64,000 nucleotides of DNA from positions 357 to 64,356 of the forward strand of contig CAXTPG010000011.1 in NCBI GenBank assembly GCA_964246015.1, written 5' to 3'. Positions 1 to 64,000 of this stretch are shown here, in pieces; the first letter of the stretch is position 1; every line of letters begins with the position of its first letter. Made by a program: the position numbers and the translations under genes. This DNA is from an uncultured Acetobacteraceae bacterium. GTDB taxonomy: Bacteria; Pseudomonadota; Alphaproteobacteria; Acetobacterales; Acetobacteraceae. The notes under the pieces are model-generated. The model was not told the DNA's origin. It was given only the letters and a program-made list of their open reading frames with translations, and ran no database searches.

Positions 1-380
1 AGTCCGAAGGACGGGGCGGCGGCAGCGAAGTCGGAGATATTATGGGTGACGAGTGCATCGGCTTGCCCGTTCACGGCTGCCTCCAGAACCATCTCATCGT
101 TCGCGTCCGGCAGTTGCGGACGCCAGGTGAAGCGAACTTCGACAGGCTCGATAGCAGCCGCGAGTGCGGCAAGAATCCCATCCACCTCTGCCAGGCTGAG
201 GCCGGTGACGCTTCGCTGTTCGGGTCGTTTCAGCACGTCCTCGAACTCCAGAAACAAGGCCGGGGTGGCCAGAGGAACGATCCTTCGCGAAGCGACCAAT
301 GCAAGGACCGCGTTCGACGCGCCATGCCGGCTTCGGAAGGCGGAGACGACGACCGAACTGTCCAGCACGACCCGCCGCAT
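1..380 (-). CDS. PIN-domain toxin (toxin-antitoxin toxin component), C-terminus cut by window edge
   Basis: Not in the supplied ORF track because it runs off the edge. Reverse-strand ATG at 380-378 is preceded by an in-frame TAG (392-390). My translation is MRRVVLDSSVVVSAFRSRHGASNAVLALVASRRIVPLATPALFLEFEDVLKRPEQ...DEMVLEAAVNGQADALVTHNISDF. It shows the PIN pattern: N-terminal hhhDssV, conserved acidic residues, and C-terminal hhThN..DF. Confidence 0.7.
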   Translation of the reverse strand, partial: MRRVVLDSSVVVSAFRSRHGASNAVLALVASRRIVPLATPALFLEFEDVLKRPEQRSVTGLSLAEVDGILAALAAAIEPVEVRFTWRPQLPDANDEMVLEAAVNGQADALVTHNISDFAAAAPSFG

Positions 381-421
381 GGACGTAGCCTAAACACATC
401 CCCTGGGATGTGTCGAACAGA

Positions 422-1159
422 TCAGCGGCCGCCATCTACAGAAAGGATCTGGCCGTTGACGAAGGCGGCGAGGGGGCTGGCGAAGAAGAGGACGGCGTTG
501 GCGATGTCCTGGGGAGTGCCAAGACGGCGCATGGCGATCTTCTGGACCATCGCGGCCTGGCCGGCCTCGCCGTAGCCGGCCCATTGCTTTTCGGTGTCGG
601 GGTTGCTGACGATCAGGCCGGGGGCCACGCTGTTGACGGTGATGCCGTGGGGACCGAGCTCATGCGCCAGTTGGCGGGTGAGACCGATCACGGCGTGCTT
701 GGCGCTGCAATAGGCCTGGATGCCGGTCAGGCTCGCCTGCAGCCCGGCGCCGGAGCTGATGGTGACGATGCGGCCGGCGCCCGCGCGCTTCATGCCGGGG
801 ACGGCGGCGCGGCACAGGGCAAAGGCGGCGCCGAGGTTGGCGGCCATGATGCCGTCCCAGGCTTCGTCGTCGACGGTCTCGATGGGCTGGTGGGAGTGGC
901 CTTGGACGCCGCCGGCGTTGTTGACGAGGATTGCGATGGGGGCCTGGGCCTCAGCCTCGACCCGGGCGATCCAGGCCGCGGCGGCGGCGCGGTCGGAAAG
1001 GTCGAGGGTCGTCATGCGAAGGCCCGGGATGTCGGCTTGGTAGGGGGCGCAGCCCCAGACGCGGGCGCCGAGGCTTGCGAAGCTTTCGGCGATCGCTCGT
1101 CCCAGGCCGTGGCCTGCACCGCTGACCACCACCACCTGACCGTCGAAGCGAATATCCAT
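422..1159 (-). CDS. Short-chain dehydrogenase/reductase (SDR) family oxidoreductase
   Basis: 245-aa ORF. Has the TGxxxGxG-type motif VVVSGAGHGLGRAIA, NNAG, the catalytic YxxxK (YCSAKHAV), and a PG..V.S tail. Confidence 0.9.
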   Translation of the reverse strand: MDIRFDGQVVVVSGAGHGLGRAIAESFASLGARVWGCAPYQADIPGLRMTTLDLSDRAAAAAWIARVEAEAQAPIAILVNNAGGVQGHSHQPIETVDDEAWDGIMAANLGAAFALCRAAVPGMKRAGAGRIVTISSGAGLQASLTGIQAYCSAKHAVIGLTRQLAHELGPHGITVNSVAPGLIVSNPDTEKQWAGYGEAGQAAMVQKIAMRRLGTPQDIANAVLFFASPLAAFVNGQILSVDGGR

Positions 1160-1201
1160 GGGGCAGCATTGTCCGCAACGGGGCGTGGATCAAGCCGGGG
1201 G

Positions 1202-2479
1202 TCAGGTCTTGATCAGGCGAGCCGCGAAGAAGCCGTCGATGCTGCCCTGGGTGGGCCAGAGGCCGGGATGGGTGCGGAGGTGGCCGGCTTCGGTGCGGGC
1301 CTCGGGGATGGCGGCGAGTTCCTCGGGGGTGAAGGGATCGGGACGGAGGTTGTGGGCGGCGAGGGATTCGAGGCGGGTGGCGCCTTCCTCGGGCTGGAGG
1401 GAGCAGACGGCGTAGATGAGCCGGCCGCCGGGGCGGAGCATGGCGGCGGCGGCCGCGAGGAGGCGGTCCTGGCCGGCCGTGAGGTCGACGATGTCGCGGG
1501 GGCGCTTCAGGCGGAGGGCGTCGGGGTGGCGGCGGATGGTCCCGGTGGCGCTGCAGGGGGCGTCGAGCAGGACGGCGTCCATGGGCTGATCGGGGATCCA
1601 GGTGGCGGCGTCGGCCTGGATGACGGTCACTTCGAGCTGGAGGCGGGCGAGGTTGTCGTGGAGGCGGCGGAGACGTTCGGCGTCGCGCTCGACGGCGAAG
1701 ACCTGGGCGCCGGCGGTGGCGAGCTGCGCGGTCTTGCCGCCGGGTGCGGCGCAGAGGTCGGCGATGCGTTCGCCGGGCCGGGGGGCGAGGAGGCGGGCCG
1801 GGAGGGCGGCGGCGGCGTCCTGGACCCAGAAGGCGCCGTCCTCGAACCCGGGAATGTCCGCGACGCGGGTGCCGGGGGGGAGCCGGGCGGAGCCGGTGGG
1901 CAACAGCGTGGCGCCGGGCGGGAGCGGCGTGCCGGGGCGGAGGGTGAGGTCGAGGGGGGCCTCGTGCGCGTGAGCCTCGGCGATGATGCGGGCGTCCTTG
2001 CCCCAGCTGGTCCAAAGCCAGGGTGGGGTGTCGAGCCGGGGCGCATCCAGCGCTTCGAGGGCGGCGGGCCCGGCTTCGGAAACCCGGCGGAGGACGGCGT
2101 TCACCAGCCCGGCAAAAGGGGCGAGCTTGCGGTTGCGGGCGAGATCGACGGCGGTGCCGACGGCGGCATGGGCGGGGGTTTCCAGCAGGAGAAGGCCGGC
2201 GGCGCCCATGCGGAGGATGTGGCGGACGGGATCGGGCGGGGCGCGCGTGAGGAAGGGTTCGAGGACGGCGTCGAGGGAGCCGAGGCGGCGCAGGACGGCG
2301 GCGGCAAGGCGGTGTGCGGCGGCGCGGTCGCGGGGTTCGTTCCCGGTGGTCGCGGCGACGAGGCCTTCGTCGAGCGGGCGGTGGCGGTCGAGCACGGCGC
2401 AGAGGAGGTCGAAGGCGATTTCCCGGGTGGGGTCCCGGGCAGGGGGCTTTTGGGCGGGGAGCTTTGGCAGGTGGGTCAT
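1202..2479 (-). CDS. rsmB: 16S rRNA (cytosine-C5) methyltransferase, RsmB/Sun family
   Basis: 425-aa ORF. N-terminal NusB-like region, SAM motif DLCAAPGGKT, catalytic Cys motifs DAPCSATG and AVCSL, and DGFF near the C-terminus. Confidence 0.85.
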   Translation of the reverse strand: MTHLPKLPAQKPPARDPTREIAFDLLCAVLDRHRPLDEGLVAATTGNEPRDRAAAHRLAAAVLRRLGSLDAVLEPFLTRAPPDPVRHILRMGAAGLLLLETPAHAAVGTAVDLARNRKLAPFAGLVNAVLRRVSEAGPAALEALDAPRLDTPPWLWTSWGKDARIIAEAHAHEAPLDLTLRPGTPLPPGATLLPTGSARLPPGTRVADIPGFEDGAFWVQDAAAALPARLLAPRPGERIADLCAAPGGKTAQLATAGAQVFAVERDAERLRRLHDNLARLQLEVTVIQADAATWIPDQPMDAVLLDAPCSATGTIRRHPDALRLKRPRDIVDLTAGQDRLLAAAAAMLRPGGRLIYAVCSLQPEEGATRLESLAAHNLRPDPFTPEELAAIPEARTEAGHLRTHPGLWPTQGSIDGFFAARLIKT

Positions 2480-2529
2480 GCGGGGCGCTTCATGGCGCGG
2501 ATCGGGGGGGCGTGCTAGGGGCCGGGCGC

Positions 2530-4155
2530 ATGACGACCCTGCTCGAAAAGGTGGACGGCGTGCGGCGGCCGCGGCTGCTGCTGGTGGCGCTGTGCCTGGC
2601 GCTGTGGTTGCCGGGGTTCTTCACGTTGCCGCCAGGGGACCGGGACGAGAGCCGGTTCGTGCAGGCGACGAAGCAGATGCTGGAGACCGGGGACTTCGTC
2701 CGCATCCAGAACGGGACGGAGGCGCGGAACCGCAAGCCGATCGGGATCCACTGGATGCAGGCGCCGTTCGCGGCGGCGGCGCAGGCCGTGGGACTGGCGC
2801 GGGAGAACATGGTCTGGCCCTACCGGGTGCCATCGCTGCTGGGCGGGATCGTGGCGGTGCTGGCGTGCTTTGCCGTGGGCGAGCGGCTGGCGGGGCGGCG
2901 GGTGGCGCTGCTGGGGGCGGGGATGCTGGCTGCGTCCGTCGTGCTGGTGGTGGAGGTTCATATCGCCAAGACCGATGCGGCGCTGCTGGGGGCGACGACG
3001 GTGGCCATGGCGGTGCTGGCGCGGGCGTATCTTGATCCCCGGGGGATGACCCGGGGCGCGGCGGCCGGGTTCTGGCTGGCGATGGGGGTGGGGGTGCTGC
3101 TGAAGGGGCCGATCACGCCGATGGTGGCGGGGTTGGCCGTCGTGTCGCTGGTGGTGGCGGACCGGCGGGCGACGTGGCTGCGGAGCCTGCGGGCGGGCTG
3201 GGGCGTGCCGCTGATGCTGCTGGTGGTGGTCCCGTGGTTCGTCGCGATCGGGGTGGCGACGGGGGGGCGGTTCTTCGCGGATGCGGTCGGAGGGGATCTG
3301 GGGCGGAAGCTGACGTCGGGGGACGATGCGCATTGGGGGCCGCCGGGCCTGCACCTGGTGCTGCTGCCGTTCCTGCTGTTTCCGCTGGCGGCGGCATTGC
3401 CGGGTGGCGTCGCGCTGGCATGGCGGGAGCGCCGGGCGGCGCCGGTGCGGTTCCTGCTGGCATGGATCATCCCGGCCTGGCTCGTGTTCGAGGCGACGCC
3501 GACCAAGCTGCCGCATTACACGATGCCACTGTATCCGGCGGTGTTCGTGCTGCTGGCCTGGGGGGTGCTTGCCGGGGCGGGGGTTCGTTGGCGGTGGGCC
3601 GGGTCGCTGGTCGCGCTTGTGGGCGCGGTGGGGTTGGCGGCGGCGGGGATCGCGGCGCCCGTGTTCCTGCGGTTGGACTGGTGGCTGGGCGTGCCGGTGG
3701 CGGCCGCGGCGATGGCCGTCGGGTGGTTCGCGGTCCGGGGCTGGGCCGTGCGTGGTGCGGTGGCGGCGGTCGTGCTGGCGCCGCTGGCCTACGGGGCGGC
3801 GCTGGGGTGGGAGGCGCCGCGCCTGTGGCCGGTGTGGATCGCGCCGCGGGTGGTGGCGGCGCTGCCGCCGGGGCGCGTGGCGGCGCTGCCGCCGGGGCGT
3901 GTGGCCTCGGTGGGGTTCTCGGAACCGAGCCTGATGGTCCTTGCCGGGACCGAAACGCAGTGGCTGCTGGCGGCGGAGGGGGTGGCGGCGCTGGCGGACG
4001 GGTCGATCGACGTTCTGGTCGTGGGGGACCGGGATCTGGCGGCGGTGCGGGCGGGGCTGGCGGCGCGGGGGGTGACGGCGCGCGAGCGGGCGGTGGTGCC
4101 AGGCTATAACGTCTCGCGCGGGCGGGCGGTGGTGCTTACGGTCCTCACCCGCTGA
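2530..4155 (+). CDS. ArnT/PMT-like (GT39/GT83-type) polyprenyl-phosphate-sugar-dependent membrane glycosyltransferase
   Basis: Internal ATG at 2530 of ORF 2314..4155; the upstream part is Arg/Gly junk. Sequence MTTLLEKVDGVRRPRLLLVALCLALWLPGFFTLPPGDRDESRFVQATKQM. The first-loop DE motif and more than 10 hydrophobic segments are typical of the family. Confidence 0.8.
   Translation: MTTLLEKVDGVRRPRLLLVALCLALWLPGFFTLPPGDRDESRFVQATKQMLETGDFVRIQNGTEARNRKPIGIHWMQAPFAAAAQAVGLARENMVWPYRVPSLLGGIVAVLACFAVGERLAGRRVALLGAGMLAASVVLVVEVHIAKTDAALLGATTVAMAVLARAYLDPRGMTRGAAAGFWLAMGVGVLLKGPITPMVAGLAVVSLVVADRRATWLRSLRAGWGVPLMLLVVVPWFVAIGVATGGRFFADAVGGDLGRKLTSGDDAHWGPPGLHLVLLPFLLFPLAAALPGGVALAWRERRAAPVRFLLAWIIPAWLVFEATPTKLPHYTMPLYPAVFVLLAWGVLAGAGVRWRWAGSLVALVGAVGLAAAGIAAPVFLRLDWWLGVPVAAAAMAVGWFAVRGWAVRGAVAAVVLAPLAYGAALGWEAPRLWPVWIAPRVVAALPPGRVAALPPGRVASVGFSEPSLMVLAGTETQWLLAAEGVAALADGSIDVLVVGDRDLAAVRAGLAARGVTARERAVVPGYNVSRGRAVVLTVLTR
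3853..3904 (+). repeat. In-frame 24-bp tandem duplication (2 copies plus a partial third) inside the glycosyltransferase gene
   Basis: gtggcggcgctgccgccggggcgc (3853-3876) is repeated as gtggcggcgctgccgccggggcgt (3877-3900), followed by gtgg. Encodes VAALPPGR-VAALPPGR-VA. Confidence 0.9.
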
Positions 4156-4161
4156 GGGCGG

Positions 4162-7100
4162 TCACACGGCGAAGGCAATGCGGCCTTGCTGGCTTCCGAC
4201 GCTGGCGAAGTGGGCGAGGGGGTCGATGTTGGCGGCCCGGACGTCGCTATAGGCGGCGAAGTACTTGTTCGTGCTGAAATTGGCCGAGGGGTCGCGGCCC
4301 TCCCGCCAGCCAAGCGTCTCGTAGTGGGTGAGGGCGTCGAAGAAGTTGGCGGCGACGTCGGGGTTGCGGGCGTTGTAGTAGGCGGCGTCGAAGAGAGCGG
4401 CCTCGGGGGTCGAGTAGGCGTGGGCGGCGTGGACCGGGGTGGCGGCGTCCTCGGTTCCGCGAATGAACGAGAGGAGGGGGTCGGTCCCCGTGGTGTCGGG
4501 ATGGGCGGCCTGGTAGCGCGAGAGGGAGAACCACGGGCTGGGATCGCGTCCGCGGGTCCAGCCGAGGTTCTCGAAGTGGAGCAGGGGGTCGATCTTGCGG
4601 GACGCGACCTCGGGATTTTCGAGTTGGTAGTAGGTGGTGTCGAACCAGGGGTTGGGGTCGTAGCGGAGAGTCCAGCCGATGGTGTGATAGTGGGTTGCGG
4701 CGTCAAGGCCGGAGGCGGCGGCGTCGGGGTGCTGGGCGAAGTACCAGGCGCTGTCGACGAGGGGATCGTCGAAGCCGGTTGCGGGCTCGATGGCGCGGCC
4801 CTGGTCGCGTCCGGTCTGGATGTAGTGCTGCAGCGGATTGATGCCGGAGTCGCGGACGTCGGCGTTGGCGGTGAGGTAGGCGGAGGTGGAGAAGAGGGGC
4901 GAGGGGTCGCGGCCCTCGATCCATCCGATGGTCGCGTAGTGCAGGAGCGGATCGACTCCGGACGCGGCGACGTCGGGGTAGCGGTTGAGATAATAGGCGG
5001 TGTCGAAGAAGGCGGAGGGGTTGCGGTCCTCACGCCAGCCGAGGGTTTCGTAGTGGGTGAGCGGGTCGAAGTGGTTGGCGGGGACGTCGGGGTTGCGGGC
5101 GACGTAGTAGGCAGCGTCGAAGAGGGCTGCCTCGGGGTTGGAGTAGAGGTTGAGGCGGGCGGTCGGCGGATCCTCGTTGCTGGCGAGGAAGGCCGATAGG
5201 GGGTTGGTCCCGAAGGCGGTGGGGTGGGCGGCCTGCCATGCCTTGACCGAGAACCAGGGGCTCGGGTCCTGCCCGGTGCGCCAGCCGACCGCCTCGAAAT
5301 GCGTGAGGGGGTCCATGCCCGCGGCATAGAGGCCGGGATTCTGGAGCTGGTAGAAGGTTGTGTCGAACCAGGGGTTGGGGTCGTAGCGGAGGGTCCAGCC
5401 GGTGGTCTTGTAGTGGGCGGCGGCGGTCATTCCGCTGGCGGCGGCGTCGGGGTGGCGGGCGAAGTACCAGGCGCTGTCGACGAGCTCGTTTACGACGGAC
5501 GCGTGGTCGATCGCCGGCTGGATGGCCCGTCCCTGGGCACGGCCGGTTTCCAGGTAGTGCTGGAGCGGGTCTATCCCGGCGGCGCGGACGTCGGGGTTCT
5601 GGGCGAGGTAGTCGGCAACGGAGAACCGGGGCGACGGGTCGCGCCCCTGGGCCCAACCGGTCTGCTCGAAATGCTGGAGCGGGTTGATGCCCGAGGCGGC
5701 GACGTCGGGATTTTGGCTGAGGTACCAGCGCGTATCGAACCATGCGTTTGGATTGCGGCCCTCGCGCAATCCCCACGTGGTCCAGTGCTGCAGCGGGTCG
5801 ATTCCCGCGGCGCGCACGTCGGCGTTCTGGGCAAGGTAGAAGACCGGGTCGAAGTCGGGGAACTTGCTGGTGCTGAAAAGCGTGCCCGACCACGTGGTGC
5901 GACTGTAGTCGAGGGTCACGGACGGCGCGACAGGCACGTTGTCGAGCTGTGCCGAGCCGATGAACAGCGCGCCGGCCGTGGGCCCCTGCCTGTAGACGAT
6001 GTTGGTGGTGGCGATGGTCACGGCGTGGGCGCCGTTGCCCCACCAGCCCGTGAAGGTGAAGGTCTGGGTTCCCGCGCCGACGAGGGTCGTGACGACGCCG
6101 CTGCCGGCGATGGCGCCGTCGATCGTGACGGTGAACGCGACGTCGAGATCACCCTTCTGCTGCGCGAGGCGGAGGGTGAGCGTGTTGGGTCCCGGCGACA
6201 CGGGGCTGAACAGCGGCGGGGCAAGGGCGGCGGACCAGGGCGGCGTGGTGTCGAGGACCGGCGCCCCCGCGAGCGGCACGGTGGCCGCGGTGGCACCGAC
6301 CCCGATATAGGCCTGGCTGCCCGGCACGCCGCCGTAGAAGCGGTTGGCCAAGGCGGTCACGGGTGGGACGGCGCCCGATCCGTCGTCACCCACGACGAAG
6401 TAGGTGTAGGGGTGCCCGGGATTGTAGAGCCGCGTGACGAATGCGTTGCCGATCAGCTCGACGTCGCTGTTGCCGTAGGCGGGGCCCTCGCCGCCGACGT
6501 GGACCAGCAGGCCGTTCTCGGCGTCCGGTCCTTTTTCCAGCAGGTTGTTGCGAAGGGTGACGTTGCCGCCCTGGCCGATGTTGACCAGGAAGCTGGCTTG
6601 GACGCCCGGGCCGTCCCAGATCGCGTTGTCCTCGATGAGGGCGTTGTAGGCGCGCAGCGAGATCTCGTGGCCGGAGGTGGCGCCGTGGATGGAGGAGCGG
6701 CGGATGACCAGGCTGCCGATGGCGCCGATGGTGAGATTATGGGTACCCTTGGCCTCGTTGCCGTTGGGCCCGATCTCGGAATCGACGATGAGGATGGCGG
6801 TGTTCGGGTTGTCGTCGGCCAGGATGCCGATGTCGTTGCCGTGGAACCACGAGTTGACGATCGTGACGCGGCCGCCCTTGACCAGAATGCCGCCCTCGTG
6901 GCCGCCGTAGTTCGTGGCGCCCGTGAACTCGAGGTTGCGGAGGGTGGCGTCGGTGGTGATGACGAGGATGCCGTTGCTGGCGTCGAGCATGTTGGACTGG
7001 ACGAAGCGGGCGATACCGCCGACACCCTCGATGATCACCTTCTTGCTGACGGTGCCGAAGTCGTTGACGTAGGTGCCGGCCGCCACCTTGATGGTGTCCC

Positions 7101-8181
7101 CGTCGCGGGCGGACGCGAGGGCGGCGGAGAGCGTGGAGAACCGCCCCGTCGGCCCGACGGTCAGGACGCGGCCGGTGGGCGCGACCACCCCCTGATCGCC
7201 CCAATCCTGAAGGAAGGTGTCCTCGGGGACCGGCGTGAACACGGGGTCCGCCGAGCGGGGGGCCACGGCGGGCGCCTTCGACGTCAGGTCGAGGCTGGGC
7301 CGTTGGCTGAGGACGGTGTTCCCGGCCTGGACGACCGAGCCGAGCGAGATGTGGTTGGCCGCCCAGCCCCAGAGGCGGTTGCCGGTGAGGACGGCGGAGC
7401 CGTTGGTGGCGGCGTTGACGATCAGGTAGCCGTTCGGATTGTCGTTGATGATGGTGTTGTCGACGATGTTGAGGGCGGAGTTGGGATACGACGTCCCCTC
7501 CCCGCCATAATGGATGGCGATCCAGTTCTCGGTGTCGGGCCCCTTCTCGATGACGTTGCCCATGATGGTCGCGAGGCCGCCGTCGGGGATGTCGATGCTG
7601 TAGCTGCCGTTCCCGGTGTTGTCCTGGATGCGGTTGTTCAGAAGGGTGGTGTTGCGGGCGCGCGACTTGATCTCGTGCCCGACGACGGAGTCGTGGAAGT
7701 AGCTGTCGCGGACGGTGAGGGAGGCGATGGCGCCGATATAGAGGTTGTGGGTGAGGCCGTCGCCGGCGCCGTTGTGGCTGAACTCGGAGTTCTCGATGAG
7801 GATGGTGCCGTCGGCCCAGCCGTTGGCGAGGATGCCATCCTGGTTGTCCCAGAAGACACAGTCGCGCACGACGAGGTTGCCGAGGTCGTAGCGGATGCCG
7901 GCGCCGTTGCCGTCGCCCACCCGGCTACCGGTGAAACCGAAGCCCTCGATCGTCAGGTCCGCGTCGGCGACGATCAGGCCCTTGCCGTTCGACGGCTCCT
8001 TGGTCCCGGCGATGATCGCGCGTCCGCCGACGGACTTCAGGGTGATCTTGTGGGTGACCGTGAACGCGTCATCGACATAGGTGCCGGCCCGCACCAGCAC
8101 CGTATCGCCGTCGCGCGTGTTGCGGACGGCATCGGCAATGGTCGTGTATTGCTGGCCTGCGCCGACAGTGAGCGTCGTCAT
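4162..8181 (-). CDS. Giant (1339 aa) protein: two right-handed parallel beta-helix modules, a beta-sandwich-like spacer, and 14 C-terminal ~37-aa repeats; probably secreted or surface-located
   Basis: Single uninterrupted ORF. Two paralogous modules (aa ~1-300 and ~335-640) share TVG...Y.T...A....DGDT..V.AGTY, THNL.IGAI.SL..R.S..H....GHEI, and EKGPD.EN...H.GGEG. Gly/Asn/Ile-rich turns are typical of the pectate-lyase fold. The C-terminal repeat consensus is YY...NPDVaaaG.DPL.HY...GW.EGRDPS..F. No N-terminal signal peptide is evident. Confidence 0.85.
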   Translation of the reverse strand: MTTLTVGAGQQYTTIADAVRNTRDGDTVLVRAGTYVDDAFTVTHKITLKSVGGRAIIAGTKEPSNGKGLIVADADLTIEGFGFTGSRVGDGNGAGIRYDLGNLVVRDCVFWDNQDGILANGWADGTILIENSEFSHNGAGDGLTHNLYIGAIASLTVRDSYFHDSVVGHEIKSRARNTTLLNNRIQDNTGNGSYSIDIPDGGLATIMGNVIEKGPDTENWIAIHYGGEGTSYPNSALNIVDNTIINDNPNGYLIVNAATNGSAVLTGNRLWGWAANHISLGSVVQAGNTVLSQRPSLDLTSKAPAVAPRSADPVFTPVPEDTFLQDWGDQGVVAPTGRVLTVGPTGRFSTLSAALASARDGDTIKVAAGTYVNDFGTVSKKVIIEGVGGIARFVQSNMLDASNGILVITTDATLRNLEFTGATNYGGHEGGILVKGGRVTIVNSWFHGNDIGILADDNPNTAILIVDSEIGPNGNEAKGTHNLTIGAIGSLVIRRSSIHGATSGHEISLRAYNALIEDNAIWDGPGVQASFLVNIGQGGNVTLRNNLLEKGPDAENGLLVHVGGEGPAYGNSDVELIGNAFVTRLYNPGHPYTYFVVGDDGSGAVPPVTALANRFYGGVPGSQAYIGVGATAATVPLAGAPVLDTTPPWSAALAPPLFSPVSPGPNTLTLRLAQQKGDLDVAFTVTIDGAIAGSGVVTTLVGAGTQTFTFTGWWGNGAHAVTIATTNIVYRQGPTAGALFIGSAQLDNVPVAPSVTLDYSRTTWSGTLFSTSKFPDFDPVFYLAQNADVRAAGIDPLQHWTTWGLREGRNPNAWFDTRWYLSQNPDVAASGINPLQHFEQTGWAQGRDPSPRFSVADYLAQNPDVRAAGIDPLQHYLETGRAQGRAIQPAIDHASVVNELVDSAWYFARHPDAAASGMTAAAHYKTTGWTLRYDPNPWFDTTFYQLQNPGLYAAGMDPLTHFEAVGWRTGQDPSPWFSVKAWQAAHPTAFGTNPLSAFLASNEDPPTARLNLYSNPEAALFDAAYYVARNPDVPANHFDPLTHYETLGWREDRNPSAFFDTAYYLNRYPDVAASGVDPLLHYATIGWIEGRDPSPLFSTSAYLTANADVRDSGINPLQHYIQTGRDQGRAIEPATGFDDPLVDSAWYFAQHPDAAASGLDAATHYHTIGWTLRYDPNPWFDTTYYQLENPEVASRKIDPLLHFENLGWTRGRDPSPWFSLSRYQAAHPDTTGTDPLLSFIRGTEDAATPVHAAHAYSTPEAALFDAAYYNARNPDVAANFFDALTHYETLGWREGRDPSANFSTNKYFAAYSDVRAANIDPLAHFASVGSQQGRIAFAV
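4165..5853 (-). repeat. Coding tandem-repeat array (14 units of ~36-38 codons, organised 3+6+5 as a higher-order repeat)
   Basis: I counted the units in the translated ORF. Units 4-9 and 10-14 are colinear copies of each other (VDSAWYFA.HPDAAASG...HY.T.GWTLRYDPNPWFDTT.YQL.NP ... PEAALFDAAYY.ARNPDV.AN.FD.LTHYETLGWRE). Units 1-3 match the tail of that super-unit. Confidence 0.85.
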
Positions 8182-8340
8182 AGGATTGCAAAGTCTCCAT
8201 CAGAACTTCTACTGCCGGGTCTTATCCCATAGAAGCGTATGGAAGGCGACTAGCAGTTATGCGTTAATCCAAGTTAAATCGGTTAACCTTGTAATGAATC
8301 GTTACCAAAGATTTAGTGTTGTCCCGTTTGCTCCCGGCGG
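8182..8340 (-). promoter_or_regulatory. AT-rich upstream/promoter region of the giant-protein gene, with three GTTAA motifs about one helical turn apart
   Basis: This is the only clearly AT-rich stretch in the window. GTTAA occurs at 8263-8267, 8273-8277 and 8282-8286, which is 82-105 nt upstream of the start at 8181. Confidence 0.35.
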
Positions 8341-8373
8341 CCTTCAGGGCCGACCCGGTCGCTGCCGGACCAG

Positions 8374-9075
8374 TCACCGTGCGTCGTGGAAGATGACGCC
8401 CAGCGTGTGCCGCCGTCCCGTGTGCAGGCGGCTGACCCCGTGGCGCATCGCGACGCGGTAGGCGCCCCGGCTGCCCTGCACCGGGCGCTGGTTGACGGCG
8501 AAGATCACGCCCTCGCCCTGGCGCAGCGCGACCACCTCGGCGCGGGACTGCATCCGGGGGCGTTGTTCGGTCAGCACGAATTCGCCGCCGGTGAAGTCCT
8601 GGTTCGGACGGTCCAGCAGGATGGCGACCTGCAGGGGGAAGTGGAGGTCGCCGTAGAGGTCCTGGTGCAGGCAGTTGTAGTCGCCGGGGCCGTAGCGGAG
8701 CAGCAGCGGCGTGGGCCGCGGCTGCCCGGCGGCGTGGCACCGGGCAAGGTAGGCGTCGTGGTCCGCCGGGTAGTCGGCGGGGCGGCCGAGCGCCGCCATC
8801 CAGCGGTTCGCGACGGGCGCCAAATGAGCGTAGAGCGACGTGCGAAGGCTGCGGACCGGCAATGGCAGCGGATAGGCGAGGTATTTGTATTCCCCGGACC
8901 CGTACCCGTGCCGGGCCATCACGACGCGGGAGCGGAAGCCCTCGTCGTCGTCGTAGGAGGCAGCCAGCGCGGCGCATTCCGCCGGCGTCAGCAGCGGCCC
9001 CGTGACCGCGCAGCCGCGGGCGTCGAGGTCCGAGCCGATCCGCTCCCACTCCAGGGCGGCGACGCGGGCCTGCAT
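8374..9075 (-). CDS. 2OG-Fe(II) oxygenase, Ada-associated (non-AlkB type; predicted nucleic-acid dealkylase family)
   Basis: Internal ATG at 9075-9073 of ORF 8374..9303. Sequence begins MQARVAALEWERIGSDLDARGCAV. Has the HxD motif CLHQDLYGD and a distal His/Arg region (RHGVSRLHTGRRHTLGVIFHDA). The start shares 1 nt with the ada stop (TGATG). Confidence 0.75.
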   Translation of the reverse strand: MQARVAALEWERIGSDLDARGCAVTGPLLTPAECAALAASYDDDEGFRSRVVMARHGYGSGEYKYLAYPLPLPVRSLRTSLYAHLAPVANRWMAALGRPADYPADHDAYLARCHAAGQPRPTPLLLRYGPGDYNCLHQDLYGDLHFPLQVAILLDRPNQDFTGGEFVLTEQRPRMQSRAEVVALRQGEGVIFAVNQRPVQGSRGAYRVAMRHGVSRLHTGRRHTLGVIFHDAR

Positions 9076-10142
9076 CAGGCGCGCTCCCGCTCGAGCAGGG
9101 CGCGCTTGCGGGCGACGCCCCAGCGGTAGCCGGCCAGGGCGCCGGTGCTGGCGACGACGCGGTGGCACGGCACGGCCACGGCCAGCCTGTTCGCGGCGCA
9201 CGCCCCGGCGACGGCACGGACCGCGGCAGGCTGCCCCAGCCGGGCCGCGACCTCGGCATAGCTCAGCGTGTGGCCCGGCGGGATCGCCCGCAGCACCTCC
9301 CACACGCGGCGCTGGAAGGCGGTGCCGCGGATGTCGAGCGGCAGCGACAACGCCGTGTGGCCGGGGTCGTCGACCAGGGCGACCACCTGCCCGACCCAGC
9401 CGGCAAAGCCCGCGTCGGCCTCGGTCAGCGCGGCCTGGGGAAAGCGGTCATGGAGATCGTCCCGCAGCGCGGCCGGGTCGTCGCCCAGCAGGATGGCGCA
9501 GATGCCACGCTCGGTCGCGGCGACCAGGACGTGGCCCAGCGCGCAGCGGCCGGTGGCGTGCCGGATCGTCTCGCCCGCGCCGCCCTGGCGGTAGCGCGTC
9601 GCGGTCATGCCGAGCATCGCATCCGCCGCCTCGTAGAACCGTCCGGAGGAGTTGAAGCCTGCCTCGTAGATCGCTTCGGTGACCGGGACGCCCGCGGCAA
9701 GCCCGGCCTGGACGCGGGCCTGGCGGTGGGCGGCGGCGTAGGCCTTGGGGGTCACGCCCGCGATGCGGTGGAACATGCGGTGGAAGTGATGCGGGCTGAT
9801 GCCGGCCGCCTCCGCAAGGGTGGCGAGGGTGGGGGCCTCCTCCGCCGCTTCGATCGTGCGGCAGGCGGCGGCGACGAGGGCGGCCTCGCGCTCGGCGCGG
9901 GGGGGGAGGTCGGGGCGGCAGCGCTTGCAGGGGCGGAAGCCGGCTCGTTCGGCGTCGACGCGGGTGGCGTGGAAACCGATATTCTCCCGCAGCGCCGGGC
10001 GGGCGGCGCAGGAAGGGCGGCAATACACGCCGGTGGTGGCGACGGAATACAGGAAGGCGCCGTCGGCGGCCGGGTCGCGGCGGCGGACGGCGGCCAGGCG
10101 GCTTTCGTCATCCAGGAAGGCGATCGTCATTGAGTCCAACAT
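9075..10142 (-). CDS. ada: Bifunctional Ada: methylphosphotriester-DNA methyltransferase / AraC-type activator / O6-methylguanine-DNA methyltransferase
   Basis: Real part of ORF 9075..10889, starting at MLDSMTIAFLDDE (ATG 10142; an alternative ATG lies at 10130). Has the N-terminal Zn Cys cluster (CRPSC...CKRC), an AraC HTH (ISPHHFHRMFHRIAGVTPKAY), and the C-terminal MGMT active site PCHRVV. Confidence 0.9.
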   Translation of the reverse strand: MLDSMTIAFLDDESRLAAVRRRDPAADGAFLYSVATTGVYCRPSCAARPALRENIGFHATRVDAERAGFRPCKRCRPDLPPRAEREAALVAAACRTIEAAEEAPTLATLAEAAGISPHHFHRMFHRIAGVTPKAYAAAHRQARVQAGLAAGVPVTEAIYEAGFNSSGRFYEAADAMLGMTATRYRQGGAGETIRHATGRCALGHVLVAATERGICAILLGDDPAALRDDLHDRFPQAALTEADAGFAGWVGQVVALVDDPGHTALSLPLDIRGTAFQRRVWEVLRAIPPGHTLSYAEVAARLGQPAAVRAVAGACAANRLAVAVPCHRVVASTGALAGYRWGVARKRALLERERA

Positions 10143-10209
10143 GGTGGCTGCTCCGATGGGGTGCGTTGCCATGAAGCTGGGGGATGGCGCCCGTCGTCGC
10201 ACTCCGCGG

Positions 10210-10243
10210 CTTGCGCGGCAATTCCGAATAATTGCGGCGCAAG
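10210..10243. promoter_or_regulatory. Imperfect 14-bp inverted repeat carrying an Ada-box consensus (AAT-N6-GCAA) on each strand, in the ada/MFS divergent promoter
   Basis: cttgcgcggcaatt-ccgaat-aattgcggcgcaag, with 13 of 14 positions complementary. Plus strand reads AATtgcggcGCAA (10230-10242). Minus strand reads AATtgccgcGCAA (10223-10211). Confidence 0.45.
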
Positions 10244-10305
10244 GAGCGGAGCGCGGCGCTGGATGGCTGGGACGATGGTGCGGCGATGGATACAGGAGAC
10301 GCCCC

Positions 10306-11532
10306 ATGACGACCACATCGTTCCCGCCCGCCTTCGTCCGGCTGGCCTGGTCCAACCTGGCGGCGCAGTCGGCCGAACAGGTCGCGCTGGCGGCGGTGCC
10401 GCTGGTCGCCGTGCTGGCACTGGGGGCAGGGGTGGGGGAGACGGGGCTGATCGCCGCGGCGCAGACGCTGCCGTTCCTGCTGCTGTCGCTGCCGTTGGGG
10501 CTGCTCGCGGACCGCGTGCCGCGTGGGCTGCTGATGGCGGGGGCGGAGGCGGTGCGGGCGCTGGCGCTGGGGGCGATCCCGGTGCTGGCGGCGTTCGGGT
10601 GGGTGTCGGTGGGGGCGTTGGCCGTGCTGGGGTTCCTGGCCGCGACGGGGACGGCGGCGTACAGCGTGGCGGCGCCGTCGCTGGTGCCGGCGTTGGTGCC
10701 GCGGGCCGGGCTGGCGGCGGCGAACGGGCGGCTGGAGCTGGTTCGCAGCGTGGCATTCGCGGCCGGGCCGGCCGTGGCGGGGGCGCTGGTGGCCTGGGCG
10801 GGGGCGACGCCGGCCTTCGTGCTGGCGGCGGTGCTGTCGATGCTGGCGGCGGTGCTGCTGCGGGGGCTGGCCGAGCCTGTGCGGGCCATGCTGCCGCGGC
10901 GGCCGGTGATGGCGGAGCTGCGGGAGGGGGCGGGGTTCGCCTGGTCGCACCCGCTGCTGCGGCCGATCGTGCTGACGGCGGTGGCCTGGAACCTGTCCTG
11001 GTTCGTCCTGCAGGCGGCGTACGTGCCCTATGCGCTGGAGCGGCTGGGGCTGTCGGCATCGATGGTGGGCGTGACGCTCGGCGCGTATGGCGCGGGGATG
11101 GTGGCGGGGGCGGCGCTGGCGTCGCGGATCGCGCGGGTGATCCCGTTCGGGGCGATGGTGGCGGTGGGGCCGGTCGTCTCGGTCGCGGCGGCGGGGGCGA
11201 TGCTGGGGTCGCTGGCCGTGCCGGGGGCGGTGCTGCCGGCGCTGTCGTTCTTCCTGTTCGGGGCGGGACCCATCCTGTGGACGATCGCGCAGACGACGTT
11301 GCGGCAGGCGGTGACGCCGGAGCGGCTGTTGGGGCGGGTGTCCGCGGTGGTGATGATGGCGACGTTCGGGGCGCGTCCGCTGGGGGCGGCGCTGGGCGGG
11401 TTCGCCGGGCTGCGTTGGGGCGTGGGGAGCTGCGTGGCGCTGGCGTTCCTGGGCTTCTGCGTGCAGGCGGCGGTGGTGCTGGCGTCACCGGTGCCGCGAC
11501 TGGCCCGGTTGCCGGAGGCGGTGGCGGGCTAG
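10306..11532 (+). CDS. MFS transporter
   Basis: ATG at 10306 with aggag 8-12 nt upstream. Begins MTTTSFPPAFVRLAWSNLAAQ. About 12 hydrophobic segments, and an LADR motif after TM2. Confidence 0.85.
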   Translation: MTTTSFPPAFVRLAWSNLAAQSAEQVALAAVPLVAVLALGAGVGETGLIAAAQTLPFLLLSLPLGLLADRVPRGLLMAGAEAVRALALGAIPVLAAFGWVSVGALAVLGFLAATGTAAYSVAAPSLVPALVPRAGLAAANGRLELVRSVAFAAGPAVAGALVAWAGATPAFVLAAVLSMLAAVLLRGLAEPVRAMLPRRPVMAELREGAGFAWSHPLLRPIVLTAVAWNLSWFVLQAAYVPYALERLGLSASMVGVTLGAYGAGMVAGAALASRIARVIPFGAMVAVGPVVSVAAAGAMLGSLAVPGAVLPALSFFLFGAGPILWTIAQTTLRQAVTPERLLGRVSAVVMMATFGARPLGAALGGFAGLRWGVGSCVALAFLGFCVQAAVVLASPVPRLARLPEAVAG

Positions 11533-11924
11533 GGTTCGTGGACGGTGTGGCCGCGGGCACGGGCCGCGGCGGCAGCCTGGCGATCGAAGGTGACGAAGGT
11601 GTTGCCGCCGAGTTGCGCCCCTTGGTAGGCGATGACGCCGTCCGCGAAATCGGCGCCGGCTTTCAGGAAGGCGAGGCCCGCTTCGACGGCGGCGCGGTCG
11701 GAGATCGTCGTTTCGGCGGAAAGAAGGCGCTCGATCGACGCGGCCACATCCGCCGCGGAGCGCTTCAATGTGCGGGTCAGAACCCAGACGAACTCGCAAA
11801 GAACGGTGGTGGTGAGGACAATCGTGGTCGCCGATGCAAGGATATGCTCGGCCCGTTCCGTCTGATCGGGGTCGTCGCCAATTGAAGCCCGGAGGAGGAT
11901 ATTCGTATCCGGCGTGATGTTCAC
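11529..11924 (-). CDS. vapC: Type II toxin VapC (PIN-domain ribonuclease)
   Basis: 131 aa, beginning MNITPDTNILLRA. Contains CEFVWVL and a C-terminal TFD motif. Its start overlaps the stop of the upstream AbrB-type antitoxin by 4 nt. Confidence 0.85.
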   Translation of the reverse strand: MNITPDTNILLRASIGDDPDQTERAEHILASATTIVLTTTVLCEFVWVLTRTLKRSAADVAASIERLLSAETTISDRAAVEAGLAFLKAGADFADGVIAYQGAQLGGNTFVTFDRQAAAAARARGHTVHEP

Positions 11925-12178
11925 CGTTCGCCAGCCCAGCCCGCTTCGATTGCGTCCTTGATCTCATCCAGCGAAAGCGGAGGGCCGTCGTAGTGAATCG
12001 AGCCGAAGAATGCCTGGATCGACCCCCGTGGCGCCGCACGGACCTCGATCCGCCCGTTCGGGAGCAGATCGACCATCACCTTGTCTCCAGGACCTACCCC
12101 GATATGATCGAGCACCTGCCGGCGCAGGGTGACCTGGCCCTTGCTCGTGATCTTCAGTGCAGTGGATCGCTTCGGCAT
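11921..12178 (-). CDS. vapB: Type II antitoxin, AbrB/SpoVT (MazE-like) family
   Basis: 85-aa internal ORF (ATG 12178-12176) of ORF 11921..12592. MPKRSTALKITSKGQVTLRRQVLDHIGVGPGDKV is a typical looped-hinge-helix motif. Confidence 0.8.
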   Translation of the reverse strand: MPKRSTALKITSKGQVTLRRQVLDHIGVGPGDKVMVDLLPNGRIEVRAAPRGSIQAFFGSIHYDGPPLSLDEIKDAIEAGWAGER

Positions 12179-12219
12179 GCTCTGAAAGTAAGGCAACACG
12201 CCCTTACCTTCAAGCAAAC

Positions 12220-12828
12220 TCATTCCGTCAGGATCGGGATCAGCGACAGGACCAGCAGCCCCGCCATGACCAGGTTGAACGCGCGCATGCCCCGGTCCGT
12301 GCGGAGCAGGCGCGCGGCGCCGACGCCGGTCAGGGTCCAGAAGGCGGAGGAGGCGGCGCCGACCGCGACGAACAGCAGGGTCAGCAGGACGGCCTTTGCG
12401 GGCGCTGCCGGGGCGGCGGCGTAGGTGCCGACGGCGCCGAGGGCGATCACCCAGGCCTTCGGGTTCATCCACTGGAACAGCGAGGCCTGGAGGAAGGTGA
12501 GGGGCTTGCCCGCGGCGGGCATGCCGTCCGGCGTGGGCCGCGCCGTGGCGATGCGCCAGGCGAGCCAGAGCAGGTAGCCCACCCCGCCCCATTTCAGGGC
12601 GTGCTGCAGAAACGGGGCGGCGCGCAGCAGGTCCCCGAGGCCCAGGGTCACGCCCAGCAGCATGACCGGGAAGCCCAGCGCCACGCCGGCCATGTGGGGC
12701 ACGCTGCGGGGAAACCCGAAGCTGTTGCCCGAGGCGGCGAGCATGGCGTTGTTGGGACCGGGGCTTGCGGACATGACGGTCGCGAAGGCCGTGGCGGCCA
12801 GCAGCCAGGTCGGGAGGTCGGGGATCAT
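12220..12828 (-). CDS. LysE/RhtB family amino-acid exporter
   Basis: Start chosen at MIPDLPTWLL (ATG 12828-12826). Has the family signature SPGPNN and 6 TM segments. Confidence 0.85.
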   Translation of the reverse strand: MIPDLPTWLLAATAFATVMSASPGPNNAMLAASGNSFGFPRSVPHMAGVALGFPVMLLGVTLGLGDLLRAAPFLQHALKWGGVGYLLWLAWRIATARPTPDGMPAAGKPLTFLQASLFQWMNPKAWVIALGAVGTYAAAPAAPAKAVLLTLLFVAVGAASSAFWTLTGVGAARLLRTDRGMRAFNLVMAGLLVLSLIPILTE

Positions 12829-12838
12829 GGCGCCGACA

Positions 12839-14455
12839 TTACGGTACGGCGACGGCCATCCCGTCGCGTTGCGGGTCGGCACCCCCCTGCAAGCCCGCCT
12901 CGGTCACCTGGATCGCGTGCAGCGCCGCGAAGGGGTTGCTCATCGGGCTGCGCTTGATGTCGTAGCCCTCCGCCGCAAGCTGGTCGGTGACCCGGCGCAG
13001 CACCCGGTTCGACACGTCGATGCTGTCCGACACCGCGACGATGCGGGGGGCGGCGACGGCGTCCTGCATCGACATGCCGAAATCCAGCACGTTGCTGATG
13101 CCCTGGGCCACGGCCGGGGCGATGAAGCTGCCGCCCGGCGCGCCGATCACGATCCGCGGCTGGTCGCCCCGGAACACGATCGTGGGCGCGGCGGAGCTGG
13201 CGCGGCGCTTGCCGGGGGCGATGGAGGCGGGATGGCCCGGCCGCGGGTCGAAGCGGCTCATGCTGCCATTGTAGATGAAGCCCAGGCCGTCGGTGATGGC
13301 GCCGGATGGGCTGCCGAGCGTGTGCGTGAGCGCAACGGCGTTGCCCTGGCGATCGACGACGGAGATGTGCGTGGTCTCGCGGTCGGAGCGGTCGAGCCTC
13401 GTCACCCGCGCGCGCTCGCCGGCGCGGATGGCCGTGGCCAGCTCGGCCGCGTACTCGCGGGAGGTGAGGCGTTCGACGGGGACGTCGACATAGGCCGGGT
13501 CGCCCATGTGGCGGTCCTTGTCGATGGTCATGCGCTTCATCGCCTCGGTCAGCAGGCGGATGTGATCGACGCCGTTATGCGGCATGGCGCCCACGTCGAA
13601 GTGCTCCAGCGTGTGCAGAAGCTGCAGCATCAGCATGCCGCTGGCGGGCGGCGGGCTGGTGGCGATGCGGTGGCCGCGGTACTCGCCCCAGATGGGGGCT
13701 GCGACGGAGAGTGTGTAGGCGGCCAGGTCGTCGGCCGCGATCAGGCCGCCATGGGCCTGGAAGTCGGCGGCGATGCGCTGGGCGATCTCCCCGGTATAGA
13801 ACAGGTCGGGGCCGCCCTGCGCGAGCTGGTCCAGCGTGCGGGCCATGTCGGGGTTGTGCAGCATGTCGCCGGGGCGCTTGGGCGTGCCGTCGGGGCGGAA
13901 ATACAGGTCGCGGCCGGTGGCGCTGTATTTCAGCTTGTCGGGCGTGTTGACCTGGCCGGTGCCGTCCTGCTGCTGCGACCAGAACCAGGCCATGTGCGGG
14001 CGGACCATGACGCCGCGACGCGCGAGGGTGATCGCGGGGGCCATCGCGTCGGCCCAGTCGAAGGTGCCGTAGCGGGACAGCGCCTCGGCATAGCCCTTCA
14101 CGCTGCCCGGCGTGCAGACGGCCAGGTGGCCGAACTCGCTGGCGCCGCCCTGGAGCAGGAACGCGAAGCCGTCGCGGGACTGGCCGACCAGCTTGTCCGC
14201 CCACATGTCGGGGCGCGCGGCGAGGGGCGCGCGGGCGTAGAACTCCAGGATCTCGTGCACGCCGCGGCCCGGCATGTAGACGTGCATGGATCCGAAGCCG
14301 CCGATGCCGCACATCAGCGGATCGGCGACGCCCTGCACGAAGGCGGCGGCGATGGCGGCATCGACGGCGTTGCCCCCGGCCGCGAGCACGTCCGCACCGG
14401 CCTCCGCCGCCTCCGGCTGCGGCGCGACGACCATGCCCTGAGGCGCGCGGGTCAT
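12839..14455 (-). CDS. ggt: Gamma-glutamyltransferase family protein
   Basis: Real part of ORF 12839..15058, starting at MTRAPQGMVVAPQPEAAEAG (ATG 14455-14453). The autoprocessing Thr context is DRETTHISVVD, and GAPGGS lies near the C-terminus. ATGA overlap with the upstream hydrolase. Confidence 0.9.
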   Translation of the reverse strand: MTRAPQGMVVAPQPEAAEAGADVLAAGGNAVDAAIAAAFVQGVADPLMCGIGGFGSMHVYMPGRGVHEILEFYARAPLAARPDMWADKLVGQSRDGFAFLLQGGASEFGHLAVCTPGSVKGYAEALSRYGTFDWADAMAPAITLARRGVMVRPHMAWFWSQQQDGTGQVNTPDKLKYSATGRDLYFRPDGTPKRPGDMLHNPDMARTLDQLAQGGPDLFYTGEIAQRIAADFQAHGGLIAADDLAAYTLSVAAPIWGEYRGHRIATSPPPASGMLMLQLLHTLEHFDVGAMPHNGVDHIRLLTEAMKRMTIDKDRHMGDPAYVDVPVERLTSREYAAELATAIRAGERARVTRLDRSDRETTHISVVDRQGNAVALTHTLGSPSGAITDGLGFIYNGSMSRFDPRPGHPASIAPGKRRASSAAPTIVFRGDQPRIVIGAPGGSFIAPAVAQGISNVLDFGMSMQDAVAAPRIVAVSDSIDVSNRVLRRVTDQLAAEGYDIKRSPMSNPFAALHAIQVTEAGLQGGADPQRDGMAVAVP

Positions 14456-15279
14456 CGGCGCATCCCCGCCAGGACGCCCGCCAGGAAGTCCTGGGCGACC
14501 GGCACGGCCTTCATGCGGTCGTGCGAGACGCCTTCCAACAGGTCGATCCGGACGTCGACGCCGGCGGCGCGAAACGACGCGGCAAGCGCATGGAGGCGCT
14601 CCGGGCGCGTGCGGCCCGCGTCGTTGGCGCCCTCCATCCAGTAGCCGCCGCCGGGCGCGTGGGTGATCTCCCAGGTTTCCAGATCCGCGTCGCCGACCAG
14701 CATCTGCACCGGCAGGCGGGCAAGGGCGGCGGCGTCGAAAGCCAGGCCGAAGCGGGCGTGCAGGTCGCGGATACCGACCCACCAGTCGCGGGTGGGATCG
14801 AGCAGCGTGACGGAGCCGGGTGCGCCGATGCAGGCCGCCCAGAGGCGGGCGGGGTGCATGATGGCGAAGCGGTGGGTGAAGTGGCCGCCGCCGGAAAAGC
14901 CGAACATCGCGAACCGGGACCAGTCCTGCCGGTACTTGGCCGCGACCTCGTCGATCATGGCCAGCAGCACCTGATCGTAGCGGATATCGCCTTCTTCCAT
15001 ATACTTGTATCCGCTGCGGGCGCCGTCCCCCAGCACGCCGATGGGGAAGACGGGGCAAAGGACGGCCACGCGGTTCCAGCGGCCGAACTCGGCGAAGCCG
15101 TCGCGGAAGTCCAGGAACGAGGTGCGGCTGGTGCCGTGGATGGCGACCAGCAGCTCGACCTTGTCGCCGTCGGCCACCGCGGGCGGGACGTACATCGCGA
15201 AGTGGAAGCGCGGATCGGCCGCCGACGCATGGATCGCGGTGGCGCCCAGGTCGTAGATCGCGGTGCCGCGATCGGTCAC
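14452..15279 (-). CDS. Alpha/beta hydrolase (Ser nucleophile, GFSGG)
   Basis: GTG start at 15279-15277 overlaps the SBP stop (GTGA). Begins VTDRGTAIYDLG, with nucleophile elbow FGFSGGGHF. Confidence 0.7.
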   Translation of the reverse strand: MTDRGTAIYDLGATAIHASAADPRFHFAMYVPPAVADGDKVELLVAIHGTSRTSFLDFRDGFAEFGRWNRVAVLCPVFPIGVLGDGARSGYKYMEEGDIRYDQVLLAMIDEVAAKYRQDWSRFAMFGFSGGGHFTHRFAIMHPARLWAACIGAPGSVTLLDPTRDWWVGIRDLHARFGLAFDAAALARLPVQMLVGDADLETWEITHAPGGGYWMEGANDAGRTRPERLHALAASFRAAGVDVRIDLLEGVSHDRMKAVPVAQDFLAGVLAGMRR

Positions 15280-16844
15280 GCGCCGACCCCGGCCGCCAGC
15301 GTGTACTGGTCGGCCCGGGTCGTGTAGGTCAGCGGCTTGCGGGCCGCCCAGACCGAGACCTCGTGGTGCAGCGGGATCAGCGCGCAGTCGCGGAAGGCGA
15401 GGCCGCTCGCCTCGCTCAGCAGCGCGTTGCGCGCCGTGTCGTCCATGGTGCGGAGCGCCTGCTTCAGGCGGCGGTCGATCTCGGGGTTGGAGTAGCCGCC
15501 GTCGTTGGAGACGCCGAGGCCGGCCGGGCCGTCGACGGTGGCGACGAGGGCGGAGAGCGGGTTCGACGTCTCGCCGGTGTTCACGCCCCAGGCGACCAGG
15601 AACATGCTGAAGTCGCGGTTGTGGGCGCGGCCGGTATAGACGGCCCAGGGCATCGTCTCGACGCGGGTGTCGAGGCCGATGCGGGTGAACATCTGCGCGA
15701 CCGACTGCACGATCTTGCTGTCGTTGACATAGCGGTTGTTGGGGCCGTGCAGGGTGATGCGGAAGCCCTGGGGATACCCGGCCTCGGCCAGCAGGGCGCG
15801 GGCGCGGTCGGCGTCGAAGCGCGGCGGGTCGATGTCCGGCGCCGTGCCGGTGCCGCCCTTCGGCAGGAATTGCCCGGCCGGCACCGCGTTGCCCTCCATC
15901 ACCCGGTCCACCAGCGCCTGACGGTTCACGGCCATTGTCAGCGCCTGCCGGACGCGCAGATCCTTGAGCGGATTGCGGTCGAGCGGTTTGCCGTCCTTCG
16001 CGGTGACGAAGGGCGACTGGTCGCGGGCCTGGTCCATCGAGAAATACACGAAGCGGCTGGACAGGCCGCGCAGCAGGTGCAGCGCAGGGCTCGCGGCAAT
16101 GCGCCCGGCGCCCTCGGACGGCACCTCCTCGATCAGGTCGAGGTCGCCGGCCAGCAGGGAGGCGAGGCGGGAGCCGGGGTCGCTGACGACGCGAAGCGTG
16201 ACCTCGGACCAGGGCAGGCGGGGTCCCCACCAGGACTCGTTGCGGGCGAGGGTGACGTGGCTGCCCGGGATGTATTCGCGGAATTGGAACGGGCCGGTGC
16301 CGACCGCGGCGCGGCCGGCGTTGAACTCGCCGGGTGGCGCGTCCTTGTGCGCGGCGCGGATGATGCGGATGCGGCTGAGCGAGTTGGGCAGCAGCGGGTC
16401 GGGGCCGTAGGTCTCGATCAACAGGGTCCCGGGGTCGGGCGAGCTCATCGCCTTGATGCTGCGCGTATAGGTCCGGAACGAGGCGCTGCTGGGAATGTCG
16501 TGGGCGCGGCGGATGGAGGCGATCGCATCCTCGGGCGTGAAGGGCGCGCCGTCGGTGAAGCGAACGCCGGGGCGCAGGACGAGCGACCAGTGGGTGTCGT
16601 CCAGGATGCGCCAGGATGTGGCGAGGCCGGGCTGCGAGCCGGAGCGTTCGTCGTTGGTGACGAGGGCGTCGAAGATGTGGCTGGCGACGGCGTTGTTGGG
16701 GGCGTTGCTGAGCAGATGCGGGTCGAGCGTGGTGTTGGGGGCGGAGAGGCCGATGCGGAGGCGGCCGGGGGCGGATTGCGCGCGGGCGACAAGGGGAAGG
16801 CCGCCGCAGAGGGCGAGGAGGGTCCGGCGTGCGAGGGGCGTCAT
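15276..16844 (-). CDS. ABC transporter substrate-binding protein, family 5 (peptide/opine/nickel type)
   Basis: 522 aa. Signal peptide MTPLARRTLLALCGGLPLVARAQS. Contains the typical LDPH...N motif, GLATSW, and the RPGV.F.DG.PF.A.D block. Confidence 0.9.
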   Translation of the reverse strand: MTPLARRTLLALCGGLPLVARAQSAPGRLRIGLSAPNTTLDPHLLSNAPNNAVASHIFDALVTNDERSGSQPGLATSWRILDDTHWSLVLRPGVRFTDGAPFTPEDAIASIRRAHDIPSSASFRTYTRSIKAMSSPDPGTLLIETYGPDPLLPNSLSRIRIIRAAHKDAPPGEFNAGRAAVGTGPFQFREYIPGSHVTLARNESWWGPRLPWSEVTLRVVSDPGSRLASLLAGDLDLIEEVPSEGAGRIAASPALHLLRGLSSRFVYFSMDQARDQSPFVTAKDGKPLDRNPLKDLRVRQALTMAVNRQALVDRVMEGNAVPAGQFLPKGGTGTAPDIDPPRFDADRARALLAEAGYPQGFRITLHGPNNRYVNDSKIVQSVAQMFTRIGLDTRVETMPWAVYTGRAHNRDFSMFLVAWGVNTGETSNPLSALVATVDGPAGLGVSNDGGYSNPEIDRRLKQALRTMDDTARNALLSEASGLAFRDCALIPLHHEVSVWAARKPLTYTTRADQYTLAAGVGA

Positions 16845-16913
16845 GGGGGACTCCGGTCCAGAGGGGTCAGGCGCTGGTCGGCGGTTCGTCCGTGGGCCGG
16901 CCCGTGACCCTGT

Positions 16914-17177
16914 TCACGCCCGCGCGGCCACCTTCTGCGCCGGCATCTCGATGTCGATTTCCAGGGTGTTCACCTCCGCGCCGCGGTCGAGCTTGACCTG
17001 GACCTTGTCGCGGTCGATCTGCATGTGCTTGGCGATGACGGCGAGGATCTCCTCCTGCAGCACGGCGACGAGCTGGCTGTGGGTGCCGGCGACGCGTTCG
17101 TGGGCCAGGAGGATCTGCAGGCGCTCGCGCGCCACCGGGGCGGTGTTGCGGCGCTGGAAGAAGCGGAAGATGCTCAT
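16914..17177 (-). CDS. minE: Cell division topological specificity factor MinE
   Basis: 87 aa, beginning [32 protein letters not shown] overlap with minD. Confidence 0.95.
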
Positions 17178-17992
17178 GCCACGCGCCTCCCGAACAGCTT
17201 TCCGAACAGGCCGCGCTTTTCGCCGGGGATGGACATCTCGATGGTTTCGCCCTGCAGGCGGCGGGCGGCGTCCATGTAGGCGCGGGCGGGGGCGCTGGTG
17301 GGGTCGGCGAGGGTGACGGGGCTGCCGACGTTGCTGGCCTTCAGGACGTCCTGGCTTTCGGGGATGATGCCCAGGAGCGGGATGCTGAGGATCTCCAGCA
17401 CGTCCTCGGTCTTCAGCATGTCGCCGCGGGCGGCGCGGAGCGGGTCGTAGCGGGTCAGCAGGAGGTGCTTGTCGATGCGCTCGCCGGCCTTGGCGCGGGC
17501 GGTGGTGCTGTCGAGCATGCCGATGATGCGGTCGCTGTCGCGGACGCTGCTGACCTCGGGGTTCGTGACCACGACGGCCATGTCGGCGTGGTGCATGGCG
17601 AGCTGCGCGCCGCGCTCGATCCCGGCGGGGCTGTCGCAGATGACCCAGTCGAACATGGCGCGGAGCTCGTCCATGACGCGGGCCACGCCCTCGCTGGTAA
17701 GGGCGTCCTTGTCGCGGGTCTGGCTGGCGGGGAGGAGGTGGAGGGTTTCGAGGCGCTTGTCGCGGATCAGCGCCTGCGTGAGCTTCGCGTCGCCTTGCGT
17801 CACGTTGATGAGGTCGTACACGACCCGGCGCTCGGCGCCCATGATGAGGTCGAGGTTGCGGAGGCCCACGTCGAAGTCGACGACGACGACCTTCTGGCCG
17901 CTTTGCGCGAGGGCTGCGCCGAGGGCCGCGGTGGAGGTGGTCTTGCCGACTCCGCCCTTGCCCGAGGTTACGACCAGGACCTTTGCTGCCAT
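17174..17992 (-). CDS. minD: Septum site-determining ATPase MinD
   Basis: Real part of ORF 17174..18886, starting at [19 protein letters not shown] (deviant Walker A). Has a C-terminal amphipathic helix ([10 protein letters not shown]). Confidence 0.95.
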
Positions 17993-18003
17993 TCCCGTTT
18001 CCT

Positions 18004-18762
18004 TCAGTCCAATGCCGCGACCATCAGCTCCTCGCCCTGCAACCAGGCCTGGACGGCGCGGCCTTGCAGGGTGGGGCCGAGCTCGTCGGCGGTCTTGTAG
18101 ACGCCGTCGATGGCCAGCAGCTCGGCCTCGAGCCGCCGGCAGAAGATGCGGGGGCGTGCGCCGCCCGGGCCTGGCCCCAGCAGGCCGGCGATGGCCCGGC
18201 CGCGGAGCGTGCCATAGACATGGATGGACCCCCCGGCGATCACCTCGGACCCCGAGGCGACGCTGCCGATGATGGTGACGTCGCCGGCGGTGTGGGTGAC
18301 GCTCTGGCCGGAGCGGACGGGCTGGTCGAGGATGAGGGCGGAGGGTTCGGGGGGGCGCGGCGCCTCTGCGGGTTGGGCGGGGCGGGAAGGCTGGCCCGTG
18401 GGTTCGTTCTCGCCGACCAGGGCCGCGTTGCGGCCACCGGCCATGACGGGAGGAAGCTGGGCAGCCAGCGCGCCGAGGGCGTGGGGCATGGTGCCGTCGA
18501 TGCCGATCACGCGGATGCCGCGGGCGCCGAGGGCGGTGATCAGCGCCGGAAGATCGGCCTCGTGGCCGGTCAGGAGGGAAACGTCGAGCAGGACGGGGCG
18601 GCCCTCGAACACCTTGGGGGAGCGGGCGACCTGGTCGTCGAGCTGGGCGACCCAGGCGTCGAGCGGCAGGTCCGGCGTCAGGACGACGGACATGAAGGAC
18701 TTGCCGCGCAGGCGCAGGAACTGGCCGCGGGTGGCGGCGGGGCGTGTCTTGGTGCTCACCAT
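18004..18762 (-). CDS. minC: Septum site-determining protein MinC
   Basis: Real part of ORF 18004..19188, starting at MVSTKTRPA (ATG 18762-18760). Has the C-terminal beta-helix motif VRSGQSV...[29 protein letters not shown]. Confidence 0.9.
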
Positions 18763-18888
18763 CGACAGGGGGTACTCCGCGACTCGCCGGGGCGTCAACA
18801 AGATGCGCTTCGGGGCTTCTATCGTGGGGAACATTCCGGCTATCGTCGCGCGCGCATGGCCCGGTAGAGGCCCCAAGGGAGAACATCC

Positions 18889-20208
18889 ATGATCGATCGC
18901 CGCTCGTTGCTGGCTGCGTCCGCAGCCCTGCCCCTGTTCAATATCGTCGAGCGCGCGAACGCGCAGAGCCAGTTCGACTGGAAGCAGGCGAAGGGCGCCA
19001 AGATCGAGGTGAACCTCGCGAAGTCGCCGCGGGGCGACGTTGTGCAGGCGCACCAGAAGGAGTTCGAGGAGCTGACGGGGATCAAGGTCGGCAGCGAACA
19101 GATCCCGGAGCAGCAGCAGCGCCCGAAGGTGGCGATCGAGATGGCGTCGGGGCGGCCGAGCTTCGATGTCGTGAACGTCGCGATGCACGTGCAGAAGCGG
19201 CTGATCGAGAAGGGCCGCTGGATGGAGGATCTGCGGCCGATGATCCAGAACGCGGCGATCACGGCGCCGGGTCTGGACATGGCGGATTTCAGCCCGGCGA
19301 CGATGAAGGCGGCGACGGGGGCGGACGGAAAGCTGAACGTGCTGCCGTTCAACCAGGATCTGTTCATCCTATTCTACAACAAGGAATTGTTCGACCAGGC
19401 CGGGCTTTCGGTGCCGAAGACGTATGACGAGATGATGGCCGCGGCGATCAAGCTGACGGACAAGAGCAAGGGTGTGTTCGGGTTCACCGGGCGGGGCGTG
19501 AAGAACGCGAACGTCGTGCTGTACGACAACATCCTGCTGGGCTGGGATCAGGAGACGATCACGGCGGACGGCAAGACGCTGCTGACGGACACCCCGGCGG
19601 CGATCGAGGCGGCGACGTGGTACCAGAAGATCATGCGGGAGTGCGCGCCGCCGGGGTCGGTGGGGTTCAACTGGAACGAGTGCCAGACGACGTTCAGCCA
19701 GGGGCGGGCGGCGATGTGGTGGGACGGGATCGGGTTCTCGGCGCCGCTGGTGGATCCGTCGAAGTCGAAGATCGTGGGCAAGGTGGGGTTCGCGCCGGTG
19801 CCGATGGGCCCGAAGGCGCAGAACTCGTGCACGTTCATCGATGCGATCGGGATTCCGGCGGCGAGCAAGAACAAGACGGCGGCGTGGCTGTACGTGCAGT
19901 GGGCGACGAGCAAGACGATGTTCCCGAACTGGCTGAAGGTGGGCGCGGGGACCCCGCCGCGGGCGAGCAGCTATGGCGACCAGGAGATCGTGAAGGCGAG
20001 CGCGTTCCCGAAGGAGTGGTTCGACACGACGATCAAGAGCCTGGCGATCGCGCGGAGCGGGCTGCCGGAGATCGTCCCGGTGACGGAGTTCCGGGACACG
20101 ATCGGGGTTGCGCTGACGAACATCATCGGGGGCGCGGACCCGGCCAGCGAGATGAAGAAGGCGACGGAGGCGTTCCGGCCGGTGCTGGCGAAGGCGAACG
20201 AGGCCTGA
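18889..20208 (+). CDS. ABC transporter substrate-binding protein, family 1 (sugar type); no adjacent permease or ATPase
   Basis: 439 aa. Signal MIDRRSLLAASAALPLFNIVERANAQ. Typical carbohydrate SBP blocks are present (LFYNKELF, WNE...F..G.AAM, and W...P near the C-terminal lobe). Confidence 0.85.
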   Translation: MIDRRSLLAASAALPLFNIVERANAQSQFDWKQAKGAKIEVNLAKSPRGDVVQAHQKEFEELTGIKVGSEQIPEQQQRPKVAIEMASGRPSFDVVNVAMHVQKRLIEKGRWMEDLRPMIQNAAITAPGLDMADFSPATMKAATGADGKLNVLPFNQDLFILFYNKELFDQAGLSVPKTYDEMMAAAIKLTDKSKGVFGFTGRGVKNANVVLYDNILLGWDQETITADGKTLLTDTPAAIEAATWYQKIMRECAPPGSVGFNWNECQTTFSQGRAAMWWDGIGFSAPLVDPSKSKIVGKVGFAPVPMGPKAQNSCTFIDAIGIPAASKNKTAAWLYVQWATSKTMFPNWLKVGAGTPPRASSYGDQEIVKASAFPKEWFDTTIKSLAIARSGLPEIVPVTEFRDTIGVALTNIIGGADPASEMKKATEAFRPVLAKANEA

Positions 20209-20222
20209 CGGGGTAGAGGGGG

Positions 20223-20239
20223 GCCGGCGGGACGCCGGC
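20223..20239 (+). terminator. Short GC hairpin after the sugar SBP gene (no clear U-tract)
   Basis: gccggcg-gga-cgccggc, a 7-bp perfect stem located 15 nt after the stop at 20208. Confidence 0.3.
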
Positions 20240-20265
20240 GCTACGAGGGTGGCTTGCGTGTTGTT

Positions 20266-20300
20266 CCGGTTGATCCAAGAGTGCCGGGTGGATCAACCGG
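20266..20300. promoter_or_regulatory. Perfect 11-bp inverted repeat (13-nt spacer) immediately upstream of the GH2-like gene
   Basis: ccggttgatcc (20266-20276) and ggatcaaccgg (20290-20300). The right arm ends 9 nt before the GTG start at 20310. Confidence 0.35.
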
Positions 20301-20309
20301 GGATGGGGC

Positions 20310-22502
20310 GTGATCGGGGGCGAGGTACTGGAGGGGTGGCGCCGGCTGACGCCTGAGTATCCGGATGTGGACGGGCATGAGCATCGTTGGGTGCTGGATG
20401 TCTCTCTGCCGGCCGGGGGCGTGCTGGAGTTCCAGGGGCTGGCGACCTGGTGCGTCGTGCTGATCGACGGACGCGTGGTGGCGGAGCATCGGACGATGTT
20501 CCGGCCTTTGTTCGTGACGGTGCCGGCGGGGGGCGGGCGCGTGCTCGAGATTCGGAGCCTGGTGCTGGCGCCGGAGAGGGGCGGGCGGCGGGCGCGGTGG
20601 CGGAACCGGCTGGTGGCGGGGGAGTCGCTGCGCGGGGTCCGGACCACGCTGCTGGGGCGCATGGCCGGGACGGGGGCGGTCATCGCGGGGCCGTACCGGC
20701 CCGCGGTGCTGCATCGGGGCGGGGTGCGGCGGGCGGTGATGCGGGCGACGCTCGGGGATGGCGTGGGGGTTGTCGTGGTCCGGGTCAGCGGGGTGGCGGA
20801 GGGTGTCGTCGAGGCGTGCGGGCACTCTGTCGTGCTGCGGCAGGAGGGCGAGGCGCTGGTGGGGACGCTGCGCGTGCCCGATCCGCCGCTGTGGTGGCCA
20901 CACACGCATGGCACGCCGGCGCTGGTCGAGGTGCGGGGGGTGCTCGACGGCGAGGCGGTGGTGCTCGGGCGGGTCGGGTTCCGGACGATCGGGCGGGCGG
21001 CGGGGGCGGGGTTCGGGCCGGTCGTGAACGGGGTGCCGGTGTTCTGCCGGGGCGCGGTATGGATGGGGGGCGGGGCGGCGGCGCTGGAGCGGATGCGGGA
21101 CGCCGGGTTGAACATGGTGCGGGTGCCGGGGTTCACGGTGTATCCGGACCGCGCGTTCCTGGAGGCGTGCGACGCGCTGGGGGTGCTGCTGTGGCAGGAT
21201 TTCATGTTCTCGCGGTTCGATTACCCGGCGGATGAGGGGTTTCTCGCCGAGGCGGCGGCGGAGGCGGCGGGGTTCCTGGACGGGACGGCCGGGCACCCGT
21301 GCGTGGCGGTGCTGTGCGGGGGGGACGAGACGGTGCAGGCGGCCGTGATGGCGGGGCGGCCGGCGTCGGAATGGGGGCACGCGCTGTTCGATCGCGTGCT
21401 GGCCGGGGCGGCGGCGGCGGGGCGCCCGGATGTGCCCTATGTGACGAATGCTCCGTCGGGGGGGGAGTTGCCGATCGGCGGATCGGCGCCGGTTTCGCAT
21501 TTCTTCGGGGTGGGGGCGTATCTGCGGCCCTTGGCGGACGCGGCAGGGGTGCGGTTCGCGGCGGCGTGCCTCGCATTCTCCAACCCCGCGGACCCGGCGG
21601 GGTGCCGCGCGCTGTGCGGGGCGCCGGGGGATGGGGATTGGGCGGCGAGCGTGCCGCGGGACCCCGGGCTGTCCTGGACGTTCGAGGATGTGCGGGACCA
21701 CTACGTGGGGCGGCTGTTCGGCGCGGATGCGGCGGCGTTGCGGCGGACGGACCCCGAGGGCTGGCTCGCCGTGGGGCGGGCGGCGGTGGCGCTGGCGATG
21801 CAGTCGGCGATGTCGACCTGGCGGGCGGACCCGGCGTGCGGGGGCGCGCTGGTGCTGGCGTTGCAGGACCGGGTGGCGGGACCGGGGTGGGGAGTGCTGG
21901 ACCATCGGGGGCGGGCGAAGTCGGCGCTGCATGCGCTCGCGGCGGTGTGCCGGCCGGTGCAGGTACTGCTGCAGGACCGGGGGCTGGACGGGGTGGTCGT
22001 GCACCTCGTGAACGATACGGGGGAGGCACGGCGGTTGCGGCTGGTGGTGCGGGGGCTGAGTGAGGCGGGGATCGTCGAGGTGTTGGCGGACGCGGAGCAG
22101 GTGCTGGGCGCGCGCGCGGTGGCAACCGTGGCGGCGGCGGCGTTGATGGGCCGGTTTCGGGACTTGGTGGGTGCGTGGCGGTTCGGGACGCCGCCCTACG
22201 TCGTGCTGGGGGCAGCGCTGCTGGATGGGGAGACCATGATCTCGGAATCGGTGCTGTTTCCGCAGGGGCCGGCGTTGGGGACGGGGGATGTGGGGTTGGC
22301 GGCGAAGCTGGAGGCGGATGTGCTGACGGTCGCGGCGCGGGGGTTCGCGCAGTTCGTCGCGATCGACGACGAGGCGTGCGTGCCGGATATCGACCATTTC
22401 CATCTGTGGCCGGGGGAGGCGCGGCGGGTGCGGTTGTCGGGCGGCCGGCCGGGGGGGAGCGTGCGGGCGTTGAACGGGGTGGGGGCGGCGCACTACCGAT
22501 GA
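20310..22502 (+). CDS. Glycoside hydrolase family 2 (beta-mannosidase-like) protein, apparently lacking both catalytic glutamates
   Basis: 730 aa with a GTG start. GH2 blocks are present (LWWPH.HG.P, VNG.P.F.RG..W, LLWQDFMFS..DYP). The acid/base position reads VYPD instead of the remembered GGG.YE. The nucleophile block reads RFAAACLAFSNP instead of RF.SEFG.QS.P. Confidence 0.75.
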   Translation: MIGGEVLEGWRRLTPEYPDVDGHEHRWVLDVSLPAGGVLEFQGLATWCVVLIDGRVVAEHRTMFRPLFVTVPAGGGRVLEIRSLVLAPERGGRRARWRNRLVAGESLRGVRTTLLGRMAGTGAVIAGPYRPAVLHRGGVRRAVMRATLGDGVGVVVVRVSGVAEGVVEACGHSVVLRQEGEALVGTLRVPDPPLWWPHTHGTPALVEVRGVLDGEAVVLGRVGFRTIGRAAGAGFGPVVNGVPVFCRGAVWMGGGAAALERMRDAGLNMVRVPGFTVYPDRAFLEACDALGVLLWQDFMFSRFDYPADEGFLAEAAAEAAGFLDGTAGHPCVAVLCGGDETVQAAVMAGRPASEWGHALFDRVLAGAAAAGRPDVPYVTNAPSGGELPIGGSAPVSHFFGVGAYLRPLADAAGVRFAAACLAFSNPADPAGCRALCGAPGDGDWAASVPRDPGLSWTFEDVRDHYVGRLFGADAAALRRTDPEGWLAVGRAAVALAMQSAMSTWRADPACGGALVLALQDRVAGPGWGVLDHRGRAKSALHALAAVCRPVQVLLQDRGLDGVVVHLVNDTGEARRLRLVVRGLSEAGIVEVLADAEQVLGARAVATVAAAALMGRFRDLVGAWRFGTPPYVVLGAALLDGETMISESVLFPQGPALGTGDVGLAAKLEADVLTVAARGFAQFVAIDDEACVPDIDHFHLWPGEARRVRLSGGRPGGSVRALNGVGAAHYR

Positions 22503-24115
22503 TCCCGGTGGCGATCGAAAGCCCGGCCGGGGCGTGCTTCGGGACGTATCATGCGGCCGGCGGGGCGGCGTTGCTGATCCTGCCGCTATGGGGCTACGAG
22601 GCGCTTAGTACGTACCGGGTCTGGAGGGAGCTGGCGGATCGGCTGGCGGCCGGGGGGATCGCGGTGTTGCGTCTGGACTTGCCGGGGACGGGGGATTCGG
22701 CGGGCGTGGCGGAGATGGCGGACCCGGTCGGGGCGCACCGGGCGGCGGTGGATGCGGGGGTGGCGTGGCTTGCAGCGCGGCATGGGGCGGTTTCGATCCT
22801 GGGGGCGCGGTTCGGGGCGTTGCTGGCGGTGGATGCGGCGGGGCGCGGGGCTGCCGTGCGGTCGCTGGTGCTGCTGGATGCCCCGGCGGACGGGGCGGCG
22901 CTGGCGCGGCAGTTGCGGGCGCGGTCGCGGCTGGAACCGGGCGGGACGGAGGACCGGCGGGCCTACGGGGTGCCGCTCACGGATGCGATGCTGGCGGGGT
23001 TGGCGGGGTTGCCCGTGGCGCCGCAGGGACAGATGGAGACGCTGCTCATCGGGGAGGCGCAGGGACGGCCGCCAGCCTGGTCGGAGGGACTGCGGATCGT
23101 CGAGGCGGCGCCGTTCGAGGAGCGCGATGCGTTCGTGATGCGCGACAGTTTCCAGCGCATGGCCCCGGCTGCGGCGTTCGGCCGCGTCGTGGCGTTCCTC
23201 GCAGGCCGGGCCGGGACCGTGCCGGTGCCGGAGGTGGGGGCGGGCGCGCTGATCCTTCCGGGAATGCGGGAGGAGCCGGTGTGGTTCGGGCCCGGGTTGT
23301 TCGGCGTGCTGACGGTGCCCGATGGCGCGCCGCGGGGGGTCGCGGCGCTGATCCCGTCGACGGGGAACCTGCCGCGGAGCGGACCGGGGCGGGCGTCGGT
23401 GCTGCTGGCGCGGCGGCTTGCGGCGGCTGGTTTCGCGACGCTGCGGTATGATTGCGCGGGGGTGGGCGACAGCGAGGGCGCGATCCATGGCGACCCGGCC
23501 GTCGAGACCTACCTGCCGGAGCAGGTCGGGCATGTGGCGCTGGCGGTCAATGTGCTGGCGGGGCGGGGGTTCGGGCGGGTGGTCGTCGTCGGGCACTGCT
23601 CGGGGGCGTATCTGGGATGGCATGCGGCGGCGGGGAATGCGGGGATCGTGGGGGTGTTCGCGATCAACCTGCAGATCCTGAAGCGGATGGATGCGGCGGA
23701 CGCGGCGGCGACGGTTCGTCCGCATGGGACGCCGACTGGTTCGGCGGGTGCGGCGGAACCGCCCCGGGGTGGCGGACTGAAGGCGCTGGTGCGGCGGGCG
23801 TGTCCGCCCTGGTTGTGGGATTGGCTGCGGTCGATGACGGCGGAGGAGCGGGGGGTCCGGCGGCAGTTGCGGGGGTTGGTGCGGCGGGGGTGCCGGGTGC
23901 ATTTCGTGTTCGGGACGGAGGAGGACGAGCAGTACCGCTTCCACCGCGCGTTCGGGCGGCCGCCGCGGTTGCCCGCGGGGGCCGAGCTTACGGTGATCGA
24001 GGGGGCGGACCACATGTTCTCGGCCGCGCGGCACCGGACTCGGCTGCTCGATCTTGCGGCCGGGTTCGTGGCGTCGCATGACACGGGGGCAACGAGGGGT
24101 GGGGAGCGGGTGTGA
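22499..24115 (+). CDS. Fused tandem alpha/beta-hydrolase-fold protein (two domains; Arg and Cys at the nucleophile-elbow positions)
   Basis: ATG 22499 overlaps the GH2 stop (ATGA). Domain 1 has LRLDLPGTGDSAG and elbow ILGARFGALLA (22802-22816). Domain 2 has LRYDCAGVGDSEG and elbow VVGHCSGAYLG (23591-23605). Confidence 0.75.
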   Translation: MIPVAIESPAGACFGTYHAAGGAALLILPLWGYEALSTYRVWRELADRLAAGGIAVLRLDLPGTGDSAGVAEMADPVGAHRAAVDAGVAWLAARHGAVSILGARFGALLAVDAAGRGAAVRSLVLLDAPADGAALARQLRARSRLEPGGTEDRRAYGVPLTDAMLAGLAGLPVAPQGQMETLLIGEAQGRPPAWSEGLRIVEAAPFEERDAFVMRDSFQRMAPAAAFGRVVAFLAGRAGTVPVPEVGAGALILPGMREEPVWFGPGLFGVLTVPDGAPRGVAALIPSTGNLPRSGPGRASVLLARRLAAAGFATLRYDCAGVGDSEGAIHGDPAVETYLPEQVGHVALAVNVLAGRGFGRVVVVGHCSGAYLGWHAAAGNAGIVGVFAINLQILKRMDAADAAATVRPHGTPTGSAGAAEPPRGGGLKALVRRACPPWLWDWLRSMTAEERGVRRQLRGLVRRGCRVHFVFGTEEDEQYRFHRAFGRPPRLPAGAELTVIEGADHMFSAARHRTRLLDLAAGFVASHDTGATRGGERV

Positions 24116-24363
24116 CGGTCGATTCTGAGGGGACGGAGGGCGTGATGCGGACGCTGCTGGCCGAGGTGAATGTCGGGGGGGCGGGGCTGGGGGTGGATGA
24201 CGACCTGCCGGGGGCGGGGCTCACGTCGTTGAAGACGGTCGATCTGATGCTGGCGATCGAGGATCGGTTCGGGATCGAGTTTCCGGAGAAGCTGCTGAAC
24301 CGGCGGACGTTCGCGACGATCGGGAACCTGGTCGAGGCGGTGGAGGGGTTGCTGCCGCCATGA
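24112..24363 (+). CDS. Acyl/aminoacyl carrier protein
   Basis: 83 aa with GTG at 24112 overlapping the upstream stop; an alternative ATG lies at 24145. Phosphopantetheine-site context DLPGAGLTSLKTVDLMLAIEDRFGIEFP, with a four-helix-bundle-like pattern. Confidence 0.8.
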   Translation: MTVDSEGTEGVMRTLLAEVNVGGAGLGVDDDLPGAGLTSLKTVDLMLAIEDRFGIEFPEKLLNRRTFATIGNLVEAVEGLLPP

Positions 24364-25535
24364 CCGCATTGCCTCCGCGGGTATCGACGGTGCCGGCGGA
24401 GGCGCGGCGGATCGCGCGCGCGGTGGCGGCGCCGTTGGCGGGGGAGATCGACCGGGCGGGGCGGGTCCCGGCGGAGGCGATCGGGGCGTTGCGGGCGGCC
24501 GGGCTGCTGGGGGCGGCGGTGCCCCGGGCCATGGGGGGGCAGGGAGCCTCGATCCGCGATGTGGCGGCGGCGTGCTTCGAGCTGGGGCAGGCGTGCGCGT
24601 CGACGGCGATGGTGTTCGCGATGCACCAGATCCAGGTGGCGTGCCTGGTGCGGCATGGCGCGGACGACGCCTGGCAGGCGGGGTTCCTGCGGCGGGTGGC
24701 GACCGAGGGGCTGCTGCTGGCGAGCGGGACGACGGAGGGGGCGACCGGGGGCGACGTGGGCGCCAGCGATTGCGCGGTGGCGCAGGCGGACGGGGTGATC
24801 CGGCTGGAGAAGACCGGTTGCGTCATCTCGTACGGCGCCGTGGCCGACGCGGTGCTGATCACGGCCCGGCGGGCGGCGGATGCGGCACCGGGGGACCAGG
24901 TGCTGCTGGTGGCGGAACGCGGGCAGTTGGAGCTGCGGCAGACCGGCGGGTGGGACACGCTGGGGATGCGCGGAACGGACAGCCGGGGGTACGCACTGCG
25001 GGCGGCGTGCGGGCCGGACCAGGTGCTGCCTGTGGGGTATGGGATCATTTCCGCCGAGACGATGCTGCCAGTGTCGCACATCGTGTGGGCGTCGCTGTGG
25101 CTGGGGATCGCAACGGATGCGTGCGGGCGGGCGCGGGCGGCGGTGCGGGCGCGGGCGGCGCCGGGCCGGGTTCCGGGGGGTGCGGCGCGGCTGCGGGAGG
25201 CGGTGGCGGCGTTGCAGAGCCTGCGGGCGACGCTGATCGACGCGGTGGGGCGGTACGAGGCGGCGCTGGCGGAGCCGGAGCGGCTGGGATCGATCGGGTT
25301 CGGGCTGGCGATGAACGGGCTGAAGCTGCAGGCGAGCACGATGGCGGTGCAGGTGGTGGGGCAGGCGCTGCAGGCGGCGGGGCTTTCGGGCTACCGGAAC
25401 GACAGCCCGCACAGCGTGGGGCGGCACCTGCGGGACGCGCATTCGTCGATCCTGATGGTGGGCAACGACCGGATCGTCGCGAACAACGCCGGGCTGATGA
25501 CGGCGTGGCGGAGCGAGGAGGGGTTGTTCGAATGA
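24360..25535 (+). CDS. Acyl-CoA dehydrogenase family flavoprotein
   Basis: 391 aa. ACAD blocks are present: MHQ..V in the N-terminal helical region, GWDTLGMRGTDS in the middle beta domain, and a C-terminal helical domain with GYRNDSP..R..RD. ATGA overlaps at both ends. Confidence 0.85.
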   Translation: MTALPPRVSTVPAEARRIARAVAAPLAGEIDRAGRVPAEAIGALRAAGLLGAAVPRAMGGQGASIRDVAAACFELGQACASTAMVFAMHQIQVACLVRHGADDAWQAGFLRRVATEGLLLASGTTEGATGGDVGASDCAVAQADGVIRLEKTGCVISYGAVADAVLITARRAADAAPGDQVLLVAERGQLELRQTGGWDTLGMRGTDSRGYALRAACGPDQVLPVGYGIISAETMLPVSHIVWASLWLGIATDACGRARAAVRARAAPGRVPGGAARLREAVAALQSLRATLIDAVGRYEAALAEPERLGSIGFGLAMNGLKLQASTMAVQVVGQALQAAGLSGYRNDSPHSVGRHLRDAHSSILMVGNDRIVANNAGLMTAWRSEEGLFE

Positions 25536-26425
25536 GTTTCCGGGACGCGCTGATCGAGGCTGGCGTGATGGTGCCCAGCCCGGCGCAAGGCGTGGTGGCG
25601 TGGTCCGGGGCGTTCCAACGCGTGGTGGACGGGCTGGACCGACTGCTGGACCAGGAGTCGGCCCGGCGGGGGATGGAGGTGATGCGGTTTCCGCCGGTGA
25701 TGCCGCGCAGCCATTTCGAGGCGAGCGGCTACATGAAGAGCTTCCCGCAGTTCGCCGGCACGATCCACTGCTTCTGCGGCAGCGAGGCGGATCATCGGAC
25801 GCTGCTGCGGTGCATGTCGGCCGGGGAGGATTGGAGCGGGCATCAGGCGGCCACCGAGGTCGTGCTGACGCCGGCGTGCTGCTATCCGCTGTATCCGGTG
25901 CTGGGGCGGCGGGGGACGCTGCCGGCGGGGGGGGTGACGGTCGATATCGCGTCGTGGTGCTACCGGGAGGAGCCATCGGACGATCCGGCGCGCATGCGGA
26001 GTTTCCGGCTTCGGGAGTTCGTGCGCGCGGGGTCCGCCGCGGAGGTCGCGGCGTTCCGCACGGAATGGATGGGGCGGGGGATGGCGGTCGCGGCGGCGCT
26101 GGGGCTGGAGGCGGAGTTGGAGGTGGCGAACGACCCGTTCTTCGGGCGGCCAGGGGTGCTGCGGGCGGGGATGCAGCGGGAAGAGGAAGCGAAGTTCGAG
26201 CTGGTGATCACGACGGGGGGGCCGAAGGGCACGGCGTGCGCGAGCTTCAACGACGCGAAGGATCTGTTCGGCGGGCTGTTCGGGATCGTGCAGGCGGACG
26301 GGGCGGTCGCGCGGACGGGGTGCGTGGGGTTCGGGATGGAGCGGATGACGCTGGCGCTGTTCCATCGGCATGGCATGGACCCCGGGGCGTGGCCGGGTTC
26401 GGTGCGGGATGCATTGAGCCTGTGA
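25532..26425 (+). CDS. Amino acid--[acyl-carrier-protein] ligase (truncated class II aaRS / methanogen-type SerRS catalytic-core homologue)
   Basis: 297-aa part of ORF 24572..26425, starting at MSFRDALIEAG. Class II core only, with no tRNA-binding arm. Motif 2-like WCYREEPSDDPARMRSFRLREF, motif 3-like GCVGFGMERM, and conserved Cys (PACCYP) consistent with a Zn site. Confidence 0.8.
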   Translation: MSFRDALIEAGVMVPSPAQGVVAWSGAFQRVVDGLDRLLDQESARRGMEVMRFPPVMPRSHFEASGYMKSFPQFAGTIHCFCGSEADHRTLLRCMSAGEDWSGHQAATEVVLTPACCYPLYPVLGRRGTLPAGGVTVDIASWCYREEPSDDPARMRSFRLREFVRAGSAAEVAAFRTEWMGRGMAVAAALGLEAELEVANDPFFGRPGVLRAGMQREEEAKFELVITTGGPKGTACASFNDAKDLFGGLFGIVQADGAVARTGCVGFGMERMTLALFHRHGMDPGAWPGSVRDALSL

Positions 26426-27324
26426 TGTTTCCGGCGCCGGGGACGATCGGGCTGCACCGGCTGAACGGGCCGGAGCGGACGTGGCCCGAGACGAACTGCT
26501 ACATGGATCTGTGGATCGGGCTGCTGCATGCGGCGGGGCGGGACCCGTTGCCGCTGATGGGCGCGGCGGCCGGCATGGCGTGGGAGGGGGACCACTTCAC
26601 CTTCATCAAGCCGAGTGCGGGGGATTTGTTCGCGCTGGCGGGGATCGTGCTGCAGGAGCTGCCGCTGTGGGACGGGATGGAGGGCCACGTCGCGACGCAG
26701 GTGGCGCGGGGGGCGGTGCCGATGCCGGAGGTGGATGGGCGGTTCCTCGAAGATTGCGGGCGGCTGGGGACGAAGACGTCGATCGGGATCGTGGCGATCG
26801 ACCGGGGGGGGCGGACGCTGGACTACGTGCACAATGGCGGGCTGCACCGGGTTTCAGGCGACGACTATGCGGGGGTGCTGTGCCTGCCGCCGCACGAGAC
26901 GCCGCTGGTGCCTTATTGCGAGCTGGCGCGGTTCTCGGCGCATCAGCCTGCGGACGTGCGGGCGGCGGCGCGGGGCGTGCTGGCGCAGAACGTTGCGATG
27001 CGGGGGGAGGGGAACCCTGTGCTGGGCTTCGCTGCGGCGCTGCCGGGGTTGATGGAGGGGCGGGGGGAGAAGGTGCACCTGCTGTGCTTCAACACGGCGC
27101 GGCAGTTGGGCTCGGGGTTCGGGCTGCTGGCGGACCACCTGGTGTGGCTTGGGGCGGACCCGGGGCCTGCGGTGCGGCTGTCGGACCAGGCGAAGACGTT
27201 CCAGTTCCAGATGGCGCGGGCGACGCGGCGGGGCCGGTGGGATGCGGCGCTGGGGACGGGGCTGGAGGAGATGGCGGCGAGCTGGGCGGCGGTGGATGCG
27301 GTGGTGGCGGGGGTTTGCTCGTAG
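26425..27324 (+). CDS. DUF1839-like protein (function unknown)
   Basis: 299-aa part of ORF 25600..27324, starting at MFPAPGTIGLHRLNG; the start shares 1 nt with the ligase stop (TGATG). The motif WPETNCYMDLWIGLLHAAGRDP and the length fit my recollection of the DUF1839 family that accompanies these ligases. Confidence 0.6.
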   Translation: MFPAPGTIGLHRLNGPERTWPETNCYMDLWIGLLHAAGRDPLPLMGAAAGMAWEGDHFTFIKPSAGDLFALAGIVLQELPLWDGMEGHVATQVARGAVPMPEVDGRFLEDCGRLGTKTSIGIVAIDRGGRTLDYVHNGGLHRVSGDDYAGVLCLPPHETPLVPYCELARFSAHQPADVRAAARGVLAQNVAMRGEGNPVLGFAAALPGLMEGRGEKVHLLCFNTARQLGSGFGLLADHLVWLGADPGPAVRLSDQAKTFQFQMARATRRGRWDAALGTGLEEMAASWAAVDAVVAGVCS

Positions 27325-27369
27325 GGACTTCGGGGCGCTCGATGGCGGCGGGTGAGGGGTGGGCGGCAT

Positions 27370-27396
27370 GGTGGAATGCCGGAGGGGCATTCCACC
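27370..27396 (+). terminator. Perfect 11-bp stem / 5-nt loop hairpin after the operon end (REP-like; no U-tract)
   Basis: ggtggaatgcc-ggagg-ggcattccacc, 46 nt after the stop at 27324. Related in sequence to the hairpin at 30133-30159. Confidence 0.4.
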
Positions 27397-27481
27397 GCAC
27401 GGGGTTTGCCGCGTTGTCGTGCTTGCCAGGGGTTTCTTCGTGCCGCTAGTGTCGCGCTGCAACATGTATGGGTGGTAGGAC

Positions 27482-28465
27482 ATGACGGGCCTCTCGCGAC
27501 GCTCTGCACTTTCTGCCGGTCTTGGGATGGCGCTGTTGCCGGGGGCGCGGGCGATCGCGGCGCCGGGGGCGTTGCCAAGCCGGGTCGAGCTGATCGTGGG
27601 GCATGCGAAATCGGCGCATACGTGCCCGTTGTCGGCGGTGCCGGAGATGCTGAAGCCGCTGGGCGTCGATATCAAGTTCGTCGAGTTCATCCGGTACGCG
27701 GATGCCCGGACGGCGATCGGGAGCGGGTCGGTCGATATCGCGACGACGGCGCCGGGGGATATCCTGGTGCTGCTGTCGCAGGGGGTGACCAGCGTGAAGG
27801 CGGTCACCGGGGTCGGCAGCTCCAAGAAGTTCGTGATGGCGAAGAAGGCATCGGACATCCCGAACTGGGACGCGCTGCGGGGCAAGCGGCTGGGGATCCC
27901 CGCGGGTTCGGCGGTGTGGGCGCAGTATGCGGCCTCGGTGACGGAGCGGAACTTCCCGTACGACGCGCCGAAGGTGATCAACATCCAGGGCGGCGGCCCG
28001 AGCTTCATCCAGGCGTTGCAGCGCGGCGACGTCGACGCGGTGCTGAGCTGGCAGCCGTTCGAGTCCGTGATGCTGGTGGAGAAGACCGGCGAGTTCACGC
28101 CGCTGGAGTACGGGGACAGCAAGGCGGTGGGCGGCGAGCTGGGAATGTTCGCGGCCACGATCAACGCGCTGACGGCGAAGCGGGAGGCGCTGAACCGGTT
28201 CTTCTGGGCCTATGCGACGGTCGAGAAGCAGTTGCTGGGCGATCGGGCGGCGTTCGCGAAGGCGATCGCGGCGTATACCGGGGTCGCGGAGCCGATCGCG
28301 GCCAGCATCTCGGAGAACGTGAAGCTGGGGGGCGTGCTGAGCCTGGAGCAGTTGCAGCGGCAGGCGAAGTTCTTCCATGACATGGGCGTGCTGCAGAAGG
28401 ACGTGAGCGGGCAGGTCGCCGGGTTCTGGGACAACAGCCCGATGCGGGACGCGGCGTCCGCATGA
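27482..28465 (+). CDS. ABC transporter substrate-binding protein, NitT/TauT (nitrate/sulfonate/taurine) family
   Basis: 327 aa. Tat-like signal MTGLSRRSALSAGLGMALLPGARA, followed by the typical periplasmic-binding-protein type 2 pattern. Confidence 0.85.
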   Translation: MTGLSRRSALSAGLGMALLPGARAIAAPGALPSRVELIVGHAKSAHTCPLSAVPEMLKPLGVDIKFVEFIRYADARTAIGSGSVDIATTAPGDILVLLSQGVTSVKAVTGVGSSKKFVMAKKASDIPNWDALRGKRLGIPAGSAVWAQYAASVTERNFPYDAPKVINIQGGGPSFIQALQRGDVDAVLSWQPFESVMLVEKTGEFTPLEYGDSKAVGGELGMFAATINALTAKREALNRFFWAYATVEKQLLGDRAAFAKAIAAYTGVAEPIAASISENVKLGGVLSLEQLQRQAKFFHDMGVLQKDVSGQVAGFWDNSPMRDAASA

Positions 28466-29325
28466 GTGCCGCCGCCTGCCAGGTCGGGACCAGGCCGGCG
28501 GTTGTCGCCGCCCCGCGTGCGCCCCGGCGGGGCGCCGGCGCGGTCGAGACGTTGCAGCTCTTCGTCGTGCCCCTGGTGCTGCTGGGCGCGTGGGAGGCGT
28601 GCGGGCAGTTGGAGCTGATCCCGTCGGGCCTGCTGCCGCCGCCGTCCAAGGTGTTGCAGGGGTGGTGGACCTGGGCGTTCGGCCCGGCGCGGGGAAGCCT
28701 GGCCCCCTATAGCGGGACGTGGCTGGCGAACGTCGCGTTCTCGTCGGACCGCGTGCTGCGGGGGTATGCGCTGGCGATCGCGCTGGGGGTGCCGTTCGGG
28801 CTGCTGATCGGGTGGTCGCGCGTGATGGCGCGGCTGTTCGACCCGCTGACGCAAAGCCTGCGGCCCATCCCGATCACGGCGTGGCTGCCGTTCTCGATCT
28901 CTCTGTTCGGGATCGGGGAATTCGGGTCGTTGTTCCTGATCATGCTGGGGGCGTTCTATCCGATCGTCGTGAACGCGACGCACGGGGCGCGGGACATCAA
29001 CAAGAACCTGGTTCGGGCCGCGCTGATGATGGGGGCGCGGCCGCGGGACGTGCTGCTGCGGGTGGTGCTGCCGAACGCGATGCCGGCGATCTTCACGGGG
29101 ATGCGGATCGGCCTGGGGATCGCGTGGACCGCGGTGATCGTGAGCGAGATGGTCGCCGTGAAGTCGGGGCTGGGGTACGTGCTGTGGGACGCGTACTACG
29201 TGGGCCGGATGGATGTGGTGCTGGCCGACATGGTCTCGATCGGCGTGCTGGGGTTCATCAGCGACCGGCTGCTGCTGCTGGTGCAGGGCCGGGTGCTGCG
29301 CTGGAAACACTTCCATTCCGTTTGA
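28462..29325 (+). CDS. ABC transporter permease, NitT/TauT family
   Basis: 287 aa. EAA-like loop (ALMMGARPRDVLLRVVLPNAMP). ATGA overlap with the SBP gene. Confidence 0.9.
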   Translation: MSAAACQVGTRPAVVAAPRAPRRGAGAVETLQLFVVPLVLLGAWEACGQLELIPSGLLPPPSKVLQGWWTWAFGPARGSLAPYSGTWLANVAFSSDRVLRGYALAIALGVPFGLLIGWSRVMARLFDPLTQSLRPIPITAWLPFSISLFGIGEFGSLFLIMLGAFYPIVVNATHGARDINKNLVRAALMMGARPRDVLLRVVLPNAMPAIFTGMRIGLGIAWTAVIVSEMVAVKSGLGYVLWDAYYVGRMDVVLADMVSIGVLGFISDRLLLLVQGRVLRWKHFHSV

Positions 29326-29338
29326 GGGCGCCACGGAC

Positions 29339-30112
29339 ATGCAGCCAGCCGTCGAGATGGTGGGCGTGCAGAAGGTCTATGCGGGGCGGAGCGGGCCGGT
29401 GCAGGCGCTGTCCGCCATCGATTTCACCATCGCGGACCGGGAGTTCGCGGTGCTGCTGGGACCCTCCGGGTGCGGCAAATCGACGCTGCTGAACCTGCTG
29501 GCGGGGTTCGAGGCGGCGACGGGCGGGCATGTGCGGGTGTTCGGGTCGGAGGTGGCGCAGCCGGGCCCGGACCGGGCGGTGGTGTTCCAGGAGGCGGCGC
29601 TGTTCCCGTGGTTGAGCGTGTTCGAGAACGTGGCGTTCGCGCTGCGGCTGAAGGGGACGGCGCGGCGGGAGATCGATGCGCAGGTGCGGCGGACGCTGAC
29701 GCAGGTGGGGCTCGATCAGTTCGCGGATGCCTTGCCGGACCAGTTGTCGGGCGGGATGAAGCAGCGGGTGGGGATCGCGCGGGCGCTGGTGATGGAGCCG
29801 CGGGTGCTGCTGATGGACGAGCCGTTCGGGGCGCTGGACGCGCAGACCCGGCTGTCGATGCAGGAGCTGCTGCTGGGGGTGTGGGAGAAGCAGCGGAAGA
29901 CGGTGCTGTTCATCACCCACGATATCGACGAGGCGATCCTGCTGGCGGACACGCTGTATGTGATGTCGGCCCGGCCGGGACGGATCAAGGCGCGGATCCC
30001 GGTGGAGCTGCCGCGGCCGCGGAACCTGGAGATGTTGTCGAGTGCGGAGTTCAATCCGTTGCGGCGAGAGATCATGCATCTGATCCGCGAGGAGCATGTC
30101 GCTGCCCATTAG
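29339..30112 (+). CDS. ABC transporter ATP-binding protein, NitT/TauT family
   Basis: Internal ATG at 29339, beginning [14 protein letters not shown]. Walker [10 protein letters not shown], signature LSGGMKQRV, Walker B LLMDEPF. Confidence 0.9.
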
Positions 30113-30132
30113 GCGGCGTTCTTACGTGGAAT

Positions 30133-30159
30133 GGTGCAGTGCCGTCGGGGCATTGCACC
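30133..30159 (+). terminator. 11-bp stem (one G-U pair) / 5-nt loop hairpin, REP-like
   Basis: ggtgcagtgcc-gtcgg-ggcattgcacc, 21 nt after the stop at 30112. Shares GGTG..(A/G)TGCC / GGCATT..CACC with the hairpin at 27370-27396. Confidence 0.35.
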
Positions 30160-30192
30160 CTACGTCGCGTTGATTCTGTTCGGAGTCCGACC

Positions 30193-31659
30193 ATGCCAGT
30201 GATCCGTAATGCACCGCCGAAGTTCGATGAGAGCGTGCCTGTCGTCGTCGTGGGCGGGGGGGCGTGCGGCATGACGGCGGGGCTGGCGGCGGCGGATGCC
30301 GGGGCGGACGTGCTGGTGCTGGAGCGGGATGCGAAGCCCTTCGGCAGCACGGGGATGTCGCAGGGCTTCATCTGCGCGGCAGGCACGCGGCTGCAGCGGG
30401 ATGCGGGGATCGAGGACGCGCCGGAGATCATGCTGGCGGACATCATGGCCAAGACCCGCGGGCAGACCGACCCGGCGCTCGCCCGGACCATTGCATACGA
30501 GTCGGGGCCGACGATCGACTTCCTGACCGAGACGCATGGGCTGCCGTTGCGGGTCGATTCCGACTGGCGGGGGGATTTCGGGCATACGCGGCGGCGGATG
30601 CACGGCACGCCGCACTCGGACGGGGAGGAGCTGCTGACGCTGATCCGCGGCGCGGCGGAGGCCCGGGGCGCGATGGTGATGACGGGCGCCCGCGTGTCGG
30701 ACGTGTATGCGGACGACAGCGGACGGGTGCTGGGGGTGGGCGTCGATCGGCCCGACGGCCGGCGGGAGACGATCGGGTGCGAGGCGCTGGTGCTGGCGAC
30801 GTGCGGCTTCGGGGGCAACCACGCGATGGTGCGGCAGTTCATCCCGGAGATGGCGGACAGCCCCTACCATGGGCATGAGGGCAACAAGGGCGACGGCATC
30901 CTGTGGGGGATGGAGCTGGGCGCGGCCACGGGCGACATGGGGGCGTTCCAGGGATACGGCGCGCTCGCCGAGCCGCATGGCGTGCTGTTCAACTACAACA
31001 TCATCATGGAGGGCGGGATCCAGGTGAACCGGCTGGGGGAGCGGTTCTCCAACGAGTTGGCGGACATCTCGGGCCAGGGGCCGAAGGTGTGCGCGCAACC
31101 GGAGAACACGGCGTTCGCGGTGTACGACGACCGGCTGCATGCGTGGGGAAGCCACCTGCGCGAGTACAAGCAGTTGATCGAGCTGGGTGCGATCCGGTCG
31201 GCGCCGGACGCGGAGTCGCTGGCTGCGCTGCTGCGGGTGCCGGCGGAGGCGTTGGCGCGGACCCTGCACGACGTGGCGGAGATGGCGGCGGGGCGGATGG
31301 CGGATCCGTGGGGGCGGGACTTCACGAAGCATCAGCCGCTGCAGGCGCCGTATCGGGCGGTGCGGGTGAAGGGCGCGCTGTTCCATACGCAGGGGGGGCT
31401 GGAGATCGACGGCCAGGCGCGGGTGCGGCGGGCGGACGGGGGTCTGCTGCCGAACCTGTATGCGGGCGGCGGCGCGGCGCGGAGCATTTCGGGACCGGGG
31501 GTGTGGGGCTACCTGCCGGCGGCCGGGCTGTGCATGGCGGTGACGCTGGGGCGGCTGGCGGGTCAGGCGGCGGCGCGGCAGGTGGTGCGCCGGGCCAGTG
31601 CGGCGGAGGGAGCGGGTTCAGGGGGGCGGCGCGCATGGGCGGCGGTCTTCCGACGCTGA
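30193..31659 (+). CDS. FAD-binding dehydrogenase (fumarate reductase/succinate dehydrogenase flavoprotein-like family)
   Basis: Internal ATG at 30193, beginning MPVIRNAPPKFDESVPVVVVGGGACGMTAGLAAADAGADVLVLER (a GxGxxG dinucleotide fold). C-terminal LYAGGG motif. Confidence 0.8.
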   Translation: MPVIRNAPPKFDESVPVVVVGGGACGMTAGLAAADAGADVLVLERDAKPFGSTGMSQGFICAAGTRLQRDAGIEDAPEIMLADIMAKTRGQTDPALARTIAYESGPTIDFLTETHGLPLRVDSDWRGDFGHTRRRMHGTPHSDGEELLTLIRGAAEARGAMVMTGARVSDVYADDSGRVLGVGVDRPDGRRETIGCEALVLATCGFGGNHAMVRQFIPEMADSPYHGHEGNKGDGILWGMELGAATGDMGAFQGYGALAEPHGVLFNYNIIMEGGIQVNRLGERFSNELADISGQGPKVCAQPENTAFAVYDDRLHAWGSHLREYKQLIELGAIRSAPDAESLAALLRVPAEALARTLHDVAEMAAGRMADPWGRDFTKHQPLQAPYRAVRVKGALFHTQGGLEIDGQARVRRADGGLLPNLYAGGGAARSISGPGVWGYLPAAGLCMAVTLGRLAGQAAARQVVRRASAAEGAGSGGRRAWAAVFRR

Positions 31660-33026
31660 CCGAGGGATTGGCGGGGATCGCGGCCCGGCCCGTCGATGCG
31701 GGCACCCGGCGGCGGGCGGCGCTGCACGTGCTGGACTGGATCGGGTGCGCGTCGCTGGGGTTGCAATCCCCGGCCGGGGAGAAGCTGGCGCGGTTCGCGC
31801 GGGCGCAGGGGGCGGGGCCTTGCCTGGCGCTGGGCGCCGGGCGGTTGGCGCCGTCGGGGGCGATCCTGGTGAATGGCGGCATCGGGAACGTGCTGGAGAT
31901 GGACGACACGCACCGCGTGGCCATGCTGCATCCGGGACCCGTGGTGGTGCCGGCGGCGCTGGCGGCGGCGGAGCAGGTGGGGGCGTCCGGGCCCGCGCTG
32001 CTGGATGCGGTCGTGCGGGGCTACGAGGTCATGATCCGGATCGGGTGCGCGCTGGGGCCGGCGCATTACCGGATGTTCCACAACACGGCGACCTGCGCGC
32101 CGTTCGGGGCGGCGGCGGCGGTGGGGTCGTTGCTGCGGCTGTCGATCGGGGCGATGGTCGACGCGCTGGGGAATGCGGGGACGCAGGCGGGCGGGCTGTG
32201 GCAGTGCCGGCATTCGGAGACGATGACGAAGCAACTGCACAACGGCCGGGCGGCGCAGTCGGGATGGCTGAGCGCGATGCTGGCCGCGGACGGGTTCACG
32301 GGACCCCCGGCGATCCTGGAGGGGGAGCAGGGGTTCTTCGCCGCGCTGTGCCCGGATGCGACGCCCGAGGCGGTGCTGGCGGACGCCGAGGGCGCGTGGC
32401 GGATCGGGGAGGTGAGCTTCAAGCCCTACCCGGCGTGCCGGCATGCCCATGCGGTGATCGACGCGGCGCTGGCGGTGCGGGACGCGCATCCGGAGGCGGT
32501 GGGCGCGGCGGACGAGGTCGTCGTGACGACGTATGCCTCGGCGGTGGATTTCTGCGACGACGCGGCGCCCGACACGCCGGCGCGGGCGCGGTTCAGCCTG
32601 CAGCACGCGGCGGCGGTGACGCTGCTGGACGGGTCGCCGTGGCTGGCAGCGTTCGAGGCGGAGACGATCGGGCGGGCGGATGTGGCGGACCTGCGGCGGC
32701 GGGTCCGGCTGGTGGTCGACTCCGGATGGGGGCATGCGCAGCCGCCGCGCTTCCGGGCGGTGGTGGAGCTGCGGCGCGGGACGGCGGTGCTGGCCCGGGC
32801 GGAGGTGCTGGATGCCAAGGGGGATCCCGCGAACCCGATGCAGGTGACGGAGGTCGGGGCCAAGGCGGCGGCGTTGATGCAGGCCGCCGGGCTGTATGGC
32901 ACGGCCGCGGCGCGCATCCAGTCCGCCTGCGCCGCCCTCGTCGACGGGGGTGACGTCTGTGCCGTCACCGATGCGCTCGCCTCGCTTCGCCTGCCCAGCG
33001 CCGCGCCTCGTTTGAAGCACGCCTGA
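31635..33026 (+). CDS. MmgE/PrpD family protein (2-methylcitrate dehydratase-like)
   Basis: Internal ATG at 31635, overlapping the upstream gene by 25 nt. PrpD-family blocks are present: LDWIGCA, NG..G..LE.DD.H in the loop, and KPYP.C...H. Confidence 0.8.
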   Translation: MGGGLPTLTEGLAGIAARPVDAGTRRRAALHVLDWIGCASLGLQSPAGEKLARFARAQGAGPCLALGAGRLAPSGAILVNGGIGNVLEMDDTHRVAMLHPGPVVVPAALAAAEQVGASGPALLDAVVRGYEVMIRIGCALGPAHYRMFHNTATCAPFGAAAAVGSLLRLSIGAMVDALGNAGTQAGGLWQCRHSETMTKQLHNGRAAQSGWLSAMLAADGFTGPPAILEGEQGFFAALCPDATPEAVLADAEGAWRIGEVSFKPYPACRHAHAVIDAALAVRDAHPEAVGAADEVVVTTYASAVDFCDDAAPDTPARARFSLQHAAAVTLLDGSPWLAAFEAETIGRADVADLRRRVRLVVDSGWGHAQPPRFRAVVELRRGTAVLARAEVLDAKGDPANPMQVTEVGAKAAALMQAAGLYGTAAARIQSACAALVDGGDVCAVTDALASLRLPSAAPRLKHA

Positions 33027-33042
33027 CCCCGAGGAGGCTTTC

Positions 33043-34563
33043 ATGTCCCTGTCCCGCCGCCCGTTCCTGCTGGGGGGCGCCATGCTCCCGTTCCTGCGCA
33101 ACCCTGCCCGGGCCGCCCGCGTGCCCGGGCAGCTTACGTTCGGGTTGTCGACCTACCCGCCGAACCTCAACCCCTGGGCGAATACCGGGGCGTCGGGGGC
33201 GGGGGTGAAGCTGCTGATGAACCGTGGGCTGCTGTCCTACGACCCGAGCGGGGCGCTGCGGGGAGAGCTGGCCGAGAGCTGGGCGCGGGACGGGGAGAAC
33301 GGGTGGGTCTTCAAGCTGCGGGAGGCGGTGTTCCATAGCGGCCGGCCGGTGACGTCGGACGACGTGAAGTGGACGATCGAGCAGGTGGCGGGCGAACGGT
33401 CGACCGCATACATGAAGGACGAGTTCAGCCGGGTGTCCGCGGTCGAGACGCCGGATGCGCGGACGGTGCGGATCGTGACGTCGCAGCCGATCGCGACGCT
33501 GCCGCTGTGGATGGCGAGCACGTACATGCCGATCATGCAGCGGGGTTCGACGGCGGATGGTGCGCCGGGGATCGGGGCCGGCCCGTTCGCGCTGGCGGCG
33601 CAGGAGCGTGGGGTCTCGCTGGAGTTCAAGGCGTTCGACAAGTTCTACCGGCCGGGGCAGCCGCGGCTGAAGGCGGTTCGGTTCGTGGTGTATGCGGACG
33701 AGAACCTGCGGGTTTCGGCGCTGCGGGCGGGGGATGTCGATCTGATCGAGTATGTGCCGTGGCACGCGATGCAGACGATCGAGGACCAGCCGAACCTGGC
33801 GCTGCAGGGGACCTTCGGTCCCTTCATGTATCTGACGTTCAACGGGCGGACCGGGCCGTTCACCGATCCGCGGGTGCGGCTGGCGGTCGCGCACGCGGTC
33901 AAGCGGGACGAGATCGTGAATGCGGCCTTCGCGGGGCGGGGTGCGGCGCTGGAGGGGCTGCCGATTCCGCCGGACAGCCCGTTCTTCGACCAGGGGCGCA
34001 GCCGGGCCTGGGCCTATGACCCGGTTCGCGCCAAGGCGCTGCTGGCGCAGGCGGGCGTGCCCAACGGGTTTGCCTGCACGCTGCTGTCGACGGCGCAGTT
34101 CGGGATGATGAAGGACACGGCGGAGGTCGTGCAGCAGAACCTGGCGGCCATCGGGATCGCGGTCACGTTGAACCTGCCGGAGTGGGGCGGGCGGGTGACG
34201 GCGGGCAGCCGGGGGCAGTACGAGTTCTCGGTGGCGGGGACGGCGACCGACAACGGCGATCCGGACGGGCTGACGTCGTTGATCGACGGGTCGTTGCCGG
34301 CGTCGTTCCAGCGCAGCTTCGGGTTGCCGAACCCGGAGCTGACGGCGCTGCTGGGGCAGGGCCGGGCGGAGTTCGATGTGGCGAAGCGCCGGGCGATCTA
34401 TGAACGGGTGCAGGATATCGCGACGGAGAGCCCGAGCATCGTGGGGCTGGCATGGCGGTCGCAGGGGTATGCGATGGCGCGGGACGTGCGGGGGTTCAAG
34501 AACATGCCGGGCCCGCTGACGTTCTATTCGAACCTGACGCTGGACGAGGCGGAGATCGGGTGA
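33043..34563 (+). CDS. ABC transporter substrate-binding protein, family 5
   Basis: 506 aa. Signal MSLSRRPFLLGGAMLPFLRNPARA, followed by LAESW, F.LR..V.FH.G.P.TS.DV, and other family-5 blocks. Confidence 0.9.
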   Translation: MSLSRRPFLLGGAMLPFLRNPARAARVPGQLTFGLSTYPPNLNPWANTGASGAGVKLLMNRGLLSYDPSGALRGELAESWARDGENGWVFKLREAVFHSGRPVTSDDVKWTIEQVAGERSTAYMKDEFSRVSAVETPDARTVRIVTSQPIATLPLWMASTYMPIMQRGSTADGAPGIGAGPFALAAQERGVSLEFKAFDKFYRPGQPRLKAVRFVVYADENLRVSALRAGDVDLIEYVPWHAMQTIEDQPNLALQGTFGPFMYLTFNGRTGPFTDPRVRLAVAHAVKRDEIVNAAFAGRGAALEGLPIPPDSPFFDQGRSRAWAYDPVRAKALLAQAGVPNGFACTLLSTAQFGMMKDTAEVVQQNLAAIGIAVTLNLPEWGGRVTAGSRGQYEFSVAGTATDNGDPDGLTSLIDGSLPASFQRSFGLPNPELTALLGQGRAEFDVAKRRAIYERVQDIATESPSIVGLAWRSQGYAMARDVRGFKNMPGPLTFYSNLTLDEAEIG

Positions 34564-34566
34564 CGG

Positions 34567-35799
34567 CTATCGGGCGACGTGGGCCGGGATAAGGGCGCCG
34601 TCGGGCGTGGGGCCGGGGCGGCCGAAGGTGATCTGTGCGGCCCCGGCGAGCAGGCCGATGGCGACGGCGGATTGCCAGGCGCGGTCATAGGAGCCGAGTC
34701 CGTCGTAGATGAGGCCGCCGGCATAGGCGCCGATGAACGAGCCGACCTGGTGGCTGAAGAACGCGACCCCGGTGAGGGTCGCCATGAAGCGGACGCCGAA
34801 GGTTTCCGCGACCAGGCCGCCGACCAGGGGCACGACGCCGAGCCAGAGCAGGCCCATGGCGGCGGCGAAGGCGAGGGTCGTGGCCGGTGTGACGGGGGCG
34901 ACGAAGAAGGCGGCGATGGCAAGCGATCGGGCGATGTAGATCGCGCCGAGCAGGATGTGCTTCGGGTATCGGCCGCCGAGCCAGCCGAACAGCCATGAGC
35001 CGATGATGTTGCAGCCGCCGATGACCGAAAGGGCCTCGGCCCCCAGCATGGGGTCCATGCCGCACAGGGCGAGGAAGGTGGGGAGGTGGGTGGTGAGGAA
35101 GACGAGCTGCAGGCCGCAGACGAAGTAGGCGGCCGTCATCACCAGGAAGCTGCGGTTGCCGGCGGCGAGGTGCAGGGTGGCGCCGAGGGTGAGGGCGCCG
35201 GGGCCGACGCGCCGTGGGGCACGGTCCGCTCCGCCGGCCATGAAGGCGGCGGGGACCATGACGAGGCTGAGCACGACGAAGCACAGCAGGGCGGTGCGCC
35301 AGCCGTAGCCGCCGCCGATGGTCTGCACGAGCGGGGCGATGAACAGCGTACCGGCGGACCCGGCCGCGGAGACGATGCCGAGGACGAGGCTGCGCCGTGT
35401 GTCCGGAACGGCGCGTGCGGCGGCGCTCATCGCCATGGCGGAGGCGGTGCACGAAAGGCCGACGCCGATCATGAGGCCGAGGCCGATGGTGATGGCCAGC
35501 GGGCCCTGGGCGGTCGCGGCGATCCCGACGCCCGCGGCGAAGCAAAGGGCGCCGAGGATGGCGATGGGGCGGATGCCCCAGCGGTCGGCGGCGGCGCCGA
35601 TGAAGGGTTGGGTGACGCCCCAGACGATGTTCTGGAGCGCGACGGCAAAGGTGAAGTCGGCGGCGAGGAGGCCGAGGTCCTTCGTGATGGGACCGAGCAG
35701 GAGCCCGAGGGTCTGCCGCATGCCCATGCCGAGGCTGAGCATGAGCGACGCGCCGATGAGGATGGGAATGGCGCGGGGGGCGGGGCGGATCGCGTTCAT
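34567..35799 (-). CDS. MFS transporter
   Basis: 410 aa with 12 predicted hydrophobic segments. AADRWGIRP motif after TM2. Confidence 0.85.
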   Translation of the reverse strand: MNAIRPAPRAIPILIGASLMLSLGMGMRQTLGLLLGPITKDLGLLAADFTFAVALQNIVWGVTQPFIGAAADRWGIRPIAILGALCFAAGVGIAATAQGPLAITIGLGLMIGVGLSCTASAMAMSAAARAVPDTRRSLVLGIVSAAGSAGTLFIAPLVQTIGGGYGWRTALLCFVVLSLVMVPAAFMAGGADRAPRRVGPGALTLGATLHLAAGNRSFLVMTAAYFVCGLQLVFLTTHLPTFLALCGMDPMLGAEALSVIGGCNIIGSWLFGWLGGRYPKHILLGAIYIARSLAIAAFFVAPVTPATTLAFAAAMGLLWLGVVPLVGGLVAETFGVRFMATLTGVAFFSHQVGSFIGAYAGGLIYDGLGSYDRAWQSAVAIGLLAGAAQITFGRPGPTPDGALIPAHVAR

Positions 35800-35864
35800 G
35801 GGTGCAGCGTGCGCCGGGGTGGGAATGACGTCCAGTCCGTGACGGCCCAGGCGTCAGGCCCGTC

Positions 35865-36164
35865 CTACCTGCGGTAGCCGCGGCGGTAGTAGCCGCGGTC
35901 GCGTCCGCCGTCGCTGCTGGCGGCGATCGCGGCGATGCCGCCGATCAGGGCGGCGCCGACACCCACGGCCACGGCGGCGTTGGTGTTCGACTGCTGTTCG
36001 TAGGCGACCTGCTGCTGCGCCTGCGGCACCTGGGCGCAGGCGTACTGGTCGCCGGCGTAGCAGGCCTGCATGAGGGCGTTCAGCCAGCCCTGCGATTGCG
36101 AGGACGCAGCACAGCCGCCCAGCAGCGTGGCGCTGGCGGTGAGTACGAGCATGAGCTTGCGCAT
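35865..36164 (-). CDS. Small lipoprotein with a C-terminal glycine-zipper segment
   Basis: 99-aa internal ORF (ATG 36164-36162). Lipobox LLGGC, a Gln-rich middle, and AVAVGVGAALIGGIAAIAA followed by RGYYRRGYRR. Confidence 0.6.
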   Translation of the reverse strand: MRKLMLVLTASATLLGGCAASSQSQGWLNALMQACYAGDQYACAQVPQAQQQVAYEQQSNTNAAVAVGVGAALIGGIAAIAASSDGGRDRGYYRRGYRR

Positions 36165-36375
36165 GGGCCGGGACCTCGGGACGGGGCGGGTGGATCGCCG
36201 CCTGACGATAACTGTCCGGTACGAGTGTGGCGGGGTCAAGGCGGGACTAACCCGAAAGGCTGCGACGGCGTGCCCGCAAACCCGCTTGCGCCCACCCGGC
36301 CCCCCGCCGAAGATGCCGGGACCGGCCGCCAGAGCCGGAACGAGGAAACCCCGTCGTGCAGCGCCCGAGCGCCCC

Positions 36376-37368
36376 ATGCTGACCTACCTCATGCGGCGGT
36401 TCCTCATCGCCGTGCTCACCTGCCTCGTGATCTCGCTCGCCACCTTCATCATCGTCCGCCTGCCCCCCGGCGACTTCGTCGATAGCTACATCGCCAACCT
36501 CGCCAGCTCCGGCAGCACCGTGTCGATCGAGCAGGCCCAGGCCCTCCGCCGCGACCTCGGTCTCGATCGCCCGGTGCTCGTCCAGTACGGCCTGTGGATG
36601 ATCAACGTCGTCCAGGGCAATTTCGGCGTCTCGATGCTGTTCAAGCGCCCGGTGGCCGAAGTCATCGGGGACCGCCTCTGGCTCACCGTGGCGGTCTCCG
36701 TCTCCGCCCTCATCCTCACCTGGGCCCTCGCCTTGCCCATCGGCATCTACTCCGCCGTCCGCCAATACTCCTGGGGCGACTACGCCGCGACCACGCTGGG
36801 GTTCATCGGCCTTGCCGTGCCCAACTTCCTCCTCGCCCTCATCCTCATGTGGCTCGGCTTCCGCTACCTGGGCATGAGCGTCGGGGGGCTGTTCTCCCCC
36901 GAATACACGCAGGCCCCCTGGGACGCGGCCCGGTTCTGGGACCTCGCCAAGCACCTCCCCCTCCCCGCCTGCGTCCTCGCCTTCGCCGGCACCGCCCAGC
37001 TCATCCGCATCATGCGCGCAAACCTGCTGGACGAGCTGCGCCGCCCCTACGTCGTCACCGCCCGCGCCAAGGGCCTCTCCGAAACCCGCCTGGTGCTCAA
37101 ATACCCGGTCCGCGCCGCGCTCAACCCCTTCGCCAGCTCCATGGCCTACATCTTCCCGTCCCTGGTGTCCGGCAGCATCATCGTCTCCCTCGTCCTCGGC
37201 CTGCCCACCGTCGGCCCGCTGCTGCTGCAGGCCCTTCTGGCCCAGGACATGTACCTCGCCGGCACCATCGTCCTGCTGCTCGGCGTGCTCACCGTCGCCG
37301 GCACCCTCGTCTCCGACCTCGTCCTCATGTGGGTGGAACCCCGGCTCCGCCTCGGCGGCCGGGCATGA
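36376..37368 (+). CDS. ABC transporter permease (DppB/OppB type)
   Basis: Internal ATG at 36376, beginning MLTYLMRRFLIAVLTCLVISLATFIIVRLPPGD, the canonical family start. Contains RAKGLSE in the EAA loop. Confidence 0.9.
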   Translation: MLTYLMRRFLIAVLTCLVISLATFIIVRLPPGDFVDSYIANLASSGSTVSIEQAQALRRDLGLDRPVLVQYGLWMINVVQGNFGVSMLFKRPVAEVIGDRLWLTVAVSVSALILTWALALPIGIYSAVRQYSWGDYAATTLGFIGLAVPNFLLALILMWLGFRYLGMSVGGLFSPEYTQAPWDAARFWDLAKHLPLPACVLAFAGTAQLIRIMRANLLDELRRPYVVTARAKGLSETRLVLKYPVRAALNPFASSMAYIFPSLVSGSIIVSLVLGLPTVGPLLLQALLAQDMYLAGTIVLLLGVLTVAGTLVSDLVLMWVEPRLRLGGRA

Positions 37369-38474
37369 GCGCCGCCGCCATCGCGGCCGACGACCGTTTC
37401 GCCCAGGCCACGCAGCTCCAGCTCACCTGGTGGCGCTTCCGCCGCCACAAGCTCGCCGTCGCCAGCATGATCCTCATCATCCTCTTCTACCTCGTCGCCG
37501 TCTTCGCCGACTTCCTCGCCGTCGCGGACCCCCAGGCCACCGACGCCCGCCGCAGCTACATCCCGCCCCAGCCCATCAACATCATGGCCGAAGGCGCCCC
37601 CTTCCTCTCCGTCCCCGGCCTGAAAGGCGTCCGCGACCCCCGGACCTTCAAACTCGCCTACACCCCCGACCCGGCCCGCAAGCTCCGCGTCACCCTCTTC
37701 GCCCCCGGCTACGAATACCGCCTCCTCGGCCTCATCCCCGCCAACATCCACCTGCTGGGCGTCGAGGGCGGCGGACCCGCCGACGGCATCTTCCTCCTCG
37801 GCACCGACCAGCTCGGCCGCGACCTCTACTCCCGACTCGTCGTCGCCACCCGGACCTCGCTCTCCATCGGCCTCGCCGGCGTCGCCCTCAGCCTCACCCT
37901 CGGCATCCTCCTCGGCGGCCTCTCCGGCCTCTACGGCGGCGTCGTCGACACGGTCATCCAGCGCATCATCGAGGTCATCCGCTCCATCCCAACCATCCCC
38001 CTCTGGATGGCGCTGGCCGCCGCCCTCCCCAACACATGGAGCGTCACGCAGGTCTACCTCGCCATCACCATCATCATCTCCCTCATCGGCTGGACCGACC
38101 TCGCCCGCGTCGTGCGCGGCCGCTTCCTGGCGCTGCGCGAAGAGGACTTCGTCATCGCCGCCGAACTCGCCGGCGCCAGCCGCATGCGCATCATCCTGCG
38201 CCACATGCTCCCGTCCTTCGCCAGCCACGTCATCGCCGCCACCAGCCTCGCACTGCCCACCATGATCGTCAGCGAAACCTCGTTGAGCTTCCTCGGCCTC
38301 GGCCTCCGCCCCCCCGCGATAAGCTGGGGCATCCTGTTGCAGGACGCGCAGAACGTGCAGGTCCTGGCCGGCGCGCCCTGGCTGCTGCTGGCCGCCATCC
38401 CCGTCGTCTTCGTCATCCTCGCCTTCAACTTCCTCGGCGACGGCCTCCGCGACGCGGCCGACCCCTATGGCTGA
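37365..38474 (+). CDS. ABC transporter permease (DppC/OppC type with a long N-terminal periplasmic loop)
   Basis: Internal ATG at 37365 (ATGA overlap). LGTDQLGRDLYSRL motif, and the A.GAS...I..H..P loop. Confidence 0.9.
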   Translation: MSAAAIAADDRFAQATQLQLTWWRFRRHKLAVASMILIILFYLVAVFADFLAVADPQATDARRSYIPPQPINIMAEGAPFLSVPGLKGVRDPRTFKLAYTPDPARKLRVTLFAPGYEYRLLGLIPANIHLLGVEGGGPADGIFLLGTDQLGRDLYSRLVVATRTSLSIGLAGVALSLTLGILLGGLSGLYGGVVDTVIQRIIEVIRSIPTIPLWMALAAALPNTWSVTQVYLAITIIISLIGWTDLARVVRGRFLALREEDFVIAAELAGASRMRIILRHMLPSFASHVIAATSLALPTMIVSETSLSFLGLGLRPPAISWGILLQDAQNVQVLAGAPWLLLAAIPVVFVILAFNFLGDGLRDAADPYG

Positions 38475-39465
38475 CACCATCCTGTCCATCCGCGCCCTGC
38501 ACGTCGAGTTCGGCGCCGCCCACTACACCGTTCAGGCGCTGGACGGCATCAGCCTCGACCTGCGCCGCGGCCGCGTCCTGGGCGTCGTCGGCGAAAGCGG
38601 CTGCGGCAAGAGCGTCACCGCCCGCGCAGCCCTCCGCATCCTCGACCATCCCGGCCGCATCGTGTCCGGCCAGGTCATCCTCGACCCCGGCACCCCCGAA
38701 GCGACCGACCTCGCCGCCCTCCCGCAATCCAGCCCCCGGCTGCGACAAATCCGCGGCGGCCGCATCGGCCTCATCTTCCAGGAGCCGATGACCGCCCTCA
38801 GCGCCCACTACACCGTCGGCAACCAGATCATCGAGGCCATCCGCGTCCACACCCCCCTCTCCCGTGCCGCGGCCCGCGCCCGCGCCATCGAACTCCTGAA
38901 CGACGTCGGCATCCCCCGCCCCGAAACCCGCATCGACGCCTATCCCTTCCAGCTCAGCGGCGGCCTGCGCCAACGCGTCGGCATCGCCCTCGCCCTCGCC
39001 GGCGACCCCGACATCCTCATCGCCGACGAACCCACCACCGCACTCGACGTCACCACCCAGGCGCAGATCCTCGCCCTCCTGCGCCGCCTCCAGCGCGACA
39101 AGGGCATCGCCCTCATGCTCATCACCCACGACATGGGCGTCATCGCGGAGATGGCCGACGACGTCGCCGTCATGTACCTGGGCCGCGTGGTCGAATCCGC
39201 GCCCGTCCACACCCTGTTCGCAGCACCCCGCCACCCCTACACCCGCGCCCTGCTGCGCTCCGTCCCCAGCATCCTCGCCGCCCCCCGCCAGCGCCTCGCC
39301 ACCATCGGCGGCGCCGTGCCCCACCCCGCCGCCCGCCCGTCCGGCTGCGCGTTCCACCCCCGCTGCCCCGACGCCCTCCCGGGTCTCTGCACCTCGGCGC
39401 CCCCCACCCCCCTCCCGGGCGGCACCGAAGGCGCAAGCTGCTTCCGCCTTCCGGAACTCGCATGA
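38467..39465 (+). CDS. ABC transporter ATP-binding protein (DppD/OppD type)
   Basis: 332 aa. Walker A GESGCGKS, signature LSGGLRQRV, Walker [12 protein letters not shown], and the oligopeptide C-terminal Cys/His domain (GCAFHPRCP). Confidence 0.9.
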
Positions 39466-40469
39466 CCGAACTCGTCCTGGAGGTCACCGACCTCCGCAAG
39501 CACTACCCCGTCCACGCCGGCCTGCTCCGGCGCGAGGTCGGCCGGGTCCGCGCCGTCGACGGCATCAGCTTCGCCATCGCCCGCGGCGAGACCCTGGCCC
39601 TCGTCGGCGAAAGCGGCTGCGGCAAGACCACCGCCGCCCGCTGCATCGTCCGCGCCCTGAAGCCCAGCGGCGGCGCCATCCGCTTCACCCCCGAAGCAGG
39701 CAGCCCCGCGATAGACCTCGCCACCCTCTCCCGCGCCGGCCTCCGCCCCATGCGCCGCCTGGTCCAGATGATCTTCCAGGACCCCTACGCCTCCCTCAAC
39801 CCGCGCATGATGGTCGGCGACATCATCGCCGAGCCCCTCCTGATCGACGGGATGAAGGCGCCCGACCGACGCCGCCGGGTCCTGGAACTGCTGGACCTCG
39901 TCGGCCTGCCTGCCGCGGCCCGCACCCGCTTCCCCCACGCCTTCAGCGGCGGCCAGCGCCAGCGCATCGGCATCGCCCGTGCCCTGGCGCTCGACCCGCG
40001 GCTGATCGTCGCCGACGAACCCGTCTCCGCCCTCGATGTCTCCGTCCAGGCGCAGATCGTGAACCTCCTGCTCGACCTGCAGGACCGCCTGGGCCTCTCG
40101 ATGCTGTTCGTCGCCCACGACCTCAGCGTCGTCAGGCACATCAGCGACCGTGTCGCCGTCATGTATCTCGGCCGCATCGTGGAGCTCGCCCCCACGACGG
40201 ACCTCTACACGGCGCCCCGCCACCCCTACACCGAAACCCTGCTGGCCGCTGTCCCGAAACCCGACCCGGCCCTGCGCCAGGACCGCCCCGTCCCCACCGG
40301 AGAGATCGCCGACCCCGCGCATCCGCCCCCCGGCTGCGCCTTCCACCCCCGCTGCCCCTACGTGGAACCCCGCTGCCGAACCACCGCGCCATCCCTCATT
40401 GAAACCGCCCCGGGCCGCTGGTCCGCGTGCCACCGCGCCCAGGACCTGGCCCTGGCGGGGGTGACGTGA
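39462..40469 (+). CDS. ABC transporter ATP-binding protein (DppF/OppF type)
   Basis: 335 aa. Motifs [29 protein letters not shown] and [13 protein letters not shown] overlap with the upstream gene. Confidence 0.9.
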
Positions 40470-40473
40470 CCCC

Positions 40474-40731
40474 CTACCGCCGAACCTGAGCGATCAACGC
40501 ATCGTACGCCGAACAAACCCCGTCGTAGCCGCCCGCCGCCGGCATCCCCCGCATCGCCGCCCGCATCCGCTCCGCCGTCGCCCGCCGCACCTTCGCGGGC
40601 TGCTGCATCTGCCCCGCCAGCAGCTCCGTCAGCGTCCCCACCTTCGTCATCAACGCCTCGGGCGAACACCCCTCCGCCCGGGCCGGTACGGCCGCCAGCA
40701 CCAGCATCGCCGCCACCATCACGCGGCCCAT
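40474..40731 (-). CDS. Small exported protein (85 aa), function unknown
   Basis: Internal ORF starting MGRVMVAAMLVLAAVPARAEG (Sec-type signal). The start shares 1 nt with the stop of the upstream glucosidase gene (TGATG). The rest of listed ORF 40474..42498 is a shadow. Confidence 0.55.
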   Translation of the reverse strand: MGRVMVAAMLVLAAVPARAEGCSPEALMTKVGTLTELLAGQMQQPAKVRRATAERMRAAMRGMPAAGGYDGVCSAYDALIAQVRR

Positions 40732-42962
40732 CACGCTGCCCGCCCCAGCGCGGTCCGCACCACCACGCCTGCGTCGCCGCGCAGCACCTCGTGCCGGGTC
40801 ACGCCGCCCTCGCGCCAGAACCGCAGATCCAGCCGCCGCTGCCCCAGCCGCAGCCCTTGCAGGGTCACGTCCGGCAGCCATGGCGGCAGCACCGGATCGA
40901 TCTCCAGCACCCCCCGCGGGGCATCCGGCCGCAACCCCAGCATCGCGTGCAGCGTCATGAACACCGACCCGGCCGCCCAGGCCTGCGGCACGTTCGCCCC
41001 CACATACTGCACCGGGAACCCCGTCGACGTCCGTGGCAGCCCGGCATACAGCTCCGGCATCTGGTTCAGGTTGAAATGGCTCGCCGCGGCACTCAGGTCG
41101 CGCGCCACCCGCCCCGCCTCCGCCGCGAACCCGTACCGCCGGAACCCCAGCGCGATGATCGCATTGTCGTGCGGCCACACCGACCCGTTCTGGTACGAGT
41201 ACGGGTTGTAGGACGCATGATCGGCCGAAAGCGTCCGGATGCCCCAGCCCGACCACATGTCCGGCGCCATCAGCCGCTGCACCACCCGCGCCGCCCGGTC
41301 CGGCCGCACGATTCCCGACCACAGGCAGTGCCCCACGTTCGAGGCGACGGTCCACACCGGCCGCTTCTCCCCATCCAGGCAATACGCATAGAATCCGCCC
41401 TGCTCGTCCCAGAAGGCGTCGTTGAACCGCTCGAACAGCACCCGGGCCTTTTCCCGCAGCAGCGTCGCCCGGTTGGGCCGCCCCAGCGCCTCGAACACCT
41501 CCGCCATCCGAACCCACGCGTCGTAGACATAGCCCTGCAGCTCGCACAACGCCTTGGGGCCGCGCACCAGCGTGCCGTCCAGATACGGCACGCTGTCCCC
41601 CGCATCCTTCCACGCCGTGTTCTCGTACCCCAGCGACGACCGGGTCTGGTACTCCTGGAACCCGTCCCCGTCCCGGTCCCCCCATTCGTCGATCCAGGTC
41701 AGGCACCGTTCCGCGACCTCCATGTGCCGCTCCAGCAGCGCCAGGTCGCCCGTCCAGCGCCACGCCTCGTGCAGCGTGATCAGGTACAGCGGCGTCGCAT
41801 CCGCCGTCCCGTAGTACGGCGTGTGCGGGATCAGCTTGAAATGCGCCAGTTCCCCGAACCGCATCTCGTGCAGGATCTTGCCGGGTTCCGCATCCCGGTA
41901 ATCGTCCCGCACCCGCGCCTGCGCCTCCCCCAGCACGTCCAGCGTCGCCGCCGCGAACTCGGGATACACCACCATGCTCTGCAACGACGCGATCAGGCTG
42001 TCCCGGCCGAACAGCGCCGTGAACCACGGCAGCCCGGCCGCCGGCACGAACGACATCGCGTCGCCCTTCCCGTGCGGCAACCGCAGCGCCGCCATGTCGT
42101 CGACGGCCTGGCGGAACGTCCGGTAGAACTCCTCGTTCGACGTCCGGATCGACATCACGCCCGACTTCCACTGCTCCAGCGCCGTCACCGACGCGCGCAC
42201 CGGCGCATCGTGCTCGCACTCCGCCGGTGCCTCGTGCACCCGCGCCGCGTCCAGCAGGTCGTACAGCAGGCACATGTGCCAATGCGCCCCCGGCGCCAGC
42301 GCCACCGCGAAGCTCAGCCGTCCGTTGGCGTATCCCATCACCCCGTCGCCGTGCGGCCGCACCCGCACGCCGCGCCGGAAGTCCTGGTTCTCGTACGAGG
42401 TCTCCAGCACCTGGTCCTCGGCCGACCACCGCGTCGCGACCCGCCCCCGCCGCGCCGCGTTGCCCGACTTCACCTCGAACACGTCCGCGAAGTCGCACCG
42501 GATCCCGATCTCGAGGTTGAACGCCACCGCCTTCGCGCCGTGATTGGTGATGTCGATGTCCTCGTGCAGCCCCCCCTGGATCGACCGCCCCAGCACCAGC
42601 CCCAGCGTCCGCTCCGCGATCGGGCCGCCGGGGGTCGTCAGCCGCTTGTTGGTCAGGTGGATGCGCAGCGTATCATGGCTCGTCGCACCCCCGCTCAGCA
42701 GGTCCCACGGCACCCCGTCCGCATACAGGGACCAGCTGCTGATCAGCCGCGTGTCGTTGAAGTAGAACCCCTTTTCGCTGGGATACCGAACCGTGCCGTC
42801 GGTCTCGCACACCAGGACCGTGCGCCCCTGGTGGATCGCGATCTGTGCCGGCCCGACCTGAACCTTGAATGCCACCGCGCGACGCTCCCCGCCTGCGCCG
42901 CGCTCGTTGGCGCGGCGTGTTTCGCCCGCCGCACCCTCGAACCTCCCGCCCGGCTTGGCCAA
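40731..42962 (-). CDS. Amylo-alpha-1,6-glucosidase / glycogen-debranching-enzyme-like protein (bacterial/archaeal GDE type)
   Basis: 743 aa. N-terminal GDE_N-like block (TDG.V....KGFYFNDTR.IS). C-terminal (alpha/alpha)6 blocks: GLPWF.ALFGRDSLI, PGKILHE, Y.G.ADATPL, W.D....G..V.GP.ALCE.QGYVY, SNVGH.LW.GI, GIRTLS....YNP.SYQNGSVWPHDN. The true start may lie a few codons downstream. Confidence 0.85.
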   Translation of the reverse strand: MAKPGGRFEGAAGETRRANERGAGGERRAVAFKVQVGPAQIAIHQGRTVLVCETDGTVRYPSEKGFYFNDTRLISSWSLYADGVPWDLLSGGATSHDTLRIHLTNKRLTTPGGPIAERTLGLVLGRSIQGGLHEDIDITNHGAKAVAFNLEIGIRCDFADVFEVKSGNAARRGRVATRWSAEDQVLETSYENQDFRRGVRVRPHGDGVMGYANGRLSFAVALAPGAHWHMCLLYDLLDAARVHEAPAECEHDAPVRASVTALEQWKSGVMSIRTSNEEFYRTFRQAVDDMAALRLPHGKGDAMSFVPAAGLPWFTALFGRDSLIASLQSMVVYPEFAAATLDVLGEAQARVRDDYRDAEPGKILHEMRFGELAHFKLIPHTPYYGTADATPLYLITLHEAWRWTGDLALLERHMEVAERCLTWIDEWGDRDGDGFQEYQTRSSLGYENTAWKDAGDSVPYLDGTLVRGPKALCELQGYVYDAWVRMAEVFEALGRPNRATLLREKARVLFERFNDAFWDEQGGFYAYCLDGEKRPVWTVASNVGHCLWSGIVRPDRAARVVQRLMAPDMWSGWGIRTLSADHASYNPYSYQNGSVWPHDNAIIALGFRRYGFAAEAGRVARDLSAAASHFNLNQMPELYAGLPRTSTGFPVQYVGANVPQAWAAGSVFMTLHAMLGLRPDAPRGVLEIDPVLPPWLPDVTLQGLRLGQRRLDLRFWREGGVTRHEVLRGDAGVVVRTALGRAA

Positions 42963-42992
42963 TGCCCGATGGGAATGACGTCGATGCCCGCC

Positions 42993-44555
42993 CTACTGCC
43001 CCCCCGCCCGAACGTCGTTCGCGAAGGTGTTCTGGTCCCCTCGCGCCACCATCGACAACCCCCGCCGCACCCCCCACGACGCCTTCATGTGGAACACCGG
43101 GATCACCGCCACATCATCCACCGCCAGCCGCACGGCGCCCCGCACCCGGTCCTCCTGTACGGCCGGGTCGAACGTCCCCGCCGCCTCCACCAGCGCCGCG
43201 TCCAGCGCCGCATTCGAATACCGACCGCGATTGGACCCGCCCAGGCCCAGCGCCGGGTCGACGCTCCGCACGACGGAGTTCATCGTCTCGATCCCCACCC
43301 CCACCAGGTTGCTGAAGATCGACATCTGCGCGGAGAACTCGGGCTCCGCCGACGCCGTCCCCGCCCGCCGGAAGAACACGGCGGCCGGCAGCGTGTCGAC
43401 GGCCGTCCTGATCCCCACCGCCCCCAGCATCTGCGCCACCGTCTGGCACACCTTCGCGTCGCCCACATACCGGTCGTTGGTGCAGGCGACCGTCAGGCCG
43501 AACCCCTGTGGCCACCCCGCCTCCGCCAGCAGCCGCCGCGCCTGCGCCAGGTCCGCGGCCGGTGGCACGACACCCGGCGCGTGCCCCACGAACCCCGGCG
43601 GCATGAACTGCCCGGCCGGCTCCGCCCCATCCTCCATCGCGCCGCGCGCGATCGACACGCGGTTCAGCGCAAGGCTCATCGCCCGCCGCACCCGCACGTC
43701 CTTCATCGGGTTCATCCCCAGCCGCTTGCCGTCCGGCCCCGTCACGAACGGGCTGTCGTCCCTGAACTGGTCGATCGAGAGATACAGCGTGAAGCTCGAC
43801 AGCGTCGTCACCAGCGTCGTCCGCGCATCCGTCGACACCCGCTCGAACAGGTTCGGCGGCACCGTGTCGATCACGTCGACATCCCCCGCCAGCAGCCCCG
43901 CCACGCGGGCGCTGTCGTTCGGCACGAACCGGTACTCCACCCGCGCCCAGGGTGCGGCGCCGCCCCACCACCGTCCATTCCGCTCCAGCACCACCGACTG
44001 GCCCGGCAGGTACTTCACCCAGCGATACGGCCCGGTCCCCACCGCCGCCCGCCCGCCGTTCCAGTCCTCGGCGGTCGCATCCCTGGCCGCCCGGGCCGAC
44101 ACGATCCCGAACGCCGTGAGGTTCACCGGCAACCCCGCCGCCGGCGCCGCCGTCCGCAGCACGACCGTCAGCGGGTCCGGAGCCTCCATCGCCACGATGT
44201 CTCGCGTGTAGATCCGATAGGTCCGCACCCCCTCGCTCGCCTGGATGCGCTTGATGGTGAAGATCACGTCCTCCGCCGTGAACGGGGATCCGTCCGAAAA
44301 CACGACCCCCGGCCGCAGCTTCAGCTCCCACGTCAGCGGATCGACGCTCCGCCATGACAGCGCCAGCCCCGGCTTGATCCGCGACCGCTCATCCTGCCCC
44401 ACCAGCGCCTCGTACACCTGCAGGTGCACGTTGCGGTTGGGGGTGTAGAGCTGCGCCGGGTCGGCGTTGTCGACGGCCGCCTTCAGCGCGATCCGCAGCT
44501 CCTGCCCCCATGCCGGTCCCGCCAGCAGCAGCAGGACGGTGGCCAGCGCCCTCAA
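42993..44555 (-). CDS. ABC transporter substrate-binding protein, family 5
   Basis: No in-frame ATG precedes the signal peptide. I propose TTG at 44555-44553, with ggagg 7-11 nt upstream, which gives MRALATVLLLLAGPAWGQELRIAL. The TTG overlaps the stop of the upstream monooxygenase (TTGA). Confidence 0.8.
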   Translation of the reverse strand: MRALATVLLLLAGPAWGQELRIALKAAVDNADPAQLYTPNRNVHLQVYEALVGQDERSRIKPGLALSWRSVDPLTWELKLRPGVVFSDGSPFTAEDVIFTIKRIQASEGVRTYRIYTRDIVAMEAPDPLTVVLRTAAPAAGLPVNLTAFGIVSARAARDATAEDWNGGRAAVGTGPYRWVKYLPGQSVVLERNGRWWGGAAPWARVEYRFVPNDSARVAGLLAGDVDVIDTVPPNLFERVSTDARTTLVTTLSSFTLYLSIDQFRDDSPFVTGPDGKRLGMNPMKDVRVRRAMSLALNRVSIARGAMEDGAEPAGQFMPPGFVGHAPGVVPPAADLAQARRLLAEAGWPQGFGLTVACTNDRYVGDAKVCQTVAQMLGAVGIRTAVDTLPAAVFFRRAGTASAEPEFSAQMSIFSNLVGVGIETMNSVVRSVDPALGLGGSNRGRYSNAALDAALVEAAGTFDPAVQEDRVRGAVRLAVDDVAVIPVFHMKASWGVRRGLSMVARGDQNTFANDVRAGGQ

Positions 44556-45898
44556 TTCGCCGCCTCCGCCCGGGGAGCGGCGTATCGGCTCTCCGGCCGG
44601 GCCACGCCCAGGTTCTCCCGCAGCGTCGCCCCTTCGTACGCCGTCCGGTACAGCCCGCGCCGCTGCATCTCCGGCACCACCATCTCGACGAAATCTTCCA
44701 GCCCACCCGGCATGTGCGTCGCCAGCACGTTGAACCCGTCCGCCGCCCCGTTCTCGAACCACTCCTGCATGTGATCCACGATCTGCGCGGGCGTCCCGAT
44801 CATCTGCCGGTGCCCGTTCCCCGCCGCGATCGCCATGTAGAGCTGCCGGATCGTCAGCCCGTCCCGCGCCGCCCGGTCATACATCAACTGCCCCCGGCTC
44901 CGCATCCGCCACTCCGGCAGCAGCGGCACCGGCCCGTCCAGGTCGTAGCCCCGCAGATCCCCCATCGACCCCGCCAATTGCGACAACCCCACCAGCGGAT
45001 CGATCAACGCCTGCAGCACCTCGTGCTTGTCGTGCGCCTCCTGCGCCGTTCGCCCGACGATCGCCAGCAGCCCCGGCATGATCTTCAGCGCATCCGGCGC
45101 CCGTCCGTACTTCGCCATCCGGCCCTTCACCGAGGCGTAGTACGCCTGCGCCTCCCCGATCGTCTGGGACGCCGCATAGATGACGTCCGCCGTCGCCGCC
45201 GCCAGCTCCCGCCCCTGTTCGGAAGCCCCCGCCTGCACGATCACCGGGTGGCCCTGCGGCGTGCGCGCGACGTTCAACGGCCCCCGAACGCTGAAATGCT
45301 TGCCCTTGTGCGCCAGGATCCGCAGCTTGCCCGGGTCGTAGTTGACCCCGCTCGCCTGGTCCCGCACGAACGCATCGTCGTCCCAGCTGTCCCACAACCC
45401 CCGCACGACGTCGACGAACTCGATCGCCCGGTCGTAGCGGTCGTCATACCCCGGCGACTCCGGCAGGTTGAAGTTCTGCGCCTCCATATCCGTGCGGGAC
45501 GTCACCACGTTCCACCCGGCCCGGCCGCCGCTGATGTGGTCCAGCGACGCGAACTTCCGCGCCACATGGTACGGCTCGTTGTACGTGGTGCTCGCCGTCG
45601 CGACCAACCCCACCCGCGACGTCACCATCGCCAGCGCGGACAGCAGGGTCGTCGGCTCGAAATGCACGTTGTTGGACATGCGGGACAACGACCCCTCCGG
45701 CTCGTCATAGGCCCGGATGCCCACCCCGTCTGCCAGGAACGCCATGTCGAACAGCCCGCGCTCCGCGGCCTGCGTCACCCGCACGTAGTGCGTCAGCTCC
45801 ATGTTGCCGCCCGGCGGAGTTTCCGGATGCCGCCACGCCGCCGGGTGATACCCCAGCCCGATCATCGACACGCCCAGCTTGATCTGCCGCTTGCCCAT
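44552..45898 (-). CDS. LLM-class flavin-dependent monooxygenase (NtaA/SnaA/DszA family)
   Basis: Internal ATG at 45898-45896, beginning MGKRQIKLGVSMIGLGYHPAAWRHP, the canonical family start. Other blocks: FLAD, EP...L.ALA..T..IGL..T.ST.Y..PY..AR.FA.LD..S.GR.GWN.VT. Confidence 0.9.
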   Translation of the reverse strand: MGKRQIKLGVSMIGLGYHPAAWRHPETPPGGNMELTHYVRVTQAAERGLFDMAFLADGVGIRAYDEPEGSLSRMSNNVHFEPTTLLSALAMVTSRVGLVATASTTYNEPYHVARKFASLDHISGGRAGWNVVTSRTDMEAQNFNLPESPGYDDRYDRAIEFVDVVRGLWDSWDDDAFVRDQASGVNYDPGKLRILAHKGKHFSVRGPLNVARTPQGHPVIVQAGASEQGRELAAATADVIYAASQTIGEAQAYYASVKGRMAKYGRAPDALKIMPGLLAIVGRTAQEAHDKHEVLQALIDPLVGLSQLAGSMGDLRGYDLDGPVPLLPEWRMRSRGQLMYDRAARDGLTIRQLYMAIAAGNGHRQMIGTPAQIVDHMQEWFENGAADGFNVLATHMPGGLEDFVEMVVPEMQRRGLYRTAYEGATLRENLGVARPESRYAAPRAEAAN

Positions 45899-46206
45899 GG
45901 CCTCGCTCCCGGTCGCAATGCTCGGTACCAGAAATCTTGCAAGCGCTATACCAGGCCTGACAAGCACCAGCCGCGACGATGCTCGCGGTCGGCCAAAGGC
46001 GGCGCCCGGCCCCATGACCGGGATGCACCGCCGGCCGCCATCCTCCGGGACAGCCTGGCCCAGACCGCGAAACGTCTTCCGCCAGGCCGCAATCGCCGCG
46101 AGCGCGGCCAGGATCGAGCGTTGACGGGTCGTCTCCGCACCATTTACGCTCGTGCAACGGCCATCCCCTCCCCCGGCTTGGCCATCCCCGAATCAGGACG
46201 CCGCAC

Positions 46207-47037
46207 GTGGATCAAGCCCTGACGGACCGCCCGCCCGCACCCGCCCAGGCCGCCCCGCCCGACCCCGCGGCACGCGCAGCCGCGATCCTCGCCGCCTTCC
46301 ACACCGCCCTCGACGGCCCGACCGCCTTCACCCTCGCCTATCAGCCCCGGCTCGACATCCGCACCGCCCGCTGGACCGCGACCGAGGCCCTGCTGCGCTG
46401 GACCGACCCCGTCCTGGGGCCGCTTTCCCCCGCCGAGTTCATTCCCCTGCTCGAACACCATCGCCTGATCCGCCCCCTGACAAGGTGGGTCGTTCGCCGG
46501 GCCCTGGCCGACCACGTCGCCTGGACCGCCCTCGGCCACACGCTCGCCGTCTCCATCAACCTCTCCGCCCAGGACCTCGACGACCCGGCCTTCCCGCGCT
46601 GGCTGATCGAGGCGGCTGCCCGCGCCGGCGCCGACCCGGCCCAGGTCGAGCTGGAGATCACCGAAACCGCCAGGCTCCAGGAAGACGGCCCCGCCGCCGC
46701 AACGCTCGCGCGCCTTGCCCAGGCCGGGTTCGGCATCGCCATCGACGACTTCGGCGCCGGCTACAGCAACCTGCTCGCCCTGCGCGACGTCCCCGCCCGC
46801 ATCCTCAAGCTCGACCGCGGCCTCAGCCGATCGCTCGACACCAACCAGCGGGACCGCGTCATCGTCCGGTCCGTCATCGGCATGGCCCACGCCCTCGGCC
46901 TCATTGTCGTCGCCGAAGGCGTCGAGACGGCCCCGATCCTCGGCCTGCTGACCGAATGGGGCTGCGACCAGGCCCAGGGATGGCACATCGCCCGCCCCAT
47001 GCCGCTCGACCGCCTCCTCGCCCTCGCGCCCCATTGA
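46207..47037 (+). CDS. Stand-alone EAL-domain protein (predicted c-di-GMP phosphodiesterase)
   Basis: 276 aa with a GTG start. The catalytic set is present: EALLRW, SINLS (Asn), ELEITE, DDFGAGYS, KLD, AEGVE, QG. No sensor or GGDEF domain. Confidence 0.85.
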   Translation: MDQALTDRPPAPAQAAPPDPAARAAAILAAFHTALDGPTAFTLAYQPRLDIRTARWTATEALLRWTDPVLGPLSPAEFIPLLEHHRLIRPLTRWVVRRALADHVAWTALGHTLAVSINLSAQDLDDPAFPRWLIEAAARAGADPAQVELEITETARLQEDGPAAATLARLAQAGFGIAIDDFGAGYSNLLALRDVPARILKLDRGLSRSLDTNQRDRVIVRSVIGMAHALGLIVVAEGVETAPILGLLTEWGCDQAQGWHIARPMPLDRLLALAPH

Positions 47038-47044
47038 CCGACAC

Positions 47045-50000
47045 TTGACCACCCAGCGCACCGCCCGCCTCTTCGTCGCATCGCCGGGCGATGTCGGCCC
47101 CGAACGCCTCCGCCTCCAGTACATCGCCGACCGGCTCTCCGACGAACCCGGCGCACCCATCCGGTTCGAGGTCGTCCGGTGGGAGGAACGCCACTACCGC
47201 GCCAACCGCGGCTTCCAGGAACAGATCCCCGAACCCGCGTCCTGCGACATCGTCGTCGTCGTCTTCGGCAACGAACTCGGCACCCCCCTGGATGGCGACT
47301 TCAAGCACCGCATGCCCGGCGGCCAGCCGTATCCCAGCGGCACCGCCTACGAACTGCTTTCCGCCATCGACGCGGCCGACGCCAGCGGAAAGGGCGTTCC
47401 CGACGTCTTCGTCTACCGCAAGGCCGCCGTGCAGGCCTACACCGTCGACGAGGACGACGCCTACGACAGGGCGCGCGCCGCCCGAAAACGGCTCGACGCC
47501 TTCCTGCAGCACTCCTTCCGCACCGGCTCCGGCGGATGGCGGCGAAGCTACGTCCCCGTCGTCTCGACCGACGATTTCGGCGCTCGGGTCGAATCCATGC
47601 TCCGCGCCTGGGTCCGCGAACAGGGCGCCGAGGCCCTCGACCTCCGCTGGCGCATCGACCAGCAGGGATCCCCGTTCCGGGGCCTCGAAACCTTCGACGC
47701 AAGGCACGCCGCTGTCTTCTTCGGCCGCAACCAGAAGGTCCAGACCGCCACCGCCGCCCTCGTCGAGGCCGGCAACAGCCCCGCCCGCCACCCCTTCCTT
47801 CTCGTCGTCGGACCCAGCGGCGCCGGCAAGTCCTCCCTCGTTCGCGCCGGCGTCGTCCCGCGCGTCACGATGCCCGGCGCCGTTCCCGGCATCGACGCCT
47901 GGCGCGTCGCCGTCATGCGCCCCGGCGCCGCCGCCACACCCTTCGACTCCCTGGCCACCGCCCTCTTCCGCGACGGCAGCCCCGACCAGGACCCCGGCGG
48001 CTTCGGACCCGCCCTTCCCGAACTCGCCCAAGGCCTCTACGCGGACCCCGCCACCCTCGCCACCGCCCTCCGCCTCGATGCCGACGTCCGCGCCGCCCCC
48101 ATCATCGCCGCCCTGGACACCGCCGCAGCCGCCGAGGCCCGCCGCCGCGGCATCGAACATCCCTTCCGCACCGACCTCGTCCTCCTCGTCGACCAACTCG
48201 ACGAGGTCTTCGCCGCCGACGTCCCCGAACCCGAACGACGGGACTTCGGCCGCCTTCTGCTCGCGCTCGTCCGCAGCCGCCGGGTCTGGATCATCGCCAC
48301 CCTCCGCGCCGACCTCGTCGCCCGCATGATCGCCGACCCCGTCTTCCTTGCCCTTGCCGACAGGGGCGCCGAGTACAAGCTCGCCTCCCCCGGCGAAGCC
48401 GAACTCCGCGAGATCCTCGGCGACTCCGCCGCGGCGGCCGGCCTCGCCTACGACAACGACCCCGAACTCGGCCGCACCCTCGACGAGCAGCTTCTTCTCG
48501 ACGCAAGCGGCGCCGACGCCCTGCCGCTGCTGCAGTTCGCACTGAAGCAGCTCTTTGAAAAACGCGAGACGCTCGACCCGGCAACCGGCGCCGTCGCCCG
48601 CCTCACCTTCGCCGCCTATCGCGGGTTCGGCGGCCTCGACGGCGCCATCGACAGCGTCGGCGAGCAGGCGATCGCATCCGCCGCCCGCGAACTGGGCGAG
48701 GCCACGATCGAGACGGCACTGCCCCGCATGCTCCGCCGCATGGCCGCCGCCGTCCAGGAAGACGCGGGCGCCCTCGCCGGCACCATGGCCCTCACCCTCC
48801 GCGGCGCAACCCTCGACCACGCCGCCCCTGACGCCCCCTCCCGCCGCCTCGCCGGGATGCTCGTCGACGCCCGCCTGCTCGTCACCGACCGCGGCCCCGG
48901 CGGCGGCATGCTCCGCGTCGCCCATGAGCGCGTCATGACGAGCTGGCGCCGCGCCCGCGCCGTCGCGACCGGCCAGCGCGACTTCTTCCGCATCGCCCGC
49001 GACGTGGAACGCCAGCGCCAGCGCTGGGCCGACGGCGCGGAACGCCGCGAGCTGTTGCTGGAAGAAGGCGCACCCATCCAGGACGCCCAGCGCGTCCTCC
49101 GCGACTTCGGCGACGACCTGAGCCCCGCCACCCGCGACTACGTCGGACTCAGCCTGCGCCGTGCCCGCTGGTCCCGCCGCCGCCGCCGGGCCGCGATCGC
49201 CACCCTCTGCGCAACCGCCATGGTCGCGACCGTCGCCGCGTTCCTCGCCCGCAGCGTCGGCGAACGCTCCGAACGCAACTTCGAGGCGGCCCGAGGCGCC
49301 GCCGACCAGCTCGTCGCCGCCCTTCCCCAGCAGCTTCGGAACCAGCAAAACGTCAGCTTCCTCACCGTCGACACCGTCCTCCACGTCGTCGACACGCTTC
49401 TGACCACCATCGAAACCCAGCTCGCGGCCCCGCAGGGCGTCGTGCAGCACCAGGTCGAGGCCGTCGCCGCCCGCATGGGCGGCCTTTTTCCCGGTGCCGG
49501 CGCCGCGGCCGCATCCCTCGCCCGCATCCGCCGCAACCGTGCCGACATGCTCTACGAGTTCGCCGAAACCTACCACCAGGCCGCCGACAACCTCGCCCGC
49601 GCCCAGGACGCCGCCGAACGCAGCCTTGCCCTCTACACCGCCCTCCGCGACGAGGGCGACGTCTCCCCGGGCCTCGCCTGGCGGTTGCACCTCGTCCGCA
49701 TGGCGCTGGCCGATCTTCTCCGCGACGCCCTCAGACGCCCTCCGCCCCCGCGCCCACCGCCGCCCCAGGCCTATGCCGGCGTCATGCAGCACCTCACCCT
49801 TGCCCACGATATCGCCCGCGACCTCGTCGCCCGTGCCCCGGAAAACCTCGCCTTCGCCGCCGGCCTCTCCAAGGCCGTCACCCGCCAGGGCGACGTCCTC
49901 ATGCTCCAGAACGACCCGGCCGCCGCCGAACGCGCCTACGCCGAGCTGCAATCCCTCGCCCTCGCCGCATACCGCCGCGCGCCCGACGACATCCCCACCC

Positions 50001-50602
50001 TCCGCGAGCTGGGCTGGAGCTACCGCAAGCGCGGCGAAGCCCTCGCCCGCCCGGGCCCCAGCGCCCCCGCCCTCATCGAATTCGGCCGAGAGCTCTGCCT
50101 CCGCCGCGACGTCCTCCGCCGCAAGGGCGACGACCGCCTCCTCGACGAAGACCTCGGCTTCAGCCTCGCCAAGCTCGCCGAGGAGCGCGCCCGCCTCGGC
50201 GACCTCCAGGGCGCCCGCATCGCCTACTCCGTCGCCCTCGACCGCCGCACCGCCCTCGCTGACGGCGACTCCTCCAGCCGCAACTACGCCGAGACCGCAG
50301 CCCTCGCCATCGAACGCCTCCGCGACCTCTTCGACCGAATGGGCGACCGCCAGCGCGCCTTCGACTTTGCCGCCGCCGCCGCCGAGCGCCGCACCGGCAT
50401 CGCCCGCAAATGGACCGACCCCCGCTCTGCCGACTCCCTCGCCGCTGCGCAGACCCGTCTGAAGTCCCTGTCCGACCCTCCCCTCACCCCGACCGCCTCC
50501 TTTGAACAGGAACGCGCCTGGGCCACGTCCCACGCCGCCCCCGCCCTCGACGAGTGGGCCGCCGCCTGCACTGCCGAGCTCTCCCCCTACGGCGGCCCGT
50601 GA
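47045..50602 (+). CDS. Membrane-spanning STAND-type P-loop NTPase with a DUF4062/TIR-like N-terminal domain and a helical-repeat C-terminal domain
   Basis: 1185 aa, with a TTG start 7 nt after the EAL stop. N-terminus: RLFVASPGDVGPER...CDIVVVVFGNELG...SGTAYELLSAI....PDVFVYRK. NTPase: PFRGLETFDARHAAVFFGRN, Walker A VVGPSGAGKSSLVRAGVVP (47804-), Walker B LVLLVDQLDEVF, and sensor-like VWIIATLRADL and LRVAHERVMTSWRR. One TM helix AAIATLCATAMVATVAAFLA (49190-49249) is preceded by RRARWSRRRRR. Confidence 0.8.
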   Translation: MTTQRTARLFVASPGDVGPERLRLQYIADRLSDEPGAPIRFEVVRWEERHYRANRGFQEQIPEPASCDIVVVVFGNELGTPLDGDFKHRMPGGQPYPSGTAYELLSAIDAADASGKGVPDVFVYRKAAVQAYTVDEDDAYDRARAARKRLDAFLQHSFRTGSGGWRRSYVPVVSTDDFGARVESMLRAWVREQGAEALDLRWRIDQQGSPFRGLETFDARHAAVFFGRNQKVQTATAALVEAGNSPARHPFLLVVGPSGAGKSSLVRAGVVPRVTMPGAVPGIDAWRVAVMRPGAAATPFDSLATALFRDGSPDQDPGGFGPALPELAQGLYADPATLATALRLDADVRAAPIIAALDTAAAAEARRRGIEHPFRTDLVLLVDQLDEVFAADVPEPERRDFGRLLLALVRSRRVWIIATLRADLVARMIADPVFLALADRGAEYKLASPGEAELREILGDSAAAAGLAYDNDPELGRTLDEQLLLDASGADALPLLQFALKQLFEKRETLDPATGAVARLTFAAYRGFGGLDGAIDSVGEQAIASAARELGEATIETALPRMLRRMAAAVQEDAGALAGTMALTLRGATLDHAAPDAPSRRLAGMLVDARLLVTDRGPGGGMLRVAHERVMTSWRRARAVATGQRDFFRIARDVERQRQRWADGAERRELLLEEGAPIQDAQRVLRDFGDDLSPATRDYVGLSLRRARWSRRRRRAAIATLCATAMVATVAAFLARSVGERSERNFEAARGAADQLVAALPQQLRNQQNVSFLTVDTVLHVVDTLLTTIETQLAAPQGVVQHQVEAVAARMGGLFPGAGAAAASLARIRRNRADMLYEFAETYHQAADNLARAQDAAERSLALYTALRDEGDVSPGLAWRLHLVRMALADLLRDALRRPPPPRPPPPQAYAGVMQHLTLAHDIARDLVARAPENLAFAAGLSKAVTRQGDVLMLQNDPAAAERAYAELQSLALAAYRRAPDDIPTLRELGWSYRKRGEALARPGPSAPALIEFGRELCLRRDVLRRKGDDRLLDEDLGFSLAKLAEERARLGDLQGARIAYSVALDRRTALADGDSSSRNYAETAALAIERLRDLFDRMGDRQRAFDFAAAAAERRTGIARKWTDPRSADSLAAAQTRLKSLSDPPLTPTASFEQERAWATSHAAPALDEWAAACTAELSPYGGP

Positions 50603-50649
50603 CCGCGGGACCGGTTCCCCGCCCGTCCCGCCTGGGGCATCATGCCGCC

Positions 50650-51510
50650 ATGCCCCTCCCCCGCCGCCGCTTCCTGTTCGCCGCAGCCTGCGCCGCCTGC
50701 GCCCCAACCGCCCTGCGCGCCGCCACTGCGCCCGACGCGCTCGCAACCGTCCCCGCCCCAACCCTCACCCCCGCCGAGCAGGAGCGCCACCGCATCCTCA
50801 TGCTCCTCGCCATGGCCCTCACCCACGACGAATGGGGCATCAACCCGGAGCGCCCGGACCTCCTTCGCGACTATGCCGCCGCGGCACCCGGACGCTCCTT
50901 CCGTCCCTATGTCGGCCACAATATCGGCGCCCTTCTCGTCGACGCCGCCGGGGGCATCGTCGGCTTCCAGCGCAACCGCAACGTCCAGCTCAACAGCACG
51001 CTGGAACACGCCGAGGCCCGCGCCGTCCGCATCGCCATCGCCGACGCCAACGCGCGCCGCCGCCGCGCCGGCCTCCGTCTCAACGACTACGCGACCCTGC
51101 TTCGCGGCCACCGCGTCTACACGACGCTCGAACCCTGCGCCCAGTGCGCCGGCATCATGACGCTCGCGACGCTCGACGCCGTCGTCTTCCCCCAGGACGA
51201 CCCCGGCCAGCACCACGTCGCCGCCATCCTCTACAACCTCAACGACGGCCTCGGCCCCCGCCGCGGCCCGGCCCCCTTGCGCGCCGCCTTCATGCCGCAG
51301 GCCGCCGCCCTCGCCGACGCCTACGCCGCCTTCGCCGCCGCCGCCCCCCCGGGCGGACGCACCGGCCTCACCTCCTTCCTCGAGACCGTCGCCGCCTGGC
51401 GCATCTTCGGCACCGCCGTCCAGGACCTCGCGACGATGCAGCCCGAGGACCCCGCCAACCGCCAGAACCTGGCTGCCGCACGCGCGTTCCGCAACCGCCC
51501 GCGCCTATAG
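50650..51510 (+). CDS. CDA-fold (cytidine/deoxycytidylate-type) zinc deaminase with a Tat-type signal peptide
   Basis: Internal ATG at 50650 of ORF 50554..51510. Begins MPLPRRRFLFAAACAACAPTALRAATAP (twin-Arg plus h-region plus AxA). Zinc motifs: LEHAEARA (H120, E122) and TLEPCAQCAG (C163, C166). Confidence 0.75.
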   Translation: MPLPRRRFLFAAACAACAPTALRAATAPDALATVPAPTLTPAEQERHRILMLLAMALTHDEWGINPERPDLLRDYAAAAPGRSFRPYVGHNIGALLVDAAGGIVGFQRNRNVQLNSTLEHAEARAVRIAIADANARRRRAGLRLNDYATLLRGHRVYTTLEPCAQCAGIMTLATLDAVVFPQDDPGQHHVAAILYNLNDGLGPRRGPAPLRAAFMPQAAALADAYAAFAAAAPPGGRTGLTSFLETVAAWRIFGTAVQDLATMQPEDPANRQNLAAARAFRNRPRL

Positions 51511-53286
51511 CGGCCGGCACGCCTCCGCCAACCACGCGCGGGCCGCCCCGTCCAGCCGGGGCCCCACCTCCGCCAGCACCCGCCCGTGATAGGCGTCGAG
51601 CCAGGCCCGCTCCTTGACGGTCAGCATCTCCGCGTCGACCAGCCGCCGGTCGAACGGCGCCCAGGTCAGCACCTCGAACCCCAGGAAGGGCTTGCGCGCC
51701 ATGGGCGCCGGATGCGGCTGCACGATCAGAAGATTCTCGAGCCGGATGCCGTACCCGCCCGGCTCGTAGAACCCCGGCTCGTTCGACATGATCATCCCGG
51801 GCGCCAGCGCCACCGGCCTTGCGTTGCGCGACAGGCTGGCCGGCCCCTCGTGCACGCTCAGAAAGCTGCCGACGCCGTGCCCGGTGCCGTGGTCGTAATC
51901 CAGCCCCGCGGCCCACAACGCCCGCCGCGCGAACGCGTCGAGATGCGGCCCGGCAACCCCCTTCGGGAACACGGCCGTCGCGATCGCGATGTGTCCCTGC
52001 AGCACCCGCGTGAACCGGTCGCGCAACTCCGCCGGCGGCTGCCCCGGTCCCGTCCACACCGTCCGCGTCACGTCCGTCGTCCCGTCCGGATACTGCGCGC
52101 CGCTATCGATCAGATAGGTCTCGTCCGGACCCAGCACGCGGTCCGTCTCCGGCGACACGCGGTAATGGATGATGGCCCCGTTCGGCCCGGACCCCGAGAT
52201 GGCCGGGAAGCTCTCCTCGCGGAAGCCCGGGACCTCTCCGCGCAACGCCAGCAGCCGGGCCGCCGCCTGCATCTCCGTCGTGTCCGCCCGCCGGCCGGTA
52301 TCCAGCCAGTGCAGGAACCGGCAGACCGCGACCGCATCCCGGCGATGGGCCGCCCGCGCGCCGTCCTGCTCCGTCGCGTTCTTGCAGGACTTCGGCAGCG
52401 CGCAAGGGTCCGGCCCATCCATGACGCGCGCGCCCGCAGCCTCCAGCCGCTGCGCGAACCACACCGGCGCCCCGGCCCGATCGACCCGCACCGTCTTGCC
52501 CGAAAGCCCGGCAAGCGCACCCTCCAGCGCAGCCGGGGCCGCCACGGACACCCCGTTCCCCAGCCACGCCCGCGTCTCCGGCCCCAGCTTCCCGGGATCC
52601 ATGAAGACCTGCACCCCTCCGTCGTCGTGCAGGACCGCAAACCCGAGCGCGAACGGCGTGAACGACAGGTCCCCCCCCCGAATGTTGAGCAGCCACGCGA
52701 GCGACGCCGGGTCCGTCAGCACCGCCGCATCCTGCCCGGCCTCCCGCAACGCGCGCCCCAGCTCCGTCCGCTTCTCCGCCGACGCGACGCCCGAGTATTC
52801 CAGCCCATGCGGCACCGCCGCCGCCACCGGCGGCGCCGGGCGATCCGGCCAGGCCGCATCGATCGGATTCCGCTCGACCGGCACCATCGACAGCCCGGCA
52901 TCGACATACCGCGCCAGCCCGTCCGCGCTCATCAGCCGCGGGTCGTAGCCGATGCGCGCGCCCACCCCCGCGTGCTCCTGCAGCCACGCCGGCGCCGGCT
53001 CCTCGATCATGTGCCGCCGCTCGAACAGCGCCGGGTCGGTCTGCGTCTCCATCTGCGCCACATACCGCCCGTCCGTGAACGCCGCGGCCCGGTCCGGCAG
53101 GACGCAGGCAAGCCCGGCGCTGCCGGTGAACCCCGTCAACCAGGCCAGACGCTCCGCCCCGGGCGGGACATATTCACCCAGATGCTCATCGGCGCGTGGC
53201 ACCACGAAGCCCTGCAACCCTGCAGCGGAAAGCTCTGCCCGGACGGTTGCGAGGCGGTCGGCATGGGTGTCGGCGGCGATCATCAT
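51505..53286 (-). CDS. Aminopeptidase P / Xaa-Pro aminopeptidase family (M24B) protein
   Basis: Start chosen at MMIAADTHADRLATVR (53286). Has a creatinase/prolidase N-domain plus M24 metal-ligand blocks (YLIDSGAQY.DGTTDVTRT, HGTGHGVG, EPG.Y, GIR.EN). Confidence 0.9.
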   Translation of the reverse strand: MMIAADTHADRLATVRAELSAAGLQGFVVPRADEHLGEYVPPGAERLAWLTGFTGSAGLACVLPDRAAAFTDGRYVAQMETQTDPALFERRHMIEEPAPAWLQEHAGVGARIGYDPRLMSADGLARYVDAGLSMVPVERNPIDAAWPDRPAPPVAAAVPHGLEYSGVASAEKRTELGRALREAGQDAAVLTDPASLAWLLNIRGGDLSFTPFALGFAVLHDDGGVQVFMDPGKLGPETRAWLGNGVSVAAPAALEGALAGLSGKTVRVDRAGAPVWFAQRLEAAGARVMDGPDPCALPKSCKNATEQDGARAAHRRDAVAVCRFLHWLDTGRRADTTEMQAAARLLALRGEVPGFREESFPAISGSGPNGAIIHYRVSPETDRVLGPDETYLIDSGAQYPDGTTDVTRTVWTGPGQPPAELRDRFTRVLQGHIAIATAVFPKGVAGPHLDAFARRALWAAGLDYDHGTGHGVGSFLSVHEGPASLSRNARPVALAPGMIMSNEPGFYEPGGYGIRLENLLIVQPHPAPMARKPFLGFEVLTWAPFDRRLVDAEMLTVKERAWLDAYHGRVLAEVGPRLDGAARAWLAEACRPL

Positions 53287-53441
53287 TTCTTCACATTTCA
53301 CATAGCTGCGATCTGTTCCATGCGTTTGAAGCATGGCAGCGCAAGGCAGTTAGCACATGCAGCATCGGCCCGGCGGGCGCATATACCCGCCGTCACCGAA
53401 GCGGCAGCCCCTGCCGGAACCGACTTGAAAAGGATCGACAA

Positions 53442-53741
53442 ATGAATGCCCCGCTCGCCAAGGAGCAGATCGCGCTCCTGATGTCCGACAGCCTCACGTA
53501 CCGTTCGTCGGTCGTCCAGGGCACGGATGGCACGGTCGCCGAGCCGCGCCCCTCTTTCTTCGCCGTGCTGGCCCGGCGCGTATCCCGCGCCATGTCCGCC
53601 CTGGCTGCCCTGCCCCGCCGCCGGGCCGTGATCGACGAACTGAACATGCTCAGCGACCGCGAACTGGCCGATATCGGCCTCAGCCGCGCCGACCTGTCCC
53701 GCGTGTTCGACCCGGCCTTCACCGCCGCCCGCCGCGCCTGA
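53442..53741 (+). CDS. DUF1127 domain-containing small protein
   Basis: 99-aa internal ORF (ATG 53442). The C-terminal LSDRELADIGLSRADL is the DUF1127 signature. Confidence 0.75.
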   Translation: MNAPLAKEQIALLMSDSLTYRSSVVQGTDGTVAEPRPSFFAVLARRVSRAMSALAALPRRRAVIDELNMLSDRELADIGLSRADLSRVFDPAFTAARRA

Positions 53742-53756
53742 TCCACAGGCTGGACG

Positions 53757-54671
53757 TCATCCCCGGGCCTGGCCCGGGGACCTCGTCCATGGTTTCCGGA
53801 TCACCAGCGTCGCCCACTGCCCCTCCGTCAGCACGCGGTCCAGCACCAATCCCTGACGCCGGTGCGCCGCCAGCACCATCCGGATCTGGTTGACCAGCAA
53901 GCCTGCCAGCACCGCCCGCCCGCCCGGCGCCAGGTGCAAGCCCAAATCCCGCGCCATCGCACATAGCGGCCGCGCCAGGATGTTCGCGAACACCAGCGCA
54001 TAGGGCCCGCCGCCCCGCACCACGGGCGCCCGCCACCCATCCGCCAGCACCGCCCGCACCAGCCGCGACACCCCGTTCGCCGCCGCATTCTGCCGCGCGA
54101 CCCGAACCGACCACGGCTCGATATCCGTCGCCAGCACCCGCCGCCGCAGCCGCTTCGCCGCCGCCATCGCCAGGATGCCCGACCCCGTCCCCAGGTCCAG
54201 CAGCGCCCCCGGGCCCACCCGCACACCCTCGAACGCCCGCAAGCAGCCCCGCGTCGATCCGTGCTCGCCGGACCCGAATGCAAGCCCCGCATCCAAGGTC
54301 AGCACGATCATCCCCGCCGGTTCGGGCCCCGCATCATGCGTCCCGCGCACCAGGAACCGCCGGCCAACCCGCTGCGGCGGAAACGACGCCTGCGTCCGCG
54401 CAAGCCACCCCTCCGCCTCCGTCGCCGCCCGCTCCACCCCGGCGTCCACGCCCGACGTCAATGCGGCCAGCAGCAATGCCCGGTCCAGCGGCCCCCGATC
54501 CGCCCCGGCCTCGCGCACGCCCTCCACCCGCCAGGTCCGGGCATCCTCGTCGACCAGGAAGAACCCCACCGTCTCACATGTCGACGTGAACGCCGCCTCG
54601 TACGCCTCCAGCGCCGCCTCCGGCACCGTGACCGACACCGTCTCCAGCGGTCCCGCCCTTCGCTTCATCAT
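53757..54671 (-). CDS. prmA: Ribosomal protein L11 methyltransferase
   Basis: Start at MMKRRAGPLETVSVTVP (54671). Contains FGSGEH.ST, the SAM motif LDLGTGSGILAMAA, D.D, and ANIL. Confidence 0.85.
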   Translation of the reverse strand: MMKRRAGPLETVSVTVPEAALEAYEAAFTSTCETVGFFLVDEDARTWRVEGVREAGADRGPLDRALLLAALTSGVDAGVERAATEAEGWLARTQASFPPQRVGRRFLVRGTHDAGPEPAGMIVLTLDAGLAFGSGEHGSTRGCLRAFEGVRVGPGALLDLGTGSGILAMAAAKRLRRRVLATDIEPWSVRVARQNAAANGVSRLVRAVLADGWRAPVVRGGGPYALVFANILARPLCAMARDLGLHLAPGGRAVLAGLLVNQIRMVLAAHRRQGLVLDRVLTEGQWATLVIRKPWTRSPGQARG

Positions 54672-54678
54672 CGGCGCT

Positions 54679-56874
54679 TCATGCCCGCTCCACGAAGCGG
54701 TCCAGCAGCCGCTTCTGCCCGGCCTTTTCGAACAGCACCTCCAGCCGGTCGTCATCCACATCCAGCACCCGCCCGTACCCGAACTTCTGATGGAACACCC
54801 GGCTTCCCACCGGGATCGCCTCCGCCCGGGCGGGCCGCGCCGGCTGCTCCCATGCCTCGATCACCTTCGGCGTGGCCGCCCGCCGGGCCACCAGCGGTCC
54901 GTTGCCGAACACGCTGGGTGCCGAGAGCAGCCGCTGCTCCCGCTGCAACGCCGCAGACCCCGCCCGTTCCACATGCGCCTCCGGCAGCTCGTCGACGAAC
55001 CGGCTCGGGATGCTGCTCTGCCAGTTCGCATAAAGGCGCCGGTTGGCGGCGTAGCTGACGATCGCCCGCTTCCGTGCCCGCGTCAGGCCGACATATGCAA
55101 GCCGCCGCTCCTCCTCCAGCCCCTTCTGCCCTCCTTCGTCCAGCGTCCGCTGGCTCGGGAACAGTCCTTCCTCCCATCCCGGCAGGAACACCGTGTCGAA
55201 CTCCAGCCCCTTCGCCCCGTGCAGCGTCATCATGCTGCACCGGTCGCCCTCGGCGTTCTCCTCGTTCTCCATCACCAGGCTGACATGGTCCAGGAACCCG
55301 GCCAGGCTCTCGAAGTCCGCCAAGGCCCGGACCAGCTCCTTCAGGTTCTCGATCCGCCCGGGCGCGTCCGGCGACTTGTCCGCCTGCCACATCGCCATGT
55401 ACCCGCTCTCGTCCAGCATCGTCGCCAGCACGATGACATGCCCGTCCCGCGGCAGCGCCTCCCGCCATCGCGCCAGGTTCGCGAACAGCGACGCCAGGCC
55501 GTCCCGCAGCTTGCCCTTCAGCGCCCCGGCCCGCACGAGCCCTTCCGCCGCCTCGGTCAGCGGCACGCCCTGCGCCCGCGCCGCCTCGTGCATCGTCCGC
55601 AGCGCGCCCTCGCCCACGCCGCGCCGGGGCACGTTCACGATCCGCTCGAACGCGAGGTCGTCTGCCGGCTGGTGCAGCACCCGCATATACGCGACCGCGT
55701 CCCGGATCTCGGCCCGCTCGTAGAACCGCAGCCCGCCGATGATCCGGTACGGCGTCCCCTGGACGATCAGCCGCTCCTCGAACGCCCGCGTCTGCGCCGT
55801 CGTCCGCACCAGGATCGCGATCTCGCTCAACGGGTGCCCGTCCCGCCGCAGCGCCTCGATCCGCTCGCCCACCATGCGGGCCTCCTCGTCCGAGTCCCAC
55901 AGCGACACGACGCTCACCGGCTCCCCGGCCGCATCGTTCCGCCCCGACCGCAGCGTCTTGCCCAGCCGCCCCTCGTTGTTCGCGATCAACCCCGCCGCGG
56001 CCCCCAGGATCGGCGCCGTGCTGCGGTAGTTCCGCTCCAGCCGCACGATGACCGCCCCCGGGAAGTCCTTCTCGAACCGAAGGATGTTCTCCACCTCCGC
56101 GCCCCGCCACGAATAGATGCTCTGGTCGTCGTCGCCCACGCAGCAGATGTTCTTGTGCGCCTGCGCCAGCAACCGCAGCCACAGATACTGGACGACGTTC
56201 GTGTCCTGATATTCGTCGACCAGGATGTAGCGGAACCGCCGCCCGTACTCGGCCAGGATATCCGGGTGGCCGCGCAATATCTCCGTCATGTGCAACAGCA
56301 GATCGCCGAAGTCGCAGGTGTTCAACTGCCGCAGCCGCGCCTGGTAGGCGCCATACAGCGTGCGCGACAGGCCGCCCGCGAAATCCCCCTCCTCCGACGC
56401 CGGCACCTTGTCCGGGACCACGCCGCGGTCCTTCCAGCGCTGGATCATTCCCATCAGCACCTGCGGCAACCACCGCTTCGCATCGATCCGCGCCGCCTCC
56501 ATCACCTGCTTCAGCAGCCGCAACTGATCGTCGGAATCGAGGATCGTGAACCCGCTCGTCAGGCCCACGATGTGCGCGTGCCGCCGCAGCATCCGCGCGC
56601 ACAGCGCATGGAACGTTCCCAGCCACAGCCCTTCTGCGGGCCGGCCCAGGATCGCGCCCACGCGCTCCCGCATCTCCCGCGCCGCCTTGTTCGTGAACGT
56701 CACCGCCAGCACCTGCCCCGGCGCCGCCCGGCCTGTCAGCAGGATGTGCGCGAACCGGGTCGTCAGCACGCGGGTCTTGCCCGTGCCGGCGCCGGCCAGC
56801 ACCAGCACCGGGCCGTCCACGGCCTCGACCGCCGCCCGCTGCTCGGGGTTCAGGCGGGCCAGGTATTCCGTCAT
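54679..56874 (-). CDS. uvrD: UvrD/Rep/PcrA-family ATP-dependent DNA helicase
   Basis: 731 aa. Helicase motifs: LNPEQRAAV, AGAGTGKT, TFTNKAA.EM, VDEYQDTN, GDDDQSIYSWRGA, YRS, T.H.AKG.EF..VF, and RRLAYVG.TRA. Confidence 0.95.
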   Translation of the reverse strand: MTEYLARLNPEQRAAVEAVDGPVLVLAGAGTGKTRVLTTRFAHILLTGRAAPGQVLAVTFTNKAAREMRERVGAILGRPAEGLWLGTFHALCARMLRRHAHIVGLTSGFTILDSDDQLRLLKQVMEAARIDAKRWLPQVLMGMIQRWKDRGVVPDKVPASEEGDFAGGLSRTLYGAYQARLRQLNTCDFGDLLLHMTEILRGHPDILAEYGRRFRYILVDEYQDTNVVQYLWLRLLAQAHKNICCVGDDDQSIYSWRGAEVENILRFEKDFPGAVIVRLERNYRSTAPILGAAAGLIANNEGRLGKTLRSGRNDAAGEPVSVVSLWDSDEEARMVGERIEALRRDGHPLSEIAILVRTTAQTRAFEERLIVQGTPYRIIGGLRFYERAEIRDAVAYMRVLHQPADDLAFERIVNVPRRGVGEGALRTMHEAARAQGVPLTEAAEGLVRAGALKGKLRDGLASLFANLARWREALPRDGHVIVLATMLDESGYMAMWQADKSPDAPGRIENLKELVRALADFESLAGFLDHVSLVMENEENAEGDRCSMMTLHGAKGLEFDTVFLPGWEEGLFPSQRTLDEGGQKGLEEERRLAYVGLTRARKRAIVSYAANRRLYANWQSSIPSRFVDELPEAHVERAGSAALQREQRLLSAPSVFGNGPLVARRAATPKVIEAWEQPARPARAEAIPVGSRVFHQKFGYGRVLDVDDDRLEVLFEKAGQKRLLDRFVERA

Positions 56875-56916
56875 GCCGGGTTGCTGCGTCGCGTCACGGC
56901 CGGGCTATAGACCCCT

Positions 56917-57903
56917 ATGCACCGCCAGGCCAACCCGCTGCTGCACCAACCGCTCCGCGCTTTGGCGTGGTCCGCCCGCAAAGGCTCCATCCTGCTCGCC
57001 GTCGGCATCTTCGGCGGCGTGCTGTCGCCCGGTCTGGCCGCAGCCTTTAAGGGGTTCGTCACCCCCAACGTGCTGCTGATGACGACGCTGGTCCTGCTCC
57101 GCGTGGACCTGCCGCGCACGCTCGCGCATCTGAAGCGCCCGGTCCGCGTGGGCGCCATCGTGCTGTTCCAGATGCTGGTCTGCCCGTTGATCGCCTGGGC
57201 CGCCGTGGCGCCCCTGCCGCTCGATCCCGGGATCGCCGCGGGCGTCGTGATCTTCGCGACGGGATGCGCCGCAACGTCGTCGGCCGCCTTCGCGCGGCTT
57301 GTGGGGCTCGATCCCGACCTCTCGCTGCTCGCGACCCTGGCGATGCTGGTCCTGGTGCCGATCACGGCGCCGCCGATCGCGCTCTGGCTGCTGGGCATCG
57401 ATCTCTCGCTCTCGACGCCGGCGTTCATGGGCCGGCTGTTGCTGGTCGTGGGGCTGCCCATGCTCCTGTCGCTGCTCCTGCGCCGCCTGATCGGCCGCGC
57501 GGCGCTGGACCGCTGGGGCGATGCGGTGGACGGGGCGCTGGTCTGGCTCGTCGTGTTCTACGGTTTCGCGGTCATGGACGGCCTGGCGCCCCGCATGGCC
57601 AACGACCCGGCCTGGGTCGTCCAGGCCCTGCTCGCCGCCTTCGCGGTCGACTACGGGCTGAACGCCGCGACGACGCTGGCCTTCGCCCGATGGGGGATCC
57701 GCCCCGCCGCGACGGCCGGGCTGATGAGCGGCAACCGCAACATGGCGCTCTATCTGGCCGTGCTGCCCGCCACCACGGACCCCCGCATCACCCTCTTCTT
57801 CGGCCTCTGCCAGTTCCCGCTGTTTCTCAGCCCGTTCCTGCTCAGGCCAGCGTATCGCTGGCTGCTGGCCGCACGCCCAGCAGATGCGCGATCGCATAGG
57901 TGA
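56917..57903 (+). CDS. Bile acid:sodium symporter (BASS)-like family membrane transporter
   Basis: 328 aa with about 9-10 TM segments. GNRN motif (SGNRNMAL). The family assignment is from overall pattern only. Confidence 0.6.
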   Translation: MHRQANPLLHQPLRALAWSARKGSILLAVGIFGGVLSPGLAAAFKGFVTPNVLLMTTLVLLRVDLPRTLAHLKRPVRVGAIVLFQMLVCPLIAWAAVAPLPLDPGIAAGVVIFATGCAATSSAAFARLVGLDPDLSLLATLAMLVLVPITAPPIALWLLGIDLSLSTPAFMGRLLLVVGLPMLLSLLLRRLIGRAALDRWGDAVDGALVWLVVFYGFAVMDGLAPRMANDPAWVVQALLAAFAVDYGLNAATTLAFARWGIRPAATAGLMSGNRNMALYLAVLPATTDPRITLFFGLCQFPLFLSPFLLRPAYRWLLAARPADARSHR

Positions 57904-58828
57904 GGTCGGGCCGGTTCAGCGTGTAGAAATGGAACTCGTCGACGCCGTTCGCCTGCAGCAAGCGCACCTGCTCGGCCGCGACGATCGCCGCGATCATCCG
58001 CCGCAGCTCCGGATCGTTCTCCGTCCCCTCGAACAGCGGCCCCATCCATGCGGGTACGGACGTGCCGCACATCGCGCTGAACTTGGCGGCCTGCGCGTAG
58101 TTCGAGACAGGCATGATCCCGGGCACGATCGGCGCCGTGATCCCCGCGGCCAACGCCCGGTCCAGGAAACGCAGGAACATCGTGCCGTCGAAGAAATACT
58201 GCGTGATCGCCCGCGTCGCGCCGGCATCCAGCTTGCGCTTCAAGTTGTCGACGTCGTGGTCCGCGCTCAGCGCCGTCGGATGGGTTTCCGGATACGCCGC
58301 GACCGAAATCTCGAAGTCGGCCACCCGCTTCAGCCCGGCCACGAGGTCCGTCGCGTAGGCGTAGCCCTCCGGATGCGGCGCATACGCCTCACCCGGTGGC
58401 GCATCGCCCCGCAACGCCACGATGTGCCGCACGCCCGCATCCCAATACTGCCGCGCCACGTCGTCCACTTCGCCCCGCGACGCGCCCACGCAGGTCAGGT
58501 GCGCCGCCGGTGTCAGCGTCGTCTCCGTCACGATCCGCGCCACCGTCGCATGCGTCCGCGTCTGCGTCGTGCCGCCCGCCCCATACGTCACGCTGACGAA
58601 CCGGGGCGCCAGCGGCTCCAGCCGCCGGATGCACGTCCACAACTGCGTTTCCAACGCCTCCGTCTTCGGCGGAAAGAACTCGAACGACAGCGCCGGCGGC
58701 GACAACACGGCCGAGCGGGGTGGCAATCCGTCGAACCTGGGGCCGGTCAACCACCGCTCGATGGTGGCAGACCCTGCCTCGGGCTGCGGCTTCTGTGGCG
58801 TGACCTGGTTCATCCCGGCGCTATCCAT
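57842..58828 (-). CDS. metF: Methylenetetrahydrofolate reductase
   Basis: Start at MDSAGMNQ (58828), or alternatively 58813. Blocks: SFEFFPPKT, FVSVTYGAGG, HLTC, ALRGD, ITQ.FFD, IVPGIMP, HFYTLN. Confidence 0.9.
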   Translation of the reverse strand: MDSAGMNQVTPQKPQPEAGSATIERWLTGPRFDGLPPRSAVLSPPALSFEFFPPKTEALETQLWTCIRRLEPLAPRFVSVTYGAGGTTQTRTHATVARIVTETTLTPAAHLTCVGASRGEVDDVARQYWDAGVRHIVALRGDAPPGEAYAPHPEGYAYATDLVAGLKRVADFEISVAAYPETHPTALSADHDVDNLKRKLDAGATRAITQYFFDGTMFLRFLDRALAAGITAPIVPGIMPVSNYAQAAKFSAMCGTSVPAWMGPLFEGTENDPELRRMIAAIVAAEQVRLLQANGVDEFHFYTLNRPDLTYAIAHLLGVRPAASDTLA

Positions 58829-58929
58829 GTTGTGATCGTGCAAGCCCGCACGTGCTGCCTGTAATATAGCGGCTCCCGGGCGCAACGCCATTCGCGCTCT
58901 TACGTTGGCTGCCCTGCCGTACTGGATCG

Positions 58930-59694
58930 ATGATGCTCCGACCGCTTGCTCGCCTGACCTCGGTCCTCCTCCTCGCCGCCCTTGCAGCCTGCGCGTCCGC
59001 GCCCCCGGCCACCGATCCGGACGCGGTCGCCGAGTTCCGCCAGAACAACGACCCGCTGGAACCCACCAACCGGTTCCTGTATCGCGTCAACGACGGCATC
59101 GACACGTACGTGTTCCGTCCGGTCGCCGTCGCCTACCGCTACGCGGTGCCGGGCATGGCGCGCCGCCACGTGCACAACCTGCTGTCCAACATGTCGAGCC
59201 CCATCATCTTCGCCAACGACGTGATGCAGGCGAAGCCGCGCCGCGCGGGCGACACGCTGGTGCGCTTCGCGATCAACACCACCGCAGGCGTCGGCGGCCT
59301 GTTCGACGTCGCGACCGACCTGGGCTACCCCGCCCACGACACCGATTTCGGCGTGACCATGGCGCTCTGGGGCGTCGGCGAGGGCCCGTTCCTGTTCCTC
59401 CCCATCATCGGCCCAAGCAACCCGCGCGACGCCGGCGGCTTCGCCGGGAACGCCGTGCTCGACCCGTTCACCTGGGCCAGCTTCGGCGGCAGCAATGCGC
59501 TGCGCTACTCGAAGTTCGGGCTGGGCGCCGTCGATGCGCGGGAGCGCGTGCTGGACACCACCGACAACATCAAGAAGACCGCGCTCGATCCCTACGCCAC
59601 CTACCGCAGCCTCTACCGCCAGAACCGCCAGTCCACCATCGACCAGACCCGTGGCGACGATCGTGGGACGGTCCCTGCCTGGTTTAACCGTTGA
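58930..59694 (+). CDS. mlaA: MlaA/VacJ family outer-membrane lipoprotein
   Basis: 254 aa. Lipobox LAAC. Motifs DPLEPTNR..Y..ND..D and RF.INTT.G..GLFDVA. Confidence 0.9.
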   Translation: MMLRPLARLTSVLLLAALAACASAPPATDPDAVAEFRQNNDPLEPTNRFLYRVNDGIDTYVFRPVAVAYRYAVPGMARRHVHNLLSNMSSPIIFANDVMQAKPRRAGDTLVRFAINTTAGVGGLFDVATDLGYPAHDTDFGVTMALWGVGEGPFLFLPIIGPSNPRDAGGFAGNAVLDPFTWASFGGSNALRYSKFGLGAVDARERVLDTTDNIKKTALDPYATYRSLYRQNRQSTIDQTRGDDRGTVPAWFNR

Positions 59695-59725
59695 CCTTCC
59701 AGCCTCAGGAAAGTAGCTCCACCCC

Positions 59726-60328
59726 ATGCTGACACGACGCCACCTGCTGGTTTGCACCGCCATGACCGGACTGCTCCTTGCGGCCGGGCCGCGCGCCTGG
59801 GCGCAGGGCACGGGGGAGGCCACGAACTTCGTGGTCAAGCTCGGCAACGACCTTGTCGCCATCATCAACGGCGCCGGCAGCTACGACGACAAGAAGCGCC
59901 GCCTGCAACCGGTCATCGAGGCGGTGGTGGATGTGGACGGCATCGCCCGCTTCTGCCTCGGCCGCTTTGCCCGGACCGCCACCCCGGCCCAGGTGACCGA
60001 GTTCACACGCCTGTTCCATGACGTGCTGATGAACAACATCTTCGGCAAGATCGGCGAGTTCCAGGGCGTCACCTTCAACCCGACCACGACGACGCAGCGC
60101 GAGCAGGACATTCTGGTGGGCACCCTCATCAAGCGTCCGAACCAGCAGCCCAACACCGTCCAGTGGGTCGTGACCCAGGTGAGCGGCCGCATGAAGATTG
60201 TCGATGTCGTCGCCGAGGGCACCAGCCTCCGCCTGACCCAGCGGTCCGACTACGCCGCCTACATGCAGCGCAACAACAACGACGTCGATGCCCTGATCGG
60301 CGCCATGAAGCAGCAGATCGCCCGCTGA
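59726..60328 (+). CDS. mlaC: Phospholipid-binding protein MlaC (Ttg2D/toluene-tolerance family)
   Basis: 200 aa with a signal peptide. The motifs D...IARF.LGRF, W.V......KI.DV..EG.SL..T.R.D are typical. Confidence 0.8.
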   Translation: MLTRRHLLVCTAMTGLLLAAGPRAWAQGTGEATNFVVKLGNDLVAIINGAGSYDDKKRRLQPVIEAVVDVDGIARFCLGRFARTATPAQVTEFTRLFHDVLMNNIFGKIGEFQGVTFNPTTTTQREQDILVGTLIKRPNQQPNTVQWVVTQVSGRMKIVDVVAEGTSLRLTQRSDYAAYMQRNNNDVDALIGAMKQQIAR

Positions 60329-60355
60329 TCGCCTGGGGCCGGCATATGCCGGCCG

Positions 60356-61555
60356 TCAACCCGCCCCGACGACCTCCGGCACCCGCTCCGCCGGAGGCGT
60401 GTTCCGGCTGCGCCCGCACCGCACCAGGCCGTCGATGATCACCATGCCGATCCCCGGCAGGTCGCCTTTCTGCACGCTGTCCAGCAGATCGGTTCCCGAC
60501 GAGTGCTGCGCCCGGTCCATCAGCACGAAGTCGGCGGTCCGTCCCACCTCGATCATCCCGCATTCCAGCTTGCGCATCCGGGCCGTATTGCCCGTCGCGC
60601 AGCAGAACACCGTCTCCGCCGGCGTGTCGCCAAGGCTGCTCAGCAACGCGATCATCCGCAGGATACCCAGCGGCTGCACGCCCGACCCGGCCGGCCCGTC
60701 CGTGCCCAGGATCACCCTGTCGAGCTGCCCCAACTCCTTCGCGAACCGCAGCGCCGACAGTCCGGCCAGCTCGTTCCCGTTGTGCACGATCTCGATCCCG
60801 CGCCCGCATCCCTCGCACAGGCAGCGGATCTGACGCAGCGGCAGCGCCGTGTGTCCGCCGTTGATGTGGCCGATGATGTCCGCATCGGCTTCCAGGACCG
60901 TGTCCGCATCGATGTAGCCGCTGCCAGGCACGCTCGGCCCGCCGGTATGGATCGTGCTCTGGATCCCGTACTTCCGCGCCCAGGCGACCATCTGCTTCGC
61001 CTCGGCCCCGGCCTTCACGGTTCCCAACCCCACCTCCCCCAGCAGCGTCACGCCGGCTGCCGCGAGTTCGGAGAAGTCGCTCTCGACCATCCCCTGCTCG
61101 ATCACCGGCGCGCCCGCCAGCACCTTCACCCCACCCGGCCGGAAATTCGCGTAGGCCCGCTGCGCCGTGATCGCCAGCGCCTTCACCCCGATGATGTCCC
61201 GCGGCCGCCCCGGCAGATGCACCTCGCCGGCCGAGATCATCGTCGTGACCCCTCCGTTCATGGTGCTGTCGATCCAGCCGAGCTGCCCCTGCCGCGGTGT
61301 CCAGTCGCCGAACACCGGATGCACGTGGCTGTCGATCAGCCCCGGTGACAACGCGCACCCATGGGCGTCGATGACCACCTGCGCATCGCCCGTATCGCAT
61401 TCGGCCGCGCGGCCCACAGCGGTGATGCGGCCGCCCTCCGCGACCACGGTATCGGCATCCAGGATCGGCTGCTCCAGCCGGCCCGACAGCAGCAATCCGA
61501 TGTTCCGGATCACCATCTTGCCGCGCTGAGTCTCGGGTCCCGCTGCCAGCGCCAT
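60356..61555 (-). CDS. Metal-dependent amidohydrolase (enamidase-like)
   Basis: 399 aa. HxH motif (LIDSHVHP) and later His/Asp ligands. The start at 61555 shares 1 nt with the marR stop (TGATG); an alternative start is MVIRNIG at 61516. Confidence 0.75.
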   Translation of the reverse strand: MALAAGPETQRGKMVIRNIGLLLSGRLEQPILDADTVVAEGGRITAVGRAAECDTGDAQVVIDAHGCALSPGLIDSHVHPVFGDWTPRQGQLGWIDSTMNGGVTTMISAGEVHLPGRPRDIIGVKALAITAQRAYANFRPGGVKVLAGAPVIEQGMVESDFSELAAAGVTLLGEVGLGTVKAGAEAKQMVAWARKYGIQSTIHTGGPSVPGSGYIDADTVLEADADIIGHINGGHTALPLRQIRCLCEGCGRGIEIVHNGNELAGLSALRFAKELGQLDRVILGTDGPAGSGVQPLGILRMIALLSSLGDTPAETVFCCATGNTARMRKLECGMIEVGRTADFVLMDRAQHSSGTDLLDSVQKGDLPGIGMVIIDGLVRCGRSRNTPPAERVPEVVGAG

Positions 61556-61992
61556 CAGCTCATCTTTCGCAGAAGTGTCAGGAAGGTGCGCCGTTCCGAG
61601 GCCGACAGGGGCGCCAACGTCGCCTCGGTCACCGCTCGGCCACCGTCGATGGCGCGTGCCGCGACCTGCAGCCCGGCCGCGGTGGGCGACAGCACGGTGG
61701 TCCGACGATCCATCGGGTCGGGGCGGCGTTCGATCAGTCCACGCTCGACCATGCGGCGCACGACGCCCTGCACGGTCGCCGGGTCCATGGCGGACAGGCG
61801 GCCCAGATGGTTCTGCGTGACGGCGCCCAACTCCACGACGCGGATCAGGGCGTTGAACTGCGTGGGCGTCAGTTCGGTTTCCGCCATCTCATCCTGGAAC
61901 AGGGCGACATGGCGCTGATGCGCGCGCCGCAGCAGGAAGCCGACCTGGGCCTCGATCTCGTACCCTGCGAGCACCGTCGCACCGTCCGCCAT
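61555..61992 (-). CDS. MarR family transcriptional regulator
   Basis: 145 aa. Winged-helix pattern (LTPTQFNALIRV...TQNHLGRLSAMDPATVQGVVRRM.ERGLI.R..DP.DRR). Confidence 0.9.
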   Translation of the reverse strand: MADGATVLAGYEIEAQVGFLLRRAHQRHVALFQDEMAETELTPTQFNALIRVVELGAVTQNHLGRLSAMDPATVQGVVRRMVERGLIERRPDPMDRRTTVLSPTAAGLQVAARAIDGGRAVTEATLAPLSASERRTFLTLLRKMS

Positions 61993-62009
61993 GGCAGCGG
62001 AGCTCCAAC

Positions 62010-62025
62010 CATTCGTGTGCGAATG
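62010..62025. promoter_or_regulatory. Short palindrome upstream of marR (candidate operator)
   Basis: cattcg-tgtg-cgaatg, 18-33 nt upstream of the marR start codon. Confidence 0.25.
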
Positions 62026-62058
62026 ATCGGGGAGGCGCAGCCTTCCGTCAACCGGCGG

Positions 62059-62826
62059 TCAGGCGGCGACGGCGTTCCGCACGGCCCGCCGGCGCATCAG
62101 GACGATGACCGCGCCCAGGCCGATCATCATCACCGCCCAGGTCGCAGGCTCGGGCGCCGCGACAAGCGAGACGCCGTCCAGCAGCGAGAACGGCGGCACG
62201 CCCGACGGCGACCCGGCCGCCAGGAAGCTCAGCACCTGCGTCGCCGCGCTGGCAGTGAAGTAGACGGTTTCCTGCCGCCAAGGGGTGAAGCCCTTGCTGG
62301 GCGTCGACACGGTCGCCGTGTTGTAGGTCTGGGCGCCGAACGTGACGCCCCACGACTCCGTCGTGTCGCCGGTAAAGCCGGCCTGCTGCCCGGCCGCCCA
62401 GTTGAAGGTCAACTGGTAGACGGCGCCCACGGTCAGCCCGGCGATGCTCTGCGTGATCGACCCCGTCCCATACGCCCCGTCCGCACCCACGAAGTTGCCG
62501 CCGGTCGGGCTGACGGCCGGAAGGGCGTTCCCGGTCGCACCGCCGTTGTTGGGGCCCCACAGCTTCAGGGAGTTGCTGAATTCCGGCGAGTAGGAGCCGG
62601 TCGTGTCCGCGCTGCCGGGCGTGAAGAAGAAGTTGTAGCCGTTGTTCGTCCACCCCGTCAGCGTCGCGCCGGACACGCCCGGGCGCGCAAGCTGCGTCGC
62701 AGTCCCTGTCGAAGCCTGCTCGAAATCACCGTTCACCACCAGGTTCGGCGCGGCCTGCGCCACGCCGGCCATCGCGATCAGCGCGAAACCGGCGATCGCC
62801 GCCAAACAGGATAACGACGTCTTCAT
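62059..62826 (-). CDS. PEPxxWA-CTERM sorting-domain protein with an N-terminal DUF642/CBM-like beta-sandwich domain
   Basis: 255 aa. Signal peptide MKTSLSCLAAIAGFALIAMAGVAQA. Domain opening NLVVNGDFE...TGWT. C-terminus VAAPEPATWAVMMIGLGAVIVLMRRRA, which is PEP plus a TM helix plus a basic cluster. Confidence 0.85.
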   Translation of the reverse strand: MKTSLSCLAAIAGFALIAMAGVAQAAPNLVVNGDFEQASTGTATQLARPGVSGATLTGWTNNGYNFFFTPGSADTTGSYSPEFSNSLKLWGPNNGGATGNALPAVSPTGGNFVGADGAYGTGSITQSIAGLTVGAVYQLTFNWAAGQQAGFTGDTTESWGVTFGAQTYNTATVSTPSKGFTPWRQETVYFTASAATQVLSFLAAGSPSGVPPFSLLDGVSLVAAPEPATWAVMMIGLGAVIVLMRRRAVRNAVAA

Positions 62827-62923
62827 GACAGATCAGCCTTCACGATCGCCCGCCCCTGAGGGACATTCCCGATAGAATGACGACCATTTACCGATTTTGG
62901 CCCGAAAACGCAACCGCTACCTT

Positions 62924-63580
62924 TCAGGCAGCCCGCAGCCCTTCGTGCACGATGAACGCCGCTTCCGTCTTCGCCCGCAGCTCGTCCACCGTTACGCCGG
63001 GCGCCATGTCCATAAGGGTCAACCCGTCCGCACCGGGCTGATCGACCTGCAGCACACAGAGATCCGTCACGATCAGGCTGACGACGCCGGCGCCGGTCAG
63101 GGGCAGGGTGCAGCGCTTCAGGATCTTCGCCTCCCCCCGCGCGGTGTGCTCCATCAACACGACGCATTTCGGCACGCCCGCGACCAGGTCCATCGCGCCG
63201 CCCATGCCCTTCACCATCTTGCCAGGGATCATCCAGTTGGCGAGGTCGCCGTTCTCCGCGACCTGCAACGCGCCCAGGATGCTGATGGCGATGTGGCCAC
63301 CGCGGATCATCGCAAAGCTCTGGGCGCTGTCGAAGATGCTGGTCGTGGGCAGCATCGTGACGGTCTGCTTGCCGGCGTTGATGAGGTCCGCGTCCTCCTC
63401 GCCCTCGAACGGGAAGGGGCCGATGCCCAGCATGCCGTTCTCGCTCTGAAGCTGGACGTTGATGCCGGCCGGGATGTGGTTCGCGACCAGGGTCGGGATG
63501 CCGATCCCGAGGTTCACGTACATGCCGTCCTGCAGTTCCCGCGCGGCGCGCGCCGCCATCTCGTCCCGTGTCCAGGCCAT
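62924..63580 (-). CDS. scoB: 3-oxoacid CoA-transferase, subunit B
   Basis: 218 aa. Motifs YVNLGIG.P, the catalytic-Glu block SENG, and GMGGAMDL. Confidence 0.9.
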
Positions 63581-63593
63581 CGCCGTGCCTCCC

Positions 63594-64000
63594 CTATGCC
63601 GCGCGCTTGCGCACGGTGCGTTGCTCGATGCGCTTGGTGACGCCCGGCACGTGGACCAGGCGCTGCACGAAGATGCCGGGGGTCACGACCACGTCGGGAT
63701 CGATCTCGCCGGGCTGGACCAGGTGCTCGACCTCGGCGACCGTGACCTTCGCGGCGGTCGCCATGTTCGGGTTGAAGTTCCGGGCCGTGCGCCGGTAGAC
63801 GAGGTTGCCTTCCGTGTCGCCCTTCCAGGCGTGGATGATGGCCAGATCCGCGAACAACCCGCGCTCCATGATGTAGCGGCTGCCGTCGAACGTCCGCTCC
63901 TCCTTGCCCTCCGCCACGGCGGTGCCGACGCCCGTGCGGGTGAAGAAGGCGGGGATCCCGGCGCCGCCGGCACGGATGCGCTCGGCCAGGGTGCCCTGCG
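63594..64000 (-). CDS. scoA: 3-oxoacid CoA-transferase, subunit A (N-terminus beyond the window edge)
   Basis: The reading frame stays open to the window end (...[38 protein letters not shown]...). The C-terminal blocks A.K.D..GN and ATAA...AEVE are typical. Confidence 0.85.

Follow-up and report, generated by a model that had tools for sequence, protein, structure and literature searches.

The window analysed here, a 64,000-nt stretch of DNA from an uncultured Acetobacteraceae bacterium, carries on its plus strand a gene for a large STAND protein that is flanked by an EAL gene on one side and a deaminase gene on the other (Table 1). The codon-position GC content of the STAND ORF is 0.77/0.53/0.90 in a window of 72% GC, which indicates that it is a real gene. 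A longer minus-strand ORF overlaps it (46901-50761, 1286 aa) and was rejected as a high-GC shadow ORF because of its codon-position GC (0.89/0.55/0.76) and its low-complexity translation, rich in G, A and R. Homologs of the STAND protein number 1037 at E ≤ 1e-5, and most of these are full-length proteins of approximately 1200 aa. Several STAND paralogs occur per genome, and members of the family occupy conserved chromosomal positions in several lineages.

Table 1. Positions in the window of the STAND gene, its modules and the flanking genes
Feature	Position	Strand	Details
Stand-alone EAL (c-di-GMP phosphodiesterase-type) gene	46207..47037	+	276 aa; Pfam EAL E 2e-65
Whole STAND gene	47045..50602	+	TTG start, 1185 aa; DUF4062-like head, nSTAND1 NTPase, one TM helix, TPR solenoid
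N-terminal module	47045..47674	+	aa 1-210: DUF4062/TIR-like alpha/beta core aa 5-126 and two long helices
nSTAND1 NTPase module	47672..49042	+	aa 210-666; PF20703 match
Juxtamembrane Arg cluster RRARWSRRRRR	49157..49189	+	aa 705-715, predicted cytoplasmic side
Predicted single TM helix AAIATLCATAMVATVAAFLA	49190..49249	+	aa 716-735, predicted N-in/C-out
Predicted periplasmic TPR-like solenoid	49250..50599	+	aa 736-1185, ~450 aa, including PPPPRPPPP insert aa 899-907
CDA-fold (TadA/MafB19-like) zinc deaminase	50650..51510	+	286 aa; predicted exported
Deaminase twin-arginine signal	50650-50730	+	aa 1-~27

The DUF4062/TIR-like head and the nSTAND1 NTPase

An earlier note on this DNA had quoted a series of motifs, and all of them were located in the STAND translation when their positions were checked. 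In the head these are RLFVASPGDVGPER (aa 8-21), CDIVVVVFGNELG (aa 67-79), SGTAYELLSAI (aa 98-108) and PDVFVYRK (aa 119-126); in the NTPase they are FFGR (aa 225-228), GPSGAGKSSLVRAG (aa 256-269), VDQLDEVF (aa 382-389), ATLRADL (aa 418-424) and AHE (aa 626-628). The two remaining motifs, RRARWSRRRRR and PPPPRPPPP, lie in the C-terminal half at aa 705-715 and aa 899-907.

The head of the window protein scores below the gathering threshold of the DUF4062 profile PF13271 (14.4 bits against a cutoff of 24.7, E 0.046, aa 9-81). Among 33 aligned N-terminal domains from close full-length relatives, which are 34-52% identical to the query, 23 match PF13271 at E ≤ 0.01, the best at 3.6e-6, and the head of P0074 exceeds the gathering score (26.2 bits against 24.7) over profile positions 1-81 of 82. 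Through such close full-length relatives the query head is, on sequence grounds, transitively homologous to DUF4062. The AlphaFold2 (AF2) model of the head is a beta-alpha Rossmannoid with a pLDDT of 90.1. When this model was compared with the BFVD viral library using Foldseek, the top match was a phage deoxyribosyltransferase (E 1.5e-6, TMq 0.49), and CAP12 TIR and NDT folds were also among the matches. Against the PDB, Foldseek returned generic flavodoxin-like and GTPase matches with TM-scores of at most 0.40, with RPS4/RRS1 TIR (~0.4) mixed among them. The assignment of the head as a DUF4062/TIR-like Rossmannoid, made previously from the letters of the sequence, is therefore supported by the profile matches in 23 of the 33 members, by the Rossmannoid model and by the recurrence of TIR and NDT folds; similarity to DUF4062 was found through the relatives, and a tentative similarity to TIR and nucleoside-transferase-like folds in the model, with the query's own PF13271 score remaining sub-threshold.

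Residues F10, S13, P14, D16, E20, R21, Y51, Q58, G99 and E103 of the head are invariant in the family, and W46 and E47 are each at least 90% conserved across the head alignment. E103 lies in the sequence YPSGTAYE and is placed by the AF2 model at the N-terminus of the helix that follows the third strand; this residue is a candidate for the catalytic Glu. DUF4062 domains were recently shown to be TIR-like NADases (bioRxiv 10.64898/2026.05.01.722283; 10.64898/2026.06.25.731849). Going by the published motif order, F10, W46-E47 and E103 of the query would parallel F11, W51-E52 and E87 of Eva01, and E103 would likewise parallel the catalytic Glu of KpSwz (E97) and of TEP1 (E1008). We give an NAD+-cleaving output of the STAND protein an even chance.

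The module that follows matches the nSTAND1 profile PF20703 over positions 1-376 of 379 (E 1.2e-71, 242.8 bits against a cutoff of 27.1). The proposal of a NACHT-like STAND NTPase thus stands with respect to the STAND NTPase, but the clade is nSTAND1 and not NACHT. Both nucleotide-binding motifs are intact: Walker A is GPSGAGKS (aa 256-263, nt 47810-47833) and Walker B is LLVDQLDE (aa 380-387). The Walker A lysine, which had been given as K261, is K262.

A conserved predicted membrane helix and a TPR solenoid

The predicted TM helix consists of 20 uncharged residues with a Kyte-Doolittle value of 2.11, and its N-terminal flank contains 8 Arg. Its summed Hessa-scale dG is -0.43, compared with +7.55 for the next best segment, so that it is the sole hydrophobic segment in the protein. 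Of 116 long homologs, 114 have a corresponding segment (dG ≤ 0.5 in 101 of the 116), as do 37 of 54 independent genome copies; in some subclades the segment is weak, with a dG of 2.8-3.7. The sequence of the segment varies, while its hydrophobicity, its uncharged length of 20-27 residues and the preceding Arg cluster are kept (114/116 homologs). Furthermore, the flanks of the helix differ in charge across the family, with a mean K+R count of 4.85 on the N-side versus 2.62 on the C-side among the 114 homologs, and the N-side is the more positive in 106 of them. The single hydrophobic helix had been recognised earlier with exact coordinates, as had the positive-inside bias that follows from RRARWSRRRRR, and both are now seen to be family-wide. 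The conservation of helix and charge bias supports an N-in/C-out orientation. On this basis of hydrophobicity and charge statistics, the STAND protein is probably a single-pass type II inner-membrane protein with its C-terminus outside the cytoplasm.

The domain beyond the helix was modelled by AF2 with a pLDDT of 84.4 as 18 helices arranged in hairpin repeats; the TM stretch in the same model has low confidence (pLDDT ~50-60). Foldseek against the PDB matched this domain to LGN/Pins, OGT and consensus or designed CTPR structures at E 1e-6 to 1e-5, with 94 matches at E ≤ 1e-3. Pfam TPR repeats were not detected in aa 646-1185 of the query at E ≤ 10, and TPR_12/TPR_10 match this region in many homologs. 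The C-terminal helical repeats of the earlier note can accordingly be described, by model and Foldseek, as a TPR superhelix, and their periplasmic placement is a prediction. The domain contains a conserved pair of cysteines, C1018 (in CLRR) and C1175, which are both present in 50 of 74 sequences and both missing in 15 (Fisher p 4e-9). This covarying pair is compatible with a periplasmic disulfide.

Four relatives with a TIR_2 domain (P0258, P0270, P0249 and P0266) have a different arrangement, in which a canonical TIR is followed by a juxtamembrane linker, an RRR cluster, a TM helix and TPRs, with no NTPase. The CxRR...CW cysteines are also kept in the TM-TPR module of these proteins. The TM helix and TPR module is shuffled onto canonical TIR heads, and its occurrence behind canonical TIR_2 domains indicates that the module serves TIR-type heads directly.

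Gene partners and genomic context

The true start of the deaminase gene is the ATG at 50650, which gives a protein beginning MPLPRRRFLFAAACAAC with a twin-arginine signal. The N-terminus, MPLPRRRFLFAAACAACAPTALRA followed by A, contains an S/T-R-R-x-F-L type motif, an h-region and an AxA-like site; no match to Pfam TAT_signal was reported for this protein. The S/Q-R-R motif and h-region are found in 5 of 6 deaminases (the window protein and 4 of 5 orthologs inspected), the start of the fifth ortholog being probably miscalled, and some deaminases have an LxGC lipobox. The enzyme matches PF00383 (E 7e-11, 42.4 bits against a cutoff of 25) and PF14437 (E 5e-7), and its HAE and PCAQC motifs are conserved, with RAE in one ortholog. 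The description of the neighbour as a Tat-exported deaminase is thus borne out as to its CDA fold and its twin-arginine signal, with export itself predicted.

A gene for an enzyme exported by signal prediction adjoins the STAND gene in all 9 of the nearest homologs examined. In 8 of these, in otherwise different neighbourhoods, the enzyme is the deaminase, and in the ninth the deaminase slot is taken by an S1/P1 nuclease bearing a Sec signal. Among 5.8 billion proteins the deaminase family is represented by only 42, almost all of them on STAND-bearing contigs. No deaminase was present at 80 genome loci of more distant STAND family members, which makes it a clade-specific rather than a family-wide partner. 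The earlier speculation that the STAND protein and the deaminase are linked is therefore backed by a gene pairing that is conserved in the nearest clade, and contact between the two is a prediction. We consider a functional link between the STAND protein and the exported enzyme likely.

The EAL gene, whose translation contains the EAL, DDFGAGYS, KLD, EGVE and QG motifs, is a likely operon partner, since 7 nt separate its stop codon from the start of the STAND gene. An EAL gene is found directly upstream of the STAND gene in 3 of the 9 nearest homologs (P0004, P0007 and P0009), with a 2-nt gap or a 4-nt overlap. Together with the window this amounts to 4 of 10 loci with EAL coupled to STAND, and EAL is absent from the other 6. 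Queuosine and 7-deazaguanine genes lie near the STAND gene in two loci.

The surroundings in the window are housekeeping genes (ABC transporter, M24 peptidase, PrmA and UvrD), with no defence island. Among the PADLOC-DB v2 models, the STAND protein had only a P-loop-local match to mad3 (E 0.0024, 19 residues) and neither the EAL protein nor the deaminase had any; the NCBIfam defence models gave no match. We regard a defence or conflict role of the cassette as a tentative reading, with slightly less than an even chance.

A possible periplasm-facing receptor

Our preferred model is an NLR-like, single-pass N-in/C-out STAND receptor that faces the periplasm, triggers cytoplasmic NAD+ cleavage and works with an exported enzyme, a reading we would put at about one in two. 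On the cytoplasmic side, the DUF4062 head would be joined to the nSTAND1 NTPase acting as an oligomerisation switch, and outside the inner membrane the ~450-aa TPR solenoid would be the likely sensor for a ligand or partner. The cassette, small and conserved, would combine the STAND protein with an exported nucleic-acid or nucleobase enzyme (the Tat-signal deaminase here, the Sec-signal S1/P1 nuclease in one relative) and, as an optional third member, a translationally coupled cytoplasmic EAL phosphodiesterase. The periplasmic TPR domain would bind the co-exported enzyme, or a product or substrate complex that this enzyme forms on nucleic acid of foreign or extracellular origin. Clustering across the membrane, driven by the ligand, would then let the NTPase modules oligomerise and bring the DUF4062 heads together, which would switch on NAD+ hydrolysis via E103 and lead to growth arrest or abortive infection. 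In this model we infer the topology, the NADase activity, the TPR-enzyme interaction and the immune role of the cassette. With the TPR sensor cut off from the NTPase by the membrane, there would be no fold-back autoinhibition, and activation would have to proceed in another way than in Apaf-1 or Avs.

The same components could instead serve signalling outside immunity. In this unlikely alternative, the exported enzyme would process a nucleobase, nucleotide or eDNA cue from outside the cell or from the periplasm, and the cassette would sense that cue. The EAL protein and the DUF4062 head would then tune second-messenger and NAD metabolism, as might happen in biofilms or in responses to nutrients, with no cell killing. 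The translational coupling of EAL to STAND in 4 of 10 loci, the housekeeping surroundings without known defence genes, the conserved chromosomal positions in several lineages and the nearby queuosine/7-deazaguanine genes in two loci would all fit such a role. However, EAL is missing from 6 of the 10 loci, the swap of deaminase for nuclease and the several paralogs per genome are typical of conflict systems, and the DUF4062/TIR heads of STAND NTPases that have been tested in published work are effectors of cell death or defence. Partner swapping in a retained slot, as seen for effectors of conflict systems, would also suit an arrangement that runs in the opposite direction, with the periplasmic TPR domain as a dock rather than a sensor and a cytoplasmic cue causing release or activation of the exported deaminase or nuclease, the real effector, against nucleic acid entering the periplasm. 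TPR solenoids are classic protein-docking modules, and the partners are nucleic-acid-type enzymes bearing export signals. We nevertheless judge this improbable, more so than a signalling role: in STAND proteins, sensing is normally left to the C-terminal repeats while the N-terminal domain acts as effector, an effector-type DUF4062 head is already there, no outward relay of NTPase state by a single TM helix is known in this family, and the TM-TPR module is kept in distant relatives without such an enzyme.

Finally, the hydrophobic segment might not span the membrane but form a peripheral anchor or a helix that is buried or amphipathic, which would leave a conventional cytoplasmic STAND-TPR sensor and an exported enzyme that is unrelated or merely co-regulated. 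In favour of this, the query helix is rich in Ala and Thr and its dG of -0.43 is marginal, the segment is weaker in some subclades, and the AF2 pLDDT is low there (~50-60). Against this, a varied sequence with kept hydrophobicity, length and Arg cluster (114/116) would be expected of a TM anchor rather than of a helix packed in a protein core. The segment is also the sole candidate in ~1200 residues and recurs behind TIR heads, and conserved neighbouring genes encode export signals; we consider a non-spanning segment very unlikely.

The preferred receptor model can be compared with several known systems. The nSTAND1 conflict-system NTPases of Kaur et al. 2021 (PMC8195603) are built from the same three parts, an effector head, an NTPase and super-secondary-structure repeats, and share the near end-to-end PF20703 match. 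The text consulted describes them as cytoplasmic and mentions neither a conserved single TM helix separating the NTPase from the repeats nor an exported deaminase as partner. Swarozyc (KpSwz) and Evangelion (Eva01) are single-gene antiphage systems (bioRxiv 10.64898/2026.05.01.722283; 10.64898/2026.06.25.731849) that, going by motif order, appear to resemble the window head in the N-terminal aromatic motif, the W-E motif, the Glu after the third strand and activation by oligomerisation, the last predicted for the window head. They are, however, short, soluble, cytoplasmic proteins with a small auxiliary sensor domain for phage portal or replication intermediates, while the window head, with its sub-threshold PF13271 score, sits on an 1185-aa predicted membrane-spanning STAND protein. 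Similarly, the metazoan DUF4062-NACHT-WD40/TPR proteins TEP1, NWD1, NWD2 and NPHP3 have the same order of DUF4062 head, STAND NTPase, helical region and repeat sensor, and NPHP3 uses TPRs as the window protein does; these proteins differ in having a NACHT rather than an nSTAND1-clade NTPase, in lacking a TM helix and in being entirely cytoplasmic.

The antiphage STANDs Avs and bNACHT follow the same effector-NTPase-repeat sensor logic with ligand-induced oligomerisation, although their characterised members detect phage proteins in the cytoplasm and no exported enzyme is described as a partner of any of them. In the supplementary discussion of their preprint, Kibby et al. (10.1101/2022.07.19.500537) had already raised the possibility that bacterial NACHT proteins with TM regions detect signals within the membrane or in the periplasm; the TM types in that study have multiple TM regions, in contrast to the one in the window protein. 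Toll-like receptors offer a functional analogy only. In them, solenoid repeats outside the cytoplasm are joined by a single TM helix to a TIR-type domain inside, and the four TIR_2 relatives described above have exactly this layout, as TIR-TM-TPR. No homology of the ectodomains is implied, as Toll-like receptors carry LRRs where TPRs are found here, and the window protein has a STAND NTPase between head and TM helix. The pairing of an apparently outward-facing STAND protein with an exported enzyme suggests putative Toll-like periplasmic sensing in bacteria.

The STAND gene and the domains of its product

The window has a GC content of about 72% and an ORF scan returned long open reading frames in many frames; codon-position GC was used as the criterion to separate real genes from shadow ORFs. 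The plus-strand STAND ORF displayed the expected GC3-rich pattern (0.77/0.53/0.90). A longer candidate antisense to it, at 46901-50761 on the minus strand (1286 aa), was rejected as a high-GC shadow ORF, with codon-position GC of 0.89/0.55/0.76 and a Gly/Ala/Arg low-complexity translation. Every motif quoted in the earlier note was located at its position in the STAND translation, and the hydrophobic helix reported at 49190-49249 corresponds to residues 716-735, directly preceded by RRARWSRRRRR; the Walker A lysine, numbered K261 there, is residue K262. Searches yielded 1037 homologs of the STAND protein, mostly about 1200 aa and full-length. A PADLOC scan returned no model for the STAND protein and no informative family for it or the deaminase. 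An NCBIfam scan gave no informative family for either and matched the EAL gene only to generic EAL-domain models, far below cut-offs. Scanning 45.9-51.8 kb for promoters and terminators yielded nothing informative.

Residues 210-666 match the Pfam family nSTAND1 (PF20703, E 1.2e-71), with the model covered nearly end to end. Previously the NTPase had been assigned to a NACHT-like STAND clade. The assignment to STAND NTPases stands and the NACHT-like part does not, since the match is to nSTAND1, which Kaur et al. 2021 (PMC8195603) define as a STAND clade distinct from NACHT. Judged by this profile, the NTPase of the window protein genuinely belongs to nSTAND1.

The N-terminal 207 aa, searched alone against Pfam, gave a sub-threshold DUF4062 match (E 0.046). 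The heads of homologs share 34-52% identity with the window head, and across 33 aligned heads the residues F10, S13, P14, D16, E20, R21, Y51, Q58, G99 and E103 are invariant, with W46 and E47 nearly so. Because 23 of these 33 heads match PF13271 at E<=0.01, and the head of one homolog, P0074, exceeds the gathering score (26.2 bits vs 24.7, over profile positions 1-81 of 82), we conclude at the level of sequence that the window STAND head is a divergent DUF4062. DUF4062 domains have been described as TIR-like NADases with a catalytic Glu (E97 in KpSwz of Swarozyc, E1008 in metazoan TEP1, E87 in Eva01 of Evangelion), an N-terminal aromatic motif and a W-E motif (bioRxiv 10.64898/2026.05.01.722283; 10.64898/2026.06.25.731849). 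This motif order is paralleled in the window head by F10 ... W46-E47 ... E103, where E103 is the candidate catalytic residue.

A sequence search of the PDB with the N-terminal profile found nothing significant (best E 0.47). AlphaFold models residues 1-210 with confidence (pLDDT 90.1) as a beta-alpha-beta Rossmannoid, E103 being located where the helix that follows strand 3 begins. Foldseek comparison of this model with the PDB was non-specific and not decisive alone, returning generic three-layer alpha/beta matches (TM <=0.40) with the RPS4/RRS1 TIR domains at ranks 4, 13 and 46, mixed with GTPases and flavodoxins. Against viral models, a deoxyribosyltransferase came out on top (E 1.5e-6), and the list also holds a CAP12/Pycsar TIR, NDT, CMP hydrolase and blasticidin M. 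Taken together, the head model and both sets of matches support a head of the TIR/NDT superfamily. The DUF4062/TIR-like N-terminus proposed in the earlier note thus agrees with the family-level PF13271 matches, the Rossmannoid model and the TIR/NDT folds among its matches.

Predicted membrane helix, TPR domain and TIR-bearing sisters

Topology was judged from family statistics, using a Kyte-Doolittle scan, flank charges and the Hessa biological scale. In 114 of 116 long homologs the Kyte-Doolittle scan detected one hydrophobic segment at about residues 685-780 and essentially none elsewhere. Its core holds 20-27 uncharged residues, variable in sequence and conserved in character, and a segment lies at the equivalent place in 37/54 genome-derived copies, an independent set. 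Among the 114 homologs, the 15 residues N-terminal of the segment contain on average 4.85 K+R and 0.37 D+E, and the 15 residues C-terminal of it 2.62 K+R and 2.11 D+E, the N-side being the more positive in 106. The Hessa sum is -0.43 kcal/mol for the window segment and +7.55 for the second-best stretch of the protein; the corresponding medians among the homologs are -0.64 and +6.3, with segment values <=0.5 in 101/116. The single helix with a positive-inside charge bias, first described for the window protein, is therefore a family-wide trait. The STAND protein has no N-terminal signal peptide, and its relatives are almost all from Alphaproteobacteria, i.e. diderms. Since the NTPase needs cytoplasmic ATP and an N-terminal signal peptide is absent, N-in/C-out with a periplasmic TPR domain is the only consistent topology predicted.

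The helical repeats recognized earlier in the C-terminal region can now be described as a TPR-like array. Residues 696-1185 were modeled by AlphaFold as an all-helical hairpin array (pLDDT 84.4) that matches LGN/Pins, OGT and designed consensus TPRs (94 Foldseek matches at E<=1e-3), and Pfam TPR_12/TPR_10 domains occur in the corresponding region of many homologs. The domain after the helix usually contains exactly two cysteines, in the window protein C1018 (in CLRR) and C1175. Both are present in 50 and neither in 15 of 74 sequences (Fisher p 4e-9, kinship uncorrected), a pattern that would fit a periplasmic disulfide. The PPPPRPPPP insert (49739-49765) is peculiar to the window protein, being absent from aligned relatives, and is modeled as a loop between two predicted helices (fragment residues 202-210).

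A profile of the TM helix plus TPR region was searched against 1.84 billion representatives, giving 63,359 matches, mostly TPR proteins. Among the best 150, which were inspected, are proteins in which the profile start, i.e. the TM region, aligns after a short head. In four of these (P0258, P0270, P0249 and P0266) the head is a canonical TIR_2 domain (E 1e-9 to 1e-22), followed by a window-type juxtamembrane linker, Arg cluster, TM helix and TPR array, and an NTPase is absent. P0270 and P0258 retain the CxRR...CW cysteines that are typical of the window subtype. The module has been shuffled between heads, and the TM-TPR sensor would thus appear to serve TIR-type heads directly, which supports the DUF4062 head as an output domain. 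The TIR-TM-solenoid layout of the four sisters may be regarded as analogous to that of Toll-like receptors.

The cassette and its predicted exported enzymes

The genes on either side of the cassette run in the opposite direction; the upstream one encodes a luciferase-like monooxygenase and the downstream one an M24 peptidase. A tblastn search with the window neighbours at 80 genome loci of more distant family members, collected with the head profile, turned up neither a deaminase nor an adjacent EAL gene. The reading drawn from these loci, that the STAND-deaminase association is not conserved, was overturned by the contigs of the nine nearest STAND homologs (39-45% identity over full length).

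Genes of the window cassette, and gene order at the loci of its nine nearest STAND homologs
Gene or homolog (locus)	Coordinates	Orientation or gene order
EAL gene	46207-47037	same direction as STAND and deaminase genes
STAND gene	47045-50602	same direction as EAL and deaminase genes
Deaminase gene	50650-51510	same direction as EAL and STAND genes
P0002 (L081)		STAND, deaminase
P0004 (L082)		EAL, STAND, deaminase
P0007		EAL, STAND, deaminase
P0009 (L085)		EAL, STAND, deaminase
P0011 (L086)		STAND, then convergent deaminase
P0012 (L088)		STAND, deaminase
P0013 (L087)		STAND, deaminase
P0018 (L090)		STAND, deaminase
P0016 (L089)	L089:5392-6297 (+) (nuclease)	STAND, S1/P1 nuclease downstream in deaminase slot

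Because the flanking genes vary from locus to locus, simple synteny does not account for the cassette, which is a mobile unit of two or three genes. The deaminase orthologs share 46-56% identity and keep HAE and PCAQC, apart from the one at L087:8686-9600, in which RAE replaces the catalytic, zinc-binding HAE and which may be inactive. An S/Q-R-R motif with a hydrophobic stretch is present at the N-terminus of the window deaminase and 4/5 orthologs, some with an LxGC lipobox. The S1/P1 nuclease beside P0016 has a predicted Sec signal, with cleavage between MNLWWSTLLAALLAAVPLGEALA and WGTSGH, before the Trp. Trp is the expected mature N-terminus of S1/P1 nucleases. This substitution suggests that exported nucleic-acid enzymes are interchangeable in the STAND-adjacent slot.

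The deaminase family is small, comprising 42 proteins among 5.8 billion, many of which lie on contigs that agree in length with STAND contigs. Reverse look-up from its members recovered a STAND gene adjoining the P0137 deaminase. At the P0150 deaminase locus (L093:6001-11600), two deaminase copies flank a STAND gene that appears to be frameshifted or fragmented, its pieces measuring 181, 586 (nSTAND1) and 257 aa. At the P0132 deaminase locus (L091:6001-7734) there is no STAND gene, and the deaminase neighbours a 185-aa PF10137 (CAP12/Pycsar-type TIR-like) protein, to which hhalign found no similarity of the STAND head profile. In the window's clade, then, a predicted membrane-spanning STAND protein consistently has an exported enzyme of nucleic-acid or nucleobase type as its partner, an independent observation in keeping with a TPR domain outside the cytoplasm.

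De novo clustering of neighbours at the 80 distant loci recovered only lineage synteny (GST, SDR, BipA) and, in 17, a gene for a DUF1353 protein of about 200-240 aa with a signal peptide, 130-200 nt upstream on the same strand as the STAND gene (including L003, L007, L008, L022, L029, L030, L034, L035, L038, L042, L062 and L073). The DUF1353 protein is another predicted exported neighbour of a membrane-bound STAND protein. A trypsin-PDZ (HtrA-like) protease gene lies ~35 nt downstream of the STAND gene in the Roseiarcus-type loci L013, L027, L033 and L039.

Several side observations were made. Queuosine/7-deazaguanine genes are located at most a few kb from the cassette at two unrelated loci, L081:11549-14792 (TGT, QueF, QueG) and L086:1657-2791 (QueC), and this closeness may be coincidental, as may the position of a Rap1a (T6SS immunity-type) gene immediately before the STAND gene in L086. 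Elsewhere in the window, GC skew flips abruptly from ~+0.2 to ~-0.25 within 33000-39000. Skew amplitudes are unusually high across the whole window (left +0.06 to +0.30, right -0.05 to -0.27), independent of gene orientation. The cumulative-skew maximum at the switch, about 36200-36300, resembles a replication terminus; no match to a simple dif-like pattern was obtained near it.

A proposed receptor facing the periplasm

We propose that the predicted periplasmic TPR domain would bind the exported enzyme, or what that enzyme makes, and that clustering across the membrane would permit nSTAND1 oligomerization. DUF4062 heads gathered in this way could hydrolyze NAD+, with E103 as the candidate catalytic residue, in the manner of Swarozyc and TEP1, whose activity increases with oligomerization (bioRxiv 10.64898/2026.05.01.722283). 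Activation would occur by ligand-induced clustering and not by relief of autoinhibition, because a sensor on the far side of the membrane would be unable to fold back onto the NTPase.

Other readings have to be weighed. The protein might signal without killing the cell, in a role linked to the EAL gene, which, where present in the nearest loci, abuts the STAND start or overlaps it by 2-4 nt; the other nearest loci have no EAL gene. Alternatively, it might act as an inside-out scaffold for a periplasmic effector. Finally, the hydrophobic helix might not span the membrane. The segment is much weaker in the Roseiarcus-type subclade (dG 2.8-3.7 in L013, L027 and L039, the three copies, out of four counting L033, in which the best segment is at the usual position). 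The family as a whole displays a charge bias and Hessa sums compatible with a spanning helix.

With a periplasmic sensor as the preferred reading, a broader proposal, which we hold tentatively and consider rather doubtful as a whole, is that these proteins form an alphaproteobacterial class of periplasm-facing innate-immune receptors merging Toll-like and NLR-like logic. In such receptors a TPR ectodomain outside the cytoplasm would be joined through a single TM helix to a cytoplasmic STAND NTPase that bears a TIR-like NADase head or, in the sisters, to a canonical TIR directly behind the helix. The ectodomain and the dedicated exported deaminase or nuclease, whose activity and partnership are predicted, would together sense foreign nucleic acid or invaders that are still in the periplasm, or attack them there, leading to NAD+ depletion across the membrane.

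The overall module order of the window STAND protein mirrors that of the metazoan DUF4062-NACHT proteins TEP1, NWD1 and NPHP3. In the literature we found no described conserved DUF4062-nSTAND1-TM-TPR family, no pairing of such a STAND with a Tat-signal deaminase or Sec-signal nuclease, and no description of the TIR-TM-TPR sisters; full-text searches for a DUF4062/TIR-(STAND)-TM-TPR layout returned only general remarks on TM-containing NACHT proteins. To our knowledge, the cytoplasm is the sole site of action of those STAND/NLR-like immune sensors of bacteria (Avs, bNACHT) and DUF4062/TIR NADases that have been characterized. Phage genomes, predatory bacteria, secreted toxins and eDNA arrive in the periplasm before they reach the cytoplasm. 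A preprint (10.1101/2022.07.19.500537) has already raised the possibility that bacterial NACHT proteins with TM regions sense periplasmic signals.

The pairing with a rare Tat-signal deaminase, or an S1/P1 nuclease in one locus, provides a concrete and testable partner. The layout of Toll-like receptors has a prokaryotic counterpart in the TIR-TM-TPR sisters, which bears on the origin of such architectures. If the sensor is periplasmic, a different activation would be needed, transmembrane clustering in contrast to relief of fold-back autoinhibition, and a conserved family with a repeat sensor beyond the inner membrane would, if true, extend NLR-type sensing to the periplasm.
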